NCBI GenBank assembly: GCA_017991415.1
Contig: JAGOQR010000001.1
Location: 212,490 to 276,489 of the forward strand
Direction of reading: 5' to 3'
Length of the DNA stretch: 64,000 nucleotides
From: Candidatus Magasanikiibacteriota bacterium
GTDB lineage: Bacteria > Patescibacteriota > Patescibacteriia > Magasanikbacterales > GWA2-37-8
Of the stretch, positions 1 through 64,000 are shown piece after piece; within the stretch, counting starts at the first letter, position 1; each line of letters starts with the position of its first letter. A program made the translations under genes and the position numbers. The notes under the pieces were generated by a model. It ran no database searches, was not told the DNA's origin, and saw only the letters and a list, made by a program, of their open reading frames with translations.

Positions 1-65
1 ACTTTTATATGTTTTTATAATATGCTCAATTTCAATCATACAATTTTTGGTGAATCAAACGTGGC

Positions 66-1886
66 CTATCTTGCTTGAGTTCGAAATGTTGCATTTCCTC
101 CACCAGTACGAGCGCCGCCGATATTACCAAGAATACTTGGTGCCTGCGTCGTTGTTTTAGAATTAGCAGCGCTTATCGTTCGCACTACCACCATATCGCC
201 TTCTACAAGACCGGACACAATTTCTGTTTGAGTATCATTAGACAAGCCAGCCTCTACTATCTGCTGACCAGGCGAAACAGCCGAAACAACACCCTGACTA
301 CTCTGCCCAGCACTTTGCTGAACTTCCAAAGACATTTGAGACTTATCAAACATCTCAACATAACTTATAGTCCCCTGACTTTTAACTGCACCACTCGCTA
401 CAAGCAGAACATCCTGCTTAAGTTGCGTAACGATAACTGCACTCACACTCATGCCCGACTTCACCCTATCGTCTTGTGTATCAAAAAGAATTTTTACATT
501 ATAAGTAACTACCCCCTGAGAAACAGTGCCAATACTATCTATCTCCGCTACCTGACCTGCAATACTTAAAGCATCAATTGCATCAAAGGTAAGTGTTACT
601 TTTTGACCAACAGCAACTTTGGAAACATCTACCTCGTTTAATGAAATCTCAGCAGTGTGTTGCTTGGTCGCCAGTGTAAGCAAAGCTCCTCCCGAAGAAA
701 TAGAGTCACCCTTTTTGAGCGTAATTTTTGCCACCACCCCAGCAAATGGTGCACGAATATAGTGGTCCGAAAGGGTCTGGTTCGCTGCAACAAGCGCATC
801 TTGCTTTTGTTGAATAGCTATCTTTTTGGCACGGATATCTAGCTCGTCTGCTGGATTCTTTATTTTAATAAGTGATAGTTCTTTTTCTTCAATACTTCTT
901 TGTGCGCTTATGATAGATTTTTTTGAACTTTCAATAGATTGCTCAATGGCAAGTAGGCTAGATAGATGATTATTTGTCGTACCTGTATAGGAATTAAGAC
1001 TAGAAAGATGAGTATTAGACAGCGAATTTGGTTTTAAATTATGTTCGGTAAGATTATCTTGGTAGAACTGAATTAAATTATTTGCACTTTTTACTGCCTC
1101 GGCAATTAATTTTGTTGTGTCATATGTTTGAGAAATTGCTGCTTCAATAGTTTCGACCGAAGAAAATCGGGTGATTATTTTATAATCTTGAAAATTTTTA
1201 TCATAGGCAATGCGAGCCTTTTCATATGCCGCACTCGCGTTATCTCTATACTCCAAAGCATGGTCATCATAAGCAGTCACTGCACCAGCGTAAAAATCAA
1301 TATTAGATTGGCTAGCATTAAACGAATTGGCAAATAAAATATCCTGAATACCCGTCATAACGGTAGGCAAAGCCAAAAAAGCATTCGAAACTGAATTAAA
1401 GCCATCTTCGTACGATTTTTTAATATCATCTTCTGCTTTTTGTTTTGATTCTTTTGCTTGTATCAAAGAATTTTCTGCTTGCAACACCGTGAGCCCGTCG
1501 GTTGGCTCAAGCACTTTATCCAATTCTAGCTTGGCTGTTTCGAGTGCTGTCTGCGCATCTCGCACAGATCGAACAGCATCTCTCGCATCAACCACTGCTA
1601 AAAGCGCCCCTGCTCTAACTTCCTGACCTTGTTTAACAGAGATAGATGTAAGCTCGCCACTCGCTTTTGCTTTTACATCAACCTGACTCACCGCCGAAAT
1701 TTGGCCACTACCAGAAATAGAAGTAATAAGCGTACCTTTGGTGACTGCAGCTAAAACATAACTAGTAGCTGATTTATCATTCTTAAAATGCTTATAGGCA
1801 AAATTTCCGCCTACACCGATAATACAAATAGCAATAAGCGTGTATGCCTTATGCATTTTTATGAAACCTACAATATTTTTTAACAT
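66..1886 (-). CDS. HlyD-family membrane-fusion / efflux periplasmic adaptor protein (MacA-like)
   Basis: 606 aa with an N-terminal TM segment, long coiled-coil alpha-hairpin region and C-terminal beta-barrel/lipoyl-like segments typical of HlyD/MFP adaptors. Gly-rich C-terminal tail. A partner pump gene is likely beyond the window start. Confidence 0.65.
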   Translation of the reverse strand: MLKNIVGFIKMHKAYTLIAICIIGVGGNFAYKHFKNDKSATSYVLAAVTKGTLITSISGSGQISAVSQVDVKAKASGELTSISVKQGQEVRAGALLAVVDARDAVRSVRDAQTALETAKLELDKVLEPTDGLTVLQAENSLIQAKESKQKAEDDIKKSYEDGFNSVSNAFLALPTVMTGIQDILFANSFNASQSNIDFYAGAVTAYDDHALEYRDNASAAYEKARIAYDKNFQDYKIITRFSSVETIEAAISQTYDTTKLIAEAVKSANNLIQFYQDNLTEHNLKPNSLSNTHLSSLNSYTGTTNNHLSSLLAIEQSIESSKKSIISAQRSIEEKELSLIKIKNPADELDIRAKKIAIQQKQDALVAANQTLSDHYIRAPFAGVVAKITLKKGDSISSGGALLTLATKQHTAEISLNEVDVSKVAVGQKVTLTFDAIDALSIAGQVAEIDSIGTVSQGVVTYNVKILFDTQDDRVKSGMSVSAVIVTQLKQDVLLVASGAVKSQGTISYVEMFDKSQMSLEVQQSAGQSSQGVVSAVSPGQQIVEAGLSNDTQTEIVSGLVEGDMVVVRTISAANSKTTTQAPSILGNIGGARTGGGNATFRTQAR

Positions 1887-1894
1887 ACAGAAAA

Positions 1895-2368
1895 TTATAA
1901 TTTAGATTTTGGCGGAAGCGGCGGCATTAAGCGGATAAGTCTCGCTTCAATTTGCCCTGTACTACTTGGCACTCCTAAAACCACAACTTGCTCATCAACA
2001 TGCACGTCGTTAACCGCTACAGTATCCTGCCATCTACGAATTAGAGTTTTATCACTAATTAAAATACTTTTTTCTACTCCGTCGTCACCTTTAATAATAA
2101 GGGTGCTCGTATCAATTTTAATTACCGAACCCGTAGCGCTATTTGCATCCATAAAACCACGCCCTCTAAAATCACGCGGTAATCGACGAGCACCTCCTTC
2201 AAAAAGGTTATGATAATTTTCTCCCCACTGATAATTAAACCCTGCCTTACGAAAACCAACCATCATGCCACACCAAAATATAAACAAACCAATAATTAGT
2301 GCGCCAAAAATAATAAGCCCTGTTTTTATTATTCTTGCCCCCATTATTTGTTTTGTTTCCTCTGACAT
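1895..2368 (-). CDS. hypothetical membrane-anchored protein (N-terminal TM, extracytoplasmic domain)
   Basis: 157 aa with a single N-terminal hydrophobic helix. Sits between HlyD and the anti-sigma/ECF pair. Confidence 0.35.
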   Translation of the reverse strand: MSEETKQIMGARIIKTGLIIFGALIIGLFIFWCGMMVGFRKAGFNYQWGENYHNLFEGGARRLPRDFRGRGFMDANSATGSVIKIDTSTLIIKGDDGVEKSILISDKTLIRRWQDTVAVNDVHVDEQVVVLGVPSSTGQIEARLIRLMPPLPPKSKL

Positions 2369-2390
2369 ATTTGATAAATTTAAAAAATTA

Positions 2391-2828
2391 TTAACGAACT
2401 CGTATACGTAAAATTGTCTTCATCTGAACATAGGTACGTATCGTCATCCATAAAAGCGCACTTGTTGCCCATATAAAAACAGCTATTAAGATCATCGAGA
2501 TGAGCGGCAAAGATTCCAGAAGTGACAAAACATACTCTCTCCAATATTCTACAATAACTGAAAAATCACTAAATAATAGGGATAGTAGCTGGGCCGCTTC
2601 TGACTGAGCAATACTAGGCCATTCCACTCGCAAAATAAGTACTGAACCTACACTTGAACAGATAGAAAAAAGGCTAAATATACCGAGCCGCACAAAAGCA
2701 TAAAAACGTCTTTTTTTAGCAATAACAGACATAATTTGAGCACTCAAAAAAGGCGGGGGTATAACTGCAGACCTCTCGGCAATTGCTTCTTGTATGGCTT
2801 TTTCAAAAAAAGTTGATATTTTATCCAT
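2391..2828 (-). CDS. putative membrane anti-sigma factor
   Basis: 145 aa, directly downstream of the ECF sigma gene. Short cytoplasmic N-terminus followed by TM helices. Call is positional. Confidence 0.35.
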   Translation of the reverse strand: MDKISTFFEKAIQEAIAERSAVIPPPFLSAQIMSVIAKKRRFYAFVRLGIFSLFSICSSVGSVLILRVEWPSIAQSEAAQLLSLLFSDFSVIVEYWREYVLSLLESLPLISMILIAVFIWATSALLWMTIRTYVQMKTILRIRVR

Positions 2829-2868
2829 ATAATTCTATTACGTATTTTATGTATAGTATGGTGCAATC

Positions 2869-3456
2869 TTATCCTAACAAATAGCCCTCTTCGCCGAGCA
2901 ACTTCCTAATCCGTATCAAAGCTCGACGATGCTTGCTTTTTACCGTATCTATTGACTCGGATAAAATTTCAGCTATTTCTGGCAGAGAAAACCCCTCTAG
3001 ATAATAAAGCTTCAAGACTACCGCATAAATTTTTGGCAACGAATCTACAATACGCAAAATAGCTTCTTTATTTTCTAAAGAAGCAACAACATCGAAAGGT
3101 AGTGGTTTTGGATCAACAAAAAAATTATCTGTATTTTCACCTTCTTCATCGTGCAGATTTTCTACAGATAAAAAAATTTTACGTTGCCGCAAATAATCAA
3201 TGGCGGTATTTTTTGCGATACGATACAGCCAAGGTTTAAACTTTTTAGTCTTATCGAATTTTTTTAAACTTTTCCAAACCTTAATAAAAGTTTCTTGACT
3301 TACATCCTCTGCTTCGGTGCCATACCCTACAAACTGAGCCACAAAATTATAAATCGCCGTCAAATATCTTTGCACCAAAATATCAAGTGATGATTCTTTT
3401 CCAGAAAGATATAAAGACACCAACTGCTCATCCGACTCTGCATACACATCAGACAT
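2869..3456 (-). CDS. RNA polymerase ECF-type sigma-70 factor (sigma-24 family)
   Basis: 195 aa. Region 2 (DVSQETFIKVWKSLKKF) and region 4 HTH (SLPEIAEILSESIDTVKSKHRRA) are recognisable. Confidence 0.85.
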   Translation of the reverse strand: MSDVYAESDEQLVSLYLSGKESSLDILVQRYLTAIYNFVAQFVGYGTEAEDVSQETFIKVWKSLKKFDKTKKFKPWLYRIAKNTAIDYLRQRKIFLSVENLHDEEGENTDNFFVDPKPLPFDVVASLENKEAILRIVDSLPKIYAVVLKLYYLEGFSLPEIAEILSESIDTVKSKHRRALIRIRKLLGEEGYLLG

Positions 3457-3495
3457 AGAGACAATTAAGTTAGTAATGTCTAAAATTGATATTAC

Positions 3496-4020
3496 TTAGG
3501 TGTTACCTAAATTCTTACTGAGAACAGTAAAATCTTTACCCCACCAATGTTTTTTAAGAAGACCTTCCTGGGTATACCCCAAGCTTTTATAAAATTCAGG
3601 GGCCACCTCGGTAGTAAGCGTTATCTTGTGGCAGCCAAGACTAGCTAGCTCTGATTCAACTTTTTTTAATAAATTAGAACCGATTTTCTGTTTACGATAA
3701 TCACTTAAAACAAAAAGCCAATGAACTATGCCAATACTGGCATTATGACTGGCAATAATAAGACCTACGCACTTCCCACCAACTTTTGCTACAAAAATAG
3801 TTCTTTGCTTTCGTAAACGAGCAAAGAATAAACGACGCAAAGAGTTTTTCTTGATAATTCTTTTTTTTACCTGATCATTATAAAAAGAAAAGTCCGTAGT
3901 AACTGCCTGATCAAACAAAAATGGCAAAGAAAAAATATCCGTAATAGATGGCTTGCAAATGATTTGTTCGAGGGTATCTGACATAACTATAAGCAAAAAT
4001 TTTCCCGACTGGTTAGTCAA
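3496..4020 (-). CDS. GNAT-family N-acetyltransferase
   Basis: 174 aa with an acetyl-CoA binding-like segment (RKQKIGSNLLKKVESELASLGCHKITL). Confidence 0.65.
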   Translation of the reverse strand: MTNQSGKFLLIVMSDTLEQIICKPSITDIFSLPFLFDQAVTTDFSFYNDQVKKRIIKKNSLRRLFFARLRKQRTIFVAKVGGKCVGLIIASHNASIGIVHWLFVLSDYRKQKIGSNLLKKVESELASLGCHKITLTTEVAPEFYKSLGYTQEGLLKKHWWGKDFTVLSKNLGNT

Positions 4021-4026
4021 GATAGA

Positions 4027-5544
4027 TTAAACAAAGCCTGGGAAAAAATCGGTTTTAACCTGTCTTTTTGGCACTCCCATTTTTTGCAACATGTCTGTAA
4101 ATGTTGTTACCATGGCATGTGTGCCTGATATGTAAAATGTTCTTTCTTTATAATCTGACACAATTTTACTAATCATATCACTATCAATAAAACAATTCTC
4201 CCCTGTCCAATCTGCGGGGCACGGCTGATCGGTAACGGTATATATAGTCTTAATACCAAGCTCTTTTTCTGCCTGATCAAAAATGTCTTTATAAGCTATA
4301 TCACTCGGCGCTCTATTGGAATAAATCATAACAATATCTCTTTTTTCTTTTTTATCAAGCAAATACTTGATCATACTTCTAAAAGGAGTAATACCAATAC
4401 CGCCTGCCAAAAAAACTAACTTTGTATTTTTATTTTGAGGCATAGTAAAATCTCCTGCCAGCTGAGAAGCAACGATGGTATCACCTGGATTTAAAAACAT
4501 CATGGACTGTTTAAAGCTGCTCGAATTTGGATAAAATTTGATTCCTGCCATAATACCGTCTTCGGTAGGAGAAGATGCGATAGTAAAATAACGACGCATA
4601 CCGCGGATATCCTGAGATTCATGACCTAAAGTCCATTCAAGATATTGTCCTGGAACAAATGATAGTTTTTTTTCTGATTTAAACCAAAAATCATATACAC
4701 TGGTCGCCGATAAAATTTTTTCTTTAAGCTGTAAAACCAATTTTAATTTAGGGCTCACTACATACGAAAATACATTGCCTACAACAAGTGCTAATTCTGG
4801 AGTAAAATAAAAAGATCCAATGTGAACAGCGGGGTTAAATAATAAACCTACAAGCACACCATACATAATTCGCAAATTTCTCGTTGGTGGCGTGGTTGCA
4901 GGTTCGGTAAGCATAGCAAAACCAAAAAACAAAACTGGGGAGTAGAGTAATATCTTCCATAATACTGTTAAGGCGGCTGTACCGTTTAGCGCTCCGATAA
5001 GCACGGTAGAAATAAGCGCAGCTGCAAAAAAACTAAGTACCAAATCAAATCTTCTAATTTTTCTTACTACGAGCAATCCTCCTAAGAAAACAAACGGAAC
5101 CAAATAAACACTGCTAACCCACCAATTAGCAGACCGTCCAAGCGTAAGCATTGTGAGCGTAACAGCAAAAGCAGCGGGATTAAACAGGTGTTTTTTATTT
5201 ATAGCAAAAATATATTTCGAAGCCATTGCCCACACAGCCACCCATGCCAAAAACGGCAAATATTCTGTGGATCGCATCGGAGCCACAATAAGAATTAAGA
5301 AAAATGCTGTAGCATAAACTGATTCGATATTTGTTGGTGCACCAAAAACTCGAGCAAAAATAGCATTGACTACCAGACAGATAGCCAAAATAAAGACCGC
5401 GGAAGTAACCATTTCGACAGGAGTGTATGCTAGTACATTAAAAAAACTCAATACAAAACCAGCAAACCAAAGGCCTGATACATAATATAGTATCAATCGG
5501 TACATGGTAATTTGATTAAGCCACTTATCAATAAAGCTAAACAT
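4027..5544 (-). CDS. polytopic membrane protein fused to a C-terminal FNR-like FAD/NAD(P)-binding oxidoreductase domain
   Basis: 505 aa. About 8-10 TM helices N-terminally. C-terminal RRYFTIAS (RxYS FAD motif) and GGIGITPF (NAD-binding Gly motif). Only two His in the TM region, so not a classic bis-heme ferric-reductase domain. Confidence 0.6.
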   Translation of the reverse strand: MFSFIDKWLNQITMYRLILYYVSGLWFAGFVLSFFNVLAYTPVEMVTSAVFILAICLVVNAIFARVFGAPTNIESVYATAFFLILIVAPMRSTEYLPFLAWVAVWAMASKYIFAINKKHLFNPAAFAVTLTMLTLGRSANWWVSSVYLVPFVFLGGLLVVRKIRRFDLVLSFFAAALISTVLIGALNGTAALTVLWKILLYSPVLFFGFAMLTEPATTPPTRNLRIMYGVLVGLLFNPAVHIGSFYFTPELALVVGNVFSYVVSPKLKLVLQLKEKILSATSVYDFWFKSEKKLSFVPGQYLEWTLGHESQDIRGMRRYFTIASSPTEDGIMAGIKFYPNSSSFKQSMMFLNPGDTIVASQLAGDFTMPQNKNTKLVFLAGGIGITPFRSMIKYLLDKKEKRDIVMIYSNRAPSDIAYKDIFDQAEKELGIKTIYTVTDQPCPADWTGENCFIDSDMISKIVSDYKERTFYISGTHAMVTTFTDMLQKMGVPKRQVKTDFFPGFV

Positions 5545-5587
5545 ACAATTTATTTAATGGACCGCGCGCAATCCACGAATTAATTTA

Positions 5588-6331
5588 TTAAATTACATAG
5601 TTATTAAAGCCACTAGTCATGGTAGCGATACCATCTCTGCCTATCATATACCCTTCTAAACCTGGATAGGTTTCGATAAAACTAATACCTTTTCTTCCCA
5701 TTGCAAAAGCGGCGGTAGCAAATCGATCGGCTTCATACACATTTGACCCAATTACTGTAATACTAACGACATCGAGCAAATTATTTTTTCTATCATGTGG
5801 GTTATAAATATGCTGGCCTCTTATATATGTCCCCGATGTGGCCATACCCATATTATTAAGATAGATCGTTTTTACCACTTCTTTTGCATTAAAGGGATTA
5901 CGAATTCCTACTCGCCAATTTTCATTTTGATTATTTCGGCCACTTGCTTCTATATCGCCCCCTGCTTCTATATAAAAATTTTCAAATTTTTTATTTTTTA
6001 AAATACACGCAGCCCCATAAATAGCCCACCCTTTTACCAAACCAGACGGATCGTAACTACCATCGACACGCTGTATATCAAAGTATCCATTGGTTATCTT
6101 TTTTGTTTCTTCTGACAATCTCAAAACTGTTTTCATGTCAACGCTATACTGCTCTTCTATGATTTCTTTTTTATTTATTCTACTTATTTCACTATCAGTC
6201 TTATAGGTACTAAAAGTATTATCGATATAAGTAAAATAATCAAAAACTTCTTTTATATCTCCGGGGCCAACAGCACCATCTAGAACTGTTACTGTAATTG
6301 GCATTCCCATAAGATCTCTCGTTTCAAACAT
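5588..6331 (-). CDS. apbE: ApbE-family FAD:protein FMN transferase (flavin transferase)
   Basis: 247 aa carrying ApbE signatures (MGMATSGTYIRGQHIYNPHD; AGGDIEA). Confidence 0.8.
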   Translation of the reverse strand: MFETRDLMGMPITVTVLDGAVGPGDIKEVFDYFTYIDNTFSTYKTDSEISRINKKEIIEEQYSVDMKTVLRLSEETKKITNGYFDIQRVDGSYDPSGLVKGWAIYGAACILKNKKFENFYIEAGGDIEASGRNNQNENWRVGIRNPFNAKEVVKTIYLNNMGMATSGTYIRGQHIYNPHDRKNNLLDVVSITVIGSNVYEADRFATAAFAMGRKGISFIETYPGLEGYMIGRDGIATMTSGFNNYVI

Positions 6332-6332
6332 G

Positions 6333-6851
6333 TTATAACTTAGCTTTAACTAAGGCCGAAGCCAAAGACTCTTTAAATGCCTTACTTGTTTCGGTGGCTC
6401 CAGAGACAATGTCTACCTCAGCGCTTTGAGCAGTAATAGCCTCTGTGCGCAGTATCGGTGTAGCCAAGCCACTAATCTCTATAGAAGTACTTCGATCTCT
6501 TGGGTAATCTAAAAACTGTACATCTACCAGCTGTCCGTTTTTTACAACCGCAACTACTTCTACTCGCCCATAATATGCGTCAACGCTCACACCATTATAT
6601 TCTCCATCTCGATATTTTGCGACCATGCCTGTCTCCGTACCTATGTCAGAATTTTGAATATCAGTACTTGGCGTTTGTACCGTAGCGTAGCTACCAAAAC
6701 CTAAGCGCTGATAAGCAACATAGAAAATAAAAGCTGCAATTGTAAAAACAGAAATTAATATTTTTTTCATACGACACGCTATAGGCAAATTAAATAATAT
6801 ACCCTCCAATTTTATCCGTACTATTCTAACATCTCCTCTCAAACTCTTCAA
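6333..6851 (-). CDS. FMN-binding domain protein (flavinylation substrate, membrane-anchored)
   Basis: 172 aa with an N-terminal TM anchor. C-terminal FMN_bind domain carries the flavinylation motif D-I-V-S-G-A-T. The stop abuts the apbE start. Confidence 0.7.
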   Translation of the reverse strand: MKSLRGDVRIVRIKLEGILFNLPIACRMKKILISVFTIAAFIFYVAYQRLGFGSYATVQTPSTDIQNSDIGTETGMVAKYRDGEYNGVSVDAYYGRVEVVAVVKNGQLVDVQFLDYPRDRSTSIEISGLATPILRTEAITAQSAEVDIVSGATETSKAFKESLASALVKAKL

Positions 6852-6959
6852 CCATACTCATAAACGGCTTGTGGATGGGGATAAGAGGCTTTGACAAAAG
6901 AAAGGGAGCCTACTACAATACGTAGTATATTTTATTCGAATTATTAAGGTTTTGCAAGC

Positions 6960-7526
6960 ATGTTTAAAAACAAATTCATCCTACTTAGCTTTATTGCTTT
7001 TGCATTTTTGGTTTTTGCACCACCTACCCAAGCTCACGAACTCAAAAGTAGCGGCTCTATTCGCGCACTCCTCCACATAAACCCGGATGACGACCCTGTC
7101 GCTGGACAGCCATCTGAAATATTGTTTTTAATTACCGATAAAGCAAAAAAATTTAATACCGCAGACTGCGCCTGCGAAGCCTCGGTTGTAGAAAACGGTC
7201 AAATTGTTTTTTCTTCTGCACTCTATAAAGCAAACAGCTCATACCGAGGAATTTTTGCTCCTGCCATCCCCTATACGTTTCCCCACAAAGGTATCTATAC
7301 CATAATCCTCACAGGAAAACCAAAAAACCCCGACAATTTTGAAAGCTTTTCTATATCATACGACGTTCGCATAGAAAAGGATGCAGCTACCCCAAAAGAA
7401 TCACCGTTTAAAAATATAGTCTACTACGCAGTCATACTCTGCATTTTGGCTGGAATGCTTTATTTTGTAAAACTATTTTTTACAAAAAATGATACACACT
7501 ACTCTATCGATAATTTAGAAAAATAA
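6960..7526 (+). CDS. CopC-like copper-binding protein (secreted, C-terminal TM anchor)
   Basis: 188 aa with a signal peptide ending ...PTQA|HELKSSGS. The mature N-terminal His followed by ELKSS resembles the CopC His-brace start (HPKLVSS). C-terminal hydrophobic helix. Confidence 0.4.
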   Translation: MFKNKFILLSFIAFAFLVFAPPTQAHELKSSGSIRALLHINPDDDPVAGQPSEILFLITDKAKKFNTADCACEASVVENGQIVFSSALYKANSSYRGIFAPAIPYTFPHKGIYTIILTGKPKNPDNFESFSISYDVRIEKDAATPKESPFKNIVYYAVILCILAGMLYFVKLFFTKNDTHYSIDNLEK

Positions 7527-7555
7527 TTTTTTATTAATTAATCTCATACGATACT

Positions 7556-8185
7556 ATGAATAAAAAAAAATTATTGCTTGGAGCTCTTGTCGCTTCTTTA
7601 TTTATTACTAACCAAGTTTTTGCTCATGCAACGGTCAAACCAGCAACCACAGGTGTCGGTAAATTTCAAAACTTCGTACTAGGCGCACCATCGGAAAAAC
7701 CCATTGCTACAGTTGGCATTCGCCTTGTTTTACCAGATGGCTTAAATCATGTAACGCCCAATGTAAAAGCTGGCTGGAAAATAACTACAAAAAAAGAAAC
7801 TATTAATAATGAACAAAAAATTACGGAGATCATCTGGACAGGCGGCACTATCCCCACAGAAATGCGCGACGAATTTCTCTTTAGCGCCCAAGTACCAAGC
7901 AAAGCCACAGCCCTTAACTGGAAGGTATACCAAACCTACGCAGACGGCAGTGTAGTTGCTTGGGATAAAGACCCAAGTCTATCACACTCAGATACTATGG
8001 AAGAGGAACAAGAAAACACAGGTCCTTATTCAAAAACAGAGGTGATCGATGACTTAATTGCCACGACAACCAACAATTCTCTAATCGAAACATCCGAAAA
8101 CAAAGAAGCCCGGATCGCAGTATGGCTCAGTGCCGCAGCAGTACTGATAGCCTTAGTTACATTTAAAAAGGCAGCTAAAAAATAA
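7556..8185 (+). CDS. YcnI-like (DUF1775) copper-binding protein
   Basis: 209 aa with a signal peptide ending ...QVFA|HATVKPA. YcnI domains start with a mature His followed by V/T-V-x-P. C-terminal TM anchor. Confidence 0.5.
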   Translation: MNKKKLLLGALVASLFITNQVFAHATVKPATTGVGKFQNFVLGAPSEKPIATVGIRLVLPDGLNHVTPNVKAGWKITTKKETINNEQKITEIIWTGGTIPTEMRDEFLFSAQVPSKATALNWKVYQTYADGSVVAWDKDPSLSHSDTMEEEQENTGPYSKTEVIDDLIATTTNNSLIETSENKEARIAVWLSAAAVLIALVTFKKAAKK

Positions 8186-8225
8186 ATCTGAATCAAAAAT
8201 AAAATTGACCATACTCAGGTCAATT

Positions 8226-9398
8226 TTATTTTTGTTGCACCGCAATTTTTTGACGAGAATAAACCCATGCTGCCAAACACGTTGTGATTGGCACAGCCAA
8301 CACAAGTGTAGCACTACCAACTAGAGTACGCACGATTTCTTCGGCAATAAAGGCGCTATTTATGGTCATTAAAAACGGCTGGGTTTTTTGACTACTATAC
8401 AACAATAGCAATGGCAAAGAAACTCCTACATAGGCCAAGACAAGCGTATTAACAAGAGAAGCGATATGTTCTCGCCCGACAGAAATACCACGTATATACA
8501 ATTCCTTAAACCCCAAGCTACTGTTTGCCAAAGAAATTTCTTCGACAGCAGCGGTTTGACTGGTCGTTACATCATCTAAAACACCTAAGACACCAATTAT
8601 AATTCCTCCGAGAAGAAGTCCGCGCAAATCAATATGTGCGCTGCTAAATTGCAAATAAAATACTTCCTCTGCACCACTTCCTGACAACTTGGCAATACTT
8701 ACAAAAATAATATTTATAACAATTGCGAGCCCAAGAGAAATAGCACTCGCTCCCACAGCTACACTTGTCCGTTTACTAAAGCCGTGTGAAATATACAATG
8801 ATGTAAATAAAATTGCCAAAGATCCGATAATGCAAACTAAAAATGGATTACTGCCATGTATAATACGAGGAATAATAAAATAAAAAACTACCAACACACT
8901 AAAAATTAAGCCGATGATAGAGGTGAGTCCACGTCTACGGCCAAAATAAATGGCTAGGCCAAAAAAAACAACGGTGATAAAAGCCAAATTATGCACCCTA
9001 TATTTATCAGTGATATAGTAGATTTCTCGGCCACCTGGCAAATCTGGAGTTTTTGCAACAAACACCTTTTCTCCCACTGCTACCATCTGACTTTCTGCAA
9101 CCACAAAACTACCTCCATGATCTATGGTAATATGTTTACCTTTTTCATTTCCATTTAAAATTTCTAACTCTAATTTTTGATATTTCAAAACTTGCCCTTC
9201 CTCAACTTCTTTTTCACCTGTTTCAATAATAGCAACTACCTTTGCACGATAATAACTATCAGATAAATCAACTGTGGTTGGGGTGTTTATTATACTCTCC
9301 TCTGGCAATGCCTGAGCGGCAACCATAGAAGCCGTACCCAAAACAAATACTGCAGCGATTGCAATAAAAAAAGTTAGATAAATAGCGTGTTTAGACAT
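8226..9398 (-). CDS. YibE/F-family polytopic membrane protein
   Basis: 390 aa. N-terminal extracytoplasmic segment followed by about 8 TM helices rich in G/I/L/V, as in YibE/F-like proteins. Confidence 0.45.
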   Translation of the reverse strand: MSKHAIYLTFFIAIAAVFVLGTASMVAAQALPEESIINTPTTVDLSDSYYRAKVVAIIETGEKEVEEGQVLKYQKLELEILNGNEKGKHITIDHGGSFVVAESQMVAVGEKVFVAKTPDLPGGREIYYITDKYRVHNLAFITVVFFGLAIYFGRRRGLTSIIGLIFSVLVVFYFIIPRIIHGSNPFLVCIIGSLAILFTSLYISHGFSKRTSVAVGASAISLGLAIVINIIFVSIAKLSGSGAEEVFYLQFSSAHIDLRGLLLGGIIIGVLGVLDDVTTSQTAAVEEISLANSSLGFKELYIRGISVGREHIASLVNTLVLAYVGVSLPLLLLYSSQKTQPFLMTINSAFIAEEIVRTLVGSATLVLAVPITTCLAAWVYSRQKIAVQQK

Positions 9399-9433
9399 GT
9401 TTGTATTATACCAACTTTATAAAAACTATACCT

Positions 9434-9865
9434 TTATTTTTTTGCACAAACACTACAAACGCCAAAAAACTCCAATGAGTGTTCGGTGAGCTTGGCAAAA
9501 CCAACTGAAGATAAAAAACTGTTGTTAATAATTTGCACAGCACACTTAGAAATATCTTTTATTTTACCACAACTACTACAAATAATATGGTGATGATGAT
9601 TTTTTTCAACCAGCTCGTAGTACGCTTGGCGGTCCTTTAAACGTATTTGTTTTAAAACCCCCAACTCTGCCAGAGCTTCCACATTTCTATATAACGTAAC
9701 CTTGTCTGCTTTTTTGTCTTTGAGCAACACAAAGATATCACTCACACTCAGTGGTTTTTTTGCATGCTTTAAAATATCCATCAACTTAAGGCGTGCGCCA
9801 GTGGATTTAAGCTTGCCTTTTTTAAGAATAGCAGCTGACTGCTCGTAATGCTCTTCACATTTCAT
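9434..9865 (-). CDS. zur: Fur-family metalloregulator, probably Zur
   Basis: 143 aa with a winged-helix N-terminus. His-rich HHHHIICSSCGK and a C-terminal CxxC pair. Divergent from znuABC. Confidence 0.7.
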   Translation of the reverse strand: MKCEEHYEQSAAILKKGKLKSTGARLKLMDILKHAKKPLSVSDIFVLLKDKKADKVTLYRNVEALAELGVLKQIRLKDRQAYYELVEKNHHHHIICSSCGKIKDISKCAVQIINNSFLSSVGFAKLTEHSLEFFGVCSVCAKK

Positions 9866-9888
9866 AGTGTGCCTATATTACCATAAAT

Positions 9889-9912
9889 GCAAATAACTTG
9901 CAAGTATTTTAA
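9889..9912. promoter_or_regulatory. candidate Zur/Fur-box operator (imperfect palindrome AAATAACTTGCAAGTATTT)
   Basis: Perfect 10-bp palindrome ACTTGCAAGT with AT-rich symmetric flanks in the divergent zur-znuA intergenic region. Confidence 0.35.
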
Positions 9913-9964
9913 ATATATGTTAGACTGCGAATATACTTATTAAATCCTAGATACATATACTCAT

Positions 9965-10915
9965 ATGAAAATAAAAAAAATATTTAAGATACTACTTATC
10001 GTACTTGGATGCATCACGCTCGCATTCTTAATCTTGCAAAAAATGGCCTTACCAGGTAACGCCCCTTCCTCACCGCAAGATATGCCTGAAAAACTACCAC
10101 TCCAAACTGCTGTCAGTTTCTACCCGTTAGCATTTCTTACCGAACGTATTTCAGGAAATTTGGCTATCATAACAAATGTTACCCCTCCTGGTATAGAACC
10201 ACACGATTTTGAACCAACCTCTCCTGATGTAGCCAAAATATATGGATCAAAGCTTTTTATCTTTAACGGCAATGGCGTAGATGCATGGGCCGAAAAACTA
10301 GCTCCCCAGTTAGAAAACTACCATGTTACCGTTATAAAAATGAGTAATCATATTGAATCTTTAAAATCAGGCTCAGAGAGCGAAGAAGGTTCGGATCCGC
10401 ATTTTTGGCTTGATCCAATAAATATGTCTACCCAAACAGATATTATTGCGGATGCTCTTATAAAAATTGACCCTGCCAACACCGAAGACTATAATAAAAA
10501 TAGAGCTGCTCTTAAACTAGATCTAGCACAACTTGATACAGAATATAAAAACGGCCTAGCCAACTGCCAACTCCATGAAATTGTTACTTCTCATAATGCA
10601 TTTGCGTATTTAGCAAAACGATATAATTTCAACACATTTCATATTTTAGGACTTTCTCCAGAAGAAGATCCTTCACCAAAAAACATAGCCGAGATAATTG
10701 ATGTAGCAAAAAATAAAAATATAAAATATATATTCTTCGAAACCATGGCGAGCCCTAAGCTATCACAGACTATTGCCCAAGAAATTGGCGCCACCACCCT
10801 GGTCCTCCATCCTATAGAAGGTCTGTCTGGAGAAGATATTAGTAATAATAAAGATTACCTACAGCTCATGCGGGAAAATCTAACAAACTTAAGGACAGCG
10901 ATGTTATGCAAATAG
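9965..10915 (+). CDS. znuA: metal (zinc/manganese) ABC transporter substrate-binding protein, ZnuA/TroA family
   Basis: 316 aa with a signal/anchor. Cluster-9 SBP fold with a His/Asp/Glu-rich loop (SGSESEEGSDPHFW). Confidence 0.75.
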   Translation: MKIKKIFKILLIVLGCITLAFLILQKMALPGNAPSSPQDMPEKLPLQTAVSFYPLAFLTERISGNLAIITNVTPPGIEPHDFEPTSPDVAKIYGSKLFIFNGNGVDAWAEKLAPQLENYHVTVIKMSNHIESLKSGSESEEGSDPHFWLDPINMSTQTDIIADALIKIDPANTEDYNKNRAALKLDLAQLDTEYKNGLANCQLHEIVTSHNAFAYLAKRYNFNTFHILGLSPEEDPSPKNIAEIIDVAKNKNIKYIFFETMASPKLSQTIAQEIGATTLVLHPIEGLSGEDISNNKDYLQLMRENLTNLRTAMLCK

Positions 10916-11658
10916 AACCAATAATCGAAGCCAAGAACCTGCATTTTAGTTATAACAATAGCCCTATTCTGGACAACATTTCTTTTGCTATCGAAAAGGG
11001 AGATTACGTAGGCATTATTGGCCCAAATGGAGGCGGCAAAACAACACTGCTGAAAATTTTAACAGGCCTCCTCAAACCTCAGTCTGGCTCACTTTCTATA
11101 CTAGGACAGGATATGGCTCAATTAAAAAACAGATCACAGATAGGCTACGTACCACAGCGAGTAGCCCAAGAAAATACTTCTTTTCCAGCCACGGTGTATG
11201 AAATTGTTGAAAGTGGTCTGATTGCTAAAAAAGGTTTAACAGGGAGCATTACTCAGTCAGATAAAGAAAAAATAGATGCGAGCTTAAAGGCTGCCGACAT
11301 ATTTGAACTAAAAAATCGGCTCATGAGCAGCTTGTCTGGAGGGCAACGACAACGAGTATATGTTACCAGAGCACTTGCAAGCGACCCACAAATACTTATC
11401 CTAGATGAACCATTTACCGGGGTTGATACTGCTTCTCAAAAAAATTTCTACGCATTTCTAAAAAAACTCAACACAGACAAGCATATTACCATTCTATTTG
11501 TTTCTCACGATATTGATACGATTACAGGAGAAATAAAATCGGTTTTATGTCTCAACCGCGGCTTATTCTGTTTTGGAGCCAAAGAAATTATGCATGCAGA
11601 AAATACGATTGAAAAAATATATGGCAAAGAAATAACTCATATTCATCATACTCGCTAA
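10906..11658 (+). CDS. znuC: metal ABC transporter ATP-binding protein
   Basis: 250 aa with Walker A GPNGGGKTT, signature LSGGQRQR and Walker B ILILDEP. The start overlaps the znuA stop by 10 nt. Confidence 0.85.
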   Translation: MQIEPIIEAKNLHFSYNNSPILDNISFAIEKGDYVGIIGPNGGGKTTLLKILTGLLKPQSGSLSILGQDMAQLKNRSQIGYVPQRVAQENTSFPATVYEIVESGLIAKKGLTGSITQSDKEKIDASLKAADIFELKNRLMSSLSGGQRQRVYVTRALASDPQILILDEPFTGVDTASQKNFYAFLKKLNTDKHITILFVSHDIDTITGEIKSVLCLNRGLFCFGAKEIMHAENTIEKIYGKEITHIHHTR

Positions 11659-11659
11659 T

Positions 11660-12460
11660 ATGCTCGATATTTTTCAGTACGACTTCATGGTACGAGCCTT
11701 TATTGCTGGTTTTATAATTGCTATTCTGGCGCCATCTATTGGTATATTTCTCGTAGTAAAAAGATACTCACTACTTACCGATACGCTCTCGCATGTGTCA
11801 CTAGTCGGTGTAGCCCTTGGATTACTCCTTGGCCTTAACCCAATTATTACCGCTATCTGCGTGTCAGCTATAGCAGCTCTTGGCATGGAAAAACTTCGCC
11901 ATAGTAAAAAAATTCTTGGGGAAGCCACACTTACCTTATTTTTATCAGGCGGCCTCGCGTTATCCCTAATTCTATTTAGTTTAAACAGGGGCTTAAATAC
12001 AAATATTTTTAGCTATCTTTTTGGAAGCATCGCTACCGTAACAACCTATGATTTATATCTTATGGGTGGATGCGGAGCAGTAATATTTTTATTAATTATA
12101 TTTTTATTTAAAAGATTTTTTATCGTTGCCTACGACGAAGAACTGGCTCAGGCCAATGGATTACCTATAAAATTTTTAAATTTTATCCTCATGATTTTGG
12201 CATCAATTGCCATATCTATCAGCATGCGTATTGTAGGCGCTTTGCTTGTTGGTGCGCTTATGGTTATACCAGTACTTGCTGCTACCCAATTTAACCATAG
12301 TTTTATAAAAACTTTTTTTTATAGTTTAGGCATCTCCCTCGCATCGGTAACTATGGGTCTATTTGCCTCCTTCTATATCAACTTGCCGAGCGGCGCAACT
12401 ATTGTTATGTCTGCGCTATTATTTTTTGCCCTCAGTTTAGTGATTAATAAAAAATCATAA
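11660..12460 (+). CDS. znuB: metal ABC transporter permease
   Basis: 266 aa, ABC-3 family permease with 8-9 TM helices. Starts 2 nt after znuC. Confidence 0.8.
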   Translation: MLDIFQYDFMVRAFIAGFIIAILAPSIGIFLVVKRYSLLTDTLSHVSLVGVALGLLLGLNPIITAICVSAIAALGMEKLRHSKKILGEATLTLFLSGGLALSLILFSLNRGLNTNIFSYLFGSIATVTTYDLYLMGGCGAVIFLLIIFLFKRFFIVAYDEELAQANGLPIKFLNFILMILASIAISISMRIVGALLVGALMVIPVLAATQFNHSFIKTFFYSLGISLASVTMGLFASFYINLPSGATIVMSALLFFALSLVINKKS

Positions 12461-12475
12461 TGTACGACCCAAAAC

Positions 12476-12507
12476 AAAAAACCACCCCGAAAGGTGGTTT
12501 TTTGTTT
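12476..12507. terminator. bidirectional rho-independent terminator
   Basis: CCACCCCGAAAGGTGG hairpin flanked by an A-run and a T-run, between convergent znuB and the csp gene. Confidence 0.7.
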
Positions 12508-12523
12508 TATAACTTGAAAGTTA

Positions 12524-12727
12524 TTAAGCGCGAACTACATTAGCTGCGCGAGGTCCTTTATCTGATTGTTCAACATCAAAGGAAACTTTGTCTCCTTTTT
12601 GTAAATCAGAAAATTGAAGACCATCACCAAGAGCAGAAGCGTGGAAGAAAATATCTTTTCCGCCATCGTCTGGAGTAATGAATCCAAAATTCTTTTCTAC
12701 GATAAGGCTTTTAATTGTACCTGTCAT
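12524..12727 (-). CDS. cold-shock protein (CspA family)
   Basis: Cold-shock domain signatures GTIKSLIVEKNFGFITPDDGGKDIFFHASAL. The true start is likely Met33 of the listed ORF; the longer ORF overlaps the upstream gene. Confidence 0.8.
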   Translation of the reverse strand: MTGTIKSLIVEKNFGFITPDDGGKDIFFHASALGDGLQFSDLQKGDKVSFDVEQSDKGPRAANVVRA

Positions 12728-12800
12728 ATTATTTTGTGATTGTGAATAAATTGATCGCTGGTCGAAGTCGACTACTTTTCCACCTGTGATTATTTGTATA

Positions 12801-13109
12801 TTAAGGCCTTGTAGGCTCATCACCGAAATCTGAACTATGCACTAATCCCATTTTCTTCAAAACATCATGTCTTTCGGCTTCAAGTTGCTTAGTAAATTCA
12901 GCACTAGGCTCTGTTTCTACTACTACCTCCACATCTTGGACCAAAGACCCATCATCCTCTACAGTAGTATCAAGCGGTGGCACGAAAAGCTCCTCTCCAT
13001 CCACAATTAGTTCGAGCACTGCCTTATCGTCGAGTACTTCCAACTGCCGCTTCTTGCCTACACCTTTTTCTTGATCGTACTGCCCAGAAAAACTTCCCGT
13101 TTCACTCAT
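12801..13109 (-). CDS. hypothetical acidic protein
   Basis: 102 aa, Asp/Glu-rich, no recognisable domain. Confidence 0.3.
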   Translation of the reverse strand: MSETGSFSGQYDQEKGVGKKRQLEVLDDKAVLELIVDGEELFVPPLDTTVEDDGSLVQDVEVVVETEPSAEFTKQLEAERHDVLKKMGLVHSSDFGDEPTRP

Positions 13110-13183
13110 ATGTAATAGTTATATAGTATGTATAGGTTAGTACTATATCCTACTTTACCCTAAAAGTCAACAGCTACTTAAGG

Positions 13184-13741
13184 CTACAACACACGGCTAT
13201 CGTATGCCCAATGCAACAGAGCTTGCCGCTGTCTTGGCCGACAGGTTACATCTCCTGGCCGACAATTTCTCTTGACTTGCATAATATGTCGACTAATAGC
13301 TTTCCAACGTTTTATCTGTCTCAAGTCTTCTGCAGGTAGTCTTCTACCCATATAATACCGACAATACCATTGAAACCACCCTCGCGGATCGTGCGCTTCA
13401 TTTATCCAGCCTTTAGCTCGCCACACCTGGAGAGACTGACTCGCATGCACATGGAAATAATTTAAAGATGCATCGCTTTGATTGGATGAAAGTTTTGCTC
13501 GAGTAAACCAACTTTTTGGAAATTCTTTTTGGCAATCAGTCATATATTTACCACCAAAAACTCCCAGCTCTAACATCTCTTTCGGCGTCAAATGAGGTTT
13601 AAAATCGGGATGAAAATTTCGACCAATTGGTTCGGAAAGAGTATATGCATATTCGGCCTGCATCGTATCTTTAACCATTACTATTTTGTTTTTTATAGGC
13701 ATACAGACAGGCAGGCTCCTAGATCTTTTTTGGGAACACAA
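13184..13741 (-). CDS. conserved hypothetical protein (Trp-rich GWFQWYCRYYMGRR motif)
   Basis: 185 aa, soluble, basic C-terminus. Not assignable from sequence alone. The start is probably internal (MQAEY...), given the overlap with TerC. Confidence 0.3.
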   Translation of the reverse strand: MCSQKRSRSLPVCMPIKNKIVMVKDTMQAEYAYTLSEPIGRNFHPDFKPHLTPKEMLELGVFGGKYMTDCQKEFPKSWFTRAKLSSNQSDASLNYFHVHASQSLQVWRAKGWINEAHDPRGWFQWYCRYYMGRRLPAEDLRQIKRWKAISRHIMQVKRNCRPGDVTCRPRQRQALLHWAYDSRVL

Positions 13742-14639
13742 TTGAGAGAACTATAGAAGATAGCAAGGCAAACATAATGATAGCAAAAGACATAAGCGAA
13801 GAAATATGAAAATCAAATATGCCAGAAAGCATTTTTAAACCAATAAATAATAAGATAAATGCCAAACCTTTTTGCAGATGATGAAATTTATGAAGCACGC
13901 TTTCAATTAAAAAGAACAGGGCACGTAAACCCATAATAGCGAAAATATTTGAAGTAAATACGATAAAAGGGTGCTGCGAGATAGCAAATACAGCTGGGAT
14001 AGAATCAACAGCAAAAATAATATCTGTACCTTCTACTAATAACATAACTAAAAATAGCGAAGTGAGAACAGTTTTACCGCCTTCTTTAACAATAAAATGC
14101 CCACCATGATGATTTGGAGAAAATGGTAATAATTTTCTAGCCCATTTGATAATAAAGTTTTTTTCAAAATCAATATGTTCTTCTTTTTTATCTTGAAGCA
14201 ACTTAACGCCTGTATACAGCAGTAATGCGCCAAAAATATATAAGACCCAATGAAACTGACTGATAATAAGAGAGCCAAAGCCAATAAAAATTGCTCGAAA
14301 AACTATTGCGCCCATTATTCCCCAAAATAACACGCGATGATGGTATTTTTCTTCTAACTTAAAATAACTAAAGATTAACATAATTACAAACAGATTATCT
14401 ACCGAAAGCATCTTTTCTGTAACATACGCGCTTAAAAACTCAGCTGCTAATTCTTTGCTGAGGAATAAAAAAATTAAAAAACCAAAGCCAAGTGAAATTG
14501 CTACCCAAAATAAAGATTGATTAATCGCAGAACTCAGCTCAACTTTATGGACTTTACGATTAAAATATCCTAAATCAAGAGCCAAAAAACCAACAATAAT
14601 TATGCCGAATAATATCCAAAGACCGGTTTGAGCATCCAT
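13719..14639 (-). CDS. TerC-family integral membrane protein
   Basis: 306 aa, multi-TM, with the conserved TerC motif ...KMLSVDNLFV. Confidence 0.7.
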   Translation of the reverse strand: MDAQTGLWILFGIIIVGFLALDLGYFNRKVHKVELSSAINQSLFWVAISLGFGFLIFLFLSKELAAEFLSAYVTEKMLSVDNLFVIMLIFSYFKLEEKYHHRVLFWGIMGAIVFRAIFIGFGSLIISQFHWVLYIFGALLLYTGVKLLQDKKEEHIDFEKNFIIKWARKLLPFSPNHHGGHFIVKEGGKTVLTSLFLVMLLVEGTDIIFAVDSIPAVFAISQHPFIVFTSNIFAIMGLRALFFLIESVLHKFHHLQKGLAFILLFIGLKMLSGIFDFHISSLMSFAIIMFALLSSIVLSIVFPKKI

Positions 14640-14730
14640 AGGAAAAAATTAAATAATAAACACATGAATAATTTATCTATTAAGTATAGCAATTAGGCAT
14701 AAAATAACAAGGATTTGAGTGGTTTTTATA

Positions 14731-14759
14731 TTGACAAAACAGCTAAAATATGCTATAGT
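14731..14759 (+). promoter_or_regulatory. consensus sigma-70 promoter TTGACA-N17-TATAGT
   Basis: TTGACA at 14731-14736, exact 17-nt spacer, TATAGT at 14754-14759. SD AAGGAG at 14771-14776 and ATG at 14785. Confidence 0.6.
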
Positions 14760-14784
14760 GGCTCCCAAATAAGGAGCCCTCGAA

Positions 14785-15006
14785 ATGAACGAACCCTTTC
14801 AACCCTTCGTCTGCGATTGGGACGATGAAAATCAGGGGATTCGTTTATTTGTCGAAGAAACCATCCCTCATTTTTTAATCGCGATTCTCATCGCAATTGC
14901 GCTAAAAAGGTGGAAATGGGACCCAAATCAAGAGCACGAAAAGGTCACTATTCCTACGGCACTCGCACCCCCAACCAGGAGAAGACGGTCATGGATCGAA
15001 TCTTGA
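14785..15006 (+). CDS. small hypothetical protein (first gene of GC-rich island A)
   Basis: 73 aa. Perfect SD AAGGAG 8 nt upstream. Contains one hydrophobic helix. Overlaps the next small ORF by 16 nt. Confidence 0.35.
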   Translation: MNEPFQPFVCDWDDENQGIRLFVEETIPHFLIAILIAIALKRWKWDPNQEHEKVTIPTALAPPTRRRRSWIES

Positions 15007-15221
15007 AGATTCTGGCAGTGATGGTTCTGGTGCTCGCAAGCATCATCGTCCTGTGCTACCTCTGCACGAGCGCCTACCTACTCGTCAACTGCCTGCTCTG
15101 GGGAGACGATGACCCCACCGCCATCGAGGAGATGTTCTCGATCCTTCTGAGCCTTGTTGTCGTTTTCAGCCTCGTTGCTGGGGCTGTGACGCACAGGCGC
15201 GACACGAACATGAAGGAATGA
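14991..15221 (+). CDS. small hypothetical membrane protein (second gene of GC-rich island A)
   Basis: 77 aa (MDRILKIL...) with two hydrophobic helices. SD AGGAGA upstream. GC-rich codon usage unlike the flanking genes. Confidence 0.35.
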   Translation: MDRILKILAVMVLVLASIIVLCYLCTSAYLLVNCLLWGDDDPTAIEEMFSILLSLVVVFSLVAGAVTHRRDTNMKE

Positions 15222-15247
15222 GGCAAGAGGAGAACCGCCTCCTCGCA

Positions 15248-15318
15248 CAAGCCACTCGGCAAGTCACCAAGTTTTTAATACGGATTGAAAGTTTGGTGAC
15301 GGGTGGCTTGTTTTTTTA
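15248..15318. terminator. rho-independent terminator (long interrupted stem plus T7)
   Basis: CAAGCCAC...GTCACCAA pairs with TTGGTGAC..GTGGCTTG, followed by TTTTTTT. Downstream of both island A (+) and the antiporter gene (-). Confidence 0.6.
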
Positions 15319-15321
15319 TAT

Positions 15322-16272
15322 TTATTTATTAGCAAAAAATTCTACCAAAACAAAGATAAGCCAAAATAAAAACAATAAATAACTTTCTCTTTTTGAAAGA
15401 GATTTTCCAGAACGCATAAAAAGAAATAAAATTACTGAAGCTGCCACCATAAATACACCTGTAATATAAATGATCTTTTGTGAAACAGAAAATGGATTGA
15501 TGAGTGCCAGAATACCAACTACCACGGTTGCATCGGCAAGGACTGTGCCAAGTATGTCCCCCACTGCCAAATCATCGTCTTGTTTTTTAACAGCCTGTAT
15601 TGCAAAAAATAATTCAGGCATCGTGGTACCCAAACCGACAAGCAGCATGCCAATTAAAATTGGATTTATATGAAGTAAGTTGGCAAAATTAACTGCAGAG
15701 GTTACCGTAAAATGAGATCCAACAATAAGTATTGCCATTCCCAAAAGCAACATGAAGAAATTTTTATACGGTGAGTGCTTACTTTTTTGAGCCTTAGAAA
15801 AATCAGAGCCACTCTTAAAAGCCATATAATAAAATACTGCTCCAAAAATTATAAGGGCCAGACCCTCTACTCTCGAAAAATAACCATCAATACCCAATAC
15901 AAGAGGTACGAGTAATAAAAAAGGGTATGCAATATTTTTTTTCAAAATTTTACTTTCAATTTTTATTCCACGCTTAGCAAATAAAATAATAATAGTAAAA
16001 ATTAACGTCATATCTGCCACATTGGACCCAAATAAAGTACCCAACCCGAACGAAGACATTCCAGCCAACGCAGAGTTTATCGCTACAAATGTTTCGGGCA
16101 AAATAGAAATAATGGCTACCACAATAAATCCAACCGTGTATTTGGACAAACCAAAGCTACTCGCCAAGTTGCCCGCATATTTGGTTGAAAAAGTTGCCCC
16201 TTTTATTACCAAGGCAAGCGCACAGATAAAGATAAAAATGCTTTCTACCATACTATTTTTTATTCTTCCCAC
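15322..16272 (-). CDS. CaCA-family sodium/calcium (cation:H+) antiporter, YrbG-like
   Basis: 316 aa, 10 TM, with duplicated alpha-repeat motifs GSNVADMT and GDILGTVLADATVV. Confidence 0.7.
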   Translation of the reverse strand: MGRIKNSMVESIFIFICALALVIKGATFSTKYAGNLASSFGLSKYTVGFIVVAIISILPETFVAINSALAGMSSFGLGTLFGSNVADMTLIFTIIILFAKRGIKIESKILKKNIAYPFLLLVPLVLGIDGYFSRVEGLALIIFGAVFYYMAFKSGSDFSKAQKSKHSPYKNFFMLLLGMAILIVGSHFTVTSAVNFANLLHINPILIGMLLVGLGTTMPELFFAIQAVKKQDDDLAVGDILGTVLADATVVVGILALINPFSVSQKIIYITGVFMVAASVILFLFMRSGKSLSKRESYLLFLFWLIFVLVEFFANK

Positions 16273-17645
16273 CGCTGATCTGTTGGATCAAAAATTGATT
16301 TTGACATTTCCTCGTTATTTAAAAACTTGGATATCCTGCTCGCACCGTATATGGATGGCAAAATACCAACCCCATTGCAACCAAGATTATATAGTAAAAC
16401 TGGGTTAATAGGTTCGGGGCCAACCCGACGAATACCGTTAGGCGTATACCCCATAAGCCCATGCCAGCAGAACCAATATTTGTTTTCTTCCGCTGGAAAT
16501 TTATTATAATTATCAAGCAAAAAATCATCTACAGCATTTTTTACTTCTTCGGAACAAGAGTCCTCTCTCGTATATTCTGCCCCATTTGGCAACACCTTTT
16601 CTGGGCCACCTGTACAAACCAAATTATATGTTTTTTTACCTTCATGTTCATGCGGACGGCGCGTCAGATAAAAATAACTTTCACCTGTTGGGTCCTCTAC
16701 TTCTTTCGCTTTAGGAAAATAACTTATAGCGGTCGGCGGATGATTGAGCGGCTCTACGTAACCAGACATATACCCAATTCGCCCTGCCACTGTAGCATGA
16801 AATTTTGTATCTATTTCTACCCCTACCTCATTAATAATTTTAAAATTTTCAAAACCATTTGTACACAAAACTATTTCTTTTGCCCCGACTTTATAATCTA
16901 ATACCTCAACGCTACCCAACCCATCTTGCAAACGAACAATACTCGCTGGACTACCCTCATAAAAACTAAACCTGCCTTTATAACTTGCAATTAAATATCC
17001 AATTAATTCTTCCGAGAATAAGGCGCTATTGGTACAGCCTTTCTGATACGAAAGCGCTGCTATATAATTCTTATTAGTTGTTTCAAGCAGTGCCAAAATA
17101 TCTTTTTGTTCCGTTATAGAATACAGATCACTATATTCAGCTGGCACATCTTTTAATCCGTCCCACTCTTTGGCAATAACTATGCTTTCTGTTGGCATAC
17201 CGCCCTGAACACGACACCTATTATTTTTTAAATGGACTAATAACTGCTCCATATTGGAAAAACCAGCATAACCAGTAAAACGATATATCGGTGTCTGCAA
17301 CTGAGCTTCCGTAACTATTGCATCAAGCAAACTCCAGGCAGATTCAACAGATCGCTGACCATCAATGGCCATATCGAGCCCAAACTCTTTTACTATATCA
17401 TGCAAAGGCCTCTCAAAATAACTTGTAATTTGGCCAGCATTGTGGCCAGTAGCTCCATGGGCAATTTTATCAGCCTCAAGCAACATAACGTTTTTATCAG
17501 TATTTCGTAATGTAAAAAAGGCTGTTGTTACACCAGCTATCCCCCCTCCCACAATAACGACATCTGTTTGCACATCCTGAGATAGTGGCACAACAGGACG
17601 AGTACGTTTTAATTCTTTTATCCAAGGCGAATGATTAGGAATCAT
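16260..17645 (-). CDS. FAD-dependent oxidoreductase (DadA/glycine-oxidase-like)
   Basis: 461 aa with an N-terminal Rossmann dinucleotide motif VVIVGGGIAGVTTAF. Confidence 0.65.
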   Translation of the reverse strand: MIPNHSPWIKELKRTRPVVPLSQDVQTDVVIVGGGIAGVTTAFFTLRNTDKNVMLLEADKIAHGATGHNAGQITSYFERPLHDIVKEFGLDMAIDGQRSVESAWSLLDAIVTEAQLQTPIYRFTGYAGFSNMEQLLVHLKNNRCRVQGGMPTESIVIAKEWDGLKDVPAEYSDLYSITEQKDILALLETTNKNYIAALSYQKGCTNSALFSEELIGYLIASYKGRFSFYEGSPASIVRLQDGLGSVEVLDYKVGAKEIVLCTNGFENFKIINEVGVEIDTKFHATVAGRIGYMSGYVEPLNHPPTAISYFPKAKEVEDPTGESYFYLTRRPHEHEGKKTYNLVCTGGPEKVLPNGAEYTREDSCSEEVKNAVDDFLLDNYNKFPAEENKYWFCWHGLMGYTPNGIRRVGPEPINPVLLYNLGCNGVGILPSIYGASRISKFLNNEEMSKSIFDPTDQRWEE

Positions 17646-17700
17646 AAAAATGGTGTTTATATAGCTATAAGTTTATCAAAAAATGAATATTTTACCAAAT

Positions 17701-17731
17701 AAAATGACCCTTTATATTAAAGGGTCATTTT
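17701..17731. terminator. rho-independent terminator (palindromic hairpin TGACCCTTTATATTAAAGGGTCA)
   Basis: Perfect stem flanked by an A-run and a T-run, downstream of the minus-strand RGG/zinc-ribbon gene. Confidence 0.65.
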
Positions 17732-17748
17732 TAGCCTCGGGAGTAATA

Positions 17749-18285
17749 TTATTTTTTCTTTTTAGAAGCTGTTTTTTTCGCTGCTGATTTTGCTTTAACG
17801 AGAGGCTCTTTTGTCTTTTTTGCTTCTTGCACTGGCTTTTCAGCACTCACTGTAGCAGCTGGAGCCAAAGCCTTTAAAATTTTATCCAACTTAATATGGA
17901 GCGCTTCAAGCTGTTGTTTGATCTGGTCGTTGCCTCCGTTTCCACCGCCAAAAGCAGGTTTTTTATCAAAACTTGGTCGGCCAAAACTATTACCACCAGA
18001 CCTCATCGGCGCGTCGTGTTTTTTATCTTTAAAACAATTACTGCAAAAGACTTCTCTGTCGCCAGTTGGTCTAAAAGGAACTTGGCAAGGCTTACCACAT
18101 TGGCTACATGTTGCATCGTGCATTTGAGGCTTACCAAAACTACCGCCCCCACCAAATTTACGGTCACCGCCAAACCTGCCACCACGGTCTCCACCGCCAA
18201 AACTTTTTCCACCAAAATCTCGTCTTCCAAATCTGCTACCACCTCTGTCTCCGCCTGAACGATTGTCGCGATTAAAACTACCCAT
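17749..18285 (-). CDS. RGG/Gly-Arg-rich protein with a CxxC-x17-CxxC zinc-ribbon and Lys-rich C-terminus
   Basis: 178 aa. N-terminal GGDRGG/RFG repeats, then CSQC-x17-CSNC (matches the CxxC-x17-CxxC domain pattern), a second RGG-like block and a KKxxKK tail. Confidence 0.5.
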   Translation of the reverse strand: MGSFNRDNRSGGDRGGSRFGRRDFGGKSFGGGDRGGRFGGDRKFGGGGSFGKPQMHDATCSQCGKPCQVPFRPTGDREVFCSNCFKDKKHDAPMRSGGNSFGRPSFDKKPAFGGGNGGNDQIKQQLEALHIKLDKILKALAPAATVSAEKPVQEAKKTKEPLVKAKSAAKKTASKKKK

Positions 18286-18345
18286 ACTATTATATTAAAT
18301 ACTTAAAAAACGATTTTACCTTACTTTAGCATAAAATACAATAGC

Positions 18346-18885
18346 TTGAGTATTTTAGATAAAAAATGGTATTATCTATACACTATGCAAGTACCATATA
18401 GAAAACCTGGAAAATACAGCCAGATAAAGCCAGATCCCATGCTCACTGCAGAAAAAGCCCGAGAGCTTGAAAACAAACTGGACAGACTTAAAAACTTTAG
18501 CCGCCCAAAGGCAGCTGAGGAAGTACGGAGACTAGCCGAACTTGGTGATTTTTCTGAAAATGTAGAATACCAGCTCGCCAAAGGAAGGTTGCGAGGAATA
18601 AATAATGGCATCTTATCTATAGAAAACCAGCTCAAACATGCCGAGATCATCACGCCTCAACAGCAAACAGATACAGTAAGTATTGGCCATACTGTTACCA
18701 TACACAATGGAAAAAACAACAAAACATACCTAATACTTGGCTCTTCAGAAACTAATCCACAACAAGGAATAATTTCACATATTTCTCCTCTTGGATCAGC
18801 CCTCCTCGGCAAAAAAATTAATGATACTGTACAAGTAAAAACAGGAGATAGAGAAACTAGTTACAAAATTATCGAAATAAAATAA
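18346..18885 (+). CDS. greA: transcription elongation factor GreA
   Basis: N-terminal coiled-coil (LTAEKARELENKLDRLK...AEEVRRLAELGDFSENVEYQLAK) and C-terminal FKBP-like domain. The start may be internal. Confidence 0.85.
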   Translation: MSILDKKWYYLYTMQVPYRKPGKYSQIKPDPMLTAEKARELENKLDRLKNFSRPKAAEEVRRLAELGDFSENVEYQLAKGRLRGINNGILSIENQLKHAEIITPQQQTDTVSIGHTVTIHNGKNNKTYLILGSSETNPQQGIISHISPLGSALLGKKINDTVQVKTGDRETSYKIIEIK

Positions 18886-18886
18886 A

Positions 18887-18918
18887 GCTACTCGTAATGT
18901 GAGTAGCTTTATTTTATT
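18887..18918 (+). terminator. rho-independent terminator after greA
   Basis: GCTACTCG-TAATGT-GAGTAGC hairpin followed by a T-run. Confidence 0.7.
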
Positions 18919-18926
18919 GCCTAGGA

Positions 18927-19961
18927 TTATTTTTTCCAAATATACACTACGAGCCTCCAACCATACTTAGCAGCGAAGAGTACTATGAGCGCGTAGATAA
19001 AATATGGAATCAGAGTAAAGAGCAAACCGATAAGATTGATAGAAGCATCCTGTAAAGCCCTGTTAATCGTGAAGACAAAATTTTTCACCGCAGCTTGCCA
19101 AGAATCTTTTAAATTTTTACCATCTATATATTTATTTTCATAGACGCTTACACTAAAATAGGTATATTCAAGCCTGTCCATTTGCTCTGTCTTTGCTCTG
19201 GCTAAATAATCTAGCTGCTGATTAATATTTATTCGCTCCTGAGTCATACGTTCTATTAACTGCACCTTACTATCAATAATTTTTGCAAGACTTGAAGCAT
19301 CTTGCGTTTTAACTGCAAGTGCCGTAATTTGATCGTAGGCCGTTAATGCATTTTTTAATGTCTCATCAATCGAAGCTCGTTTCTTTTCTAAAATTTCGGT
19401 TTGACTCGTAAAATCATCTATCTGGCTTTTGATAGTACGGGTATTTTCAGATAAATCCTTTGGATCAAAATCTTTGATAACTGCTAAAATTTCTCCAGCC
19501 CGAACATGCTCTACCTTGAATGTATAAGCACAATTACGATCGGATTCTTGCGCGTTTTCAAAAATAACATGCTTTAATGATTTTAGATTTGCAATTTGAC
19601 TGCAGACCTCAGCTTTGTTTCCTGTTTCTATTACAGCGCTATAATCTGTTACTTCAAAATCTTCAGCTGTATTTCCGATTGTAGTCTGTGATTGCATCAG
19701 CGCCGTATTTCTATAGGACAGATCGGCAATAGGCATGCCTTTTGAAGAATCCATGGCTATCTCTCCCATACGAGCACTGCCATAAAAACTTGGGGCAACC
19801 GAAGAAACACTTTCTCCTGTATGAGGAGTCAGAAAAGGGCGGACGGAGGAATTTATTAAACTGAGAACAAACACGACCGCCACTACTCCAAATAAGCCCA
19901 GCACCGCTACCTTAAATAAATGTAAGGGTTTTTTAAGATCTATATCTTTTAAAAATTGCAT
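18927..19961 (-). CDS. hypothetical membrane protein with central coiled-coil (DUF4349-like architecture)
   Basis: 344 aa with N-terminal TM, an extended coiled-coil and a C-terminal TM helix. Confidence 0.35.
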   Translation of the reverse strand: MQFLKDIDLKKPLHLFKVAVLGLFGVVAVVFVLSLINSSVRPFLTPHTGESVSSVAPSFYGSARMGEIAMDSSKGMPIADLSYRNTALMQSQTTIGNTAEDFEVTDYSAVIETGNKAEVCSQIANLKSLKHVIFENAQESDRNCAYTFKVEHVRAGEILAVIKDFDPKDLSENTRTIKSQIDDFTSQTEILEKKRASIDETLKNALTAYDQITALAVKTQDASSLAKIIDSKVQLIERMTQERININQQLDYLARAKTEQMDRLEYTYFSVSVYENKYIDGKNLKDSWQAAVKNFVFTINRALQDASINLIGLLFTLIPYFIYALIVLFAAKYGWRLVVYIWKK

Positions 19962-20115
19962 ATATTTTAGTTACATTAATAGACTTATAATAACTCTATA
20001 CAGATATAATGCCTCAACAAGGCAATATGTTACAGATACAAGTAATTATACCATATACTACAATAAGCATTTTCGGGTTGACCAGCTATTTCTTCTCAGG
20101 TAATCTTAGATTACT

Positions 20116-20961
20116 ATGAATCACTATCACACAATAAAAAAGGCAATAGAGCTTATAAGCACGGATCGCGCGGACGATTATACTTTTTTAAACGTAGCTC
20201 AATCTTTAAAAATAAGCCCGAGCCATTTACGTAAAATTTTTATTGAATGGACAGGTATTAGCCCTAAACAATTTGATAGATATTTAACACTTACTAAAGC
20301 TAAAAACTTTTTAAGTCAACATAAAAATCATATACAAACGAGCCTTCTCTCTGGACTTAGTAGCGGCGGTCGACTCCATGATTTATTTGTTAATATCGAA
20401 GCCATGACACCAGGTGAGTACCAACATGGCGGAGCCAACCTAACTATACACTACTCAGTTTTTGAAAGTAGGTTTGGCACTGTTCTTGTTGCTTCTACCA
20501 ATCGAGGCGTATGCAATATACTATTTTGCAACAACATAAAAGATGGTCTGGCAGACTTAACAAAACGCTGGCCTAATGCCAACATTCTCCACAAAATAAA
20601 ACCGTCCCACCGAGTCATTCAAAAATATTTTACCCATTTAAAATCAACTTCAAAAATAAAATTTCATGTGCATGGCACCAACTTTCAAATCAAAGTATGG
20701 GAAGCCTTACTCTCTATTCCTCTTGGCATACATACTACCTATGGCAGCATTGCAGCCCATATTGGCAAACCAAAAGCAGTGCGGGCAGTCGGCAGTGCTA
20801 TTGGCGACAATCCTGTTTGCTATATTATCCCCTGCCACCGCGTCCTTCGATCAAATGGCGATATCGGTGGCTACTACTGGGGAGTAGATCGAAAACGAAC
20901 TATGCTTACGTATGAAGAAATAAAAAATAATGGCCACTTGAACCATTATTTTAAAATATAA
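20116..20961 (+). CDS. Ada-like bifunctional protein: AraC-type HTH regulator fused to methylated-DNA-protein-cysteine methyltransferase (Ogt/MGMT)
   Basis: 281 aa. N-terminal AraC HTH. C-terminal MGMT active site IPCHRVL and the helix-turn-wing DNA-binding region. Confidence 0.8.
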   Translation: MNHYHTIKKAIELISTDRADDYTFLNVAQSLKISPSHLRKIFIEWTGISPKQFDRYLTLTKAKNFLSQHKNHIQTSLLSGLSSGGRLHDLFVNIEAMTPGEYQHGGANLTIHYSVFESRFGTVLVASTNRGVCNILFCNNIKDGLADLTKRWPNANILHKIKPSHRVIQKYFTHLKSTSKIKFHVHGTNFQIKVWEALLSIPLGIHTTYGSIAAHIGKPKAVRAVGSAIGDNPVCYIIPCHRVLRSNGDIGGYYWGVDRKRTMLTYEEIKNNGHLNHYFKI

Positions 20962-20967
20962 TTTAAT

Positions 20968-21162
20968 CTACAACGAGTCTGTCTTAGGTCGATTTAATTT
21001 ACCTGCAGCAACTGGATTTGGAAATTTCTTTTTGGTAACCCATTTTTTTCTTTCATCGATCTGATACTTGCCTGTCTTCTGTGGCGAATCACCCTCATCG
21101 GACTGAGAAGCCTTGGCGGCTTTTAACTTATCAATCTGTTTTTTATACCATTTCATACTCAT
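20968..21162 (-). CDS. small basic hypothetical protein
   Basis: 64 aa, Lys-rich, no known domain. Confidence 0.25.
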   Translation of the reverse strand: MSMKWYKKQIDKLKAAKASQSDEGDSPQKTGKYQIDERKKWVTKKKFPNPVAAGKLNRPKTDSL

Positions 21163-21173
21163 TATAATTAATT

Positions 21174-21653
21174 CTAATACTGCGACTTATCAACAAATTT
21201 TTCTCGATAATAATAGAGAACACCAAGAGGCACGGCATCAATTGCAAGAGTTACTACATTCAAAAAGAAATAAATACCTCCATCTCTACCTGGCAGCAAC
21301 ACTGAAATGAGCGCACCTACAAAACTTAACCCCATTATCACCATGGCGCCAACATACGCTTTTTTTTCCATTTTGGCTATTAATCGTGCGTACTTAATAA
21401 TAATGAGCCCTATAATAATAGGGATTAAACCGAGCCCAAAAACTAACAGCATTCGCGCACCTCGTAAAATACAAGCGACTCCAGAAAACCACATCAAAAT
21501 AATAACAAACCGCAACTGCCACGGCAGTTTGCCCGAATTAGCTGAATCTAATTTTTGAGCGTTCACCTCGGAATTGGCTACTTGGCTTGGAGAATCTTCC
21601 ATAGTACACATGTATAATACTAAAATTGTAACAATAAACAAAAAATTCTGCAA
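21174..21653 (-). CDS. hypothetical membrane protein (4 TM)
   Basis: 159 aa, hydrophobic helices only. Confidence 0.35.
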   Translation of the reverse strand: MQNFLFIVTILVLYMCTMEDSPSQVANSEVNAQKLDSANSGKLPWQLRFVIILMWFSGVACILRGARMLLVFGLGLIPIIIGLIIIKYARLIAKMEKKAYVGAMVIMGLSFVGALISVLLPGRDGGIYFFLNVVTLAIDAVPLGVLYYYREKFVDKSQY

Positions 21654-21679
21654 CTACTTTTTTCAAGAAAAGTTTATTA

Positions 21680-23017
21680 TTATATAAAAAATAGATAGAT
21701 AGCGCTACTAAAAATAATGACCAGCGCAGAAATAAAAAATTTAAAAGCAAACTGTTTTGTGCCCTGCAAATAAGAATACACTGTTTTACTAATTAAATTG
21801 GTAGCATTTACTAAAATAAAAGTAATAAATGCAAATTCAAAAGTAATGCTATGCCCAGCCATATCAGCTAAATTTACTAGAATTGCATCAAGCCCAGCCA
21901 GCGATGCAATTACAGAACTAATGACAAACCCTGATTTACCAAAGACTAATAATGATACCTTTGTAATGATTTTTACTGCAATTAAAATGCCTGCAAACTT
22001 GAGCGCAGGCATTAGAGAAAATATTTTTGTTGGTTTTACTTCTTGGCTTGGCGATTCATCTGACTCCTTTTTCTTTAAAAGAACTAGAGCAATAAACCCC
22101 GCCACTAAAATCATCAGCAAAATGCTCGGAGCAATCGAAACAAGCCATTTCGGATTTAATGGACCTACCAATAAAAATATTTGCAAAAAACTGGCTAGGT
22201 TAGCAAGTAGCGCTGCCCCAACTAGATGATTGGCAAAAGAAGAATGCTTACTTTTTTGAGCAAGCGACTGAGTTGCAGAAGTAGAAGAAACAAACCCTGC
22301 AATAAAACTAGTAAGAGCAAACCCTTTTTTATTACCAATAATTTTTCCTAAAATATATCCAAATACATCAATGCCTGTAATAAGAACAACGATAAACCAA
22401 ACTTTACGTGGATTAATGAGTTCCAAAGCACTAAACTGTCCCATTTCGACACCTATACCATTTAGAATAGCTGGCAAAACTGGAAGATCAGAAAGTTTAT
22501 AAGCAACATCAGGCAGAAACGGTAAAACAACTAAAGCAATAACTGCATAACTAATAAAAGACTGTAACTCTTCTCGAGAAATACCAGCAATTAATTGACT
22601 GGTCTTGGATTTTACCGATAAGACAAGCATGAGAATAACAAAAACTGCAACAATTATCTGCAACGGAATAATATCGAGCACCAACAATAAGCCAATTAAA
22701 AAAGTAATAATAACCGAAAGTTCTGTAGTAAGACCGAAATCTTTGGTTACAGAGACACCAGATATATAGTACGAGATAAGTAGCACTAAGAAACCGCCTG
22801 CAATAAGCAGCGCTAAGGAAGCAAAATTATGTACAAAAAATATACCAACGAGTGCTCCGATGAGAGCAATAAGTGAATACGTACGAATACCGCCCAAGGC
22901 GCTAGGCCCTTGTTTACTACCTTCTCGCTCCAAACCAATGGTTGCTCCCAAAATAATTGCTAATACTAATTTAGAAAATAATCCTGTAAACATGCAATAA
23001 ATGTTATAATTTATCAA
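21680..23017 (-). CDS. MgtC/SapB-family membrane protein with C-terminal DUF4010-like domain
   Basis: 445 aa. N-terminal MgtC signature LAIILGATIGLEREGSKQGPSALGGIRTYSLIALIGA. Polytopic. Confidence 0.6.
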   Translation of the reverse strand: MINYNIYCMFTGLFSKLVLAIILGATIGLEREGSKQGPSALGGIRTYSLIALIGALVGIFFVHNFASLALLIAGGFLVLLISYYISGVSVTKDFGLTTELSVIITFLIGLLLVLDIIPLQIIVAVFVILMLVLSVKSKTSQLIAGISREELQSFISYAVIALVVLPFLPDVAYKLSDLPVLPAILNGIGVEMGQFSALELINPRKVWFIVVLITGIDVFGYILGKIIGNKKGFALTSFIAGFVSSTSATQSLAQKSKHSSFANHLVGAALLANLASFLQIFLLVGPLNPKWLVSIAPSILLMILVAGFIALVLLKKKESDESPSQEVKPTKIFSLMPALKFAGILIAVKIITKVSLLVFGKSGFVISSVIASLAGLDAILVNLADMAGHSITFEFAFITFILVNATNLISKTVYSYLQGTKQFAFKFFISALVIIFSSAIYLFFI

Positions 23018-23059
23018 TCTATTTTATATAAAAAAAATTTTACTGTCCAGGCTATAATA

Positions 23060-23092
23060 AAAATCACTTCGTACAATGTACGAAGTGATTTT
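23060..23092 (-). terminator. palindromic hairpin terminator (AAAATCACTTCGTACA/TGTACGAAGTGATTTT)
   Basis: 16-bp perfect inverted repeat with a T-rich stretch after it on the minus strand. Downstream of the island B gene. Confidence 0.55.
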
Positions 23093-23103
23093 ATATTTGG
23101 GAT

Positions 23104-23162
23104 TCTCCAGAGCGCTTCTGGGGCCAATTATTTTTGGCACAAGAAGCGCAAACTCTGGAGAA
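23104..23162. repeat. long imperfect inverted repeat (TTCTCCAGAGCGCTTCT ... AGAAGCGCaaaCTCTGGAGAA)
   Basis: About 18-bp stem with a 3-nt bulge and 21-nt loop, directly 3' of the high-GC gene. Possible terminator or recombination-site remnant. Confidence 0.4.
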
Positions 23163-23205
23163 TTTCTATTTCTCAAAGAGCGCGCTTACTGCTTAGCAAC
23201 CTTGA

Positions 23206-23847
23206 TCAGGCAGCCTTCTTGGAAGCGTTCTCCGACTCGCTGTTGAGGAGCTCGAGGATCGAGGCGAACTGCGACTCGCCGAGGCTGCCGCTCTTCCACT
23301 TGTTCTGGAGGAGCTGACCCACCGTCTGCTGCTGCCCCTTGGATCCGGTGCGGCATCGGAGGGCCTTGCCATCCGAGAGGTGGAACACCTCCGCGTTGCG
23401 GGGGCTGCCGTCCTTCTTGAGGACCAGAACCACCTTGATCACGCCGCACTGCCTGGCGAAGGTCCGCATGGACGCGAAATCCGGGGACCGAGCGGGCTTG
23501 ACGACCGAGGGGTTCGGCGACAGCGGCACGGGGCTGCTGGGGATCTTGACCTTGTTGCTCTCGACCACGATCTTGGGGTCGAACATGCGGAGCTTGGAGC
23601 CCTGGAGCTGGTTGTAGGCCCAGCGCGACACGCCGGGCATCCAGTTCTTGCACTGCTCGATGAGGATCGCCTCGCGCGAACCCGCGAACTCAACCGACTC
23701 GAAGCGGTTGTTGTGATCCACCCGGAACAGGCGCTCCACTCCCTTGAAGTACACGTAGGTGCCTCGAGACGAGGTGCAGGACTGACCGAGGTGGCGAGCG
23801 GGCAAGTTGTTCGTACGCTGCTTGGCGTGAACGAGAATCTTCTTCAT
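23206..23847 (-). CDS. hypothetical protein encoded by high-GC island B (foreign composition)
   Basis: 213 aa starting MKKILVHAKQRTNNLPARHLGQ.... ATG at 23847 with a perfect SD AAGGAG 6 nt upstream. GC-rich codons (GCC/CTC/GAG/CGC) in an AT-rich genome. The longer 268-aa ORF in the track runs through the leader and is unlikely to be the real N-terminus. No confident family match. Confidence 0.5.
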   Translation of the reverse strand: MKKILVHAKQRTNNLPARHLGQSCTSSRGTYVYFKGVERLFRVDHNNRFESVEFAGSREAILIEQCKNWMPGVSRWAYNQLQGSKLRMFDPKIVVESNKVKIPSSPVPLSPNPSVVKPARSPDFASMRTFARQCGVIKVVLVLKKDGSPRNAEVFHLSDGKALRCRTGSKGQQQTVGQLLQNKWKSGSLGESQFASILELLNSESENASKKAA

Positions 23848-24015
23848 CGTGATCTCCTTGGAACGAAACGTGGGCGGCGATCCCATAACAGGATCACCAG
23901 AAATGGTGCAGTAGTTTCTCTCTGATTTTGATGCCCAAAAAAGACAACAAAAACAGAGAGAAACAACGCGTATCTTTGAATTGTAAAGAAATTGTTGCCT
24001 AAAACGCAACAAAAC

Positions 24016-24044
24016 AATATACCATAAAAATCAACTTTTGTCAA
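24016..24044 (-). promoter_or_regulatory. consensus sigma-70 promoter TTGACA-N17-TATATT (minus strand)
   Basis: Minus-strand TTGACA at 24044-24039, 17-nt spacer, TATATT at 24021-16. AT-rich leader of about 165 nt to the ATG at 23847. Confidence 0.55.
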
Positions 24045-24081
24045 TGTACCCTAAAAAACAAAAGGAAGGACATTTACAAAT

Positions 24082-24840
24082 CTATGGAGCTTGAAAATTA
24101 GAAATTTTTTTAAACCGAATAATACTCGGGACTCTGCTATACCCTTCGTGCCAATATCCTTCCCCTTCCCAATTTTTATATATACCAGTCGAAGGACCCC
24201 CATCCAAATTAAGCGCAGCATCAAATTTTATCTGTAATGCCAAAATCTTATTCATCATCTCGTATAAACTAATCTCTGATAGACTTATGAGTATATACGC
24301 ATTCCCCACTACATCCGTAGCCAATACCGATCGATTAGCTTTTTTTCCCGAATCTTCACTCAGAGCAGGTTTTTCATGCTTAATAAGAAACGGATAGCTT
24401 TGGAGAGCAAATTCAAATGATTCATTTTCTTTAATTGGATCTGTGGCCAAATCGCGAATACTAACTACACCTTTTTTAATTACAAAAAGCCCACTCTTAT
24501 CCTGGTCAAACAATCTTTCGCCTATTCTTTTTCCATTAACTACCAAAAAACCAGAGGGAGTGTAATCTTCATTAAAAAATCCTCCGTTAATTACGATTTC
24601 TAAATTATCCGTTCTCCACTCTGATATATATTTTCCCTCTTTATCATATTCAATTTGAGCTGCATAGTTTTTTGGCTCTAATTTTACGACGAGCAAATCT
24701 TCTTGCTGACCAATAATTTTTTGAATAGATGAAATAGGTCCTTTAATATCTGGAACCTCGGGCACCGAACGCACAGAACAACCTGCCATAAGGAGCGACA
24801 TAAGAACAGAAAAAATAATAATTGCTATATTTATTTTCAT
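24082..24840 (-). CDS. phosphodiester glycosidase-family (DUF2233) lipoprotein
   Basis: 252 aa. Lipobox LLMAGCS. C-terminal NLDGGPSTGI motif typical of the phosphodiester glycosidase family. Confidence 0.5.
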   Translation of the reverse strand: MKINIAIIIFSVLMSLLMAGCSVRSVPEVPDIKGPISSIQKIIGQQEDLLVVKLEPKNYAAQIEYDKEGKYISEWRTDNLEIVINGGFFNEDYTPSGFLVVNGKRIGERLFDQDKSGLFVIKKGVVSIRDLATDPIKENESFEFALQSYPFLIKHEKPALSEDSGKKANRSVLATDVVGNAYILISLSEISLYEMMNKILALQIKFDAALNLDGGPSTGIYKNWEGEGYWHEGYSRVPSIIRFKKISNFQAP

Positions 24841-24880
24841 ATATCACATAATAACATATAGAAGTAATGTACGCCTAGAG

Positions 24881-24913
24881 ATAAAAGCACCCCAATTGCT
24901 CAGGGTGCTTTTA
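24881..24913 (-). terminator. rho-independent terminator downstream of marR-doxX
   Basis: AGCACCC-CAATTGCTCA-GGGTGCT hairpin with flanking A-run and T-run. Confidence 0.6.
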
Positions 24914-24936
24914 TCAGCATGTCGCGGTATTACGTT

Positions 24937-25377
24937 TTATACCATGAGTGCCTTACCACCAATTTCAAGTAAAATAGTGGACAAACGTTCAATTTCTTTT
25001 GTTTCATGGGCAGAAACAAAATCTTCCGCAAAAACATCTAACCGCTCTAATGCTTCTCCTAATTTTTCCTTGCCAACTGCCGAGAGCATTACAAAGCGCA
25101 CACGAGCATCGTCTTCTACTGGCCCGCTTTTAACTAAATGGATTTTTTCCATTGGCAGAAGCAACCGAGTTACACCAGAGGCAGTCATACCAATTTTTTT
25201 AGCCAATTCAATACGGCTAATCTTTTGCTCTTCGGCGTGACTAATATAATATAGTATTAAGAACTCATTAAAACCAAGCCCTCCCAGGCCTCTATCAAAA
25301 CGATTTGTTAGGATGGAATGAGTTTTACCAAGATTGATAAAAAATTTAACGACCGGATTAATTGTTTGCATATACAA
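24937..25377 (-). CDS. MarR-family transcriptional regulator
   Basis: 146 aa with a winged-HTH (ISRIELAKKIGMTASGVTRLLLPMEKIHLV). Confidence 0.75.
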   Translation of the reverse strand: MYMQTINPVVKFFINLGKTHSILTNRFDRGLGGLGFNEFLILYYISHAEEQKISRIELAKKIGMTASGVTRLLLPMEKIHLVKSGPVEDDARVRFVMLSAVGKEKLGEALERLDVFAEDFVSAHETKEIERLSTILLEIGGKALMV

Positions 25378-25448
25378 TATACTTAATAAATGATTGATTA
25401 ATCAAGTATATAGCAAGCAAGCTACTTTGTCAAGCCCTTCTTTTTTAA

Positions 25449-25829
25449 CTATCCAGTAGTTTTAACTGAATTAATCTTATGGTAATACACATAAGAAACT
25501 ATAAGTATACCGAGTGCAACCACAGGAAAAAATAATGTGGAAAGTTTTATACCATCTACAACTGCCAAACTCACAAATGCAGATATAAAATCAAATCCAA
25601 AACCAGCATAGGCCCATTCCTTTACTCGTTTTGGAACTACTGGAATAACTAAAGCTAACGAACCTAAGACTTTAAAGACAACAAGCATTACTCCAAAATA
25701 ATCGGGGTAACCTAAATGTCTAATCCCCTCTTTTGCAAATTCTGTTTGCGATGTTAGAGCAGGCATAAGCCCTTCTAGCAAAAAGATAAATCCAGTAGCT
25801 GCCCAAAAAATTATTTTTTCCTTTTTCAT
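25449..25829 (-). CDS. DoxX-family membrane protein
   Basis: 126 aa, 4 TM, DoxX-like. Confidence 0.5.
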   Translation of the reverse strand: MKKEKIIFWAATGFIFLLEGLMPALTSQTEFAKEGIRHLGYPDYFGVMLVVFKVLGSLALVIPVVPKRVKEWAYAGFGFDFISAFVSLAVVDGIKLSTLFFPVVALGILIVSYVYYHKINSVKTTG

Positions 25830-25951
25830 ATAATAATTAATTATTTTCTACAAGTATTAATTTCTCTTTTTCTTAGGGGTCTAAATAAAGGCGCTGGCTT
25901 ATGTTTACAAAACAAGAAATAATACTTGAATTTTTAGCACCTACAGCTATT

Positions 25952-27856
25952 TTACAAATTAGAGATAGCAGATAGTTTACTAGCACGTAATGCATTAAAA
26001 ATAACAAGAACATCAATTAATTCTTGAAAGAGAGCACCCAGTAACGGTGGCACAAAGCCAAATAAAGCGCAGAACATCAAGAAAATACTAAGTCCAATAC
26101 CAACCCAGATACTCTGCAAAGCGATACGAATGGTTCTTTTTGCAATCGAAATTATAAATGGTACCAATGAAAGATCGCCGCCCAAAAATACAATATCCGC
26201 TGCTTCAGATGCAGCCGTATGCTCTTCATTACTAAACACCAAACCGATATTAGCAACAGCCAGTGCAGGGGCATCATTAATTCCATCCCCTATCATCGCC
26301 ACTATAGCGCCGCTTTTTTTTAATTCTTCTACTCGAGTTTTTTTATCTTCCGGCGTACAGTTGGCATAAACCACAATACCTGATGCAGTATCACCTAAAT
26401 GATCTATAATCTTTCGAGCATTTTCTTCTCGATCACCCGTAAATATATATAATACTATACCTAGCGCTCTCAAAGTATCGATGCTTTCAACTGAATCATC
26501 TTTTAAACGATCTTCAAATTCAAAACGGGCGATTACACTGCTATTTCGCAATAATTCTACCGCGTTAGTAGAATGTGTTTGACTTATTTTTTGCAAGGCG
26601 TACTGGTCGCCATTAACGGTCGCAAAAATTCCCGAGCCAATTTTCTCATCAATCTTTTCTGCCATAATACGAGGCGCACCTGCAGTTTTAGCACCAGCCA
26701 CAATTGCTTTGGCCAATGGGTGTAGAGAATTCCGCTCCATGGCTTCGGCAATACTAAATACTTGCGCCATATCAAATTGAGTATCTAAAATTTTTACATT
26801 GCTTACTACTGGTTTTCCAGTAGTAAGAGTCCCGGTCTTATCAAATACAATTGCCGAGACGCGAGATAAAATTTCTAAGCTAGATATTTTTTTGGTTAAA
26901 ATCCTATTTTTTGCAGCTGTGTTCATACCACCAAACAACGCGATCGGCGTCGCCAAAATTAACGGGCATGGCGTAGCTACCACCAACACAGCCAACACTC
27001 GCTCAAGCGAATGATCAATTATATAGGCAGCCGCAGCAAGCACAAGGGTAACCATCGTAAACCATATGCTATATTTATCGGCCAAACGAATAAGCGGAGC
27101 CTTTTCAATCTGAGCTTGTCGCACCAATTCAATAATTTTTCGATAAGTAGAATCTTTATCGACGGCGGTAACGCGCAAAACCAGCATATTCCCCATATTG
27201 ACTGTTCCACTGCGCAACGTGCTGCCTGCAGTTTTTTCTACAGCAAATGGTTCGCCGGTTAGCGAAGATTCATCAAGCATTGCATCCGCTGACACTAGCA
27301 CGCCATCAAGCGGCACCACTTCGCCTTTACGAACTAAAACCTCTTCACCTAACCGTACCATACTAATCGGACGACTTTCTCCAGCATGACCACCATTCCA
27401 CATAATCACATCACTGGGGATGCGCTCTGTGAGTGCAGTCAATGATTCTTTTGCTTTAGCAGTACCATATTTTTCTAAAGTTTGGCCACCTGCCAACATA
27501 AGCACAATTACCATCGCCACTAAATACTGACCACTGACCAGGCCGACAGTAATGGCCAAAATCGCGATATAGTCCAAGGCAAACTGCTTATTCCGCAACG
27601 AAACAAGAGTTTCTTTAACTGTATCAAAGCTGCCGATAGTAATAATACCAAGAGCAATTACCGTCGCCGCTTGATTTAATTTGAAACCATACAGCACAAC
27701 ACTATAGGCCGCGATACCGACCAAAATAACCAGAGGGAGCTTAAAAAATAAAAGTATTTTTTTTACAGAACCGCTCATATTCAAAATATTAGTATACAAT
27801 TTTCCCCAGACCCATGCCCTCAGCATGGCAAAAAAATCAGCATATTCAAGCTGCAA
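25952..27856 (-). CDS. heavy-metal translocating P1B-type ATPase (TM motif PCP, no N-terminal metal-binding domain)
   Basis: 634 aa with DKTGTLT, SLHPLA, GDGINDAPAL and a TM6 TPCP motif. Starts directly with TM helices. Confidence 0.85.
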   Translation of the reverse strand: MQLEYADFFAMLRAWVWGKLYTNILNMSGSVKKILLFFKLPLVILVGIAAYSVVLYGFKLNQAATVIALGIITIGSFDTVKETLVSLRNKQFALDYIAILAITVGLVSGQYLVAMVIVLMLAGGQTLEKYGTAKAKESLTALTERIPSDVIMWNGGHAGESRPISMVRLGEEVLVRKGEVVPLDGVLVSADAMLDESSLTGEPFAVEKTAGSTLRSGTVNMGNMLVLRVTAVDKDSTYRKIIELVRQAQIEKAPLIRLADKYSIWFTMVTLVLAAAAYIIDHSLERVLAVLVVATPCPLILATPIALFGGMNTAAKNRILTKKISSLEILSRVSAIVFDKTGTLTTGKPVVSNVKILDTQFDMAQVFSIAEAMERNSLHPLAKAIVAGAKTAGAPRIMAEKIDEKIGSGIFATVNGDQYALQKISQTHSTNAVELLRNSSVIARFEFEDRLKDDSVESIDTLRALGIVLYIFTGDREENARKIIDHLGDTASGIVVYANCTPEDKKTRVEELKKSGAIVAMIGDGINDAPALAVANIGLVFSNEEHTAASEAADIVFLGGDLSLVPFIISIAKRTIRIALQSIWVGIGLSIFLMFCALFGFVPPLLGALFQELIDVLVIFNALRASKLSAISNL

Positions 27857-27874
27857 AAATTTTTGAAGCCTTAT

Positions 27875-29803
27875 TTAATAAATCACCAGAGCAGTATTAC
27901 CAATATAAGCCCAAAGACTTTTGAAACTAGAAACACTAATTGTTCTTGGTCCGCGCCAAGGATCGTTAACAATGATTGAAGTTGGATTTTCCACATTTCC
28001 AACAAAACCTTTTACTACTACAGAATGCATCCCATGATACCCTGTAGCACCTGAGTCCAATACAAATTTACCTGATGAGCTGAGCTGATTGTGCCCCCAA
28101 ATTATTACTGGATTACCTCTCTGTACTTCTTTTACAAGATCCACCACATTCCAATTTCTTTTTAAGGACACGCTGCGATAGTTATCTATAAAATTAGATA
28201 TTGGCCCCCAATGTACCCCATACCCTTCCACCCAATTTACATTTGGATCTCCGCCTTCACCAATAGCAGCTTTGATGGAATTTTCCGAACGAACGGTGTC
28301 TCGATATGCGAGCACCATTCGGGTGGCCGCAATATTACAAGTAAAGGTTTCGCTTTGGTAATACATTGGAATATTTAAAGAAAAAACTTTATCTTTTGTA
28401 GTAAATGAATAATTATAATCTTTTTCTGAGTCTAGTCCATATACAGTTTTGATGCCTTTTTTTAATTTTATAGTATATTTTGTTGAATTATCCAAAGAAC
28501 GACTTAAGGAATATATCATTTTATTGCCATCCCAAGAAAAAGATCCAGAAATATTTGGAGAAATAGAAAAAGAGTTTTGCGCTGACTCATGTTCCACCTC
28601 CTGATCAAACTCAATTATTACTCTGGATAAATCGAGTGGTAAACCATACGAAGCATTTTTGGGATACACTGACAAAATAGCAACTGCTCCTGCGGGGCTA
28701 AAATGCAATTCTATATCTTGATCAGTTTTGCCACCATATTTATTTTCCATGCCACTCAAAAATTTGATGGTATAGTCAGCACCTTTTCTAAATTCAGCAT
28801 CTGGTAAAAAAATAAAAGTTTTTTCATCTTCCCATTGTATTGTACCAACAGTTGCAGGATTCAAGGAAAATTTTTCGGCTACACTCGCAGGGTTCATCGC
28901 TTCAGAAAAAACTATTTTTATAGGGCTATCCGCTCGCATACCACTCCCTTCTTGATCGTATAATTTAACAAAAGGTGGAGCTACAGTTTTAAAGGTAATT
29001 TTCTGAATAAACTCTAAATCACCCTTTGTAGTATCGGAAAAATCACTCACTCGATAAGAGCGTGCAGCTCTAGAAATTGATAGACTGTACTCACGATCTT
29101 GCAGAAGCGGTTTAGAGAATATTAATTTATTTTTAGTATTGTCTGTTTTGTCGACCGTAAAATTAATTGGCGGACTTATCTCGTAGACCCAATCTACAAA
29201 TTCTCCGCTCGGCGCATCAAATGTTATTTCAAAAGAATCTTTTATACTAACATTTTCTTGACCATCTTTTGGGTAAATTTCTTTAATGTTAGGAAGATTG
29301 GGAGAAAAAAACTCGATAGATTGTTCGTGTGTTGTGCCGCCAGGGAACAATCTTTTTAACCCCACCACATATACTACAATTTTAGTTTCGGGATAAAAAG
29401 ATTCTTTGGGAATAAAAGTCGCCCTATCTGCATATCCTCCAGAAAAAAATGGTAACGCATTGTCAAAAACCCATTCACCGTCAACTTCAGGAGACATATG
29501 CAACGATACATCCTCTGGGTTAATAGGGGCTGTAAAAGATACCTCAATTGGCTGGTGCGCCTCTACAAGATACCCATCTTCGGGCAAAGTTTCCAAACGA
29601 GCAAATGGCCTTGAAAACAGGGCAATAAAAGATAGCAATAAAATCAAAATAACGACAACCGCATCTAATAGAATCAACAAACGATAGTACCTTGCTTTTT
29701 TAAAAATAAAAAACGCCGAGACGGCCAATATTAAAACACCAACAAGAACTATCAAGATACGCATATTAAAATCTAGTATGCCAAAAATTAGGGATGCGTC
29801 CAT
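27875..29803 (-). CDS. membrane-anchored surface protein with Ig-like repeats and C-terminal peptidase C39-like domain
   Basis: 642 aa. N-terminal TM, repeated beta-rich roughly 100-aa modules, and a C-terminal segment with Cys/His (FTCNIAATRMVLAY...GYHGMHSVVV) resembling C39-like/BtrH-type cysteine peptidase folds. Confidence 0.4.
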   Translation of the reverse strand: MDASLIFGILDFNMRILIVLVGVLILAVSAFFIFKKARYYRLLILLDAVVVILILLLSFIALFSRPFARLETLPEDGYLVEAHQPIEVSFTAPINPEDVSLHMSPEVDGEWVFDNALPFFSGGYADRATFIPKESFYPETKIVVYVVGLKRLFPGGTTHEQSIEFFSPNLPNIKEIYPKDGQENVSIKDSFEITFDAPSGEFVDWVYEISPPINFTVDKTDNTKNKLIFSKPLLQDREYSLSISRAARSYRVSDFSDTTKGDLEFIQKITFKTVAPPFVKLYDQEGSGMRADSPIKIVFSEAMNPASVAEKFSLNPATVGTIQWEDEKTFIFLPDAEFRKGADYTIKFLSGMENKYGGKTDQDIELHFSPAGAVAILSVYPKNASYGLPLDLSRVIIEFDQEVEHESAQNSFSISPNISGSFSWDGNKMIYSLSRSLDNSTKYTIKLKKGIKTVYGLDSEKDYNYSFTTKDKVFSLNIPMYYQSETFTCNIAATRMVLAYRDTVRSENSIKAAIGEGGDPNVNWVEGYGVHWGPISNFIDNYRSVSLKRNWNVVDLVKEVQRGNPVIIWGHNQLSSSGKFVLDSGATGYHGMHSVVVKGFVGNVENPTSIIVNDPWRGPRTISVSSFKSLWAYIGNTALVIY

Positions 29804-31335
29804 ATGTTATATATACTTTCTAAATTTTTATATAGTACTGGGCCGCTATCTCTGGAATGCAAATAACCATCTGTATAATTAAACAGGGTATCAACTTTTG
29901 CTTCATCGAGGTGGAACCAATCTGGATGAGTTAAAAAAACTACAAGAGTTCTTTTTTCAAGCGGCTCGCCCACTGCTCCCCAATTTGCATTAAACCGCTC
30001 TATCATCTGCTCTGGACTATACCAATACGAATCAGCTCCATTATTTGGAAATTCCCATATTTTCATATGTGGCGCCATAGCTGAATTTTGATCTTTCGTA
30101 TTGGGCTGGTATGGCTGCGAAGTAACTGACAAATCCCAGAATCCAGGAATTTTATTTATACCAAAATTATATTTTGTCCTACCAGAAGTATCTAGAGAAA
30201 AACCATTATCTTGCATAACTTGCAACGTAGTCATATCTGCAAACCAGCCACCAGAGCGATAGGTAGTCGGTGTTCCAAAACCCAATTCTCTAAAAATATT
30301 TTTTGACCATTTTACTATTTTATCGAGCTCCTGATACTTAAAATTAGTTACCAAAATATCATAGCCATCATCGTATGGGAAACCCCAGTATACTAAATCA
30401 TACAATTGCTTCTTTTTTAATTTACTTACATCAAATAAAGGCGTCGTGCTTGGCGAACTTGTAGCAGAGGCTCCAGTGGAAGCATAAAATTCCGCTTCAA
30501 GATCAGCGAGATCTTTTTTTGGAATATCTATTTTTGCAGCCTCAAGATTCTCATAAAACATATGCAGATGCAGTCCCAAACTATCATCTTTATTATTTTT
30601 TCTATTCACCAACCAATCTCTTATATAATCTTGCTGCGCTTTCGGAATCGTTTTGGTAATAAATAATCTTGGATTTATAACATGGCTCAGTGGAAGATTG
30701 TCATGCTTCTCAGAAAGAGCGTCTATTTTTTCCAAATACTCTTTTTTTACGTTATACCCTTCCCAATCAAAACTCCAAGCAACGTACAACGGATAAGAAA
30801 TAAAAACATTCTCATACCAGCTCAATGATTCTCCACAGGCAAACTCTACTTTTACATTTGCTTTGTATTTACCAGTAGATAAACTATTTATATTTATTTT
30901 TTCCTCAAACAAAAACTCACCCACATCTACGAGAGAGCTTGTAGCAAAGTAACCAGACACCACATTGTTTGTCAGCTGCTCATTCTCTGTATTGACGAGC
31001 TCATAAAAAATTTTTATGGAATCAAGTCGATCAAAATATCTTTTTGCTTTACTGCCTAGCTTCACTTTTAATATTACATTTTTTTCTTCTTCTTTAAACT
31101 CATCACCAATTAAAATCCATTTTTTATCAGGCTTTACCCAATCAATCAACTGATCTTTATTATTTTCAAAATTATTACAAGACCAGTCCTTAAAAAAACC
31201 ATCTGAATTTTCAGATTTAGTTCTTATAAAGAGAAAAATAAAAAAACTACAAACCAAAAAAAACGTTAGCCCGATTAAGGAATACCAAAATCTTTTAGAT
31301 GTTCTTTCTCTGCCAAATAGTAACCATTTTTTCAT
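29788..31335 (-). CDS. hypothetical membrane-anchored extracytoplasmic protein (possible carbohydrate esterase/deacetylase-like)
   Basis: 515 aa with N-terminal TM. No confident motif. Sits between a surface protein and an acyltransferase-3 gene. Confidence 0.3.
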   Translation of the reverse strand: MKKWLLFGRERTSKRFWYSLIGLTFFLVCSFFIFLFIRTKSENSDGFFKDWSCNNFENNKDQLIDWVKPDKKWILIGDEFKEEEKNVILKVKLGSKAKRYFDRLDSIKIFYELVNTENEQLTNNVVSGYFATSSLVDVGEFLFEEKININSLSTGKYKANVKVEFACGESLSWYENVFISYPLYVAWSFDWEGYNVKKEYLEKIDALSEKHDNLPLSHVINPRLFITKTIPKAQQDYIRDWLVNRKNNKDDSLGLHLHMFYENLEAAKIDIPKKDLADLEAEFYASTGASATSSPSTTPLFDVSKLKKKQLYDLVYWGFPYDDGYDILVTNFKYQELDKIVKWSKNIFRELGFGTPTTYRSGGWFADMTTLQVMQDNGFSLDTSGRTKYNFGINKIPGFWDLSVTSQPYQPNTKDQNSAMAPHMKIWEFPNNGADSYWYSPEQMIERFNANWGAVGEPLEKRTLVVFLTHPDWFHLDEAKVDTLFNYTDGYLHSRDSGPVLYKNLESIYNIWTHP

Positions 31336-32335
31336 ATGAGTAGGCTGCCAGTGAAATGCTTATTATAATTAAACATTGTATAAACCAGACTGTTTCTGCT
31401 GCAAACAGTGCGTGATTTAGAAAACGAGATAAACCTAAGATTACAATCACATTAATCAAAAAAATAAACAGCGCTTTTTTACCTAAAAAGATAAAATACC
31501 TGTTTAGGATATTTACTTTGCTGATATATTTGTATAGTAATACTACCCCAAAACTATAAATAATTCCATAGAGTAAAAACAAAACAGACGGTGGGAATCT
31601 ATACCACAAAGAAAGTCCCGAAACTCTTAAAAAAACAAATAAAGCTGAGGAAATTATAAACACGAGCAGCGCGAATGATTTACCTGTACTACTTTTTTCT
31701 GCCCCACCCGTAATGAATCCAAGTACAAAAGTGGGAAAATAAGATAAAACTCCATAGCTATGCATATGCCCATTGCCCACCATCAAGGTTTTTAGAGCCG
31801 TTAAAAAACCACCTCTCACGTCTAAACCATAAAGCCAGTTGGCCAAAAAATAAATAGAGAAAGAAATTAAGACAAGTGCTGCTGGCCACTGTCGTATTTT
31901 TTTTAAAACAGGGGAAAAAATTAAAATGAGAATAATATACAGAAAAAATGGAATAATAAACTCCGTAAAGAGAGGTAAATATCCAAAAGTCAAAATAGAA
32001 CCGAATTCACGAGCTGAAATACCGTTAAACAAAAAATAATGACTACACAAAGCTGCCCCATAATATATACAAAGCAAAAGCAATATTCTTTTTACTTGTT
32101 TTTCTACGTTTAATTTTTTATTATCAGATAATTTAAGACCATATATATAGGCAAAACAAAATAAAAAAATACTAAAACTAACGGTCGCTCCCCACCACGT
32201 CAACTTATCTAACATAAAACTAGGATTCTGCGCAAACACCACATTAATATGAGTAATGAGCATAAAAAAGACTGCGCTCCCTCGTAGAAAGTCAATCTTT
32301 GAAGACCGCTGCTCTGTAGATAATTGTAAAGACAT
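31295..32335 (-). CDS. acyltransferase family 3 (OatA/OpgC-like) membrane protein
   Basis: 346 aa, 10 TM. N-terminal FLRGSAVFFMLITHI, typical of AT3 O-acyltransferases. Confidence 0.6.
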   Translation of the reverse strand: MSLQLSTEQRSSKIDFLRGSAVFFMLITHINVVFAQNPSFMLDKLTWWGATVSFSIFLFCFAYIYGLKLSDNKKLNVEKQVKRILLLLCIYYGAALCSHYFLFNGISAREFGSILTFGYLPLFTEFIIPFFLYIILILIFSPVLKKIRQWPAALVLISFSIYFLANWLYGLDVRGGFLTALKTLMVGNGHMHSYGVLSYFPTFVLGFITGGAEKSSTGKSFALLVFIISSALFVFLRVSGLSLWYRFPPSVLFLLYGIIYSFGVVLLYKYISKVNILNRYFIFLGKKALFIFLINVIVILGLSRFLNHALFAAETVWFIQCLIIISISLAAYSYEKMVTIWQRKNI

Positions 32336-32352
32336 AGATTATTATTAAAAAT

Positions 32353-32793
32353 CTACTCTAACTTATTGCGTTTTACTGCGAGCTTGATGATTTTTTCGAG
32401 CTCTTTTTTGTCGATATCAGAAAGTTTATTAATATAGAGACATCCGCCCCCTTCTTTGTATTTACCTAATTTCAACAGAAAATTATTTTCCTTTCTATTT
32501 TCTTTTAGACCACCTGCCGTCATCTTGAAAATCTTGAGGCCGTAGAGGGCAATATTTTGTTTACGAGGAGAAAAACCTATCATCATCCATTCTGCTTCTT
32601 TGCCATTTGCATACACATATTTCTTCCGACCAAAACCAACAATTGATACGCCCCACATTTCTGGCTTAGATTTTGCCACCTTCTCCATTATTTCTGAAAT
32701 AACAAAACAATCATCACGTTTCTGCTCATCTTTAGTTGCGTTCAAAAACTTCTCCACACTCCCTTTGTTTACTTTTGTTTTTAATTCTGCCAT
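32353..32793 (-). CDS. DUF1801-domain protein (YdhG-like)
   Basis: 146 aa, soluble. Confidence 0.45.
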   Translation of the reverse strand: MAELKTKVNKGSVEKFLNATKDEQKRDDCFVISEIMEKVAKSKPEMWGVSIVGFGRKKYVYANGKEAEWMMIGFSPRKQNIALYGLKIFKMTAGGLKENRKENNFLLKLGKYKEGGGCLYINKLSDIDKKELEKIIKLAVKRNKLE

Positions 32794-32873
32794 AAATTCT
32801 AAAATAAAGTTTTATTCTATAATCAAACATAAAGAATTTTGCTAGATCAGAAGATCTATCTTGACGCCATACT

Positions 32874-33323
32874 TTACACAAAAAGACTAGTCATCAGCGC
32901 AATAAGCAGAATAGTCACTAAATTTGAAAAAATATCCGAGAAAAATTTCTTCCAGGCAATGCTTCGGTCACAATTACTCCAAAGAATGGATGTGCCAATA
33001 GATGGTACCGCAAAACAAAGCCAACTTAATATTGGAAATCCAATAGCCATTGTTACGGACACACCATTACGAACACTTTCGGTCACAACAAAAACCACAA
33101 ACAGCGAGGTAAGTAGTGATAGCGCCATCTGAGCAGCGTACATTTTAAACATCTGCGGCTTTGCTTCTTCCGTTTTTTTCATCTGCTCTTCTTTTGTCAG
33201 TTTATCAAAACCAAGGTATTGCATGTGAATTTTTCCCATTGGCGTGGCATTAGAATACCATAGGGTACCGACAACTGCGGCAATAACTGTTCCGACGAGA
33301 GCGAGCACAAGTGTTGTGATCAT
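32874..33323 (-). CDS. DUF1761-like small membrane protein
   Basis: 149 aa, 4 TM. Confidence 0.4.
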   Translation of the reverse strand: MITTLVLALVGTVIAAVVGTLWYSNATPMGKIHMQYLGFDKLTKEEQMKKTEEAKPQMFKMYAAQMALSLLTSLFVVFVVTESVRNGVSVTMAIGFPILSWLCFAVPSIGTSILWSNCDRSIAWKKFFSDIFSNLVTILLIALMTSLFV

Positions 33324-33347
33324 ATTTCGAAATTAAAAGTTAAAATT

Positions 33348-33779
33348 TTATTTATTATTTTTTAGGTCAAATTCTACTACCCACTCAATACCAAATTGAT
33401 CTCTAAAGCCTCCGTAGTACGAACCCCAAGGGCTGTCACCCATAGGATACTCAATCACTCCCCCTACAGAAAGGCCAGTAAATAACTTATCAGCTTCTTC
33501 ACGACTTTCTGCGCTAACAGATATCTTAGACCTGTTTTCATTTTCACTTACTCGCCCCATAAACTCTGGAACGTCATTGGCCATTAAAATGTTTTGACCG
33601 ATTGACAAGCCAATAAATAGTATTGTATTTGCATCTTTTTCTGCAACGGGAAACTCAGGACTCGATATATCCTTGAGACGAATAATCTTTGTAAACTCTC
33701 CACCAAAGACTGATTTGTAAAAATTGAATGCTTCTTCGGCATTTCCATTGAAATTAATATGCGGATTAATGCGTGCCAT
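33348..33779 (-). CDS. VOC/glyoxalase-fold protein (PhnB-like)
   Basis: 143 aa of the 3-demethylubiquinone-9 methyltransferase/PhnB type of the glyoxalase fold. Confidence 0.5.
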   Translation of the reverse strand: MARINPHINFNGNAEEAFNFYKSVFGGEFTKIIRLKDISSPEFPVAEKDANTILFIGLSIGQNILMANDVPEFMGRVSENENRSKISVSAESREEADKLFTGLSVGGVIEYPMGDSPWGSYYGGFRDQFGIEWVVEFDLKNNK

Positions 33780-33854
33780 AATTTTTTATAAGTAAATTAA
33801 CAGTAATAACTGTAGCATACTGTTGGAATTTCGCCCAGAGGTTAACAAAAAACG

Positions 33855-33916
33855 AGGCTAGGGGTAGCCGCGTTTTTTAGGTGCTCTGTTTGTGAGATAA
33901 GGTTGGAACTTTTTTG
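33855..33916. repeat. copy of the tRNA-Asn-flank-derived intergenic repeat (hairpin plus GTGCTCTGTTTGTGAGATAAGGTTGGAACTTTTTT)
   Basis: Aligns to the consensus GTGCTCCGTTTGTGGAACGATGTTAGAAnTTTT and is preceded by a GGCTAGGGGTAGCC hairpin. Lies 3' of the GLUG surface-protein gene. Confidence 0.5.
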
Positions 33917-33961
33917 GCTAAAAAAGCTCTTGTCTTTAACATTATATTCTTAAATAGAATC

Positions 33962-36955
33962 TTACCTATTTTTACTAACTATTTTTTTAGTCAGTGACCC
34001 AAAATATCCGTCTGCTGGCAATATATTATAATATTTTTGAAAATTTATAAGAGCTTTTTTTGTACCTGAACCAAAATATATTGTTTCTTGCCCTTTTGAA
34101 CCGTAACCCAATTCCTCGACGACAAAACCCTTGTTATTCAACAATACTTGTAATTGTTTTACATCCTCACCGCGCATTCCTTGTTTTAAATTTCTAGCAA
34201 ACACAAAAGTGCTTTTATCCGATTGCACAGTACAGCCTATATGCTTTCGAACAGTACCATCAAAATTACCATAACTAGCAGTATTAACTTTTTGAGTTTT
34301 TTGCATTTGCATTACAGCTTGTTTTGTTTTTACACCAAAATAATCTGATTCATTTCCAATAGAACCATGCCCTGATTGCGAAACTATAAAACCATTTTTG
34401 TTTAAATATTTTTGCAACTGCCTTACATCTTCACCCGACATACCTATCTTTAGATCACGCGTAAATAAAATTGAACATACATTATCTATATTTTCTCCAG
34501 AAACGCTCTTCTCCCTATCTAACAGGGAAGAGACTGTAATCTCAACACGATTTATCCAAATATCCGCAAACACTGCTTTAATATCTTTAATACCATCCCC
34601 GTCTAGATCAATTTCAGAACTACTACCTAAATCTAATTCAAATTGTTGCGGCTCAGACGACACTGTAAATAAAACTTTTTTATGCAGCGTATCCAAATTA
34701 TCAATCCTTAGCTCATGATCCTGCATATCATTTGTTTTACTTACCAGAACATTGAACATGGCTTGTGACCCAATATACGCAAGCAAATTAATACCACTAA
34801 AACTTACATTTCCGACTACAGATGATTCATACATGCCGATAGTTTTTTCAGTATTTGCATTTCCTACGGCCGGCGCCACTGCAACTATTGCCGTGCCAGG
34901 TGTAACCGCAGCCTGATCCTGATTTATAACTGAAGGATCGCTCATTATTGTAAAATTCCAAACGCCAGAATTAGAAACTCCCGCGTAACTATTGCCATTT
35001 ATATCATCAAAGGCAGTGGCAGCAATAAAAACATAATAGCTGGCTCCATACGCAAAGGTAGAAGATGGATTTATAACAATTTGCGCAGTGCTCGTTCCTG
35101 TTATTTGTGACGAGGTTACATTTATTGTTTCAAAAATAGAATTATCCTCTGTTTTATAAATAGTAATTGCCCCTGCCTGTGCAGTCACCGCTTCACTAAA
35201 GTTAATAACTAAATCAGCGGTTGTAGTAACGTCCAGTGCATTATCCGACGGAAACACTGAAGAAACTGTTGGGTTTGTTTCGTCCGCAACAGTAAAATTC
35301 CAATACGTTGCAGAACTAATACCAACATATGCATTTCCACTGCTATCACTAAAAGCAGTGGAACTAACAAGAACATAATAACTAGCCTCACTAGCTAAGG
35401 CACTAGAGGGATTAATAATAATAGTCGCGGAACCAGATCCAGTAACTTGCGATGAGCTCGCAACAATTGACTCAAACACGGAACCATCATTATTATAAAT
35501 AGTAATCGAACCAGTTGTTGAAGGAATTACTGCTTCCGAAAAATTCAAAACTAAATTTACCGTACTCGATGTGGTAGTGGCATTATCAACAGGAAAAAAG
35601 GAATTAAGAGATGGGCTGGTAATATCTGCAACACTCTGTGAGCGTAAATACGGATAACCGTTGTTAGTTGACCCATCAATATTCCATATAGCAGCGAAAT
35701 CCCAACCGACAAATGTCGCTTGATCTTTCATTTGAATAGTTGTTTTACCAGTAGCCCCACCTGCACTTGATGATTTACCCGAGGTCTGCGTATCCCAATA
35801 TACACTTGATGTAGTAACTCCCCCTCCAGGATTTGTTCCAAGCAAACCTCCGATTGTAGCACCGGTATTTGTTACAAAACCCACAGAATACACCCTAGCC
35901 AAATTTGTACCCCAAACTGAACCTAAAAATCCACCAGAACTATTTGCACAAGTGACGTTGCCAGTAGCATACGAATCCTGAATATATAAATATTCATTAT
36001 ACCCACCAAAACCACCACACGCAGAAGTGCCGTATACATTTCCAGTAGCATACGAGCTGGATACATGCGTACCTGAGCTTAACGCACCTCCTTGACTAAA
36101 TCCAAAAAAACCACCGTTCCAACTTCCCGACGAGGTTACATTGCCGGTAGCGTAAGAACTGTATACATACGCCTGATAAATATGGCCTACAAAACCACCC
36201 ACACCGTTGTTACCATTTGTATTTCCAGTTGCATAGGAAGAACTTACTACTGCACTGCCAGAAATAGAGCCTGCAAAACCTCCTAAACGCTGGTAACCTG
36301 TTACATTTCCCGTTGCATACGAATCGTAAATTCGACCTGCGCTTACATTCCCGAACAAACCACCCACACCTAACCCATTGCCATAAACTATAGCCGTTGA
36401 ATAAGAAGAGCTTACTGTACCACCAGAGAAAGTACCCATCAAACCTCCTGCTGAATAAGTACTAGACACAACTCCAGTAGAATAATTATTAGTACTAGTT
36501 ACTGTTCCAATCCCTACCATAATACCAGCTGAAGCTGAAGCATGAGAGCTGGTCACATTAGCATTGGTAATCCCTAAATTTTTAATTGTAGCGTTCTGCA
36601 CATACCCAAAAAGGCCGACATATTGCGTGCTGGTAGAAATAAATAAATTTGAAATGACATGTCCATTTCCGTCTAAAGTACCTTGAAATCTTAATGATAC
36701 ATTTCCAATCACTGTCCATCCAAAACCCGTATTGTACGGGCTGGTGTTTAAATCAATATCGCTTGTAAGTATAAAAAATTTACCAGATGAAGATGTTCCG
36801 TTATAATTTGCCACTTCTGCCAAATCCGTAGCATTAGCAATTTGCCAAGGGCTACCAGATGTACCACTACCCCCAGAAAAAGCATGGGCGAGCTGGGGTA
36901 CAAATAACAAAATTCCCCAGATAATTATAGTAAAGTTTAAAACGTTTTTTTTCAT
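33962..36955 (-). CDS. giant secreted surface protein with GLUG-type Gly/Ser/Thr/Tyr repeats, Ig-like domains and two C-terminal peptidoglycan-binding (PG_binding_1) domains
   Basis: 997 aa with a signal peptide. About 20 short repeats (Y/S-ATGNVTG..GG..G) like GLUG motifs. Two Ig-like modules. Two copies of a PGBD-type ...GMSGEDVRQLQKYLNKNGF / ...GMRGEDVKQLQVLLNNKGF motif at the C-terminus. Confidence 0.5.
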   Translation of the reverse strand: MKKNVLNFTIIIWGILLFVPQLAHAFSGGSGTSGSPWQIANATDLAEVANYNGTSSSGKFFILTSDIDLNTSPYNTGFGWTVIGNVSLRFQGTLDGNGHVISNLFISTSTQYVGLFGYVQNATIKNLGITNANVTSSHASASAGIMVGIGTVTSTNNYSTGVVSSTYSAGGLMGTFSGGTVSSSYSTAIVYGNGLGVGGLFGNVSAGRIYDSYATGNVTGYQRLGGFAGSISGSAVVSSSYATGNTNGNNGVGGFVGHIYQAYVYSSYATGNVTSSGSWNGGFFGFSQGGALSSGTHVSSSYATGNVYGTSACGGFGGYNEYLYIQDSYATGNVTCANSSGGFLGSVWGTNLARVYSVGFVTNTGATIGGLLGTNPGGGVTTSSVYWDTQTSGKSSSAGGATGKTTIQMKDQATFVGWDFAAIWNIDGSTNNGYPYLRSQSVADITSPSLNSFFPVDNATTTSSTVNLVLNFSEAVIPSTTGSITIYNNDGSVFESIVASSSQVTGSGSATIIINPSSALASEASYYVLVSSTAFSDSSGNAYVGISSATYWNFTVADETNPTVSSVFPSDNALDVTTTADLVINFSEAVTAQAGAITIYKTEDNSIFETINVTSSQITGTSTAQIVINPSSTFAYGASYYVFIAATAFDDINGNSYAGVSNSGVWNFTIMSDPSVINQDQAAVTPGTAIVAVAPAVGNANTEKTIGMYESSVVGNVSFSGINLLAYIGSQAMFNVLVSKTNDMQDHELRIDNLDTLHKKVLFTVSSEPQQFELDLGSSSEIDLDGDGIKDIKAVFADIWINRVEITVSSLLDREKSVSGENIDNVCSILFTRDLKIGMSGEDVRQLQKYLNKNGFIVSQSGHGSIGNESDYFGVKTKQAVMQMQKTQKVNTASYGNFDGTVRKHIGCTVQSDKSTFVFARNLKQGMRGEDVKQLQVLLNNKGFVVEELGYGSKGQETIYFGSGTKKALINFQKYYNILPADGYFGSLTKKIVSKNR

Positions 36956-37124
36956 AATATAGTACAGACAATCATTTTGACAAAAATATTATACCATATA
37001 ATATTTTTTCTTAAAAATTTAATTAACAAAAAAGCCAACGCACACCTTAAAGGTGCCTACCATAATAGATGATATTTTCTTCATTTTTTACAACCGAGCC
37101 ATATGAATAACAAAAATGGTACGT

Positions 37125-37175
37125 GCAATATCAAAAAAATGTTTGGGATGAGGCAAATTTATAACTTTTATTTTA
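37125..37175. repeat. weak/diverged copy of the intergenic repeat (TGTTTGGGATGAGGCAAATTTATAACTTTT)
   Basis: Shares the TTTG(T)GGGATGAGG core with the copy at 40001-40038. Lies 3' of the CDP-alcohol phosphatidyltransferase gene. Confidence 0.3.
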
Positions 37176-37195
37176 TTTAACATGCTTGATAGGAT

Positions 37196-37873
37196 TTAGA
37201 CCTTATTTTTATCATTCAACTGTTTTGCCACCATATCCATTTCCCATATTTTTTTCTGCTCTTTACCAATAACAATAACGAGCCCTAAAAATGAAAAGGG
37301 CAAAATAAATTGCATACTAAACGCCAGATGGGTTTTGCCCAAAAAAATTAACAATGTGTTAATAACAATAAATACAAGACGAATTTCTGTGGGCCCAATA
37401 CCAAGATGAGCAATACGAAACTTATTTGTTGCGGCCATCACTAAAAAAGAATTAATCATAAAACCGGCAACAAGAGAAAAGATAAAGAAAAATATCCACT
37501 TTGACTTATCAGGCAACAAAATCATATACCCAATCATAATGGAAGCAAGAAAAAAATAATCAAGTAAATGATCCATATAATAGCCCCATCGAATCAAGCC
37601 CGTATTCCTTGCCCGACCGACTGCGCCATCGAGCGAATCGGTGAGCCATTGCATTACAATCATTACTGAGACACCCCAAAGCCAGAAAACATCCTTCACG
37701 GCAAAAAAACTAAAAATAATGATTAGCAAACTAATCGGGATTGTAGCAAGCGTAAGATGGTATGTCTGAATTGAAGCTGGTACTTTTGGCACAGCCCAAA
37801 CGATAAATCTTTGCTCCAAGTTATGTAATAAAGATTTTCCAACTTTTTTATCTCCAGAAAATATAGCATCCAT
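37196..37873 (-). CDS. CDP-alcohol phosphatidyltransferase family protein
   Basis: 225 aa. D-S-L-D-G-x2-G-R...G...D...D motif (DSLDGAVGRARNTGLIRWGYYMDHLLD). Polytopic. Confidence 0.65.
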   Translation of the reverse strand: MDAIFSGDKKVGKSLLHNLEQRFIVWAVPKVPASIQTYHLTLATIPISLLIIIFSFFAVKDVFWLWGVSVMIVMQWLTDSLDGAVGRARNTGLIRWGYYMDHLLDYFFLASIMIGYMILLPDKSKWIFFFIFSLVAGFMINSFLVMAATNKFRIAHLGIGPTEIRLVFIVINTLLIFLGKTHLAFSMQFILPFSFLGLVIVIGKEQKKIWEMDMVAKQLNDKNKV

Positions 37874-37933
37874 AATAATTTCAATTAGTAGTGTGTGATA
37901 AATAAAAAAATTATCTTTACGTAAATCTACCGA

Positions 37934-38599
37934 TTACGAAGCTACAATTTGCCCATCAGACAAATGTATTATTCGCTCAGTCATATTACCATACTCTTGT
38001 TCGTGCGTTACCATAACAATGGTCTGCCCTTCTTTGTGTAACTCTAGAAATATTTTCATCACTATCAAACCTGTTTCACTATCCAAATTGGCGGTTGGCT
38101 CGTCGGCAAATAAAATTTTTGGCTTGTGAGCAATCGCTCTAGCAATAGAAACACGCTGCTGCTCCCCGCCAGAAAGTTGTCCGGGCACATTATCTTTTTT
38201 GTTTGCAAGCCCCATTTTTTCTAATGCTTCCATGGCAATTTTTCTAGCTTGCTTTTGGGAATATCCTTGCATGAGTAGCGGCACCATTGTATTTTCTATA
38301 GCAGTTAGTTCCGGCAAAATAGCATAATCTTGAAACACATACCCTAGCTCAATAAGCCTAAAATGCGCGCGCTGGCTAGAGGTGAGTTTATTTGTATCAA
38401 CTCCATTAAGTACAATAACGCCTTCATTTTGATGATCAAGCAAACCAAGCTGATACAAAAGCGTACTCTTACCAGCACCAGAACGACCCATAATAGAGAC
38501 GAATTCACCGTTGGCAATACTTAAATCTATTCCTCGTAAAATAGTGGTTTCTACCGTCCCATTGTAAAATTTTTTAATAATATTTTTTGCTTCAATCAT
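37934..38599 (-). CDS. ABC transporter ATP-binding protein (MacB/LolD type)
   Basis: 221 aa with GRSGAGKST, LSGGEQQRVSIARA and ILFADEPT. Confidence 0.85.
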   Translation of the reverse strand: MIEAKNIIKKFYNGTVETTILRGIDLSIANGEFVSIMGRSGAGKSTLLYQLGLLDHQNEGVIVLNGVDTNKLTSSQRAHFRLIELGYVFQDYAILPELTAIENTMVPLLMQGYSQKQARKIAMEALEKMGLANKKDNVPGQLSGGEQQRVSIARAIAHKPKILFADEPTANLDSETGLIVMKIFLELHKEGQTIVMVTHEQEYGNMTERIIHLSDGQIVAS

Positions 38600-38604
38600 A
38601 CTAT

Positions 38605-39876
38605 TTAATTTCTACCTAAAATTGAATCTAGTGTATTTTTTCTTATTACAAGCCAAGCAGGCAATAGCCCGGCCACTACAGCTGTACACATAATAACGCT
38701 TACTCGCACTGCTGTACCAACATATGGCGCCACCAGAATCCCATCAGAAAATGGAAAGTTAATTGGATGCACATCTATATACGGCTTTAAAAACCCATAT
38801 AAGATTGCAAGCCCAATGGTAATACCGAGGGCAGCATAAAATACAGAAAGCATGACGTACGAAATAATAATCGCTTTACCATCTACACCTACACCTTTAA
38901 GGATGCCGATAAATTTACGACGAGTAATGGCGTTGATAAAAATAACAATAAACAGTGTAATAGTGGCAACGATAAGACCAATACTACCAATAACATTTCC
39001 AAGCAACTCAAACGTAAAAGAAATATCTCTAAAAAATTTTCCTTGCGACTCTTCGGATGTTTGTACTGTAGCAAAGGTATCTACCGACTGGGCTAACAAC
39101 CTATTTTTAAATTCAAGCTCGGTGGTATTACCCACAGTTTTAATGGCAATTTCGTCAACATTATAATCGGGTCGGCCAGCAAACTGGCGCAGCTCCCTAT
39201 CAACCAAATAAATGCGGCGATTTACCTGATCTATTTTGCTTTTAATAATACCTTTGACTGTAAATTCTTTGGCAATACCGCCAAGGGTTATTTTTATTTT
39301 AGTACCAGGCACCACACCTTTAATAGTTTGTTCACCAGTAACATTGCCATTTAAAAATTCTTCTAACAGGCCGCTGCCGATTATAATTTGTCCATTATCA
39401 TCTGGCTCGAAATAATTACCAGCAATTAATAATGACGACAAATTGCTTAGTGAGTTTTCGTCAATAGAATTTATACCTGCCAAGATTGCTGCAGCTTGAT
39501 CGGGCAGCTCAGTTAAATTACTTCTATCTCTGTAATTTGCTTCTACAGTAGCTGCCTCTAAAATGCGGCCCGAAAAAGATTGTACACCCTCGGTAGCCTG
39601 GATAATTTTCAAAATTTGCGTAGAATTTTGAATAAACGCTTTATTAGGCAGACTTGTTAACAGGACATCACCGGAATATTGAGAAATATAGGCATTAGAA
39701 GATCCAGCAATTAAGCCAATAAGAATTCCATTTACCACAACTACATTAAGAAAGGTAAACGTCATCACCACAATGGTTAATGGCGTAGTCCAGCGGCTGC
39801 CACGTTTTAAATTAGACCAAGCCAAAAAATGACCAACACGAATAGAGATAAAAAACTTTTTTAACCAGAGAAACAT
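38605..39876 (-). CDS. ABC transporter permease, FtsX/MacB-like
   Basis: 423 aa. N-terminal TM, a large periplasmic domain and a C-terminal 3-TM FtsX domain. Confidence 0.75.
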   Translation of the reverse strand: MFLWLKKFFISIRVGHFLAWSNLKRGSRWTTPLTIVVMTFTFLNVVVVNGILIGLIAGSSNAYISQYSGDVLLTSLPNKAFIQNSTQILKIIQATEGVQSFSGRILEAATVEANYRDRSNLTELPDQAAAILAGINSIDENSLSNLSSLLIAGNYFEPDDNGQIIIGSGLLEEFLNGNVTGEQTIKGVVPGTKIKITLGGIAKEFTVKGIIKSKIDQVNRRIYLVDRELRQFAGRPDYNVDEIAIKTVGNTTELEFKNRLLAQSVDTFATVQTSEESQGKFFRDISFTFELLGNVIGSIGLIVATITLFIVIFINAITRRKFIGILKGVGVDGKAIIISYVMLSVFYAALGITIGLAILYGFLKPYIDVHPINFPFSDGILVAPYVGTAVRVSVIMCTAVVAGLLPAWLVIRKNTLDSILGRN

Positions 39877-39967
39877 ACAATATTATAGATAACAATTTTC
39901 TAGTGCTAGAATAACAAAAAAAGATGCTACTGACAACACAACAGCCGACAAAAATGGCTACTTAAAC

Positions 39968-40040
39968 AAAACAGGCACTTTCGTACCTGCTCATCCTAAA
40001 CTGCTTCATTTGTGGGATGAGGTTAGAAATTTTTTGACTA
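39968..40040. repeat. copy of the intergenic repeat (CTGCTTCATTTGTGGGATGAGGTTAGAAATTTTTTGAC)
   Basis: Lies between the ABC permease start and the EEP gene stop. Aligns to the GTGCTCCGTTTGTGGAACGATGTTAGAA consensus. Confidence 0.5.
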
Positions 40041-40068
40041 AAAACCCTCTAAATTAACCTTTGCATCA

Positions 40069-40872
40069 CTATACCTCAAATTCTAAAATAAGAGGTAGAT
40101 GGTCGGAAATTGACACATCCGGTACTGTAAGACTCTTTGCTTTAATACCAGCAGAGACAAAAGCATAGTCTGCAAACTCTTGCCAGCCGTTTGACCCAGT
40201 ACCATAATGAGGATATAATTTTTTATGAAGGCTTCCGCGTGTAGTTTTTATAGAAAATTCTTTAATTAAATTAAGAAAACCTGCTCTTTCAAACATAGCA
40301 ATACTTTCGGTATCAGGTAAAAGATTAAAATCTCCAACAATAATCTTTTCACCCGATTGTTCATTAATAAAATCAAGAATCTTTTGTGATTGAGCTAAAC
40401 GTTCTGGACTGTCTAATTTATTACCAGGCTCAGATACACCATGGACATTACAAACAGTAAGCTGCTTACCGTTAAGTAAAAACTGCACCCAATGCAAGTT
40501 AGCAGGAAAAGATTCAAAATCATTTAAAATAAATGAATTTAGACTATTACAAACAAAGAACTCACCTGTTTTATTAACAGTAATTTTTTGATTTACAAAA
40601 GTAGCCACTCCTGTATCTACCTCTTCTCGAACTATAGTAGTTTGATCAAAATGTTCCTGTGCAATAGCAAAAAAACTCTGCGATTTTTCTAATCTTTTTT
40701 TAAACTCATCAAAAAGATTAGCTTTGGCACCATTACTTATAAACGACCCTTTAGAAGTACGTAAAACTTCTTGGAAACAAAATATGTCAGTATCACTGGC
40801 ATTTGCTTTAATAAAAGCTACAAGTGGGTCAAAAATCTTACCACCGTAGGTATTTAATGAAATAATCTTCAT
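40069..40872 (-). CDS. endonuclease/exonuclease/phosphatase (EEP) family protein
   Basis: 267 aa with EEP catalytic motifs (N-terminal ...IISLNTYGG...FCFQE; C-terminal SDHLPL). Confidence 0.6.
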   Translation of the reverse strand: MKIISLNTYGGKIFDPLVAFIKANASDTDIFCFQEVLRTSKGSFISNGAKANLFDEFKKRLEKSQSFFAIAQEHFDQTTIVREEVDTGVATFVNQKITVNKTGEFFVCNSLNSFILNDFESFPANLHWVQFLLNGKQLTVCNVHGVSEPGNKLDSPERLAQSQKILDFINEQSGEKIIVGDFNLLPDTESIAMFERAGFLNLIKEFSIKTTRGSLHKKLYPHYGTGSNGWQEFADYAFVSAGIKAKSLTVPDVSISDHLPLILEFEV

Positions 40873-40962
40873 ACTTTAAAGCTCGATATTAATTACAGAT
40901 CTTATTCTATCTTCTTCGCTAATTGTAGTCAATCATGCTCCAAAACTTAGAGCTGGCACATA

Positions 40963-41026
40963 AAATAACCACTTGGTTAAGTGGTTATTTTATGTGCTCC
41001 ACGGATTATGTCTTTTCCGAACTTTT
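40963..41026. repeat. diverged copy of the intergenic repeat (AAATAACCACTTGGTTAAGTGGTTATTT hairpin plus TATGTGCTCCACGGATTATG...)
   Basis: Same two-part architecture (terminator-like hairpin followed by TATGTGCTCC...). Between the EEP and HAD genes. Confidence 0.45.
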
Positions 41027-41047
41027 CAAAATTTATCAAAAACTACT

Positions 41048-41656
41048 TTACTCTAAACTAACATCTATACACCTAAGGTAATCGCCAAAGCTAGCAGCAT
41101 CAGTATACACATAGCCACCTATACCTAACTTAATTGCGGTTTTTACATTGGCCTCTGCATCATCAATAAATATTGCTTCTTCAGGTTTTACATTTAGTTT
41201 CTGTAACGCGTGTAAATAGATATCATCCTCTGGTTTTATCATTCCTACTATAGAAGAAATTACTATTTCGTCAAATAGACTTTTAAAATCAGGATATGTA
41301 GGAAAAACCTTTCGATCAAAGAAGGTATGATTGGCATTAGAAAGTAATCCTACTTTAAAATCTTGTTTTCTAAGGTTTTGTATTATGCGTACTAAATTAT
41401 GATCTATCTCTAAATAGCTATCAATTTCATTTCTAAGATCTTCTTTAGATAGCGTTACTATATCGTAATTCAAAAAGTAATCTAACAGATTATCTTCAGA
41501 TAATTGACCAAGATCAAATTTTTTTAACGTACTTTCTAAATTTTCATCAACTAGTCCGTACTTTTCTCGTTTATCCTTGTGCCAACCACCAATAAAAGGC
41601 TTAAGAATAACACCGAAGCAATCGAATATGAAGGTGTTAATTTTTTGATTTTGCAT
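41048..41656 (-). CDS. HAD-superfamily hydrolase
   Basis: 202 aa. Motif I FIFDCFGV and motif IV-like FIDDAEANV. Confidence 0.65.
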   Translation of the reverse strand: MQNQKINTFIFDCFGVILKPFIGGWHKDKREKYGLVDENLESTLKKFDLGQLSEDNLLDYFLNYDIVTLSKEDLRNEIDSYLEIDHNLVRIIQNLRKQDFKVGLLSNANHTFFDRKVFPTYPDFKSLFDEIVISSIVGMIKPEDDIYLHALQKLNVKPEEAIFIDDAEANVKTAIKLGIGGYVYTDAASFGDYLRCIDVSLE

Positions 41657-41873
41657 ATTAAATCTGCCAGATGATTAAGTAATTATTTTCAATGATTTCC
41701 AAGCTTAAACATGAAGAATAAAAAATTACAATTCCTTCTGGATTTGCTCCCACGCTTGTTTAAATATACTCATAGATATTTATTGTTAGCACAGAATTGA
41801 TCTTATCGTCAATATTATACACCAATGTAGATTGGTGACACAAACTTATCTATCTGCACAAGTTTATAGCGCA

Positions 41874-42395
41874 CTAAACAGACCCATCAACACCCCAATT
41901 CTCACTAGCTACAAAACATTTTATATTGTTATCAATAAGAAGTTTGTAAAAACTTTCTACATGTCTTTGACCACAGATAAAGATGGCTCGGTCATCAGTC
42001 TCTTCCCTAATTTTTTCTAACCAATAAAGCTCCCTGAGCTTAAAATCCTCTTTTTCAATTTTACTTATATCATCTTGTCTATAATACTTATTACCAGGTA
42101 TGCCAAGCTTATGTATAATAGTTTTAGTATCAGCTTCAATCAACTTTCTTTCTTCTTTTCCTGGATCGCAAAATTTATGCCTGACATTCTTTTTTTTAGC
42201 CACCGTTTTTGTAAGACTAGCAGTTGCGCGCCATACCGACAACGCTTCTTCACTGAACTCCTCAGCAACTAGTGTTGCACCGAATCTGTCAATGAGCTCA
42301 CCTAAATATTTAGCGAAGCTATTATTTAAATCAGGGTCGCTGCTGTCGTTTATAAATTGGACTTTATGATTCACTCCAATCAGATACACAATCAT
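41874..42395 (-). CDS. hypothetical protein
   Basis: 173 aa, soluble, no recognisable domain. Confidence 0.3.
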   Translation of the reverse strand: MIVYLIGVNHKVQFINDSSDPDLNNSFAKYLGELIDRFGATLVAEEFSEEALSVWRATASLTKTVAKKKNVRHKFCDPGKEERKLIEADTKTIIHKLGIPGNKYYRQDDISKIEKEDFKLRELYWLEKIREETDDRAIFICGQRHVESFYKLLIDNNIKCFVASENWGVDGSV

Positions 42396-42420
42396 ACTAA
42401 TATCTAAATCTTTTTAACAA

Positions 42421-42466
42421 GTTTTGGATATGCAATCCGTTTATGGGATGATGTTCAAACTTTTTT
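42421..42466. repeat. copy of the intergenic repeat core (GATATGCAATCCGTTTATGGGATGATGTTCAAACTTTTTT)
   Basis: Abuts or overlaps the stop codon of the gene at 42469-43122. Confidence 0.5.
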
Positions 42467-42468
42467 AT

Positions 42469-43122
42469 TTACAAATCAAAACTCTTAACTACTCGTGTTG
42501 CTACATACTTTCTATTTTCCAAAATCAACTTAGATGGCTTTAATTCGGGGTTAATTCTCAGCAAATTCATTATAAGAAAATAGCCTATATTATACCCAGC
42601 AGATTGAGGGATCTTTTTTTCTTTTGAGCCGTAAAACCAATCATCATAACTATATTCTTTGAAAAAGAATTCTTTTTTTGCTTTTTTTAATACTCGCTTT
42701 AACTCTACAGCGCTTAGCCATGCAAAACTATTGGAATAACCTGCCCCTGTAATTTCTGCTTCAAAATGGCTAGCAAGACCTTCTTCAATAAACTCATCAA
42801 GTAAAACTGTCCCGTCCTTTACTTTTTGCGCATGTGTTGTGTGGTATAATTCGTGAGCCAAAGTTCTTAAGAAATTCATATACAAATGTTTCTGGAACTG
42901 TTTTGACTGTGCGTTTAAACGAATATTTATTCCATACTTACCATGTGTTTCACCACTCATCTCACCAAACTCAAGATCATGTTCAATAACAATATCAACA
43001 TCAGATACTGGTATATATTTGGAAATAACACGGATAGCTTTATGTGCTGTATCGAAAATTATTTTTTTATGAGGCTGCAACACTGGATCGTTGGTCAATA
43101 CATGGATATTTATATTTTTCAT
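42469..43122 (-). CDS. putative Zn-dependent protease (HExxH; DUF2268-like)
   Basis: 217 aa with a HELYH zinc-binding motif (LAHELYHTTHAQK). Confidence 0.45.
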   Translation of the reverse strand: MKNINIHVLTNDPVLQPHKKIIFDTAHKAIRVISKYIPVSDVDIVIEHDLEFGEMSGETHGKYGINIRLNAQSKQFQKHLYMNFLRTLAHELYHTTHAQKVKDGTVLLDEFIEEGLASHFEAEITGAGYSNSFAWLSAVELKRVLKKAKKEFFFKEYSYDDWFYGSKEKKIPQSAGYNIGYFLIMNLLRINPELKPSKLILENRKYVATRVVKSFDL

Positions 43123-43187
43123 AAGCTATTATTTTATAATAGCCAAAGAATATCATAAAACATGCTTTCTAGCTATAGCTAGAAACA

Positions 43188-43256
43188 AAACCAAAAAACA
43201 CATGGTTAGGAGGGAATGATATGTGCTCCGTTTGTGGAGCGATGTTAGAACTTGTT
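43188..43256. repeat. copy of the intergenic repeat (degenerate hairpin plus TATGTGCTCCGTTTGTGGAGCGATGTTAGAACTTGTT)
   Basis: 6 nt after the stop of the lipase-like gene. Adjacent to a perfect palindrome TTTCTAGCTATAGCTAGAAA at 43164-43184. Confidence 0.55.
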
Positions 43257-43266
43257 TAGCTAAAAT

Positions 43267-43989
43267 CTAAAATTGTCCTATATTTAAAAATTTTGTGATG
43301 GCGCTAATTACTTCATCTCCATTCATTATCCATGTATGCTCTCGTTCCACAACAAGAAAATCCTTCATATTCTCTAGTGCCGTTCTCTCTTGAGAAACTT
43401 TTTCATCATATTTTCCAGCTATTATTCCCACATCATAGTTTGGTAAAGGAAGCTTATTTACAAAGCTATTTTCATTTGTAGTCAGCTCTCTTAATGCCGG
43501 GCCCATAAAAAAATTCACAAATCGGTTATTAGCCCACTTATCAGCAGTTTCACTCCCTTTATTTGGCGGGGCAAGCATTACAACTCTGTGCAAATTTTCT
43601 ACTTCGTTAGTAGCCAGATAATATCGCACCATCACCCCTCCCATTGAATGGGTTACAAAATTTATTTTCCTGTCTTTATCTGTATATTTTTTATCCAGCT
43701 CATTAATTAAATCTTTTTTAACAAGATTTTCTATCGTATCACTCCTTGATGCATAGTTGAAATTTATTACTCTATATCCCTTTCTACTAAGAGACGTTGC
43801 AAGTTTTTGCATTGAAAAGGACGTCCTTCCAAGGCCATGTAAAAGCACTACGTACTCCCCCTTATTGTCTGTAAGCGATTTTGAAACAGCATGGGTTTCA
43901 TAAAAAAGAAAAACACCTAAAAATAGGACAGTGATTACAATTATATAAAATAAATACCGTAAAATTTTCTTCATATAAATATTCCACAT
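43267..43989 (-). CDS. alpha/beta-hydrolase (lipase/esterase-like, PGAP1-type)
   Basis: 240 aa with N-terminal TM and a nucleophile elbow THSMGG (GxSxG). Confidence 0.6.
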   Translation of the reverse strand: MWNIYMKKILRYLFYIIVITVLFLGVFLFYETHAVSKSLTDNKGEYVVLLHGLGRTSFSMQKLATSLSRKGYRVINFNYASRSDTIENLVKKDLINELDKKYTDKDRKINFVTHSMGGVMVRYYLATNEVENLHRVVMLAPPNKGSETADKWANNRFVNFFMGPALRELTTNENSFVNKLPLPNYDVGIIAGKYDEKVSQERTALENMKDFLVVEREHTWIMNGDEVISAITKFLNIGQF

Positions 43990-44050
43990 ATAACAATATC
44001 ATACATGGTAAATGAAAACAAAATCTAATTATAAAAATAAGACTTGTTTT

Positions 44051-44090
44051 ATCGCTCCGCTGTCTAGACAAAATTAGAACTGATTTTATT
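44051..44090. repeat. degenerate copy of the intergenic repeat (ATCGCTCCGCTGTCTAGACAAAATTAGAACTGATTTT)
   Basis: Shares GCTCCG...TTAGAACT with the consensus. Immediately upstream of the island C promoter. Confidence 0.35.
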
Positions 44091-44150
44091 CACAATAGAT
44101 ATGATATAAACTTTATTATCTAAAAAACGCCGCTTGCCCAACACATTACA

Positions 44151-44179
44151 TTGACAGTCCGTTCTTTTTATGCTACACT
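44151..44179 (+). promoter_or_regulatory. consensus sigma-70 promoter TTGACA-N17-TACACT
   Basis: TTGACA at 44151-44156, 17-nt spacer, TACACT at 44174-44179. About 115-nt leader. SD GGAGAG 6 nt before the ATG at 44293. Confidence 0.5.
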
Positions 44180-44292
44180 CATCGGCTATATTGGTTCAGG
44201 TTCTATATCGATGTCTGTGGCGAATACCACGGAAATCGGTAGGGGTCTGACCCCTAACTACTCGACCACACATCAACATCGGAGAGATCGTC

Positions 44293-44850
44293 ATGGTGAA
44301 TACCTGCCGCAGCTTCGGCTGCATCCTGCTGGCCCTGGTCATCCTTGGTGGCTGCGGCTCGACCGACAAGCCGACCCCAATCTGCGCCCTCATCAGCGTC
44401 AACCCCAACACGCCGATGGGTAGCCAGATCGGACCCGGCGGCACGTGGGATCCGAAGGGAGAGGCCCAGACGGTCCTAGCCTTCACAATGTTCAGGGTGG
44501 ACGGCGAGGGCTGCCAAACGGCAACTTTCACCGGTCTACCCATGAGGGTTGACCCGAACACAAGCCAGTTCGTGATCGGCCGAAACTTCAGACTCGTCAG
44601 CGAACTGAATGGCCGCCTCGTCGATATCTCGGTCGGCACAATCATGAGCGACGGGAAACTCAACGTGAAACTCCAAACGAGAGAAAATCTCGAAAAAGGC
44701 AGCCGCTACTTTCAACTGCACCTGGACACGAGCAGCGCGCAACGTGGCGACAAGCTCGCTATCATCAGTGGCGCCGTCGAGTACGAGATCAGCGGGAAGA
44801 AGTTCACTTCGTACCAGCTGTGGTACGCGCCGCCACCGATCGAATACTGA
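44293..44850 (+). CDS. lipoprotein of unknown function encoded by high-GC island C (foreign composition)
   Basis: 185 aa. Signal peptide plus lipobox LVILGG|CGS. About 60% GC with GC3-rich codons. No recognisable domain. Confidence 0.5.
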   Translation: MVNTCRSFGCILLALVILGGCGSTDKPTPICALISVNPNTPMGSQIGPGGTWDPKGEAQTVLAFTMFRVDGEGCQTATFTGLPMRVDPNTSQFVIGRNFRLVSELNGRLVDISVGTIMSDGKLNVKLQTRENLEKGSRYFQLHLDTSSAQRGDKLAIISGAVEYEISGKKFTSYQLWYAPPPIEY

Positions 44851-44870
44851 TCAGACCACAAGGTCAGATC

Positions 44871-44923
44871 AACTGAACGGCTCGGATTCGCTCACGCGAC
44901 CGAGACGGTCAGACTTCATCCGA
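44871..44923 (+). terminator. 15-bp perfect inverted repeat (CTGAACGGCTCGGAT ... ATCCGAGCCGTTCAG) 3' of the island C gene
   Basis: GC-rich stem with a 23-nt loop. No immediate T-run. The AT-rich repeat terminator follows at about 45085-45112. Confidence 0.4.
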
Positions 44924-45029
44924 GCCGTTCAGATAGTGCAGTAATTTCTTGCTACATTATCTGAGCTCGGATGTTATAAATAACATAAATTTAAAAACAA
45001 CCTTTTAACAGATGGTTGTTTTTATTTTA

Positions 45030-45145
45030 AAAAATACAAATAAATAAAATTCGAACATCCAATAAACGTCAATTCAAAAACCCGCATGGTTAGCGGGTTT
45101 TGGATTTATGCTCCGTTTGTGGAACGATGTTAGAAATTTTCTCAA
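45030..45145. repeat. full-length copy of the tRNA-Asn-flank-derived repeat (AAAACCCGCATGGTTAGCGGGTTTT hairpin plus GATTTATGCTCCGTTTGTGGAACGATGTTAGAAATTTT)
   Basis: Hairpin identical to that 3' of tRNA-Asn. The flanks also match the tRNA downstream flank (GAATTGACGTTTATTGG... vs GTATTGACCTTTACAAGG...). Confidence 0.65.
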
Positions 45146-45153
45146 CCCAATTA

Positions 45154-45963
45154 CTAAGAATGTCGCAATATCATTCTTACCTCAGGCATAGTCTTACCTG
45201 AGGGCAGCTTTGCTAAATCTTCCACTGGAGGCTCTCCTATCTTTTCAAAACCCATTTTCTCATAAATAGTAATGGCTTTATCATTGTACGTCACAACATC
45301 CAAAACAATATTCTTATCTGAACCTAACCAGTCTACACCTTGTTTTATCAGTTGTTTGCCTATGCCCCGCCCTTGATATTCTGGCGACACATAGACAGCG
45401 CCAAGCTTGTTTTCTTTATCTCCTTTTTCTAATGAGATAAAGGCAACAACTGCATTTCCATCTTTAACAACTTCAACTCTATTTTCCTGCTCCAAAAGAA
45501 ACTTCTTCCAACGCGCAAGACGTTCAGGGCCAGTAAAATCTTTTGCTAGAATTTCCTCAGTAGTTATGTCATACTCCTTATTTACGTATGTTGCAAGCCA
45601 GCCAGCTTTCTGCACTTCCATAATACCTGGGATATCATCAAAGGCTGCTTCTTGTATCTGGAAATTTCTTTTATTTCTCAATCGCTTGTATGCGAGAACT
45701 ATTAGATTTAGCAGAAGAAAATAGAAAAGTGTGTTACCGAGAAATGGTAATAAATAGAAATGATCTTCTGGAGGACCCAACATACCTACTATTGATGAAC
45801 AACAATTATCCCTTAGAAATATGAACGGAAAACCGCCTTGAGGTATAGAACTATCACCTTGATATGAAGTTTCGTGAGTAAATGAAACGTAGGCTATAAT
45901 TAGAGAGACTACAATTAAACCAAATTGTTTAAAGATTTTTTTCATATTTAAGCATTTACACAC
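45154..45963 (-). CDS. GNAT-family acetyltransferase with N-terminal membrane segment
   Basis: 269 aa. C-terminal GNAT fold (QGRGIGKQLIKQGVDWL...). Confidence 0.6.
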   Translation of the reverse strand: MCKCLNMKKIFKQFGLIVVSLIIAYVSFTHETSYQGDSSIPQGGFPFIFLRDNCCSSIVGMLGPPEDHFYLLPFLGNTLFYFLLLNLIVLAYKRLRNKRNFQIQEAAFDDIPGIMEVQKAGWLATYVNKEYDITTEEILAKDFTGPERLARWKKFLLEQENRVEVVKDGNAVVAFISLEKGDKENKLGAVYVSPEYQGRGIGKQLIKQGVDWLGSDKNIVLDVVTYNDKAITIYEKMGFEKIGEPPVEDLAKLPSGKTMPEVRMILRHS

Positions 45964-45964
45964 T

Positions 45965-46354
45965 TTACCTTGGATACTTTTCTACCAATTCTAAGGTATA
46001 CACTTTTGCCCTAATCGTTTTCTGTTGTGCCTGGAATGCTTTTACCAACCGGTGAACACCATCAATAACCAACCATTTGTCATTTTTGTTTAGTAGAAGA
46101 ATAGGAAATTGCAGGTCTGCCTGCTTAACTCGTTCTTGGTGGATACTACTCCCTTCAACTTTATTAATAACATCCCAAGGAGTTAAGTTCCAATCGTCAG
46201 TGCCGTCTTTTTCCCAAAGCGGTAGATCAAAATTCCAGATTAGTTTATCTATGTCAAAATCTACGATTGGCAAATCTAGCTCTCGTAATTTTACGGTATC
46301 ACAATAAATTTCATAACCAGCGTCAGTGAGGATTTTATATTTTTCATTTATCAT
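45965..46354 (-). CDS. hypothetical protein
   Basis: About 129 aa. The track ORF begins with a non-ATG codon; the first ATG is MINEKYKI. No domain recognised. Confidence 0.3.
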   Translation of the reverse strand: MINEKYKILTDAGYEIYCDTVKLRELDLPIVDFDIDKLIWNFDLPLWEKDGTDDWNLTPWDVINKVEGSSIHQERVKQADLQFPILLLNKNDKWLVIDGVHRLVKAFQAQQKTIRAKVYTLELVEKYPR

Positions 46355-46372
46355 ACCATTTAATCTTATCAA

Positions 46373-46470
46373 AGGTTCGAGCGTCTCGTAAAGGTCAATT
46401 CAAAAACCCGCATGAATAGCGGGTTTTAGATATGTGCTCCGTTTATGGAACGATGTTAAGACTTGTTGAA
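46373..46470. repeat. full-length copy of the tRNA-Asn-flank-derived repeat (AAAACCCGCATGAATAGCGGGTTTT hairpin plus GATATGTGCTCCGTTTATGGAACGATGTTAAGACTTGTT)
   Basis: Near-identical to the tRNA-Asn 3' flank over about 100 nt, including GAATTGACCTTTACGAGACGCTCGAACCTTTGAT vs GTATTGACCTTTACAAGGCGTTAGAACCTTTTGT. Confidence 0.65.
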
Positions 46471-46491
46471 TTGTTAAAAACAAGATAAAAA

Positions 46492-47391
46492 TTAAATATT
46501 TGTAGCAGAAAGCACTGTCTTGGTCTTGTACTTATCAAATACAGTTGCGAATAGTATCGTAAGCATAATAATTATCCCATTAGACACCAGGGCAAAATGT
46601 TGATTTATTAAAAGCAATCCAATGACTATAATAGTAAGTAGCAGGGCGTTTAACGGAGAAAGCTGAGATCTTTCTTCATACCTGGAAGCAGACACTTCTT
46701 TTTCTTCCTCATAACGTTTACGTGCAGCAACTTGGACTTCTTTTTCGCTCATTCCTTTTACATTTATATTATAGAATCGAAATGGAGAGAAATGATATAA
46801 AAAGGAAGCATATAAAGCAGCATGTCCGAAGGCCATACCTAAGGCTAAAAAAGATAGTGGTACGAGCGTGGATATGTTACCCAAAAAATTACCATATACC
46901 TCAACATAATTAAAATTGATGACTGTAGTAGTAATAATCAGAATTAAATACCAAATGATAAACAACAATTCTTGCCATCGCCTAGGCGGAACGGGAATAA
47001 AGGCATTAATAATAGTAAAACAAGAAAAGATCACAAAGAGAGCTAACAACCCAGGAGGCAAATTACTTTGTATGACAAAATAAATAGCAACTAAATTAAC
47101 TACCAATAAAGATGTTTCATTTAAAGAAAAAACAACTTTTTTTCTAAAAAAGAACATGATAAAAAAAGGCAATATGGCAAGCCAAAAAAGGAGAGCGGAA
47201 ACGAAAAAAGTTCCCGGTTGCTGATCTGGAAATAAAAAAATAGTGGCTGGCAATGAAATAAATGAGAGTGCTATAGCTTTCAGAAGTCCGGACAGACTCT
47301 TTCTAAAATCTTCAAAAAAATTAATTGATAAAAAAACTTGGGAAAATACCCCTAGGATAAATACACTGATAAACAGCAGGTTAGGCTCCAT
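46492..47391 (-). CDS. hypothetical polytopic membrane protein
   Basis: 299 aa, 8 or more TM, C-terminal charged region. Confidence 0.35.
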   Translation of the reverse strand: MEPNLLFISVFILGVFSQVFLSINFFEDFRKSLSGLLKAIALSFISLPATIFLFPDQQPGTFFVSALLFWLAILPFFIMFFFRKKVVFSLNETSLLVVNLVAIYFVIQSNLPPGLLALFVIFSCFTIINAFIPVPPRRWQELLFIIWYLILIITTTVINFNYVEVYGNFLGNISTLVPLSFLALGMAFGHAALYASFLYHFSPFRFYNINVKGMSEKEVQVAARKRYEEEKEVSASRYEERSQLSPLNALLLTIIVIGLLLINQHFALVSNGIIIMLTILFATVFDKYKTKTVLSATNI

Positions 47392-47400
47392 ATCTAATTT

Positions 47401-47511
47401 GTTTGTTAGCTACATCGCAATAGTATCATACTAACCCAAAATACAAAAGGTTCTAACGCCTTGTAAAGGTCAATACAAAAACCCGCATGGTTAGCGGGTT
47501 TTTGATATGAG
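47401..47511. repeat. master copy of the repeat: 3' flank of tRNA-Asn (tRNA end GGGAGCTCATATC plus AAAACCCGCATGGTTAGCGGGTTTTT terminator plus TTGACCTTTACAAGGCGTTAGAACC)
   Basis: The dispersed repeats reproduce the last bases of the tRNA acceptor arm (GGAGC-aCATATC) and about 100 nt of its downstream flank. Confidence 0.6.
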
Positions 47512-47583
47512 CTCCCGGGGTCAGATTCGAACTGACGACCAATTGGTTAACAGCCAACTGCGCTACCGCTGCGCTACCCGGGA
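47512..47583 (-). tRNA. tRNA-Asn (anticodon GTT)
   Basis: Minus-strand cloverleaf. Acceptor TCCCGGG/CCCGGGA, D-arm GCGC-AGCGGTA-GCGC, anticodon loop CTGTTAA, T-arm GTCAG-TTCGAAT-CTGAC. CCA not encoded. Confidence 0.8.
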
Positions 47584-47644
47584 ATTTAGGGTGGAAATAC
47601 TATAATATTTTCCACCCAAATTGTCAATACAGAATTACTATTTT

Positions 47645-49795
47645 CTAAAAAACTGCTCTACCCAAGATTTTATCTAGGTCAGCCTTTACCTGTTTATAAT
47701 CCAATTGCGGGTTATTGCTACTGGCAATCCTAAAATCATTTTCACCTTCAATAACAACAAAATTAGCCTCTACAACACCTTCTCGCTCTTTAATAGCAAA
47801 GAGAGTGCTTAGGCCATCTAACTTGCTTTCTACCGCTAACTTTCCTTGTTTTTTAAGAATTCTGCCCAATTTTCTTGCTGCTTCTTCTATATCCTTGGCA
47901 ATTGCAGAGCCTTGCTCAGCTCTCTTAATCGCTTCTAGATGCGCCTCAATTACCCCCTGTTCACTCACCTGATCATTAATATGTTTTTCTGCTTGCGACA
48001 CAACGGTCTTGACTACTCTTGTATTCGTAGCTTTTTTTAACGCAAATAAAAAATCATCCATTTTATCTTTTGTTTGCAGGGCACTATTATTACTAATATC
48101 TACCGCCAAGGTAAGCTCGTCACCACCAATTTCTCCTACCACTAATCCATCACCCAAGCCAAACTCTCTATATACCTGAGCTACACTCTTTCTAAAGTCA
48201 CGCAGCTTATCTGTAGTTCTATCTCCAGCAGACAAAGAAATCTCTTTAATTTTTTCTGCTTTTTTATCTTCATCAACTTGCTCAACTTCTTGCAAAGCAC
48301 TCTCATACTCCAATAATAAATCTACTCCTAAATCTAAAACATCCAGACTAATATAGGCAGCATCTTTCATGGCAACAGCACGTTTATGAAATTCGCTGTT
48401 TGATGTATACTCGGCGTCTTTTTCATTTGCCCGTAATAATTCAGCAACCATTTTTCTTTTATCTGCAGATACATTTTCTTTATTTTTTATAATCTGCGAT
48501 AATTCATGGTTAGCCACCGCTTCATCTTTAGTTGCAGAAAGATCTTCTTTTACAAATGGCTTCACTGCATCTAAAATATTTAATTTTTTTACATATAAAG
48601 CAACTTTTTCAAGCAATTTTTTATTTTCTGCCTTAAACTTTCCTTTACGCACATCGCGCAACAAATCTCGATTAAACGCATACCTACCTTGCTGCTCTTC
48701 AAAAATAACAAATTCATTACCATCTACATCGGCAATTGTATTGCCACTGCCGATAATTTCTTGCCGCAATTCTTGAATATGATTAACCTCCGCAACTGTT
48801 TTTGCTTCACTATATTCTGCGCCATAGCTGCCATCTTTTACCTCTCTAGACATTCGGCTTGTCTGCAATGATTGATTGAGCGCTAAGAGCTGGTTTTGGG
48901 CCAAATCTTCCAAACTTCCTTCGCCGACTGTTGCCACACCATAATTCATCTTAAAACCATTTTTCTTTTCTCCGCTCACGCCTAACAGGTCTTTCTCAAA
49001 TTTTTTAAGCACCGCAATACGATTTGGGTCTTGCTCATGCTCTAAAATACGACTAACCGTTGCTAATACAAATTTTGTCATTTCAACATCAACTTCCTCT
49101 GAAACTTTTTCTAACACACCTTCCTCTAATTGCAACGAACCAGGAACTTTAATAACTTCTGTTTTATAATCAGACTGTAAAAACGAAATATCTGGATTGA
49201 TTTTTTTCATTGCAGTTTCTAAAACCGTTCTTTTTTGGGCAATTATTTCATTGGTTACCTGCGGACCAAAAATAGCATCATTAAGATATTTAATAGAAAG
49301 AAAATCAGCTCCTGGCACTAAAAAACTAAGCACCTTATCACCAGGCTCTAAATTGGTAAAAATTTTACCCCACTTTCTTCGTTCCAAAACACCAGCGACC
49401 ATACCAGCGTCAAATTCCTCTCCCTGCTCTAGATTATCAATCTGTTCGGCGAACGCAATGTCTCTGGATGTTCTAATAACAACTTCGTGATCCACTCGCA
49501 CCTCTCCTTGTTCTAATTCTAGAAACTGCTCTATCTTCTGTTGAAATGCTTGCAACTCTTCTTTTTCCCCTCCCTCTAATTTGTTTATTTCGCGCACTAA
49601 AGCTTCTTTTATTTTAAAGAGCACTTCTTTATAGCGTACGCCGTCTCGTACATCTACACTGCCAAGGGCTTTTTTGATTGCTGGCGAAGACTCAAACAGC
49701 TCTCGTAAATCTGAGACTTCAAATCTTTTTTGACTATCAGCAATAACGGGCTTTTGTTTTTTTTCTTGAGACGCATCTTGTTCTTGAGTAGTCAT
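47645..49795 (-). CDS. large hypothetical cytoplasmic protein (coiled-coil rich; C-terminal degenerate GGDEF-like GGDEL palm motif)
   Basis: 716 aa, no TM, extensive predicted coiled-coil. Near residues 520-600 the sequence ...ISLDVLDLGVDLL...GLVVGEIGGDELTLAVD resembles a diverged GGDEF/nucleotidyl-cyclase palm. Unverified. Confidence 0.3.
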   Translation of the reverse strand: MTTQEQDASQEKKQKPVIADSQKRFEVSDLRELFESSPAIKKALGSVDVRDGVRYKEVLFKIKEALVREINKLEGGEKEELQAFQQKIEQFLELEQGEVRVDHEVVIRTSRDIAFAEQIDNLEQGEEFDAGMVAGVLERRKWGKIFTNLEPGDKVLSFLVPGADFLSIKYLNDAIFGPQVTNEIIAQKRTVLETAMKKINPDISFLQSDYKTEVIKVPGSLQLEEGVLEKVSEEVDVEMTKFVLATVSRILEHEQDPNRIAVLKKFEKDLLGVSGEKKNGFKMNYGVATVGEGSLEDLAQNQLLALNQSLQTSRMSREVKDGSYGAEYSEAKTVAEVNHIQELRQEIIGSGNTIADVDGNEFVIFEEQQGRYAFNRDLLRDVRKGKFKAENKKLLEKVALYVKKLNILDAVKPFVKEDLSATKDEAVANHELSQIIKNKENVSADKRKMVAELLRANEKDAEYTSNSEFHKRAVAMKDAAYISLDVLDLGVDLLLEYESALQEVEQVDEDKKAEKIKEISLSAGDRTTDKLRDFRKSVAQVYREFGLGDGLVVGEIGGDELTLAVDISNNSALQTKDKMDDFLFALKKATNTRVVKTVVSQAEKHINDQVSEQGVIEAHLEAIKRAEQGSAIAKDIEEAARKLGRILKKQGKLAVESKLDGLSTLFAIKEREGVVEANFVVIEGENDFRIASSNNPQLDYKQVKADLDKILGRAVF

Positions 49796-49804
49796 ATATA
49801 AAAG

Positions 49805-50128
49805 TTATAACGATTGAATTTTGTGTAAAATAACTTGCATTTTATTATGATCTTCGGCAGCCATTTTTTCTTTATACAGAGATACTGCCTCCTTTTCAAA
49901 CTGCATCTTTTCATTTAAAATTTGATTATATAATGTCGGATTTTGATTAATAAGTCGCACGGTCACCTCTTCTTGCCAATCAATTAATTCAACAAGCATT
50001 CCTTTTAACTGACCAAGCTTCTCTGCTGAGAGATTAATAATTTTAACAAGCATTCTCTCCTTAAAAGCTGGGTCAAAAACCAAGATATCTTCTACCATGT
50101 TAAAAATTTCTTTTCTAAGCTCCTCCAT
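49805..50128 (-). CDS. hypothetical small helical protein
   Basis: 107 aa, helical/coiled-coil. Confidence 0.3.
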   Translation of the reverse strand: MEELRKEIFNMVEDILVFDPAFKERMLVKIINLSAEKLGQLKGMLVELIDWQEEVTVRLINQNPTLYNQILNEKMQFEKEAVSLYKEKMAAEDHNKMQVILHKIQSL

Positions 50129-50139
50129 ACGATTATATA

Positions 50140-51474
50140 CTACATTAGCTGGTAATTTTTAGCAGGGTCTTTTACACCATTAAATACCACGTCAATAATA
50201 TTTGATACCCCAAACTGTCTGCCATCCAAAAATCCAGCCATAGCTGCCTCTGCTAACCAGCCACTATCTACCCAATCAAACAACCACTCACTCACATATT
50301 TTGGATTATTTTGTGAGATTCCTGCGTTAATAGTTTTGAGCCAGGTACGATTATAATTTTCTTGAGCCCCCACAGACGGCGCCATAATAAGCGGCAGACC
50401 GAGTCCTGCATAAAAAACAAGTTCGCTTGGCTTGGTCCACAGCACATCTGTAGTTTTAAGCATCTGATTAAATTTACCAAAATAATCTTCTTTATCTAAA
50501 GCAAATAAAATATTGATATTTTTACCTAGTAATTTTTTGAGACCAAGTTCACAAATCTTATCTTGAAAATATAAATACACATCATTACGTGTGCCCGCTA
50601 CCAAGTTTAACACAAGCTCTTCTTTCAAAAGTTTTTTTCTAAGGCTGAGCAAGATATCTTTTGCCATAACCTTTTGTGCCCCTGCGCCACCTACGGCAAA
50701 CGTAAGTGTAAGTGGATGATGTGTGTGTGGTGTACCTTCTTCATCAACACTCTTTAAAAACTTAGCCATTGTATCAGCATACTTTTGTCTATATCTTTTT
50801 TGCGGATCAAGATTATGTATTCTTGATAATAAATCTGCTTTTAAAATACCAAGCGTTTTATCTCCCAGATCTTCTTCGGGCAATGGAAAACCTGTCAAAA
50901 AAATATTTTCTTCTTTTACGCCATACAATTTAAGCCTATCAACAACCCGTCTACAAGGCGCCAAATATTTTATTCGGCTTTTCTGCGGACTAAAGGACAC
51001 CCAAGCACGACTAATATCAGTATCACAAATAACCAAATAAATATCATTTTTAAATTTATGCTCCTCTGCCATAAAAGCCACCGAAAAAAAGGTAGTAATA
51101 AGCGGAATATCTTTGGTGTTTAAAAAATCTATAAAATCTTTTCCCCAATCTTTTTTAATAAGCGCATACATTGCTTTGAGCTGCATACTTGGCGCAGACA
51201 AATCTCGACGTGGATAAAAATCTTTTATAGCCTGCAACTTATCGTACAGGTTAAAAAGTTTATTACCAATAAGAGGTATATTTATTAATCGAGAAATAAA
51301 ACCATAAAAAACTTCGGAGCGATGCCATATATTAAAATCTTTTGGCGGAATACCCTGATAATTATTGGCGATAATAACCTTGCCTGTTGGAGACAAATGA
51401 CGTAACGGATAGGCAGCACGCTGATGACCATAGCCCATATCAACTGCCACTACCCACGCTTGTTTTTCTGACAT
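50140..51474 (-). CDS. GT-B-fold glycosyltransferase-like protein (MurG/UgtP/MGDG-synthase-like, family 28-like)
   Basis: About 444 aa from MSEKQAWVVAVDMGYGHQRAA (N-terminal G-rich loop plus His like GT28). C-terminal FAVGGAGAQK. The track ORF start overlaps the upstream gene; MSEKQ at 51474 fits better. Confidence 0.4.
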   Translation of the reverse strand: MSEKQAWVVAVDMGYGHQRAAYPLRHLSPTGKVIIANNYQGIPPKDFNIWHRSEVFYGFISRLINIPLIGNKLFNLYDKLQAIKDFYPRRDLSAPSMQLKAMYALIKKDWGKDFIDFLNTKDIPLITTFFSVAFMAEEHKFKNDIYLVICDTDISRAWVSFSPQKSRIKYLAPCRRVVDRLKLYGVKEENIFLTGFPLPEEDLGDKTLGILKADLLSRIHNLDPQKRYRQKYADTMAKFLKSVDEEGTPHTHHPLTLTFAVGGAGAQKVMAKDILLSLRKKLLKEELVLNLVAGTRNDVYLYFQDKICELGLKKLLGKNINILFALDKEDYFGKFNQMLKTTDVLWTKPSELVFYAGLGLPLIMAPSVGAQENYNRTWLKTINAGISQNNPKYVSEWLFDWVDSGWLAEAAMAGFLDGRQFGVSNIIDVVFNGVKDPAKNYQLM

Positions 51475-51481
51475 ATTATAA

Positions 51482-52180
51482 TTAATCTTTAAATCTTTTA
51501 TTGTGAGCAAACATAAAACCCATAGTTTTATCAAATTTTGAAGGAAAAACTTGAACACCAAAACCACTGGCACGTAATTTTTCTTCTATCTCTTTACTTT
51601 TTTCTCTACTTTCATGGTACTCCAAAATTATATAATTGACCACGGACAAATCTTTCTCGCTCATACCATCAAAGACTTCATACTCGCCTCCTTCGATATC
51701 CATTTTTAATAAAGAAACTTTCTTAATTTTATTTTGTTTAAGTAAATCAGCAAAAGAAACTGCCCTTACTTGCACCGAACCTGGGATACGATCAAAATCT
51801 AGCCCTAATCTATGATTATGACTATCTGGTGCAACCACTAATTGCCTAGAACTAGTTTCCAAAGCCAGAGCCGCCTCAATAATCTCTACCTTGGAAATTT
51901 TATTTTCTTTGAGGTGTTTCTGCAGTGCTTTTATATTTTTTGGTTCTGGCTCTATAGCAAAAATTTTAACTCGGCTATTAAGAGAATGAGCATGCATCAC
52001 AAAAAATCCAGCATGAGCACCAACATCAACTATTGGATCTGTGGCATTTTGTATAACCTCATCAGCTCTACGGTATTCGTGAAGCTTAAAAATTTCGTTA
52101 AAAACACTTTGATCTGCCTCATCTCGGAGGTTAAACTGCCATTTATTCCCTTTTACAATAAGCTCTTCTATATTTTTCAT
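51482..52180 (-). CDS. FkbM-family SAM-dependent methyltransferase
   Basis: 232 aa with VVDVGAHAGFF (motif I) and an FkbM-type C-terminus. Confidence 0.6.
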   Translation of the reverse strand: MKNIEELIVKGNKWQFNLRDEADQSVFNEIFKLHEYRRADEVIQNATDPIVDVGAHAGFFVMHAHSLNSRVKIFAIEPEPKNIKALQKHLKENKISKVEIIEAALALETSSRQLVVAPDSHNHRLGLDFDRIPGSVQVRAVSFADLLKQNKIKKVSLLKMDIEGGEYEVFDGMSEKDLSVVNYIILEYHESREKSKEIEEKLRASGFGVQVFPSKFDKTMGFMFAHNKRFKD

Positions 52181-52228
52181 ATTGGTATATTTTAGCCTAA
52201 ATCAAACCAGGATACAAGGATATAACTA

Positions 52229-52257
52229 TTGACAAAAACTCAGTTAAATGATATGTC
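52229..52257 (+). promoter_or_regulatory. candidate promoter TTGACA-N17-(TG-n-)TATGTC for a small RNA
   Basis: Perfect -35 and 17-nt spacer. Extended -10 TGATATGTC, with the C at the last -10 position weakening it. Confidence 0.35.
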
Positions 52258-52261
52258 TGTA

Positions 52262-52418
52262 TTAGACCCTCTCTTTGAAGTAAGAGCACGCCAACCGCCT
52301 ACGTCTCGACGTAGATGCAACTTGCACAGAAATACTACCAAACACCTCCCCGGGTGTGCGGAGACATTCCAGCAGGTACGGAAGCGTGCGATTCTTCATT
52401 GAGAGGGTCGCTTTTTTT
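52262..52418 (+). ncRNA. candidate structured small RNA (about 150 nt, GC-rich, closed by a long-range stem GACCCTCTC/GAGAGGGTC plus T7 terminator)
   Basis: Local GC about 55% in an AT-rich intergenic region. 5' GACCCTCTCttt-GAAG pairs with CTTC-att-GAGAGGGTC followed by TTTTTTT. Internal helices AGAGCACGC/GCGTGCgaTCT and CTACGTC/GACGTAG. Identity unknown. An SRP-like GGTACGGAAGC motif is present but the fit is not convincing. Confidence 0.3.
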
Positions 52419-52461
52419 ATTTTAAAATTTTTTAAAATATAGATTAATGATATGATACCTA

Positions 52462-52559
52462 TGCTTTCGAAGGAAAAAAGCCAGATACCCAAGCTTCAAT
52501 GTTGGCAGGTAAGCCGATCAGAGTAGGGGTAAACTCGTACCTTTTCTCCTTCGAAAGCA
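52462..52559 (+). promoter_or_regulatory. long-stem hairpin in the 5' leader of the PQQ-dehydrogenase gene (TGCTTTCGAAGGAaAAAAG ... CTTTTcTCCTTCGAAAGCA, 60-nt loop)
   Basis: About 18-bp stem with one mismatch. The loop has sub-hairpins. Ends about 22 nt before the ATG at 52581. Possible cis-regulatory leader or sRNA. Confidence 0.3.
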
Positions 52560-52580
52560 CTTAACTCATTAATACTGAAT

Positions 52581-53807
52581 ATGAAGAAGAAGATTTTTAT
52601 ATCTATAGTACTTACTGTCTTTGTTTTTCTTGGAATACTTGTTGGCACCTTTTACTACAAAAATCTACGAGGAGCTTGGGTTGCTATACAAGACTCCGAG
52701 GAAGTTACTCAAACTCAAGATAATACCCCAGCTACAAACACTTCTTCATCCCCTGCTCTCACAAAAAATAATACGGGCATACCATTGTCACTACCAGACG
52801 GTACCGCTATAAACACCCTCGCAACAGTACCAGGTGCCAGAGTAATGACAGTAGATAGCATGGGAAATCTATGGGTAAGCCAAACAAAACAAGGGCAGGT
52901 TACACTTGTAGAAATCAAGGAGGGCAAGGCTATTAAAACAACAGCCATATTTAAAAAGCTAAAAAATCCTCATGGTCTTGCATTTAATCCTGATGATCCG
53001 TTTGAACTATATATTGCCGAAGAAAATAAAATCTCTAAAGTACGAATCTACTCAGAAGATACGCTTCACAAAATAATAGATTTACCAAGTGGTGGCAGGC
53101 ATACAACCCGCACCATTGGCTTTGGTCCAGATAAAAGACTATACGTATCTATCGGGTCTTCCTGTGATACATGCAGAGAAAAAGACGAGAGACGAGCCAC
53201 TATCTACTCTATGGAAAAAGATGGTACTGATTTTAAACCGTACGCAAAAGGTTTACGAAACACCGTATTTTTTACTTGGAAAAATAACACTATGTGGGGC
53301 ACAGAAATGGGTCGGGATTTGCTCGGCGATGATTTGCCTCCTGATGAAATAAATATTGTACAAAATGAAAAAAATTATGGTTGGCCTATTTGTTATGGTC
53401 AAAATATTCACGATACAAAATTTGATAAAAATACATATATCCGCAACCCATGCATGACGCCATTTGAAACGCCAAGCCTCTACGATTTGCCAGCACACTC
53501 TGCCCCATTAGGCCTCGCTTTTATCCCAGACTCTGGTTGGCCACAAGATATGCAAGGTGATTTACTCGTTGCGTTTCATGGCTCATGGAACCGAACAACC
53601 CCGACTGGTTATAAAATTGTAAAATTAAAAATAGACTATAGCCAAGAACAACCGAAAGTTGTAGGCATGGAAGATTTTATTTCAGGCTGGTTGGGTACAA
53701 ACAAAAAAACCTACGGACGACCCGTAGATATTTTGACACTACCAAATGGAATTATGTACATTTCCGACGATAAGGCTGGTAAAATCTACGCTGCTGAGCT
53801 TAAATAA
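52581..53807 (+). CDS. PQQ-dependent soluble sugar (glucose/sorbosone) dehydrogenase family protein, beta-propeller
   Basis: 408 aa with N-terminal TM/signal. Motifs of the sGDH/YliI family (...IGFGPDKRLYVSIGSSCDTC..., HGSWNR). Confidence 0.65.
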   Translation: MKKKIFISIVLTVFVFLGILVGTFYYKNLRGAWVAIQDSEEVTQTQDNTPATNTSSSPALTKNNTGIPLSLPDGTAINTLATVPGARVMTVDSMGNLWVSQTKQGQVTLVEIKEGKAIKTTAIFKKLKNPHGLAFNPDDPFELYIAEENKISKVRIYSEDTLHKIIDLPSGGRHTTRTIGFGPDKRLYVSIGSSCDTCREKDERRATIYSMEKDGTDFKPYAKGLRNTVFFTWKNNTMWGTEMGRDLLGDDLPPDEINIVQNEKNYGWPICYGQNIHDTKFDKNTYIRNPCMTPFETPSLYDLPAHSAPLGLAFIPDSGWPQDMQGDLLVAFHGSWNRTTPTGYKIVKLKIDYSQEQPKVVGMEDFISGWLGTNKKTYGRPVDILTLPNGIMYISDDKAGKIYAAELK

Positions 53808-53882
53808 TTGGTTCCGAGGCTTGGAATCGAACCAAGATAAACAGCTTCAAAGGCTGCTGTCCTACCTTTAGACGACCTCGGA
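53807..53882 (-). tRNA. tRNA-Gln (anticodon TTG)
   Basis: Minus-strand. Acceptor TCCGAGG/CCTCGGA, anticodon loop CTTTGAA, T-arm CTTGG-TTCGATT-CCAAG, CCA encoded. Confidence 0.8.
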
Positions 53883-53885
53883 GTT

Positions 53886-54794
53886 TTAGACTTTTAATTG
53901 CTTTTGCATTGCAAGTGCGCTTGAAACAACAGTAAGAAGCAACACTGCCAGAGCTTGGGCTCCAAACAGCATCAGCATATTAGAATAGAAGTAATTTGTC
54001 AAGGAAAAGCCATTTGGAAGCACTACAGCCAAGTATGGATCTACCCAACGGAGCGCCAAATACACCAGAGCAATGGTACACGCTACACTTAGAAACGTAA
54101 AGACAAAAGATTCGACCAGATACGGCCCACGAATAAACCAATTACTTGCACCAACCAAACGTTTAATACTAATCTCGACACGTTGAGTAACAATGGCCAC
54201 ACGAATAGTATTAAAGATGATAAGAAAAGAGATTATTGCAAAAAGAATCGTAAGGCCAAAACCTACTTTTTCAATTCGATTAGTAATATTTTGCAATCGT
54301 AAAATAGCGTCTTCGTGATTATCAAAACTTTTTGCCTCAATAATAGTTTCATATTCAGGAACATCAAGGGATTCGATTATTTTTTTATAATCCTCTGGTT
54401 CCTTTGTTTTTATAATCATGGTAGGACCAAATGGGTTTGAGCCCAATTCGTCTAAGGCATCTAGTGCTTCTTTTTGCAGTTTGTGCTGCTCACGAAATGA
54501 TGCTAAAACCTCTTCTTTGGACTGAAGTTTTACCTCTGTAACTTCGGGAAACATTTGCACGTACGATTTGATTTCGGTTACATTTTTTTCTGTGGCTTGC
54601 GGAACAAAATAAATACTGACATCTATTTGTTTTTTTACTGCTTCGATGGCCTGTTGAGTTAGCACATCGAGAGACCATAGCGTATTAACAGATAAAAGCA
54701 TTAAGACCAAAATAAAAACTGTCATAAACGACAGGCTGAAATTTCGCCACAAATCTTGAAAAGCAAATTTAATTATTCGTAAAAAAGACAGCAT
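53886..54794 (-). CDS. ftsX: cell-division ABC transporter permease FtsX
   Basis: 302 aa with the FtsX topology (TM1, periplasmic domain, 3 C-terminal TM). Immediately downstream of ftsE. Confidence 0.75.
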   Translation of the reverse strand: MLSFLRIIKFAFQDLWRNFSLSFMTVFILVLMLLSVNTLWSLDVLTQQAIEAVKKQIDVSIYFVPQATEKNVTEIKSYVQMFPEVTEVKLQSKEEVLASFREQHKLQKEALDALDELGSNPFGPTMIIKTKEPEDYKKIIESLDVPEYETIIEAKSFDNHEDAILRLQNITNRIEKVGFGLTILFAIISFLIIFNTIRVAIVTQRVEISIKRLVGASNWFIRGPYLVESFVFTFLSVACTIALVYLALRWVDPYLAVVLPNGFSLTNYFYSNMLMLFGAQALAVLLLTVVSSALAMQKQLKV

Positions 54795-54802
54795 AGTATA
54801 TT

Positions 54803-55483
54803 TTATAGCTTATATTTTCCATCATTTTCGTCACTTATTATTTCACCACCATGCAATGTAATAACTCTGCGACGCAAATGATTTACCACCTCGCGGTTAT
54901 GCGTAACCAGAATAACAGTTGTGCCAAATTCGTTAATCTTTTTTAAAATAGAAATGACTTCTTCGGTATTTATAGTATCCAAATTACCAGTTGGTTCATC
55001 GGCTACGATAATCTTTGGGCGATGCACAAGAGATCGCCCGATAGCAGTTCGCTGCTGCTCACCACCCGACAATTGAAAGGGATAACTCTTACCTTTGTGC
55101 GCCAATCCAACAATCTCTAGAACCTGTGGCACCACCTGATGAATACGAATTTTTGTTTCTCCTGCAACTTCTAAAGCAAAGGCAATATTTTCGTACACTG
55201 TTCTTTGTGGTAATAATTTGTAATCTTGAAAAACAACTCCAATTTGACGACGTAAAAATGGAATATCACTTGAATTAATCTTGGTAATATCCCAACCACC
55301 TATTTCTATAGTACCTTTGTTTGGTTTTTCTTCGCCAATAAGCATTTTGATTAGGGTTGTCTTACCAGTTCCACTCTGGCCAACAATAGACACAAAATCA
55401 CCTGCATCAATAGTGAGATTAAGGTTGCGCAATGCAGGGGTACCTGTAGGATAAATTTTACTAACGCCAGTTATTTTTATCAT
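54803..55483 (-). CDS. ftsE: cell-division ABC transporter ATP-binding protein FtsE
   Basis: 226 aa with GQSGTGKTT, LSGGEQQRTAIGRSL and IIVADEPT. Confidence 0.85.
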   Translation of the reverse strand: MIKITGVSKIYPTGTPALRNLNLTIDAGDFVSIVGQSGTGKTTLIKMLIGEEKPNKGTIEIGGWDITKINSSDIPFLRRQIGVVFQDYKLLPQRTVYENIAFALEVAGETKIRIHQVVPQVLEIVGLAHKGKSYPFQLSGGEQQRTAIGRSLVHRPKIIVADEPTGNLDTINTEEVISILKKINEFGTTVILVTHNREVVNHLRRRVITLHGGEIISDENDGKYKL

Positions 55484-55668
55484 GAAAGTAGTGAATTTTA
55501 TGTATTATACCATACACAAAGAGGCGGCAGGAACTATCAGGGAAAATTAATAATAATTAGTGTATCATATTTACTGAAAAGGCCCAAGAAAATAATGGGG
55601 ACAAATAAAAGAGCACTCTTTACCCCTCTTATACTCCTTTTTTAAGCACAAATACAATAAGAAGAAAT

Positions 55669-55701
55669 AAAAACCACCGTCATTATACTGCGGTGGTTTT
55701 T
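55669..55701 (-). terminator. rho-independent terminator (AAAAACCACCG-loop-CGGTGGTTTTT)
   Basis: Strong hairpin plus T-run between the small gene at 55705 and ftsE. Confidence 0.6.
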
Positions 55702-55704
55702 AAA

Positions 55705-55929
55705 TTATTTATATCGATCTAGTTCAGTTAATATACTATCAATATCTTTATAGCTCTTAAGGAGATAAAATCTAATGTCCTGCATAGTTTTACGCTCATC
55801 CTCTTCACTTTCTAATACATCTTTACTCCTATACTCCAAAATATTTTCTCGAATCGAAGAATTTACTTGCCTGATTCTACCAAGAACATCTTGTAATTTT
55901 TTTCCTGCACGCTGCATATCAAATGGCAT
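55705..55929 (-). CDS. small hypothetical protein
   Basis: 74 aa, charged, helical. Confidence 0.25.
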   Translation of the reverse strand: MPFDMQRAGKKLQDVLGRIRQVNSSIRENILEYRSKDVLESEEDERKTMQDIRFYLLKSYKDIDSILTELDRYK

Positions 55930-55954
55930 AAAAAGATTTTTATTAAATTAATAC

Positions 55955-58900
55955 TCAGGGTAAAGGTGGCGGTACGCTCCAAAGACTAAGTGGCTGCCAA
56001 AAATAGTCTACATTAACAAAGCTTGATGATGACATATTTTTAAAATCAACAACGAGCTGCGATACATTAGATGGGTTGCTCTCCACACCAATTGCTAAAT
56101 TGTTAAAATTAACAGCATCCAAACTAATTGCACCGCTCGAAGTTTTGACACCACGACTGTTGGCATTTTTTATACTTGCACCAATAGTTGTATTAGAGAC
56201 TGTAAGTATAGAATTATTAGACTGGACAGAGCTCGCTTCGCTATCCCACAAATTAGAATTCGTAATAGTTACATTGGAATCATTAACCAAAATCATCCCA
56301 TTTAAATTTTCGGGTCGACCGTTTAACCTATTTCCTTGCTTAAAATGCACAAAATTGAGCGTGGAAGTTGAGTTGTAAAAACGCAGATTGCCCCAACTTG
56401 CCGTCTCTGGGTATGGAAGAAAATTAACTGGCTTCTGAGCTGTTCCAAATACATTCAAAGAACCTCGTACTTCTATAATACCATATAAGGGCACAAATAT
56501 GGATACACCTGGCTCAATAGTGAGGCGGGCCGAAGAGGAAACAGAAAGCGTATTTAACAAATAATTTTGCGACTCGCCAATAACCACCTCTTGATTAGCA
56601 ACAGTAACATTCTCTAGATATGGCATATTGAGAATATTATTCGCGTAGGTAATACCCGTGAGGGCAGGCCACCTATCCTTAATGTATAATGGTCCGTTAT
56701 TATTAGAAAAATAATTAAATTCTGAATCTGAAATAATAAGCGAACTATTTTCTGACTGGATAGCTCGGTCGCCACCAGCAAAAACTGTATGGGTAATAGT
56801 AGTTGTTGAATCTTTTTCAAAAAAAGTGAGCGGACCATTATTAGAAAAAGAAGAATTGGAAATAGAAAGAATAGAGTTATCTGCTCGTATTGCCTGAGAA
56901 ACAGGGATGGCAAATGGCGGCACTACAAAACCTTTCCCTGCATAACGAAGAACCATATTATTTAAAGTCCCGACAGAACCAGGCTTAAACCAAAATCCCT
57001 GCCAATCCTGAGCCGAAGAAGAAGCTGCAGACCACGGACCAACTACTGTTCTGCTGCCTAATTCTTCGAAAGACACATCTCTACCAGAAGTAAAAATAAC
57101 TTTTTCATCGGCACTACCAGAAACTGTAAGATTGCCTAAAATATCTATCTTAGAATTATTAAAATAACTTTTAATAATTACACCTGGTTCAATAATTAAT
57201 TTTTTACCGACAGGTATAGAATAATATTGTAAAATATACGGAGAATTATTTTTGGTTAAGACTCTAACAGAATCTTCCTGATCAAAATTTAAATTAATAA
57301 ATCCAAAATTCGACCTCTTTGGAGAACCATAAATCTGTCCTCCGTTAAACGTTCGACCATTTTCTCGGAAACCTTGATTGCTCTGCCAATTTTGAGCATC
57401 ACTGCCATTCCCTAGCGGATTGATTCTTTCCATTGTTTTGTATTTAACTGCATCTCCCGCAAACCACCCCGCACTTGCGTTTACCTCATCCGCAACTTCT
57501 CCGTTTGGCTTAATAATCTCTAATTTTTCACCACTATTGCTTAAACTTCCCGTAAAAATAGCGTCGGCAGCTATTTCTTTAATAGTATTATCAGTTGTTC
57601 GCTCAAATAAATAAAAACTACGAGCTGGCACAATTGTAGAATTTACTTTTGACCAATTTAAAACCTTATTGCTTATTATAAGTTTCCAGTCTTTTAGATC
57701 TATAGCATGGTCTGTATTATTATAGAGTTCAAACCACTCATGCGTTGAATAGTCGGCTGAAGTGCCAGACCAAGCAATTTCGTTAATAACTACTTCCCTA
57801 CTCCACTGTATCAAATTTGGAAGAGAAGGTTCGCTCCAAGCAGAAGTATTACCACTTATATCAATGGCTCTAGCTCTAAAATAATATGATTGTCCTCGTG
57901 CACCAGAAAAAGTAAAAACTGTGTTAACGGTACTTGTCGCAATACTTTGCCACTGCATACTATTGGTAGAAAATTCTACTTCAAAATATATGGCCAAAGA
58001 TGATGTATCACTACTAGTTACATGAACTAAAATACTGACAGAGTCTAGCCCTGATTGATTGGTAATACCCAGAATCGGAACTGTCGGTGCCTCAATACCA
58101 GGAACTACTTCCTGGCTACTGGTAGCACTAGCAGGGTTATTTGAATTGACTTCTTGAACTATAGTTGATGATGGCGCAGCGGCTGAAGAAGTGGGCTCTA
58201 CGACCTCTACAGAACCTTCTAGGGTTAATATAGGATATGAGACCATTGGCTCCTCATATGCTTGCTTATTAGCACCTTGGATACCGCCACCATAGACAGC
58301 TTGGCTTGGAGCTGGCTCAAATACAGGATTAATAATTTTTACCCCTAAAACACTTGCCTCCACTGGTATAGAAGTTTGAATATCTACTTTTTTTATTAAT
58401 TTATTTTGCACATTACTATTAACCTGAGAAATTTTAGCAATTTCTACATTAGATATAGGAGAGGCTGCTGGTAATTGAGCAGGCTGATTAAAGTTTTGCC
58501 CCACAGGATTCTCAACCGTTATTTGATTCTGCAAACCTAATCCTACTTTTACAGAATCCAAAACACCATTAAAAAATCCCAACAGACTGGACCCGAGAGA
58601 TTTTTGCCCCTCTGCAATACCAGAGGTAGCAGCAACAATAGTATTGTGCATATCTTTGCAAGTACTTTCTGAATAACTACAGATTTTAATAACACTTCTT
58701 TTTGGAAACTGTTGCAGCGCAACCAAAAAAGAAGTATTACTATCTGAAATAATAGGTTCGAGTGCATCAGGATTTTGTTTGTATTTTTCTACTTCTTGAA
58801 AAAATAAATTAATAACACTGGCTCCTGTTAGCACAGCTTCTGGAAAAAGTTTGTCTCGATAAGAAGGGAGAACAAAATCTGTTTCATTTATAGAATAAAT

Positions 58901-59773
58901 TTCTTTTCTGTTAAAAACAGAATCTTGAGGATTTGCTTTTGCTAAATTAATTTTATTATCACTATCAAACAAAATTTTTAACTCTCCTTTGCTAGTTTTT
59001 ATATAATTAACTTTTAGCAAACTGAGTGCTGGAAAATTAAACTCGGTATTATTAATAGTATCTTCGGAAAAAAAGTTTTTATTTGTATATATAGCCAAAT
59101 CCTTAATTGCCTGACTTACTGAATTTATTCTTTTAAAATTTGCATTATTTTGTAATAAATCTTTGGCAACACGCAAAGCACCTTCATCGGTTTGAACTTT
59201 TGAATATGCTTCATAGGGAGAGCCGGGATCTCCTTCAATTCCAGGATGCGAATCATCCCGAACATGATCGGGCACACTTACATCTTCCACTAAATGAAGT
59301 ACATGACCCAAAGCAATAAATGCTGTTTTTGTATCACCCTCGATATAGGACCTGAGTGCCCTCTGCCAAGTTTGATTACCGTACTGACGACCATATGCTG
59401 ATTGGTATTCCTGGTTAGTTACCCACTTAATTGATGGCAGCGCATGCTTTGGAGCTATATCTCCACCTAGCTGATAGCCCTCCTGCTCCGAAAGATTGCC
59501 CAGATGTTTACCAGACCACCCAACATCATGCACTGGATCGTAGAAATGATTGATCCATCGGGCTGGTCCATCTTCTTCTACAGCACCCTGTTTAAGCCAA
59601 TTTATTTCACTGGATGACAAATTATAGTTTGGATTTAAGTTTTTAGCATTAAAAAATAGAGCCATTTCGTAAGTTAAGGCTGGATGGGTAGAGCGCTGAT
59701 CGTAGGCCCCTACTGGATGTATAAATAGCAACGAAAGAAGAATACTAAAAATCATAACAAAGAAATTTTCCAA
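55955..59773 (-). CDS. giant secreted multidomain protein: N-terminal zinc-dependent phospholipase C/P1-nuclease-like domain, FN3/Ig-like modules, lamin-tail domain, C-terminal right-handed beta-helix repeats
   Basis: 1272 aa with a signal peptide. PLC-like motifs NHFYDPVHDVGW and FIALGHVLHLVEDVSVPDHV (compare B. cereus PLC SHFYDP / LHYLGDVNQPMH). LTD signature VINEIAWSGT...EWFELYNNTDHAIDLKDWKL. C-terminal N/S/T-rich beta-helix repeats. Confidence 0.5.
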   Translation of the reverse strand: MENFFVMIFSILLSLLFIHPVGAYDQRSTHPALTYEMALFFNAKNLNPNYNLSSSEINWLKQGAVEEDGPARWINHFYDPVHDVGWSGKHLGNLSEQEGYQLGGDIAPKHALPSIKWVTNQEYQSAYGRQYGNQTWQRALRSYIEGDTKTAFIALGHVLHLVEDVSVPDHVRDDSHPGIEGDPGSPYEAYSKVQTDEGALRVAKDLLQNNANFKRINSVSQAIKDLAIYTNKNFFSEDTINNTEFNFPALSLLKVNYIKTSKGELKILFDSDNKINLAKANPQDSVFNRKEIYSINETDFVLPSYRDKLFPEAVLTGASVINLFFQEVEKYKQNPDALEPIISDSNTSFLVALQQFPKRSVIKICSYSESTCKDMHNTIVAATSGIAEGQKSLGSSLLGFFNGVLDSVKVGLGLQNQITVENPVGQNFNQPAQLPAASPISNVEIAKISQVNSNVQNKLIKKVDIQTSIPVEASVLGVKIINPVFEPAPSQAVYGGGIQGANKQAYEEPMVSYPILTLEGSVEVVEPTSSAAAPSSTIVQEVNSNNPASATSSQEVVPGIEAPTVPILGITNQSGLDSVSILVHVTSSDTSSLAIYFEVEFSTNSMQWQSIATSTVNTVFTFSGARGQSYYFRARAIDISGNTSAWSEPSLPNLIQWSREVVINEIAWSGTSADYSTHEWFELYNNTDHAIDLKDWKLIISNKVLNWSKVNSTIVPARSFYLFERTTDNTIKEIAADAIFTGSLSNSGEKLEIIKPNGEVADEVNASAGWFAGDAVKYKTMERINPLGNGSDAQNWQSNQGFRENGRTFNGGQIYGSPKRSNFGFINLNFDQEDSVRVLTKNNSPYILQYYSIPVGKKLIIEPGVIIKSYFNNSKIDILGNLTVSGSADEKVIFTSGRDVSFEELGSRTVVGPWSAASSSAQDWQGFWFKPGSVGTLNNMVLRYAGKGFVVPPFAIPVSQAIRADNSILSISNSSFSNNGPLTFFEKDSTTTITHTVFAGGDRAIQSENSSLIISDSEFNYFSNNNGPLYIKDRWPALTGITYANNILNMPYLENVTVANQEVVIGESQNYLLNTLSVSSSARLTIEPGVSIFVPLYGIIEVRGSLNVFGTAQKPVNFLPYPETASWGNLRFYNSTSTLNFVHFKQGNRLNGRPENLNGMILVNDSNVTITNSNLWDSEASSVQSNNSILTVSNTTIGASIKNANSRGVKTSSGAISLDAVNFNNLAIGVESNPSNVSQLVVDFKNMSSSSFVNVDYFWQPLSLWSVPPPLP

Positions 59774-60225
59774 ATCTTATTATATGGATTCAGAATAAAA
59801 ATAACTGATGAATTAATTTGTTTTCCATTTTCATTAATAAGACGATAATAATATGCTGTATTTTCTGTCTGAGAATCGAATGTTATGTTTTGTAGACTAG
59901 CAATATCTATAGCGCCCTTTTCTCGTATCGTATCTTCGATGATATGTTTCCAACTAGCTTGCTTCTCTAATACAAAATATTTACTTGCTAAGTCTATATC
60001 ATTTGTATGCAAGGCACTCAAAAATAAATTCCAAGTTTCTTGGGGTGTTTGGCCACCATATACATCATCTCGGTAAGGCTTACTTAATCCTGCCTGAAAT
60101 TCTTCTATCTTTTTTTCAAAGATATGCCCTTGCCAGGTAAAATAGACCGAAATACAAACCCAGATTAATAAGATTAAAAGAACCAGGCTGCCACAAGTAA
60201 AAATAAGTATTTTTGTATAACGCAT
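59752..60225 (-). CDS. hypothetical protein with N-terminal TM anchor
   Basis: 157 aa. Confidence 0.3.
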   Translation of the reverse strand: MRYTKILIFTCGSLVLLILLIWVCISVYFTWQGHIFEKKIEEFQAGLSKPYRDDVYGGQTPQETWNLFLSALHTNDIDLASKYFVLEKQASWKHIIEDTIREKGAIDIASLQNITFDSQTENTAYYYRLINENGKQINSSVIFILNPYNKIWKISLL

Positions 60226-60549
60226 AATAAAAAAATTAATTTGCAGCTATTATAAATAAGTTCTAGTAAAATATTTCTAAAAATAAAAACAAAAATCGAC
60301 TGTTATCCACAGTCGATATACACCAGATACGCTTACCAAATAAACAATGAATTATTTTTTCTTTCGAACTTTAACAATAATAAACAGCACAATCAGAAGC
60401 AGCACAAAAGGTATTGCGGGTTGCAGCGAATAAAAAACCTGTTTAGCAGTACTTATAATATAACTGAACATACTGATGATTAGAAATATATTTTTTTATA
60501 AACACATAACCCCTCCGAACAAGGAAGGGTTATCTGTATACGAAAAATT

Positions 60550-60786
60550 TTACATTGTTGGTTTAGGCTCACACATTTTACAATCTTTTTTATGGCAAAG
60601 TAGCAATTCCAAGGCTGAGACACCTACTAATACGTAGATAACTCTGGAAACTAAAGCAGCTTGACCACCAAAGAGAGACCCCACATCCCAACCAAACAAG
60701 CCTACGAGCAACCAATTAAGGCCGCCAACAATCACTAACAAAAAGGCGATCATGTGAACAACTTTATTTTCTTTCATACTTTTCAC
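60550..60786 (-). CDS. DUF378-family small membrane protein
   Basis: 78 aa, two TM, GGLNWLLVGLFGWD motif. Confidence 0.5.
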   Translation of the reverse strand: MKSMKENKVVHMIAFLLVIVGGLNWLLVGLFGWDVGSLFGGQAALVSRVIYVLVGVSALELLLCHKKDCKMCEPKPTM

Positions 60787-60854
60787 CCCCTCTCGATTAG
60801 ACAGATTAGAACTCTAATTTGCAAACCAATTATATCTTACCATACTACACCAAA

Positions 60855-61715
60855 CTATAAAATAACTCCCTCTCTATTTTCTTCTTCTTTATTTAAAATA
60901 TAGACATCAGCATTATATTCATCATTACCTACAAATTCTGCTTTTTTATTTAAAATTGCCTCCATTGGAAGGCAGGCCATACAACCATCACCATTAGGAC
61001 ATTTAAAACGCTCCAGCTGTCTGGCTAATTTTAATTGTCTGGCAACATCTAAGATTTTTTTATGCGATGATTCGAGATCTGGTAATTCTTTGGCAGTTAA
61101 CTCGTTACTGTTGTCTAAATACCAATAACTAGCTTTGGAGGCATTATACTTTTGACAATTTTGAACTAACAGCCTATATATTGGAAGCTGCAAAGACTCT
61201 CCGTCTTCTTCGGTCTTACCAGTTTTAAAATCAATAATATGAACACTCTCTGTTTCGGGCAGATACTCAAGCCAATCTATTTTTCCACACAAAATAATAT
61301 TATCTTCTTCTGATAACCAAAATTGCGGTAAATCCATTTGGATTTTTACCGCCAAACCAGAAATAGGTCCTGGATTATTCATTACCCGTCGGATCATATC
61401 CTGACCACGAGCCTTATATTTATATTCTGTTTCTTCACTTGTAAAACCGCCTTTTTTACCGGTAACTTTTGTCCAGGATTTATCAAATTTATCCATCAAA
61501 GAATCTGAAAACCGTACATTTTTTGGCAATACTGATAATGACTCCAAAACCTCATGCACTGTTTGACCCAAAGCCAAGGCAGGACTCATGATTTTTACCT
61601 TATGATTTGTTTTAGGGTCTCGATATACATTTTTAAGATAGTAAGCGCGCGGACAACGCAAAAAATCACTGATCGAAGTATGGGAAACCCAGGTGGCAGT
61701 ATACTTGTCCGACAT
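60855..61715 (-). CDS. PD-(D/E)XK nuclease superfamily protein, Cas4/AddB-nuclease-like with Cys cluster (standalone)
   Basis: 286 aa. N-terminal Cys in ...DFLRCPRAYYLK... Catalytic D...E.K region (IIDFKTGK). C-terminal CPNGDGCMAC, giving the 1+3 Cys arrangement of Cas4-family FeS nucleases. No CRISPR array or cas genes nearby. Confidence 0.55.
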   Translation of the reverse strand: MSDKYTATWVSHTSISDFLRCPRAYYLKNVYRDPKTNHKVKIMSPALALGQTVHEVLESLSVLPKNVRFSDSLMDKFDKSWTKVTGKKGGFTSEETEYKYKARGQDMIRRVMNNPGPISGLAVKIQMDLPQFWLSEEDNIILCGKIDWLEYLPETESVHIIDFKTGKTEEDGESLQLPIYRLLVQNCQKYNASKASYWYLDNSNELTAKELPDLESSHKKILDVARQLKLARQLERFKCPNGDGCMACLPMEAILNKKAEFVGNDEYNADVYILNKEEENREGVIL

Positions 61716-61741
61716 ACAGAGTTTTAATTTGAAAATTTATG

Positions 61742-61936
61742 CTACGCATCCATTACCTGCGACAAGGCATCTTCCTCATCATAACCCTCATCTTCTAATT
61801 TTTCCAATTTCTTTGCTTGGCTTTCATCCAAGTCAAATTCATTCATAAGGTCGTGCACGGCTTTTTCTAAATCATCAGTTAAGACCTCCTCATTCTGAGG
61901 CAAGCTACTACCATCTTGTGATTGATTATTTTGCAT
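61742..61936 (-). CDS. small highly acidic protein
   Basis: 64 aa, about 40% D/E, helical. Confidence 0.25.
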   Translation of the reverse strand: MQNNQSQDGSSLPQNEEVLTDDLEKAVHDLMNEFDLDESQAKKLEKLEDEGYDEEDALSQVMDA

Positions 61937-61957
61937 ATATTATAATTAAAAATAAAT

Positions 61958-62305
61958 TTATAAATCTGTATATTTTGTATGTTTGCCTTTTGCTTTTTCA
62001 ACTGGATATTTTTTAGCTGTTTTTTCTATTTTACGTTGTGCTGCTTGAAACAAGTCTATGTTAAAATCATTGGCCATTAATAATAAAAAATATAATACAT
62101 CAGCAAGTTCATCTCCGATTTCTTCTGAATGATTTTCTATATGCTGCTGCAACTCTTCTTTGTTCTTCCATAAAAAATGTTCTGCCACCTCGCCCGCTTC
62201 TAAAGTTAACCCTATAGCCAAATCTTTTGGCGTATGAAACTGTTTCCAATCTCTGGCATTTCTAAATTCTAAAATCTTATCTGTAAGCTCTTTTAATTCT
62301 GACAT
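61958..62305 (-). CDS. MazG-like nucleotide pyrophosphohydrolase domain protein
   Basis: About 115 aa from MSELKELTDKILEFRNARDW.... EXXE-type motifs (LEAGEVAEHF; EIGDELADVLYF). The upstream extension in the track is unlikely. Confidence 0.55.
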   Translation of the reverse strand: MSELKELTDKILEFRNARDWKQFHTPKDLAIGLTLEAGEVAEHFLWKNKEELQQHIENHSEEIGDELADVLYFLLLMANDFNIDLFQAAQRKIEKTAKKYPVEKAKGKHTKYTDL

Positions 62306-62306
62306 A

Positions 62307-62579
62307 CTAGTCTTTTTTTCCCCATCTCCATTTAAGTTTCTCACCTGTAAAATAACAAGTAACAAGTAAAATAATAGTTGATAAAATAAATGGTAAAACA
62401 AAATTAATTAATGCATCACTCGCAGAGTGCGATAACTTGTCTATATCTCTAAATATGTAAATATTAAAAATAATATAAACTAACAATACTAACCAACCTT
62501 GCCAACTACTTGGCAGCCCCCAGCCCAAACCATACGTTTTTGCTCTAAACCAATATTTTTTTGGCTGTTCCATATACAT
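62307..62579 (-). CDS. small hypothetical membrane protein
   Basis: 90 aa, two TM. Stops 2 nt before the MazG-like start. Confidence 0.3.
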   Translation of the reverse strand: MYMEQPKKYWFRAKTYGLGWGLPSSWQGWLVLLVYIIFNIYIFRDIDKLSHSASDALINFVLPFILSTIILLVTCYFTGEKLKWRWGKKD

Positions 62580-62618
62580 GTAATTTTACTCTTGTTACAA
62601 CTTTAAAACAAGAAACTA

Positions 62619-63065
62619 TTACTCACTTGCCTTGACAGACTCTAAGTCTGCTAACACCGTGGCCACATGCGTATCTGGATCTACCGCATTATAGGCTTTA
62701 AAAATTTTTCCGTGTGGATCTATGAGATAAGAAATCCGTTTGGTAAAAATACCACCAGCCTCATAGGCACTAATAGTGTCTTTTTTACTATCAGATAATA
62801 ATGTAAAATGTAAACCATATTTTTGGGCAAAGTTTTGATGGCTCTGTACAGGGTCAGCACTTATTCCTAAAACTATAACATGCAACTGTTCAAATTTTGA
62901 TAAATTTTCCTGCACAGAACATGCTTCGGTAGTACAGCCAGGCGTATCATCTTTTGGATAAAAATATAATAACACCCACTGACCAATATAATCGGACAAT
63001 TTATGATTTACAGAATTTTGATCGGGTAAATTAAAATCTGGAGCGACTGCAGCAACATGTAACAT
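62619..63065 (-). CDS. bcp: thiol peroxidase / peroxiredoxin Bcp (thioredoxin-dependent)
   Basis: 148 aa. Peroxidatic Cys motif DDTPGCTTEAC and the AhpC/TSA fold. Confidence 0.8.
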   Translation of the reverse strand: MLHVAAVAPDFNLPDQNSVNHKLSDYIGQWVLLYFYPKDDTPGCTTEACSVQENLSKFEQLHVIVLGISADPVQSHQNFAQKYGLHFTLLSDSKKDTISAYEAGGIFTKRISYLIDPHGKIFKAYNAVDPDTHVATVLADLESVKASE

Positions 63066-63090
63066 AGGCCAGAATAATTTAATTACTATT

Positions 63091-63162
63091 GAGCCCCCTG
63101 TCAGAATCGGACTGACGTTTATGGTTTACGATACCACCGTTCTGCCACTGAACTAAGGGGGC
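63091..63162 (-). tRNA. tRNA-Thr (anticodon CGT)
   Basis: Minus-strand. Acceptor GCCCCCT/AGGGGGC, D-arm GTTC-AGTGGC-AGAAC, anticodon loop ATCGTAA, T-arm GTCAG-TCCGATT-CTGAC. Confidence 0.7.
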
Positions 63163-63186
63163 TTTATGTTTTCTAATTCTACCGTA

Positions 63187-63258
63187 GAGCAGGCGATGGG
63201 AATCGAACCCACGGCTCAACCTTGGGAAGGTCGTATATTACCATTATACTACGCCTGC
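63187..63258 (-). tRNA. tRNA-Gly (anticodon CCC)
   Basis: Minus-strand. Acceptor GCAGGCG/CGCCTGC, anticodon loop TTCCCAA, T-arm TGGGT-TCGATTC-CCATC. Confidence 0.75.
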
Positions 63259-63367
63259 AACGAGAGTGCATAGCTACACCGTACAACGCACTAGCTAATA
63301 CACGCTTATTTGCAAAGGCTCTCCGTTTTTACATGGAGAGCCCTCACTTACCTATAATTTCAATATA

Positions 63368-64000
63368 CTATTCTGTAACTTCTCCCTCTAACTCTGCAAA
63401 TGGATTATGAGTCTTGAGATATAATTTTGGTTTAGCTTCTTTTACTACACTCTCTATATAATTTCCTAGGTTAGAGAAAGGAAACAAGATATGACTTGCG
63501 CGCACCTGCTCCTGATTTTCTGTCTTACCTGCCGCATTTTTTACTTTTTCCATCTTACGATCGTCTAATTTTATTATATGATAACCGAACTGAGTTTCTA
63601 CAAGTGTTGGATAAACCTCACCTTTTTTAAGAGAAAAAGCAGCCTGCTCAAACTCTTTTACCATCTGACCCTTAGAGAACCAACCCAAATCTCCGCCATT
63701 CTGAGCGGAACCATCTGAACTGTGTTGCTGAGCAAGCGCAGCAAAGTCTCCACCGTTTTTTACTTGATCAAGTACTTGTTGAGCTTGTACACGTAATGGT
63801 TCTTTCATGTCTGGGTCGGATTGAATTTTTTGAGCTAATTTACTTTGCAAAATAAAAGGACGAATTACTTTATTTTCATAGTTAGCAAGAGTCCAACCAT
63901 ATCTTTTTTGCAATTCTTGATCCAACTCTGATTCATCTTTAAAATTCTGCAACATTTCTTTCTTAAGATTTTCTACGTCCTGATCTTCAACGGTTACATT
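63368..64000 (-). CDS. parvulin-type peptidyl-prolyl cis-trans isomerase (PpiC/PrsA/SurA-like), probably continuing past the window end
   Basis: Rotamase domain VRASHILFP... and GGDLGWFSKGQMVKEFEQAAFSLKKGEV...TQFGYHIIK. The reading frame stays open to position 64000. Confidence 0.65.
   Translation of the reverse strand, partial: NVTVEDQDVENLKKEMLQNFKDESELDQELQKRYGWTLANYENKVIRPFILQSKLAQKIQSDPDMKEPLRVQAQQVLDQVKNGGDFAALAQQHSSDGSAQNGGDLGWFSKGQMVKEFEQAAFSLKKGEVYPTLVETQFGYHIIKLDDRKMEKVKNAAGKTENQEQVRASHILFPFSNLGNYIESVVKEAKPKLYLKTHNPFAELEGEVTE

Follow-up and report, generated by a model that had tools for sequence, protein, structure and literature searches.

A family of structured RNAs with a C-rich apical loop beside the FkbM-DUF6938 operon of Magasanikbacteria, and a second structured RNA next to it

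The 400-nt intergenic region between an FkbM-family methyltransferase gene and a PQQ sugar dehydrogenase gene in an uncultivated groundwater member of the Magasanikbacteria is occupied by structured RNAs. Our comparisons confirm one of them, RNA (a), as a structured RNA gene on the forward strand; it belongs to a new, phylum-restricted family of small RNAs (sRNAs) that has no Rfam entry, and beside it lies a clade-specific structured RNA, element (b). This is not a new kind of system. In the reading that we consider probable, (a) is a stable, independently transcribed sRNA of ~150 nt from an undescribed family in Magasanikbacteria and related Parcubacteria, with a C-run loop that would act on ribosome-binding sites (RBSs) containing G-runs, and (b) is a second structured RNA that serves as an mRNA 5' end. 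The original prediction, made from a single stretch of 64,000 nt (hereafter the window), had described two elements in this gap, and all the sequence features that it listed are present. In window coordinates, the features are as follows.

51482-52180, reverse strand: FkbM-family methyltransferase gene (PF05050, E 9e-22), which opens the divergent FkbM-DUF6938 operon
52229-52257, forward strand: promoter of RNA (a), with TTGACA at 52229-52234, 14 nt, and the extended -10 box TGATATGTC at 52249-52257
52264-52418, forward strand: RNA (a), ~150 nt, with a predicted start at A52264 or G52265 and a predicted end inside T7
52265-52273, forward strand: 5' strand of the closing helix P1, GACCCUCUC, with its partner GAGAGGGUC at 52401-52409
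52299-52314, forward strand: side hairpin P3, CUACGU-CUCG-ACGUAG
52342-52357, forward strand: apical hairpin, ACACCU-CCCC-GGGUGU, with the C-run 52348-52351 inside the loop
52388-52418, forward strand: 3' module, a local 9-bp hairpin GCGAUUCUU-CAUUGA-GAGGGUCGC followed by U7, together a canonical intrinsic terminator
52448-52456, forward strand: extended -10 box of element (b), TGATATGAT, with no good -35 box
52462-52559, forward strand: element (b), a 98-nt structured RNA with an 18-19-bp closing helix, 52462-52480/52541-52559
52581-53807, forward strand: GSDH-type PQQ sugar dehydrogenase gene (PF07995, E 1.5e-13), 3' of element (b) and without a Shine-Dalgarno sequence
60560-60800, reverse strand: DUF378 gene; its ribosome-binding motif, GAGAGGGGGUGA, is the window's sole start-site motif of the G5 type

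The genes around these RNAs make little use of Shine-Dalgarno sequences. A Shine-Dalgarno-like tetramer is present in 6 of the 66 start regions of the window, by which measure the genome is almost devoid of such sequences. The -10 box of FkbM (TAAAAT at 52194-52189) is followed by the ATG only 8 nt further on, so the FkbM mRNA is probably leaderless. RNA (a) is preceded by a promoter in which TTGACA and TATGTC (52252-52257) are spaced by 17 nt, with TG at 52249-52250. The pattern TTGACA-N14-TGnTAnnnT has ten matches in the window, the tRNA-Asn promoter among them, against 1.96 expected (~5-fold enrichment), and the -35 box is conserved as TTGACA or TTTACA in every relative. The predicted transcription starts of (a) and (b) both fall at the foot of a closing helix.

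The segment downstream of this promoter folds far more stably than its composition predicts. Its promoter, paired ends, nested helices and T7 were found as originally described, and its G+C content, put at ~55%, measured 0.52, compared with 0.37 for the whole window. The fold of 52262-52418 has a free energy of -64.1 kcal/mol against -38.3 +/- 4.0 for shuffled sequences (z = -6.5), and 0 of 200 shuffles were as stable; for a GC-rich leader elsewhere in the window, 44186-44295, structure was not significant (z -1.15). The closing arms GACCCTCTCTTTGAAG (52265-52280) and CTTCATTGAGAGGGTC (52394-52409) are 88% complementary, and P1 is extended by 52276-52280/52394-52398 and then by 52286-52291/52384-52389. 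The internal helices GCACGC/GCGTGC and CTACGT/ACGTAG are both confirmed. The apical hairpin contains CACCUCC (52343-52349), identical to the canonical anti-Shine-Dalgarno core, and the 20 nt around it are invariant across the window copy and its two closest relatives, L042 and L040. The loop itself is only CCCC, with the adjoining CACCU paired in the stem, which makes for a short seed.

The 3' end of (a) reads GAGAGGGUC-GC-U7, with T7 at 52412-52418. The local 9-bp terminator hairpin reuses the 3' arm of P1 and so excludes P1, which abuts the identical U-run. In L040 the second pair of the local hairpin survives two substitutions, one of C by U and one of G by A, which are also compatible with P2 and a P1 extension. 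Relatives of (a) preserve both its promoter and its terminator. More distant relatives have either P1 and the U-run only or a separate terminator in addition. The long closing helix is probably the terminator stem, which later protects both ends of the RNA.

Conservation and covariation in L042 and L040 support this structure and assign it to the forward strand. The FkbM relatives at these loci are 87% (L042) and 90% (L040) identical to that of the window, and (a) is 81-87% identical, with separate values of 88% for L042 and 83% for L040, whereas 37% of the 4-fold degenerate sites of FkbM differ among the three genomes (~63% identical). Because (a) and (b) are both more identical than these sites, we conclude that they are under purifying selection. 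The consensus structure of (a) has 52 pairs with 97.4% of cells paired (n = 3 sequences), against 29-46% in slid controls. In four pairs both partners differ between the sequences, and 4 of 500 shuffles attained as many. In the P1 helix stack, compensatory changes replace G-C by A-U at three pairs and a C-to-U change in L042 yields U-G, and in P3 pairing is retained in L040 (CUGCGG...CCGUAG), and the loop is UUCG in L042. Read on the forward strand, 152 of the 156 cells form canonical pairs, 11 of them G-U, compared with 141 of 156 on the reverse strand; since the 11 G-U pairs would become A-C mismatches on the other strand, they are compatible with the forward strand alone. The proposal that (a) is a stable noncoding RNA is therefore upheld on four counts: conservation above the neutral level, compensatory and wobble changes that fit the forward strand, the lack of a conserved open reading frame and recurrence of RNAs of this design at the same locus in other lineages.

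Two open reading frames of 57 and 76 aa overlap (a). They start within its promoter, differ in frame between relatives, have no Pfam match and show no conserved reading frame in those relatives, and we rejected their coding potential on these grounds; the 76-aa antisense frame had already been judged spurious, correctly so. When the three close copies of (a) were made into a covariance model and used to search the window and ~290 kb of related loci, the model recovered these three alone, one of them in the window, and not the more distant RNAs described below.

No known RNA family accounts for either element. Against Rfam 15 at the gathering score, the window and 17 loci yielded tRNAs only; in the intergenic region, a search at E <= 10 gave a best E of 2.8, at the level of chance matches and with no family, and at E <= 1 the RNA relatives in ten related loci had no family match. 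Covariance models of 6S, SRP, RNase P and tmRNA, to which (a) had earlier been compared by eye in vain, had no match in either search (E <= 10 in the window region and E <= 1 in the ten loci), and ARAGORN did not find a tmRNA. Riboswitch and other known aptamer models from Rfam did not match (b) in the same region and loci. We found no description of such RNAs in the literature on noncoding RNAs of CPR bacteria and Patescibacteria.

RNAs of the same design recur beside FkbM in other lineages. A dehydrogenase-protein search of GTDB genomes and JGI metagenomes returned 37 loci, of which only L003, L012 and L004 are syntenic (L021 duplicates L004), and blastn and nhmmer detected no copy of (a) or (b) in those 37 loci. 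The public loci nearest to the window belong to Candidatus Magasanikbacteria MAGs, the name under which its FkbM protein is also annotated. Despite the lack of nucleotide similarity, the FkbM-dehydrogenase spacers of L003, L012 and L004 contain RNAs that are rich in G+C, start from a promoter and have a closing helix together with a U-run. A search based on FkbM, together with contigs, gave the close relatives L042 and L040 and several more distant ones. RNAs built in this way lie divergently upstream of the FkbM-DUF6938 operon in eight or more additional lineages, and those adjoining FkbM are found in L003/L012, L004/L046, L043, L053, L044 and L049/L051. The shared design consists of a TTGACA or TTTACA promoter and a closing helix of 9-20 bp, which either leads straight into a U-run or has an additional terminator behind it. 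Lengths range from 148 to 259 nt (1.7-fold), and the interiors carry variable inserted hairpins. The gene on the far side of the RNA differs by lineage (dehydrogenase, tRNA-Gln/FtsX, helicase or ClpP), which shows that the RNA is linked to the FkbM-DUF6938 operon and not to the dehydrogenase. Of the FkbM loci examined, L054 is the most distant, and there a small open reading frame stands in the place of the RNA.

Sequence relationships within this set are uneven. Pairwise compensatory changes number seven between L049 and L051, five between L004 and L046 and six between L043 and L053, but the covariation is shallow, with three sequences for (a) and sequence pairs elsewhere. Partial links in sequence between subgroups reach z ~20 for L043-L053 and z ~8 for L004-L053; similarity stands at z ~4 for L049-L044 and L049-L004 and at z ~3 for (a)-L053, the last mainly in the P1 3' strand and U-run. 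MAFFT aligned (a) only poorly to L043 and L053. Judged from position, promoter, architecture and the short similarity at the 3' end, homology of (a) to the distant RNAs is probable but not proven. Three lineages, represented by L003/L012 and L044, have a tandem second RNA, and in the clade of the window the pair comprises (a) and (b).

The sole feature common to all the RNAs is a run of C residues, C4 to C9 and often CCCCCUC, within a hairpin loop. In every one of the 14 RNAs the longest C-run falls inside a hairpin loop, as it does in 80 of 560 shuffles (14%) that kept the C-run in place. Each RNA has only one such loop, set within a much larger fold. A C-run of at least four residues in an apical hairpin loop, present in all 14, is a trait shared with the C-rich-loop class of sRNAs, and we compared (a) with the established examples.

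In Xanthomonas, sX13 uses C-rich apical loops to repress, without a chaperone, mRNAs whose start sites have G-rich motifs; the genome has no consensus RBS, and a G-rich motif precedes the start in only a few per cent of its genes (PMC3771888). RNA (a) resembles sX13 in being highly structured, in displaying a C-run in an apical loop and in having a host with scarce G-rich RBS motifs. It differs in that sX13 is built of three short stem-loops with three C-rich loops (4C/5C) and has no helix closing the whole molecule; the two also come from different phyla and show no similarity by sequence or model, and the function of (a) is putative. Rfam's description of the actinobacterial 6C RNA (RF01066) gives it two conserved C-rich loops. 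These C-rich loops bind G-rich RBSs, such as AGGGGGG, independently of a chaperone, and the 6C sequence is highly conserved, with 91% identity among mycobacteria (PMC6486639). As in 6C, a C-rich hairpin loop is the conserved feature of the (a) family; unlike the much shorter 6C, members of this family are 148-259 nt long and evolve fast, with one C-rich loop and a long enclosing helix, and (a) has neither an Rfam match to RF01066 nor two adjacent C-loop hairpins. The UCCC-motif sRNAs of Firmicutes, of the RsaE/RoxS and RNAIII types, use unpaired C-rich seeds that resemble the anti-Shine-Dalgarno sequence (PMC2790875, PMC2837412). The hairpin of (a) likewise holds the anti-Shine-Dalgarno core CACCUCC, but (a) matches no model of these RNAs, and its host hardly uses Shine-Dalgarno sequences, so the set of targets would be small and special.

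By analogy with these RNAs, we infer a trans-acting mechanism in which the C-loop of (a) would pair with mRNAs. The setting is given by the sequence and the fold: a strong promoter of housekeeping type places the predicted start at the foot of the long closing helix, this helix, or the local alternative hairpin, abuts U7 and is predicted to end the transcript, and the body folds into a rod with one side hairpin and the C-run displayed at its tip. The exposed run, in the family often CCCCCU(C), may pair with the rare G-runs at a few RBSs and thereby repress translation, and a seed of C4 to C9 would be selective in a genome almost without Shine-Dalgarno sequences.

A candidate target is found in the window. 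The start region of the DUF378 gene, with its G-run ribosome-binding motif (AGGGGGUGA), is the only 1 of 66 to carry a G5 motif. None of the other 65 forms as stable a duplex with the (a) loop, at -14.5 kcal/mol against a mean of -4.3 and an s.d. of 2.5 (~4 s.d.). The G-run motif before DUF378 is conserved in four genomes (the window, L004, L016 and L047), and in L004 the loop pairs over 10 of 11 nt with that genome's own DUF378 start region (-17.1 kcal/mol). RNA-target pairing was examined in the two genomes for which both the RNA and DUF378 were available, and the lead emerged post hoc after several options had been considered; we infer only that the DUF378 mRNA is a candidate target of the C-loop. 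Two other G-rich partners were set aside. A match inside the FkbM operon corresponds to the glycine codons of FAVGGAGAQK in DUF6938 and was judged an artefact, and pairing of the (a) loop with a G-run in (b) amounts to 4 bp (3 bp in L042) with a G-run that is itself paired internally.

Element (b) lies 43 nt beyond (a), closer than the 50 nt originally given, and otherwise has nearly the dimensions ascribed to it. Its 19-nt arms are 95% complementary and enclose 60 nt (fold z -5.2), forming a stem of 18-19 bp where ~18 had been predicted, and the 3' arm ends 21 nt (predicted, ~22) before the ATG at 52581; these 21 nt are A/U-rich and unpaired. In the three close genomes, ATTAATGATATGATA at the (b) promoter is invariant. 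Both the closing helix and the hairpins inside it are conserved, and some of their pairs show wobble or compensatory changes, among them an A-to-G change in L042 that gives G-U, and the 5' part is 81-96% identical among relatives (96% over 72 nt between L040 and the window). The copies in L040 and L042 contain an extra hairpin of ~57 nt that shows compensatory changes and is absent from the window copy. Related 21-nt sequences precede both elements, an observation beyond the original prediction: a direct repeat of 76% identity joins the (a) promoter at 52235-52255 to 52434-52454, and both copies end in TGATATG.

Because no terminator or U-run follows the (b) helix before the ATG, (b) is predicted to form the 5' end of the dehydrogenase mRNA in the window and L042. 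In L003, L004, L044 and L046 the dehydrogenase gene is instead served by a separate TTGACC promoter that leaves it only a short leader, and we therefore regard (b) as clade-specific. In L040 the dehydrogenase gene has been lost and (b) kept, which argues against a role restricted to the dehydrogenase, although the deletion could be recent. The earlier suggestion that (b) is a riboregulator or leader is borne out in part, in that (b) is a conserved structure where the dehydrogenase mRNA is predicted to begin. An exclusive leader does not fit, since (b) carries an extended -10 box of its own and L040, which lacks that gene, still maintains (b) under constraint. We found no expression platform in (b): there is no U-run, no sequestered start and no Shine-Dalgarno sequence to hide. 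We take (b) to be a second structured RNA that has an extended -10 promoter of its own and may have arisen by an old tandem duplication; given its poor -35 box, it could also be transcribed by read-through from (a).

As a 5'-terminal stem-loop of the dehydrogenase mRNA, (b) would most likely protect the 5' end. Stem-loops that stabilize mRNAs from their 5' terminus are known in bacteria, as in the ompA and aprE leaders. Like them, (b) has a helix that begins at the predicted first nucleotides and leaves the 21 nt before the AUG unpaired; unlike them, it is larger (98-155 nt), has a conserved and covarying interior and survives in L040 without the dehydrogenase gene. The conserved interior suggests that (b) may have a further function beyond end protection.

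These observations also bear on the possibility that the two elements together form a cis-acting leader of the dehydrogenase, a riboswitch or attenuator in which P1 and the local hairpin 52388-52411 compete to set read-through. The P1 3' arm can indeed form the canonical 9-bp terminator hairpin, with which one substitution pair in L040 is compatible; no terminator lies between (b) and the ATG; and the U-run of (a) is complementary to an A-run in the 5' arm of (b). We nonetheless consider this reading improbable, because the RNA adjoins FkbM in L040, L043, L049, L051 and L053 with no dehydrogenase gene following, because strong terminators and a separate TTGACC promoter precede the dehydrogenase in L003, L004, L044 and L046, and because (b) has its own conserved extended -10 box and no match to a riboswitch family. 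A different explanation would take the elements for palindromes in the DNA, such as MITE-like or REP-like repeats or protein-binding sites, or for a small protein-coding gene. That (b) is a nearly perfect 19-bp inverted repeat and an insertion relative to the short leaders of L003 and L004, and that the 57-aa and 76-aa frames overlap (a), would fit such accounts, which we find scarcely credible: the elements are single copy in the 64 kb and in ~290 kb of related loci, viral contigs scanned with the conserved cores of (a) and (b) gave nothing, the 11 G-U pairs would be A-C mismatches on the opposite strand, interior helices show compensatory changes, and the frames begin inside a promoter, shift between relatives and match no Pfam family.

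The main rival to mRNA pairing leaves (a) as an RNA gene and assigns the C-loop to a protein. On this account, (a) would be a sponge or ribonucleoprotein scaffold whose C-loop and rod are bound by a KH-type poly(C)-binding protein or by a product of the FkbM-DUF6938 operon. A universal sequence feature that is only a C-run of variable length and context suits a loose protein site equally well, the link to the FkbM operon survives rearrangements on the far side, and the rod-like closing helices are long and conserved. Searches with Pfam, however, found no RNA-binding domain in proteins encoded by neighbours of (a), and the C-rich apical loops of characterized bacterial sRNAs base-pair with their targets without chaperones; we regard protein binding as a real but minority possibility. 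It is, by comparison, very improbable that (a) is a highly divergent housekeeping RNA, with 6S the obvious candidate, that escapes the Rfam models in this phylum. A strong promoter, a length of 150-260 nt, a closing helix of considerable length and a sequence that is poorly conserved from one lineage to another would all be expected of 6S RNA, and no 6S RNA is annotated in the window. Yet no model of 6S, SRP, RNase P or tmRNA matched even at E <= 10, (a) folds into a multibranched structure, and L043 and L053, which have short forms of the RNA, show continuous rods with small internal loops and no large central bubble. The 1.7-fold length range produced by inserted hairpins and the presence of two tandem copies in some genomes likewise speak against 6S, and we know of no conserved C-rich apical loop as a 6S feature.

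The reading of (a) that we favour is an sRNA with a C-run loop that would pair with G-run RBSs. The principle itself is not new, as C-rich-loop sRNAs are established in other phyla. A broader version, which we think unlikely in its full form, is that these RNAs are phylum-specific, modular and fast-evolving translational regulators: the few mRNAs with G-rich RBSs, such as that of DUF378, would make up a small regulon gated by an abundant RNA with an anti-Shine-Dalgarno-like C-run, tandem copies and inserted hairpins would tune the system, and (b) would represent a degenerate paralogue recruited to form the 5' end of an mRNA. CPR bacteria have tiny genomes with few recognizable regulators, and hardly any regulatory RNAs are known in them. 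A family with a strong promoter and a clear structural signature that is absent from Rfam offers annotators a new model. It also illustrates how a structured RNA can grow rapidly by modules, here from 148 to 259 nt, while its closing helix and loop stay fixed, and it provides a testable hypothesis, in which the C-run loop would act on the rare G-run RBSs of a genome nearly free of Shine-Dalgarno sequences.

Shine-Dalgarno sequences are nearly absent from this genome: across the whole window, an SD-like tetramer lies no more than 20 nt from the start in only 6 of 66 start regions. A small unannotated ORF has one of the rare SD-bearing starts: within window positions 14731-14800, a canonical promoter, TTGACA-N14-TGCTATAGT, precedes AAGGAG and then an ATG near 14786. 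Two genes, one encoding the FkbM methyltransferase and the other a DUF378 protein, have the following start-proximal features:

Window 52181-52194, minus strand: FkbM -10 box, TAAAAT, ending 8 nt upstream of the ATG and conserved in relatives.
Window 60560-60800, minus strand: DUF378 gene, whose G-rich ribosome-binding motif, GAGAGGGGGUGA, is unusually strong.

Because its -10 box lies so close to the ATG and is retained in relatives, FkbM mRNA is probably leaderless. The DUF378 motif is kept 5' of DUF378 genes in four genomes (the window, L004, L016 and L047), and it is the top predicted partner of the C-loop, the apical hairpin loop with a C-run found in RNA (a) (the ~150-nt structured RNA divergently upstream of FkbM) and in related RNAs.

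In the close relative L040, which has both (a) and the second structured RNA, (b), the PQQ dehydrogenase gene is wholly missing (L040 1839-2500), and ~190 nt of non-coding sequence separates (b) from tRNA-Gln, which comes next downstream. At the position corresponding to the FkbM-linked RNA, L047 has a ~450-nt G+C-rich stretch without an obvious gene, adjoining a DUF378 gene (819-1500, minus strand); this stretch is possibly a larger form related to the RNA. In L054 (1075-1500, minus strand), which is the most distant of the FkbM loci examined, the RNA position holds an ORF of ~65 aa with an SD-like motif, GGGGAGG, downstream of the same promoter type.

Elsewhere in the window, a 185-aa gene is preceded by a promoter of the form TTGACA...TGCTACACT together with a G+C-rich leader (44151-44292), and long inverted repeats come after the gene (44851-44950). 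The fold of this leader is non-significant (z -1.15), and a Pfam search with the 185-aa gene gave no match.

The two structured RNAs also share a short complementarity, between GCUUUUUU at the end of (a) (window 52410-52417) and AAAAAAGC, which forms part of (b)'s 5' arm (52474-52481). This match is probably trivial pairing of an A-run with a U-run; it would be relevant if the terminator were read through.

Follow-up and report, generated by a model that had tools for sequence, protein, structure and literature searches.

What might a bacterium that can make neither nucleotides nor lipids gain from a very large secreted protein with an enzyme-like head, and what would such a head act upon? Patescibacteria (CPR), very small bacteria that depend on hosts, are unable to make either class of compound, and how they acquire them from a host or the environment is a central question for this group. 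In the window considered here, the whole 64,000-nt stretch of DNA that was analysed, such a protein is encoded directly behind a small gene that overlaps it. We consider the two genes as one unit, in which a secreted three-zinc phosphodiesterase would act on nucleic acid or nucleotides together with a membrane-anchored NTF2-like partner; we prefer this reading tentatively, giving it somewhat less than half of our belief.

The original prediction placed a 1272-aa ORF at 55955-59773, and the ORF list of the window contains it at these coordinates, on the minus strand and with a TTG start (Table 1). The motifs quoted with it were all recovered, NHFYDPVHDVGW at aa 75-86, FIALGHVLHLVEDVSVPDHV at aa 152-171, and the lamin-tail signature INEIAWSGT...EWFELYNNTDHAIDLKDWKL within aa 662-701. 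Initiation at TTG 59773 gives the N-terminus MENFFVM, whereas ATG 59755, which shares the sequence ATGA with the stop codon of the upstream gene, is at least as plausible a start and would shorten the protein to 1266 aa. Many homologues also begin with MEN; we rejected this as a feature of the signal peptide because the conserved W-K-I codons of the overlapping partner gene, read in the -1 frame, account for it. No other ORF of the window begins in this way, and an exact-sequence look-up of the large protein returned no record. Judged by its features, the N-terminus agrees with the proposed secretion: its core is hydrophobic, with a Kyte-Doolittle mean of 2.9 over 12 residues, and leads into V-G-A and then Y, and across the family the residue before the predicted cleavage site is A, S, G or C and the one after it Tyr in 101 of 104 sequences. 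This predicted Sec-type signal peptide is the only export signal seen.

Table 1. Features of the two-gene unit, in positions of the window.
Feature	Positions	Strand	Basis or remark
Large ORF	55955..59773	-	1272 aa from TTG; 1266 aa if ATG 59755 is the start
Predicted Sec signal peptide, aa 1-23	59705..59773	-	hydrophobic core, small -1 residue, family conservation; predicted cleavage between VGA and Y would expose Tyr24
Zn-phospholipase-C-like all-alpha catalytic domain, aa 24-340	58754..59704	-
Ligand segment 1: from Tyr24 (putative Trp1 analogue at the predicted mature N-terminus) to His30 (= PLC His14)	59684..59704	-	alignment and conservation
Ligand segment 2: E67-D68 (= PLC Asp55), invariant R72, H76-F-Y-D-P (= PLC His69 in SHFYDP)	59534..59575	-	alignment and conservation
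Ligand segment 3, first part: G156-H157..H160 (= His118)..D164 (= Asp122)..P168-x-H170 (= His128)	59210..59308	-	alignment and conservation
Ligand segment 3, continued (positions are those of the whole segment): R172, D174, H176 (candidate His142 replacement), Y187-E188 (= Glu146)	59210..59308	-
Helical tail of low confidence (aa 341-420), then linker rich in V/S/P/A (aa 421-565)	58079..58753	-	pLDDT 35-60; composition
FN3/Ig-like beta-sandwich, aa 566-650	57824..58078	-	six strands at pLDDT >90; weak Pfam and NCBIfam sandwich-domain matches
Lamin tail domain, aa 659-765	57479..57799	-	PF00932 E 5.7e-10; beta-sandwich in model
Right-handed parallel beta-helix, aa ~795-1262	55988..57391	-
Overlap of the two genes	59752..59773	-	partner end W-K-I-S-L-L-stop = (M)ENFFVM in the other frame; ATGA at 59752-59755
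Partner gene, 157 aa: predicted N-terminal membrane anchor and putative DUF4878/NTF2-like ectodomain	59752..60225	-	homologue upstream in 76/84 related loci

The N-terminal domain had been likened to zinc phospholipase C (PLC) and P1 nuclease, and the predicted structure has the all-alpha fold of this superfamily. In the alignments H30, D68, H76, H160, D164, H170 and E188 correspond to PLC H14, D55, H69, H118, D122, H128 and E146, which makes seven matched ligands out of nine; these residues, like H176, D174 and R172, are 97-100% conserved among some 104-119 family sequences, which argues for an active enzyme; the check on zinc-binding residues proposed with the original prediction found these seven in place. 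For PLC His142 the alignment offers no His; the position is taken by G184, which varies within the family, and this counts against a complete three-zinc site. The invariant H176, opposite PLC Asn134 in the alignment, is the likely candidate for a stand-in, and with it the third zinc site of this family would be arranged differently from that of other PLC/P1 enzymes. In PLC the mature N-terminal Trp1 ligates zinc through its amine and carbonyl; here the corresponding residue would be the conserved Tyr24, which comes directly after the small residue that precedes the predicted cut, and we infer that it might serve similarly. R72 and R172, both invariant, flank the ligands at positions where PLC has no arginine.

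PF00882 gave 12.1 bits (E 0.2) against the large protein, below the Pfam cut-off of 26.8, and matched 19 of 55 relatives at E<=0.01 (best 3e-7); a Foldseek search of the PDB with the head again returned PLC. The head shares the fold of the S1/P1 nucleases, but these were not found in that Foldseek search, the PF02265 (S1/P1) profile matched neither the large protein nor its relatives, and hhalign of the head against P1 nuclease was essentially negative, with a probability of 2.6% over 19 columns. There was no NCBIfam match for the head and no match of the Het-C Pfam profile to the large protein. By sequence and modelled structure the head is much closer to phospholipases than to nucleases, and head and lamin-tail domain both carry a net acidic charge and thus offer no electrostatic sign that they bind DNA; both observations speak against a nucleic-acid substrate.

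The rest of the protein is largely as had been foreseen, apart from the FN3-like domain and the ~145-aa linker, which had been overlooked. The lamin-tail domain scores 40 bits against PF00932 (cut-off 34.3), with strands over aa 661-765 at pLDDT >90. The C-terminal region is indeed modelled as three-stranded coils stacked into a right-handed helix (pLDDT 95), and the repeats of ~22 aa noted there are coils of ~21-26 residues in a region of 13% Ser and 11% Asn. In similarity this beta-helix is nearest to phage tailspikes, capsule depolymerases, alginate epimerase and pectate lyases (PF13229/PF05048-type fold). The most strongly conserved residues are found where the lamin-tail domain meets the beta-helix.

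The partner gene had likewise been overlooked. In 76 of 84 related loci a homologue of it is found on the same strand, no more than 120 nt before the large gene, and in 24 of these the two overlap; the two genes are adjacent, co-oriented and co-conserved in the manner of toxin-immunity pairs. All 59 members of the partner family have a TM-like segment, and 34 of the 59 match PF12870 (DUF4878) at E<=1 (best 1.4e-6); the copy in the window is not among them, and Pfam as a whole returned nothing useful for it. Matches of the partner to PDB profiles are weak (NTF2 designs and the PBP5 N-domain, E 0.1-0.2). An extracytoplasmic inhibitor or tether would better suit an enzyme that could harm its producer's own membrane than one acting on nucleic acid. 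Two hairpins upstream of the partner gene (60295-60317 and 60506-60533) only suggest an operon boundary; promoter and terminator scans did no better than on shuffled sequence, with 20 promoter-like and five terminator-like sites where 20.2 and 3.5 would be expected. The neighbouring FtsEX, tRNA-Gln, PD-(D/E)XK nuclease and MazG genes were rejected as functional context because they are not conserved in L001 or L003.

The family of the large protein extends over at least 505 species-level genomes and at least 7326 cluster representatives in Patescibacteria, and a literature search found no paper describing it. Head and lamin-tail domain occur together in 114 of 118 full-length representatives, and in six of the 118, as well as in P0007, P0236 and the P0136 locus, a staphylococcal nuclease domain stands between them; this fusion could simply mean a multi-enzyme digestive protein. 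The beta-helix, present in only about a third of the family, is not tied to the head, many members having other C-terminal regions of ~600 aa or PKD domains instead. The lamin-tail and beta-helix module also stands behind ComEA-type DNA-binding HhH heads (P0133, P0149) and M23 peptidoglycan peptidase heads (P0137, P0156). No partner homologue lies upstream of the HhH-headed protein, and the partner thus tracks the enzyme head.

In the model we favour, the large gene product would be secreted via Sec and lose its signal peptide, which would leave Tyr24 as the free N-terminus; together with H30, D68, H76, H160, D164, H170, H176 and E188 this N-terminus would form a three-zinc phosphodiesterase site on a PLC-type scaffold. 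The flexible linker would join this head to the FN3-like domain, the lamin-tail domain and the tailspike-like beta-helix, which might attach the enzyme to a polymer or surface or hold it in position there. The partner would be co-translated and anchored in the cell's own membrane with its NTF2-like domain outside, where it would most likely bind the head as a tether or a restraint. The substrate would be extracellular nucleic acid or nucleotides, and the enzyme, PLC-like in its frame but working as a nuclease of S1/P1 style or as a 3'-nucleotidase, would supply nucleosides and phosphate to an organism unable to make nucleotides. Two features of the family, the obligate fusion of the head to a lamin-tail domain and the inserted staphylococcal nuclease domains, lead us to favour this substrate, and we count the HhH-headed sister architectures and the invariant R72 and R172 on the same side. 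Lamin-tail domains are repeatedly fused to secreted nucleases, and ExeM shows reduced DNase activity in vitro once the domain is deleted (PMC6085458); further examples are enzymes of the DNase I family (PMC4486849) and a nuclease from Izemoplasma (PMC8289736). Secreted nucleases are common in Patescibacteria, and nucleobase salvage has been proposed as the purpose of these enzymes (PMC11495043). Of all this, the fold, the conserved ligands, the order of the domains, the pairing of the genes and the extent of the family are observed, whereas zinc binding, the parts played by Tyr24 and His176, secretion, binding by the partner and the substrate belong to the model.

Phospholipid comes second as substrate, a close rival to nucleic acid. 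The head might be a true phospholipase C that cleaves head groups off host or environmental phospholipids, breaching a host membrane or harvesting diacylglycerol for a bacterium that makes no lipids, with the NTF2-like partner as an immunity protein guarding the producer's own membrane; we consider this a real possibility, if on balance a doubtful one. The partner, predicted to be extracytoplasmic, membrane-anchored and translationally coupled, resembles in this the periplasmic immunity proteins of lipase effectors. Immunity proteins of NTF2 fold are known (PMC3482391). However, Tyr56 of the PLC choline pocket is lost in a deletion and nothing aligns with PLC Glu4, a membrane-binding PLAT/C2 domain such as that of alpha-toxin is absent, and the domain architectures just cited point to nucleic acid.

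It seems rather unlikely that the enzyme is a phosphodiesterase for some other polymer, such as teichoic acid, a phosphodiester-linked capsule or other envelope glycopolymers, acting like a phage depolymerase on the envelope of the host or of the cell itself. The similarities of the beta-helix, which on this account binds polysaccharide as a tailspike does, and the M23 peptidase heads on the same module would suit it, but the beta-helix is missing from most members, and we know of no precedent for a teichoic-acid or glycopolymer substrate in the PLC/P1 superfamily. We also find it unlikely that the unit is a device for lipid salvage, in which the head strips host phospholipids of their head groups and the partner, of a fold that often forms a hydrophobic pocket, takes the diacylglycerol and hands it to the symbiont membrane. 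The protein is very improbably an adhesin or host-recognition fibre with a non-catalytic, PLC-like binding module as its head, since metal ligands kept at 97-100% amid only ~30% sequence identity are the signature of a working active site, even though the C-terminus is tailspike-like and the host-interaction factors proposed for Patescibacteria include large surface proteins that carry adhesion domains, FN3-like ones among them (PMC13059738). The original prediction had envisaged a secreted enzyme on a stalk that an epibiont might use to attack or feed on the envelope of its host, and we would word this no more strongly.

Enzyme and partner would together constitute one of the more widespread surface systems of Patescibacteria, with an apparently intact catalytic site. 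Lipid salvage, if true, would explain the lipid supply of bacteria that make none. As small, soluble-looking domains, the head and the ectodomain of the partner lend themselves to direct testing.

Among known systems, the bacterial Zn-PLCs (B. cereus PC-PLC 1ah7, Listeria PlcB 8cqm, the clostridial alpha-toxin N-domain; PF00882) share with the head the SHFYDP-type, H..D.....H and Y-E motifs, the seven aligned ligands, predicted secretion, and what may be an aromatic ligand at the mature N-terminus. The head differs from them in that this residue is Tyr rather than Trp, His142 is missing while the invariant His176 sits 12 residues ahead of the Glu, the Asp-to-His loop has eight residues instead of 14 (hence the loss of Tyr56), R72, R172, D174 and W117 are additional invariant residues, and an insertion of ~50 aa and a beta-hairpin subdomain are present. 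With the S1/P1 nucleases (PF02265; 1ak0, 5fb9, 8qjl, 3w52) it has in common that the first His follows the N-terminal aromatic residue at a short distance (six here, five in P1) and that a basic residue stands soon after the Asp ligand (R72 here, R48 in P1). Yet beyond the H..D.....H motif no sequence kinship is detectable with these enzymes or the trypanosomatid surface 3'-nucleotidase/nuclease, and there is no H-x-x-x-D pair. Leishmania 3'NT/NU, a surface enzyme of a nucleotide auxotroph, would be a parallel if the head is surface-exposed in a nucleotide auxotroph. Shewanella ExeM and its relatives are likewise secreted or surface hydrolases with a lamin-tail domain; in ExeM, however, the catalytic domain is of the EEP fold and accompanied by OB folds, whereas here it is PLC-like and precedes the lamin-tail domain. 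Finally, Het-C/Tox-HET-C is another secreted and divergent branch for which the fold and active site of the PLC/S1-P1 enzymes are predicted, and its authors were likewise undecided between lipase and nuclease activity (PMC3482391); it differs from the present family in its taxa and in its delivery systems (T6SS, PVC).

As modelled, the enzyme head of the large protein is PLC-type, not P1-type. The Pfam Zn_dep_PLPC match of the protein itself is weak (E 0.2, 12 bits), and phmmer finds Listeria PLC in the PDB with an E of 0.48. Searching for homologues of aa 1-413 recovered 76 proteins, almost all labelled Patescibacteria or Parcubacteria; the profile of their alignment matches B. cereus PLC at E 0.003, hhalign gives a probability of 94% (E 1e-7) for the same enzyme and a negative result (2.6%) for P1 nuclease, and 19 of 55 family members match PF00882 individually. 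The AlphaFold model built from this alignment averages a pLDDT of 81, and most of aa 30-340 exceeds 90. Structure comparison of the head model scores C. absonum alpha-toxin (20.1), B. cereus PLC (19.6; 208 residues, 2.6 A) and Listeria PlcB (18.5) ahead of S1 nuclease (13.8), SmNuc1 (12.0) and Endonuclease 2 (9.3), while Foldseek returned Zn-PLC chains only. The fold named in the original prediction, a zinc-PLC/P1-nuclease-like head, is borne out, and all the motifs quoted for the ORF are present in its 1272-aa translation.

The zinc ligands attributed to the head are likewise conserved. With PLC numbered by its 1ah7 sequence in the PDB, MAFFT and HMM alignments place H14, D55, H69, H118, D122, H128 and E146 opposite H30, D68, H76, H160, D164, H170 and E188, and these seven residues are 97-100% conserved among about 104-119 family sequences. 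Invariant in the homologue alignment are H30, E67, D68, R72, H76, F77, Y78, G85, W117, G156, H157, H160, L161, D164, V167, P168, H170, D174, H176 and E188. PLC His142 lies opposite G184, a variable position in the family. The loop between H170 and E188 holds the invariant His176, with D174 and R172, aligned to PLC Asn134, and we infer from the alignment that this candidate may supply the missing third-zinc ligand. Tyr occupies position 24 in 101 of 104 sequences, preceded by A, S, G or C, which is consistent with signal-peptidase cleavage that would bare an aromatic N-terminus comparable to Trp1 in PLC and P1. From Tyr24 to His30 the spacing is 6, nearer the P1 value (5) than the PLC value (13).

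Features of the gene pair, the large protein and their surroundings
Feature	Location	Strand	Basis or remark
Large ORF	55955..59773	-	1272 aa, TTG start; ORF listing of window
Low-confidence helix, then V/S/P/A-rich linker	aa 341-565		model from aa 1-413 alignment; composition
FN3/Ig-like sandwich	aa ~566-650		model from aa 561-1272 alignment
Lamin-tail domain	aa 659-765		Pfam E 5.7e-10, exceeds threshold; model
Long right-handed beta-helix	aa ~795-1262		model; coils of 21-26 residues
Partner, 157 aa	59752..60225	-	directly upstream of large ORF; homologues at related loci
PD-(D/E)XK/Cas4-like nuclease	60855-61715	-	just upstream of gene pair
MazG-like pyrophosphohydrolase	61958-62401	-	just upstream of gene pair
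Glucose/sorbosone-dehydrogenase-like beta-propeller, signal-anchored	52581-53807	+	nearby, opposite strand; PF07995, E 1.5e-13

Homologues found with aa 561-1272 yielded a second alignment and a model with pLDDT 95 and pTM 0.87, in which the lamin-tail domain, also above its Pfam threshold, and the C-terminal beta-helix, right-handed, both appear as originally proposed. Among 118 full-length representatives, 114 join the head to one to three lamin-tail domains and about 40 carry the beta-helix seen in the window; many others end instead in an unrecognised region of ~600 aa or in PKD domains. In six of the 118, and in the homologue P0007, a staphylococcal nuclease (SNase) domain lies between head and lamin-tail domain. 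At one locus (L085:3253-7300) a PLC-like head of 258 aa and an SNase-lamin-tail-beta-helix protein (P0136) are predicted as separate genes that overlap; they are probably one gene split by a frameshift or assembly error.

The family is large: when one genome was scanned for each GTDB species, at least 505 loci turned up, whose named records include Magasanik-, Azam-, Lipton-, Yanofsky-, Sung-, Jorgensen-, Wolfe-, Yonath- and Lloydbacteria and Paceibacterota, and an HMM search run exhaustively over 1.84 billion representatives returned 7326 proteins with E<=1e-3, of which 4660 reach E<=1e-10. Databases name the relatives 'hypothetical' or 'lamin tail domain-containing protein'. Many TPA_asm MAG records under the titles 'uncultured Gammaproteobacteria' or 'Candidatus Saccharibacteria' (e.g. 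L005-L013) also have the locus, at 45-69% identity; these titles look generic or wrong, and the Omnitrophota (L050) and Nanoarchaeota (L068) loci may be mis-binned. More distantly related proteins of ~610-700 aa (P0060-P0076, E 1e-4 to 1e-10, one from Nitrospiraceae) share the N-terminal domain and differ in N-terminus and length; they may be a non-Patescibacteria branch.

The partner gene does not figure in the original prediction. A homologue of it is encoded upstream on the same strand in 79 of 84 loci, and in 76 it lies no more than 120 nt away; of the five loci lacking one, four have less than 300 nt of upstream sequence. The two genes overlap in 24 loci, 15 of them in the same 21-nt register, and one locus (L017:4235-5940) has three tandem partner copies ahead of the large gene. 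An N-terminal transmembrane-like segment is found in all 59 aligned partner members, 34 of which match the NTF2-like family DUF4878 (best E 1.4e-6); PDB profile matches are weak and point to designed NTF2 proteins and to the NTF2-like N-domain of PBP5. The partner tracks the enzyme head, because no homologue lies upstream of a ComEA-HhH-headed lamin-tail/beta-helix protein (L086), whereas the SNase-bearing PLC-like proteins have one, strongly at L087 and weakly at L085.

The true start of the large ORF is ambiguous, because it could be the start-like TTG or the first in-frame ATG (59755), which lies six codons downstream and overlaps the partner's stop as ATGA. The partner ORF ends ...TGG AAA ATT TCT TTG TTA TGA, and the large ORF opens on the same DNA in a different frame (TTG GAA AAT TTC TTT GTT ATG); from either start a hydrophobic, signal-like N-terminus ends V-G-A|Y-D-Q. 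In this dual-coding overlap (59752-59773) the partner's C-terminal W-K-I codons (xTGGAAAAT) give a 'MEN' start when shifted to the -1 frame. Comparison of junctions shows that the 'MEN...' N-termini recurrent in the family are the other-frame reading of these conserved codons, and no other ORF of the window has a start of this type.

Terminator-like hairpins (60295-60317 and 60506-60533) separate the gene pair from the nuclease and MazG genes, a neighbourhood not kept at the related loci L001 or L003. Elsewhere in the window GC rises to 0.454 (22001-24000) and 0.431 (44001-46000) against a background of about 0.36; neither segment gave an rRNA or other Rfam family.

Because the ligands are intact across sequences with only about 30% identity, we argue for an active three-zinc phosphodiesterase, as predicted from these alignments, and a non-catalytic head seems very improbable. 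On the broader reading, we consider it highly likely that the protein is secreted and active as a three-zinc phosphoesterase, that it carries lamin-tail and beta-helix modules, and that a membrane partner is dedicated to it. As to its substrate, we tentatively lean toward a nucleic acid or nucleotide, at somewhat less than an even chance. The near-obligate fusion of the head to a lamin-tail domain, which is found repeatedly in secreted nucleases and adds to the DNase activity of ExeM, points this way, as do the SNase insertions in relatives, sister proteins with HhH heads, two invariant arginines adjoining the ligands, and the nucleotide auxotrophy of Patescibacteria with their known reliance on secreted nucleases. 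Staphylococcal nuclease leaves 3'-phosphorylated products, which an S1/P1-style 3'-nucleotidase could dephosphorylate; from this established enzymology, such products might feed the head. A phospholipid substrate is somewhat less likely: the head fold has a clear affinity to PLC, and a co-translated, membrane-anchored, extracytoplasmic partner would suit membrane self-protection. Some other phosphodiester polymer is unlikely.

We found no published description of the head family or of the gene pair in the literature, and the interest of the family comes chiefly from its wide spread in Patescibacteria and its direct testability. For the Het-C branch, the defining authors likewise left the choice between lipase and nuclease open. 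The head falls below the Pfam PLC threshold (PF00882) and lacks His142; it is best regarded as a sister family of its own within the PLC/S1-P1/Het-C superfamily, outside both PF00882 and PF02265.
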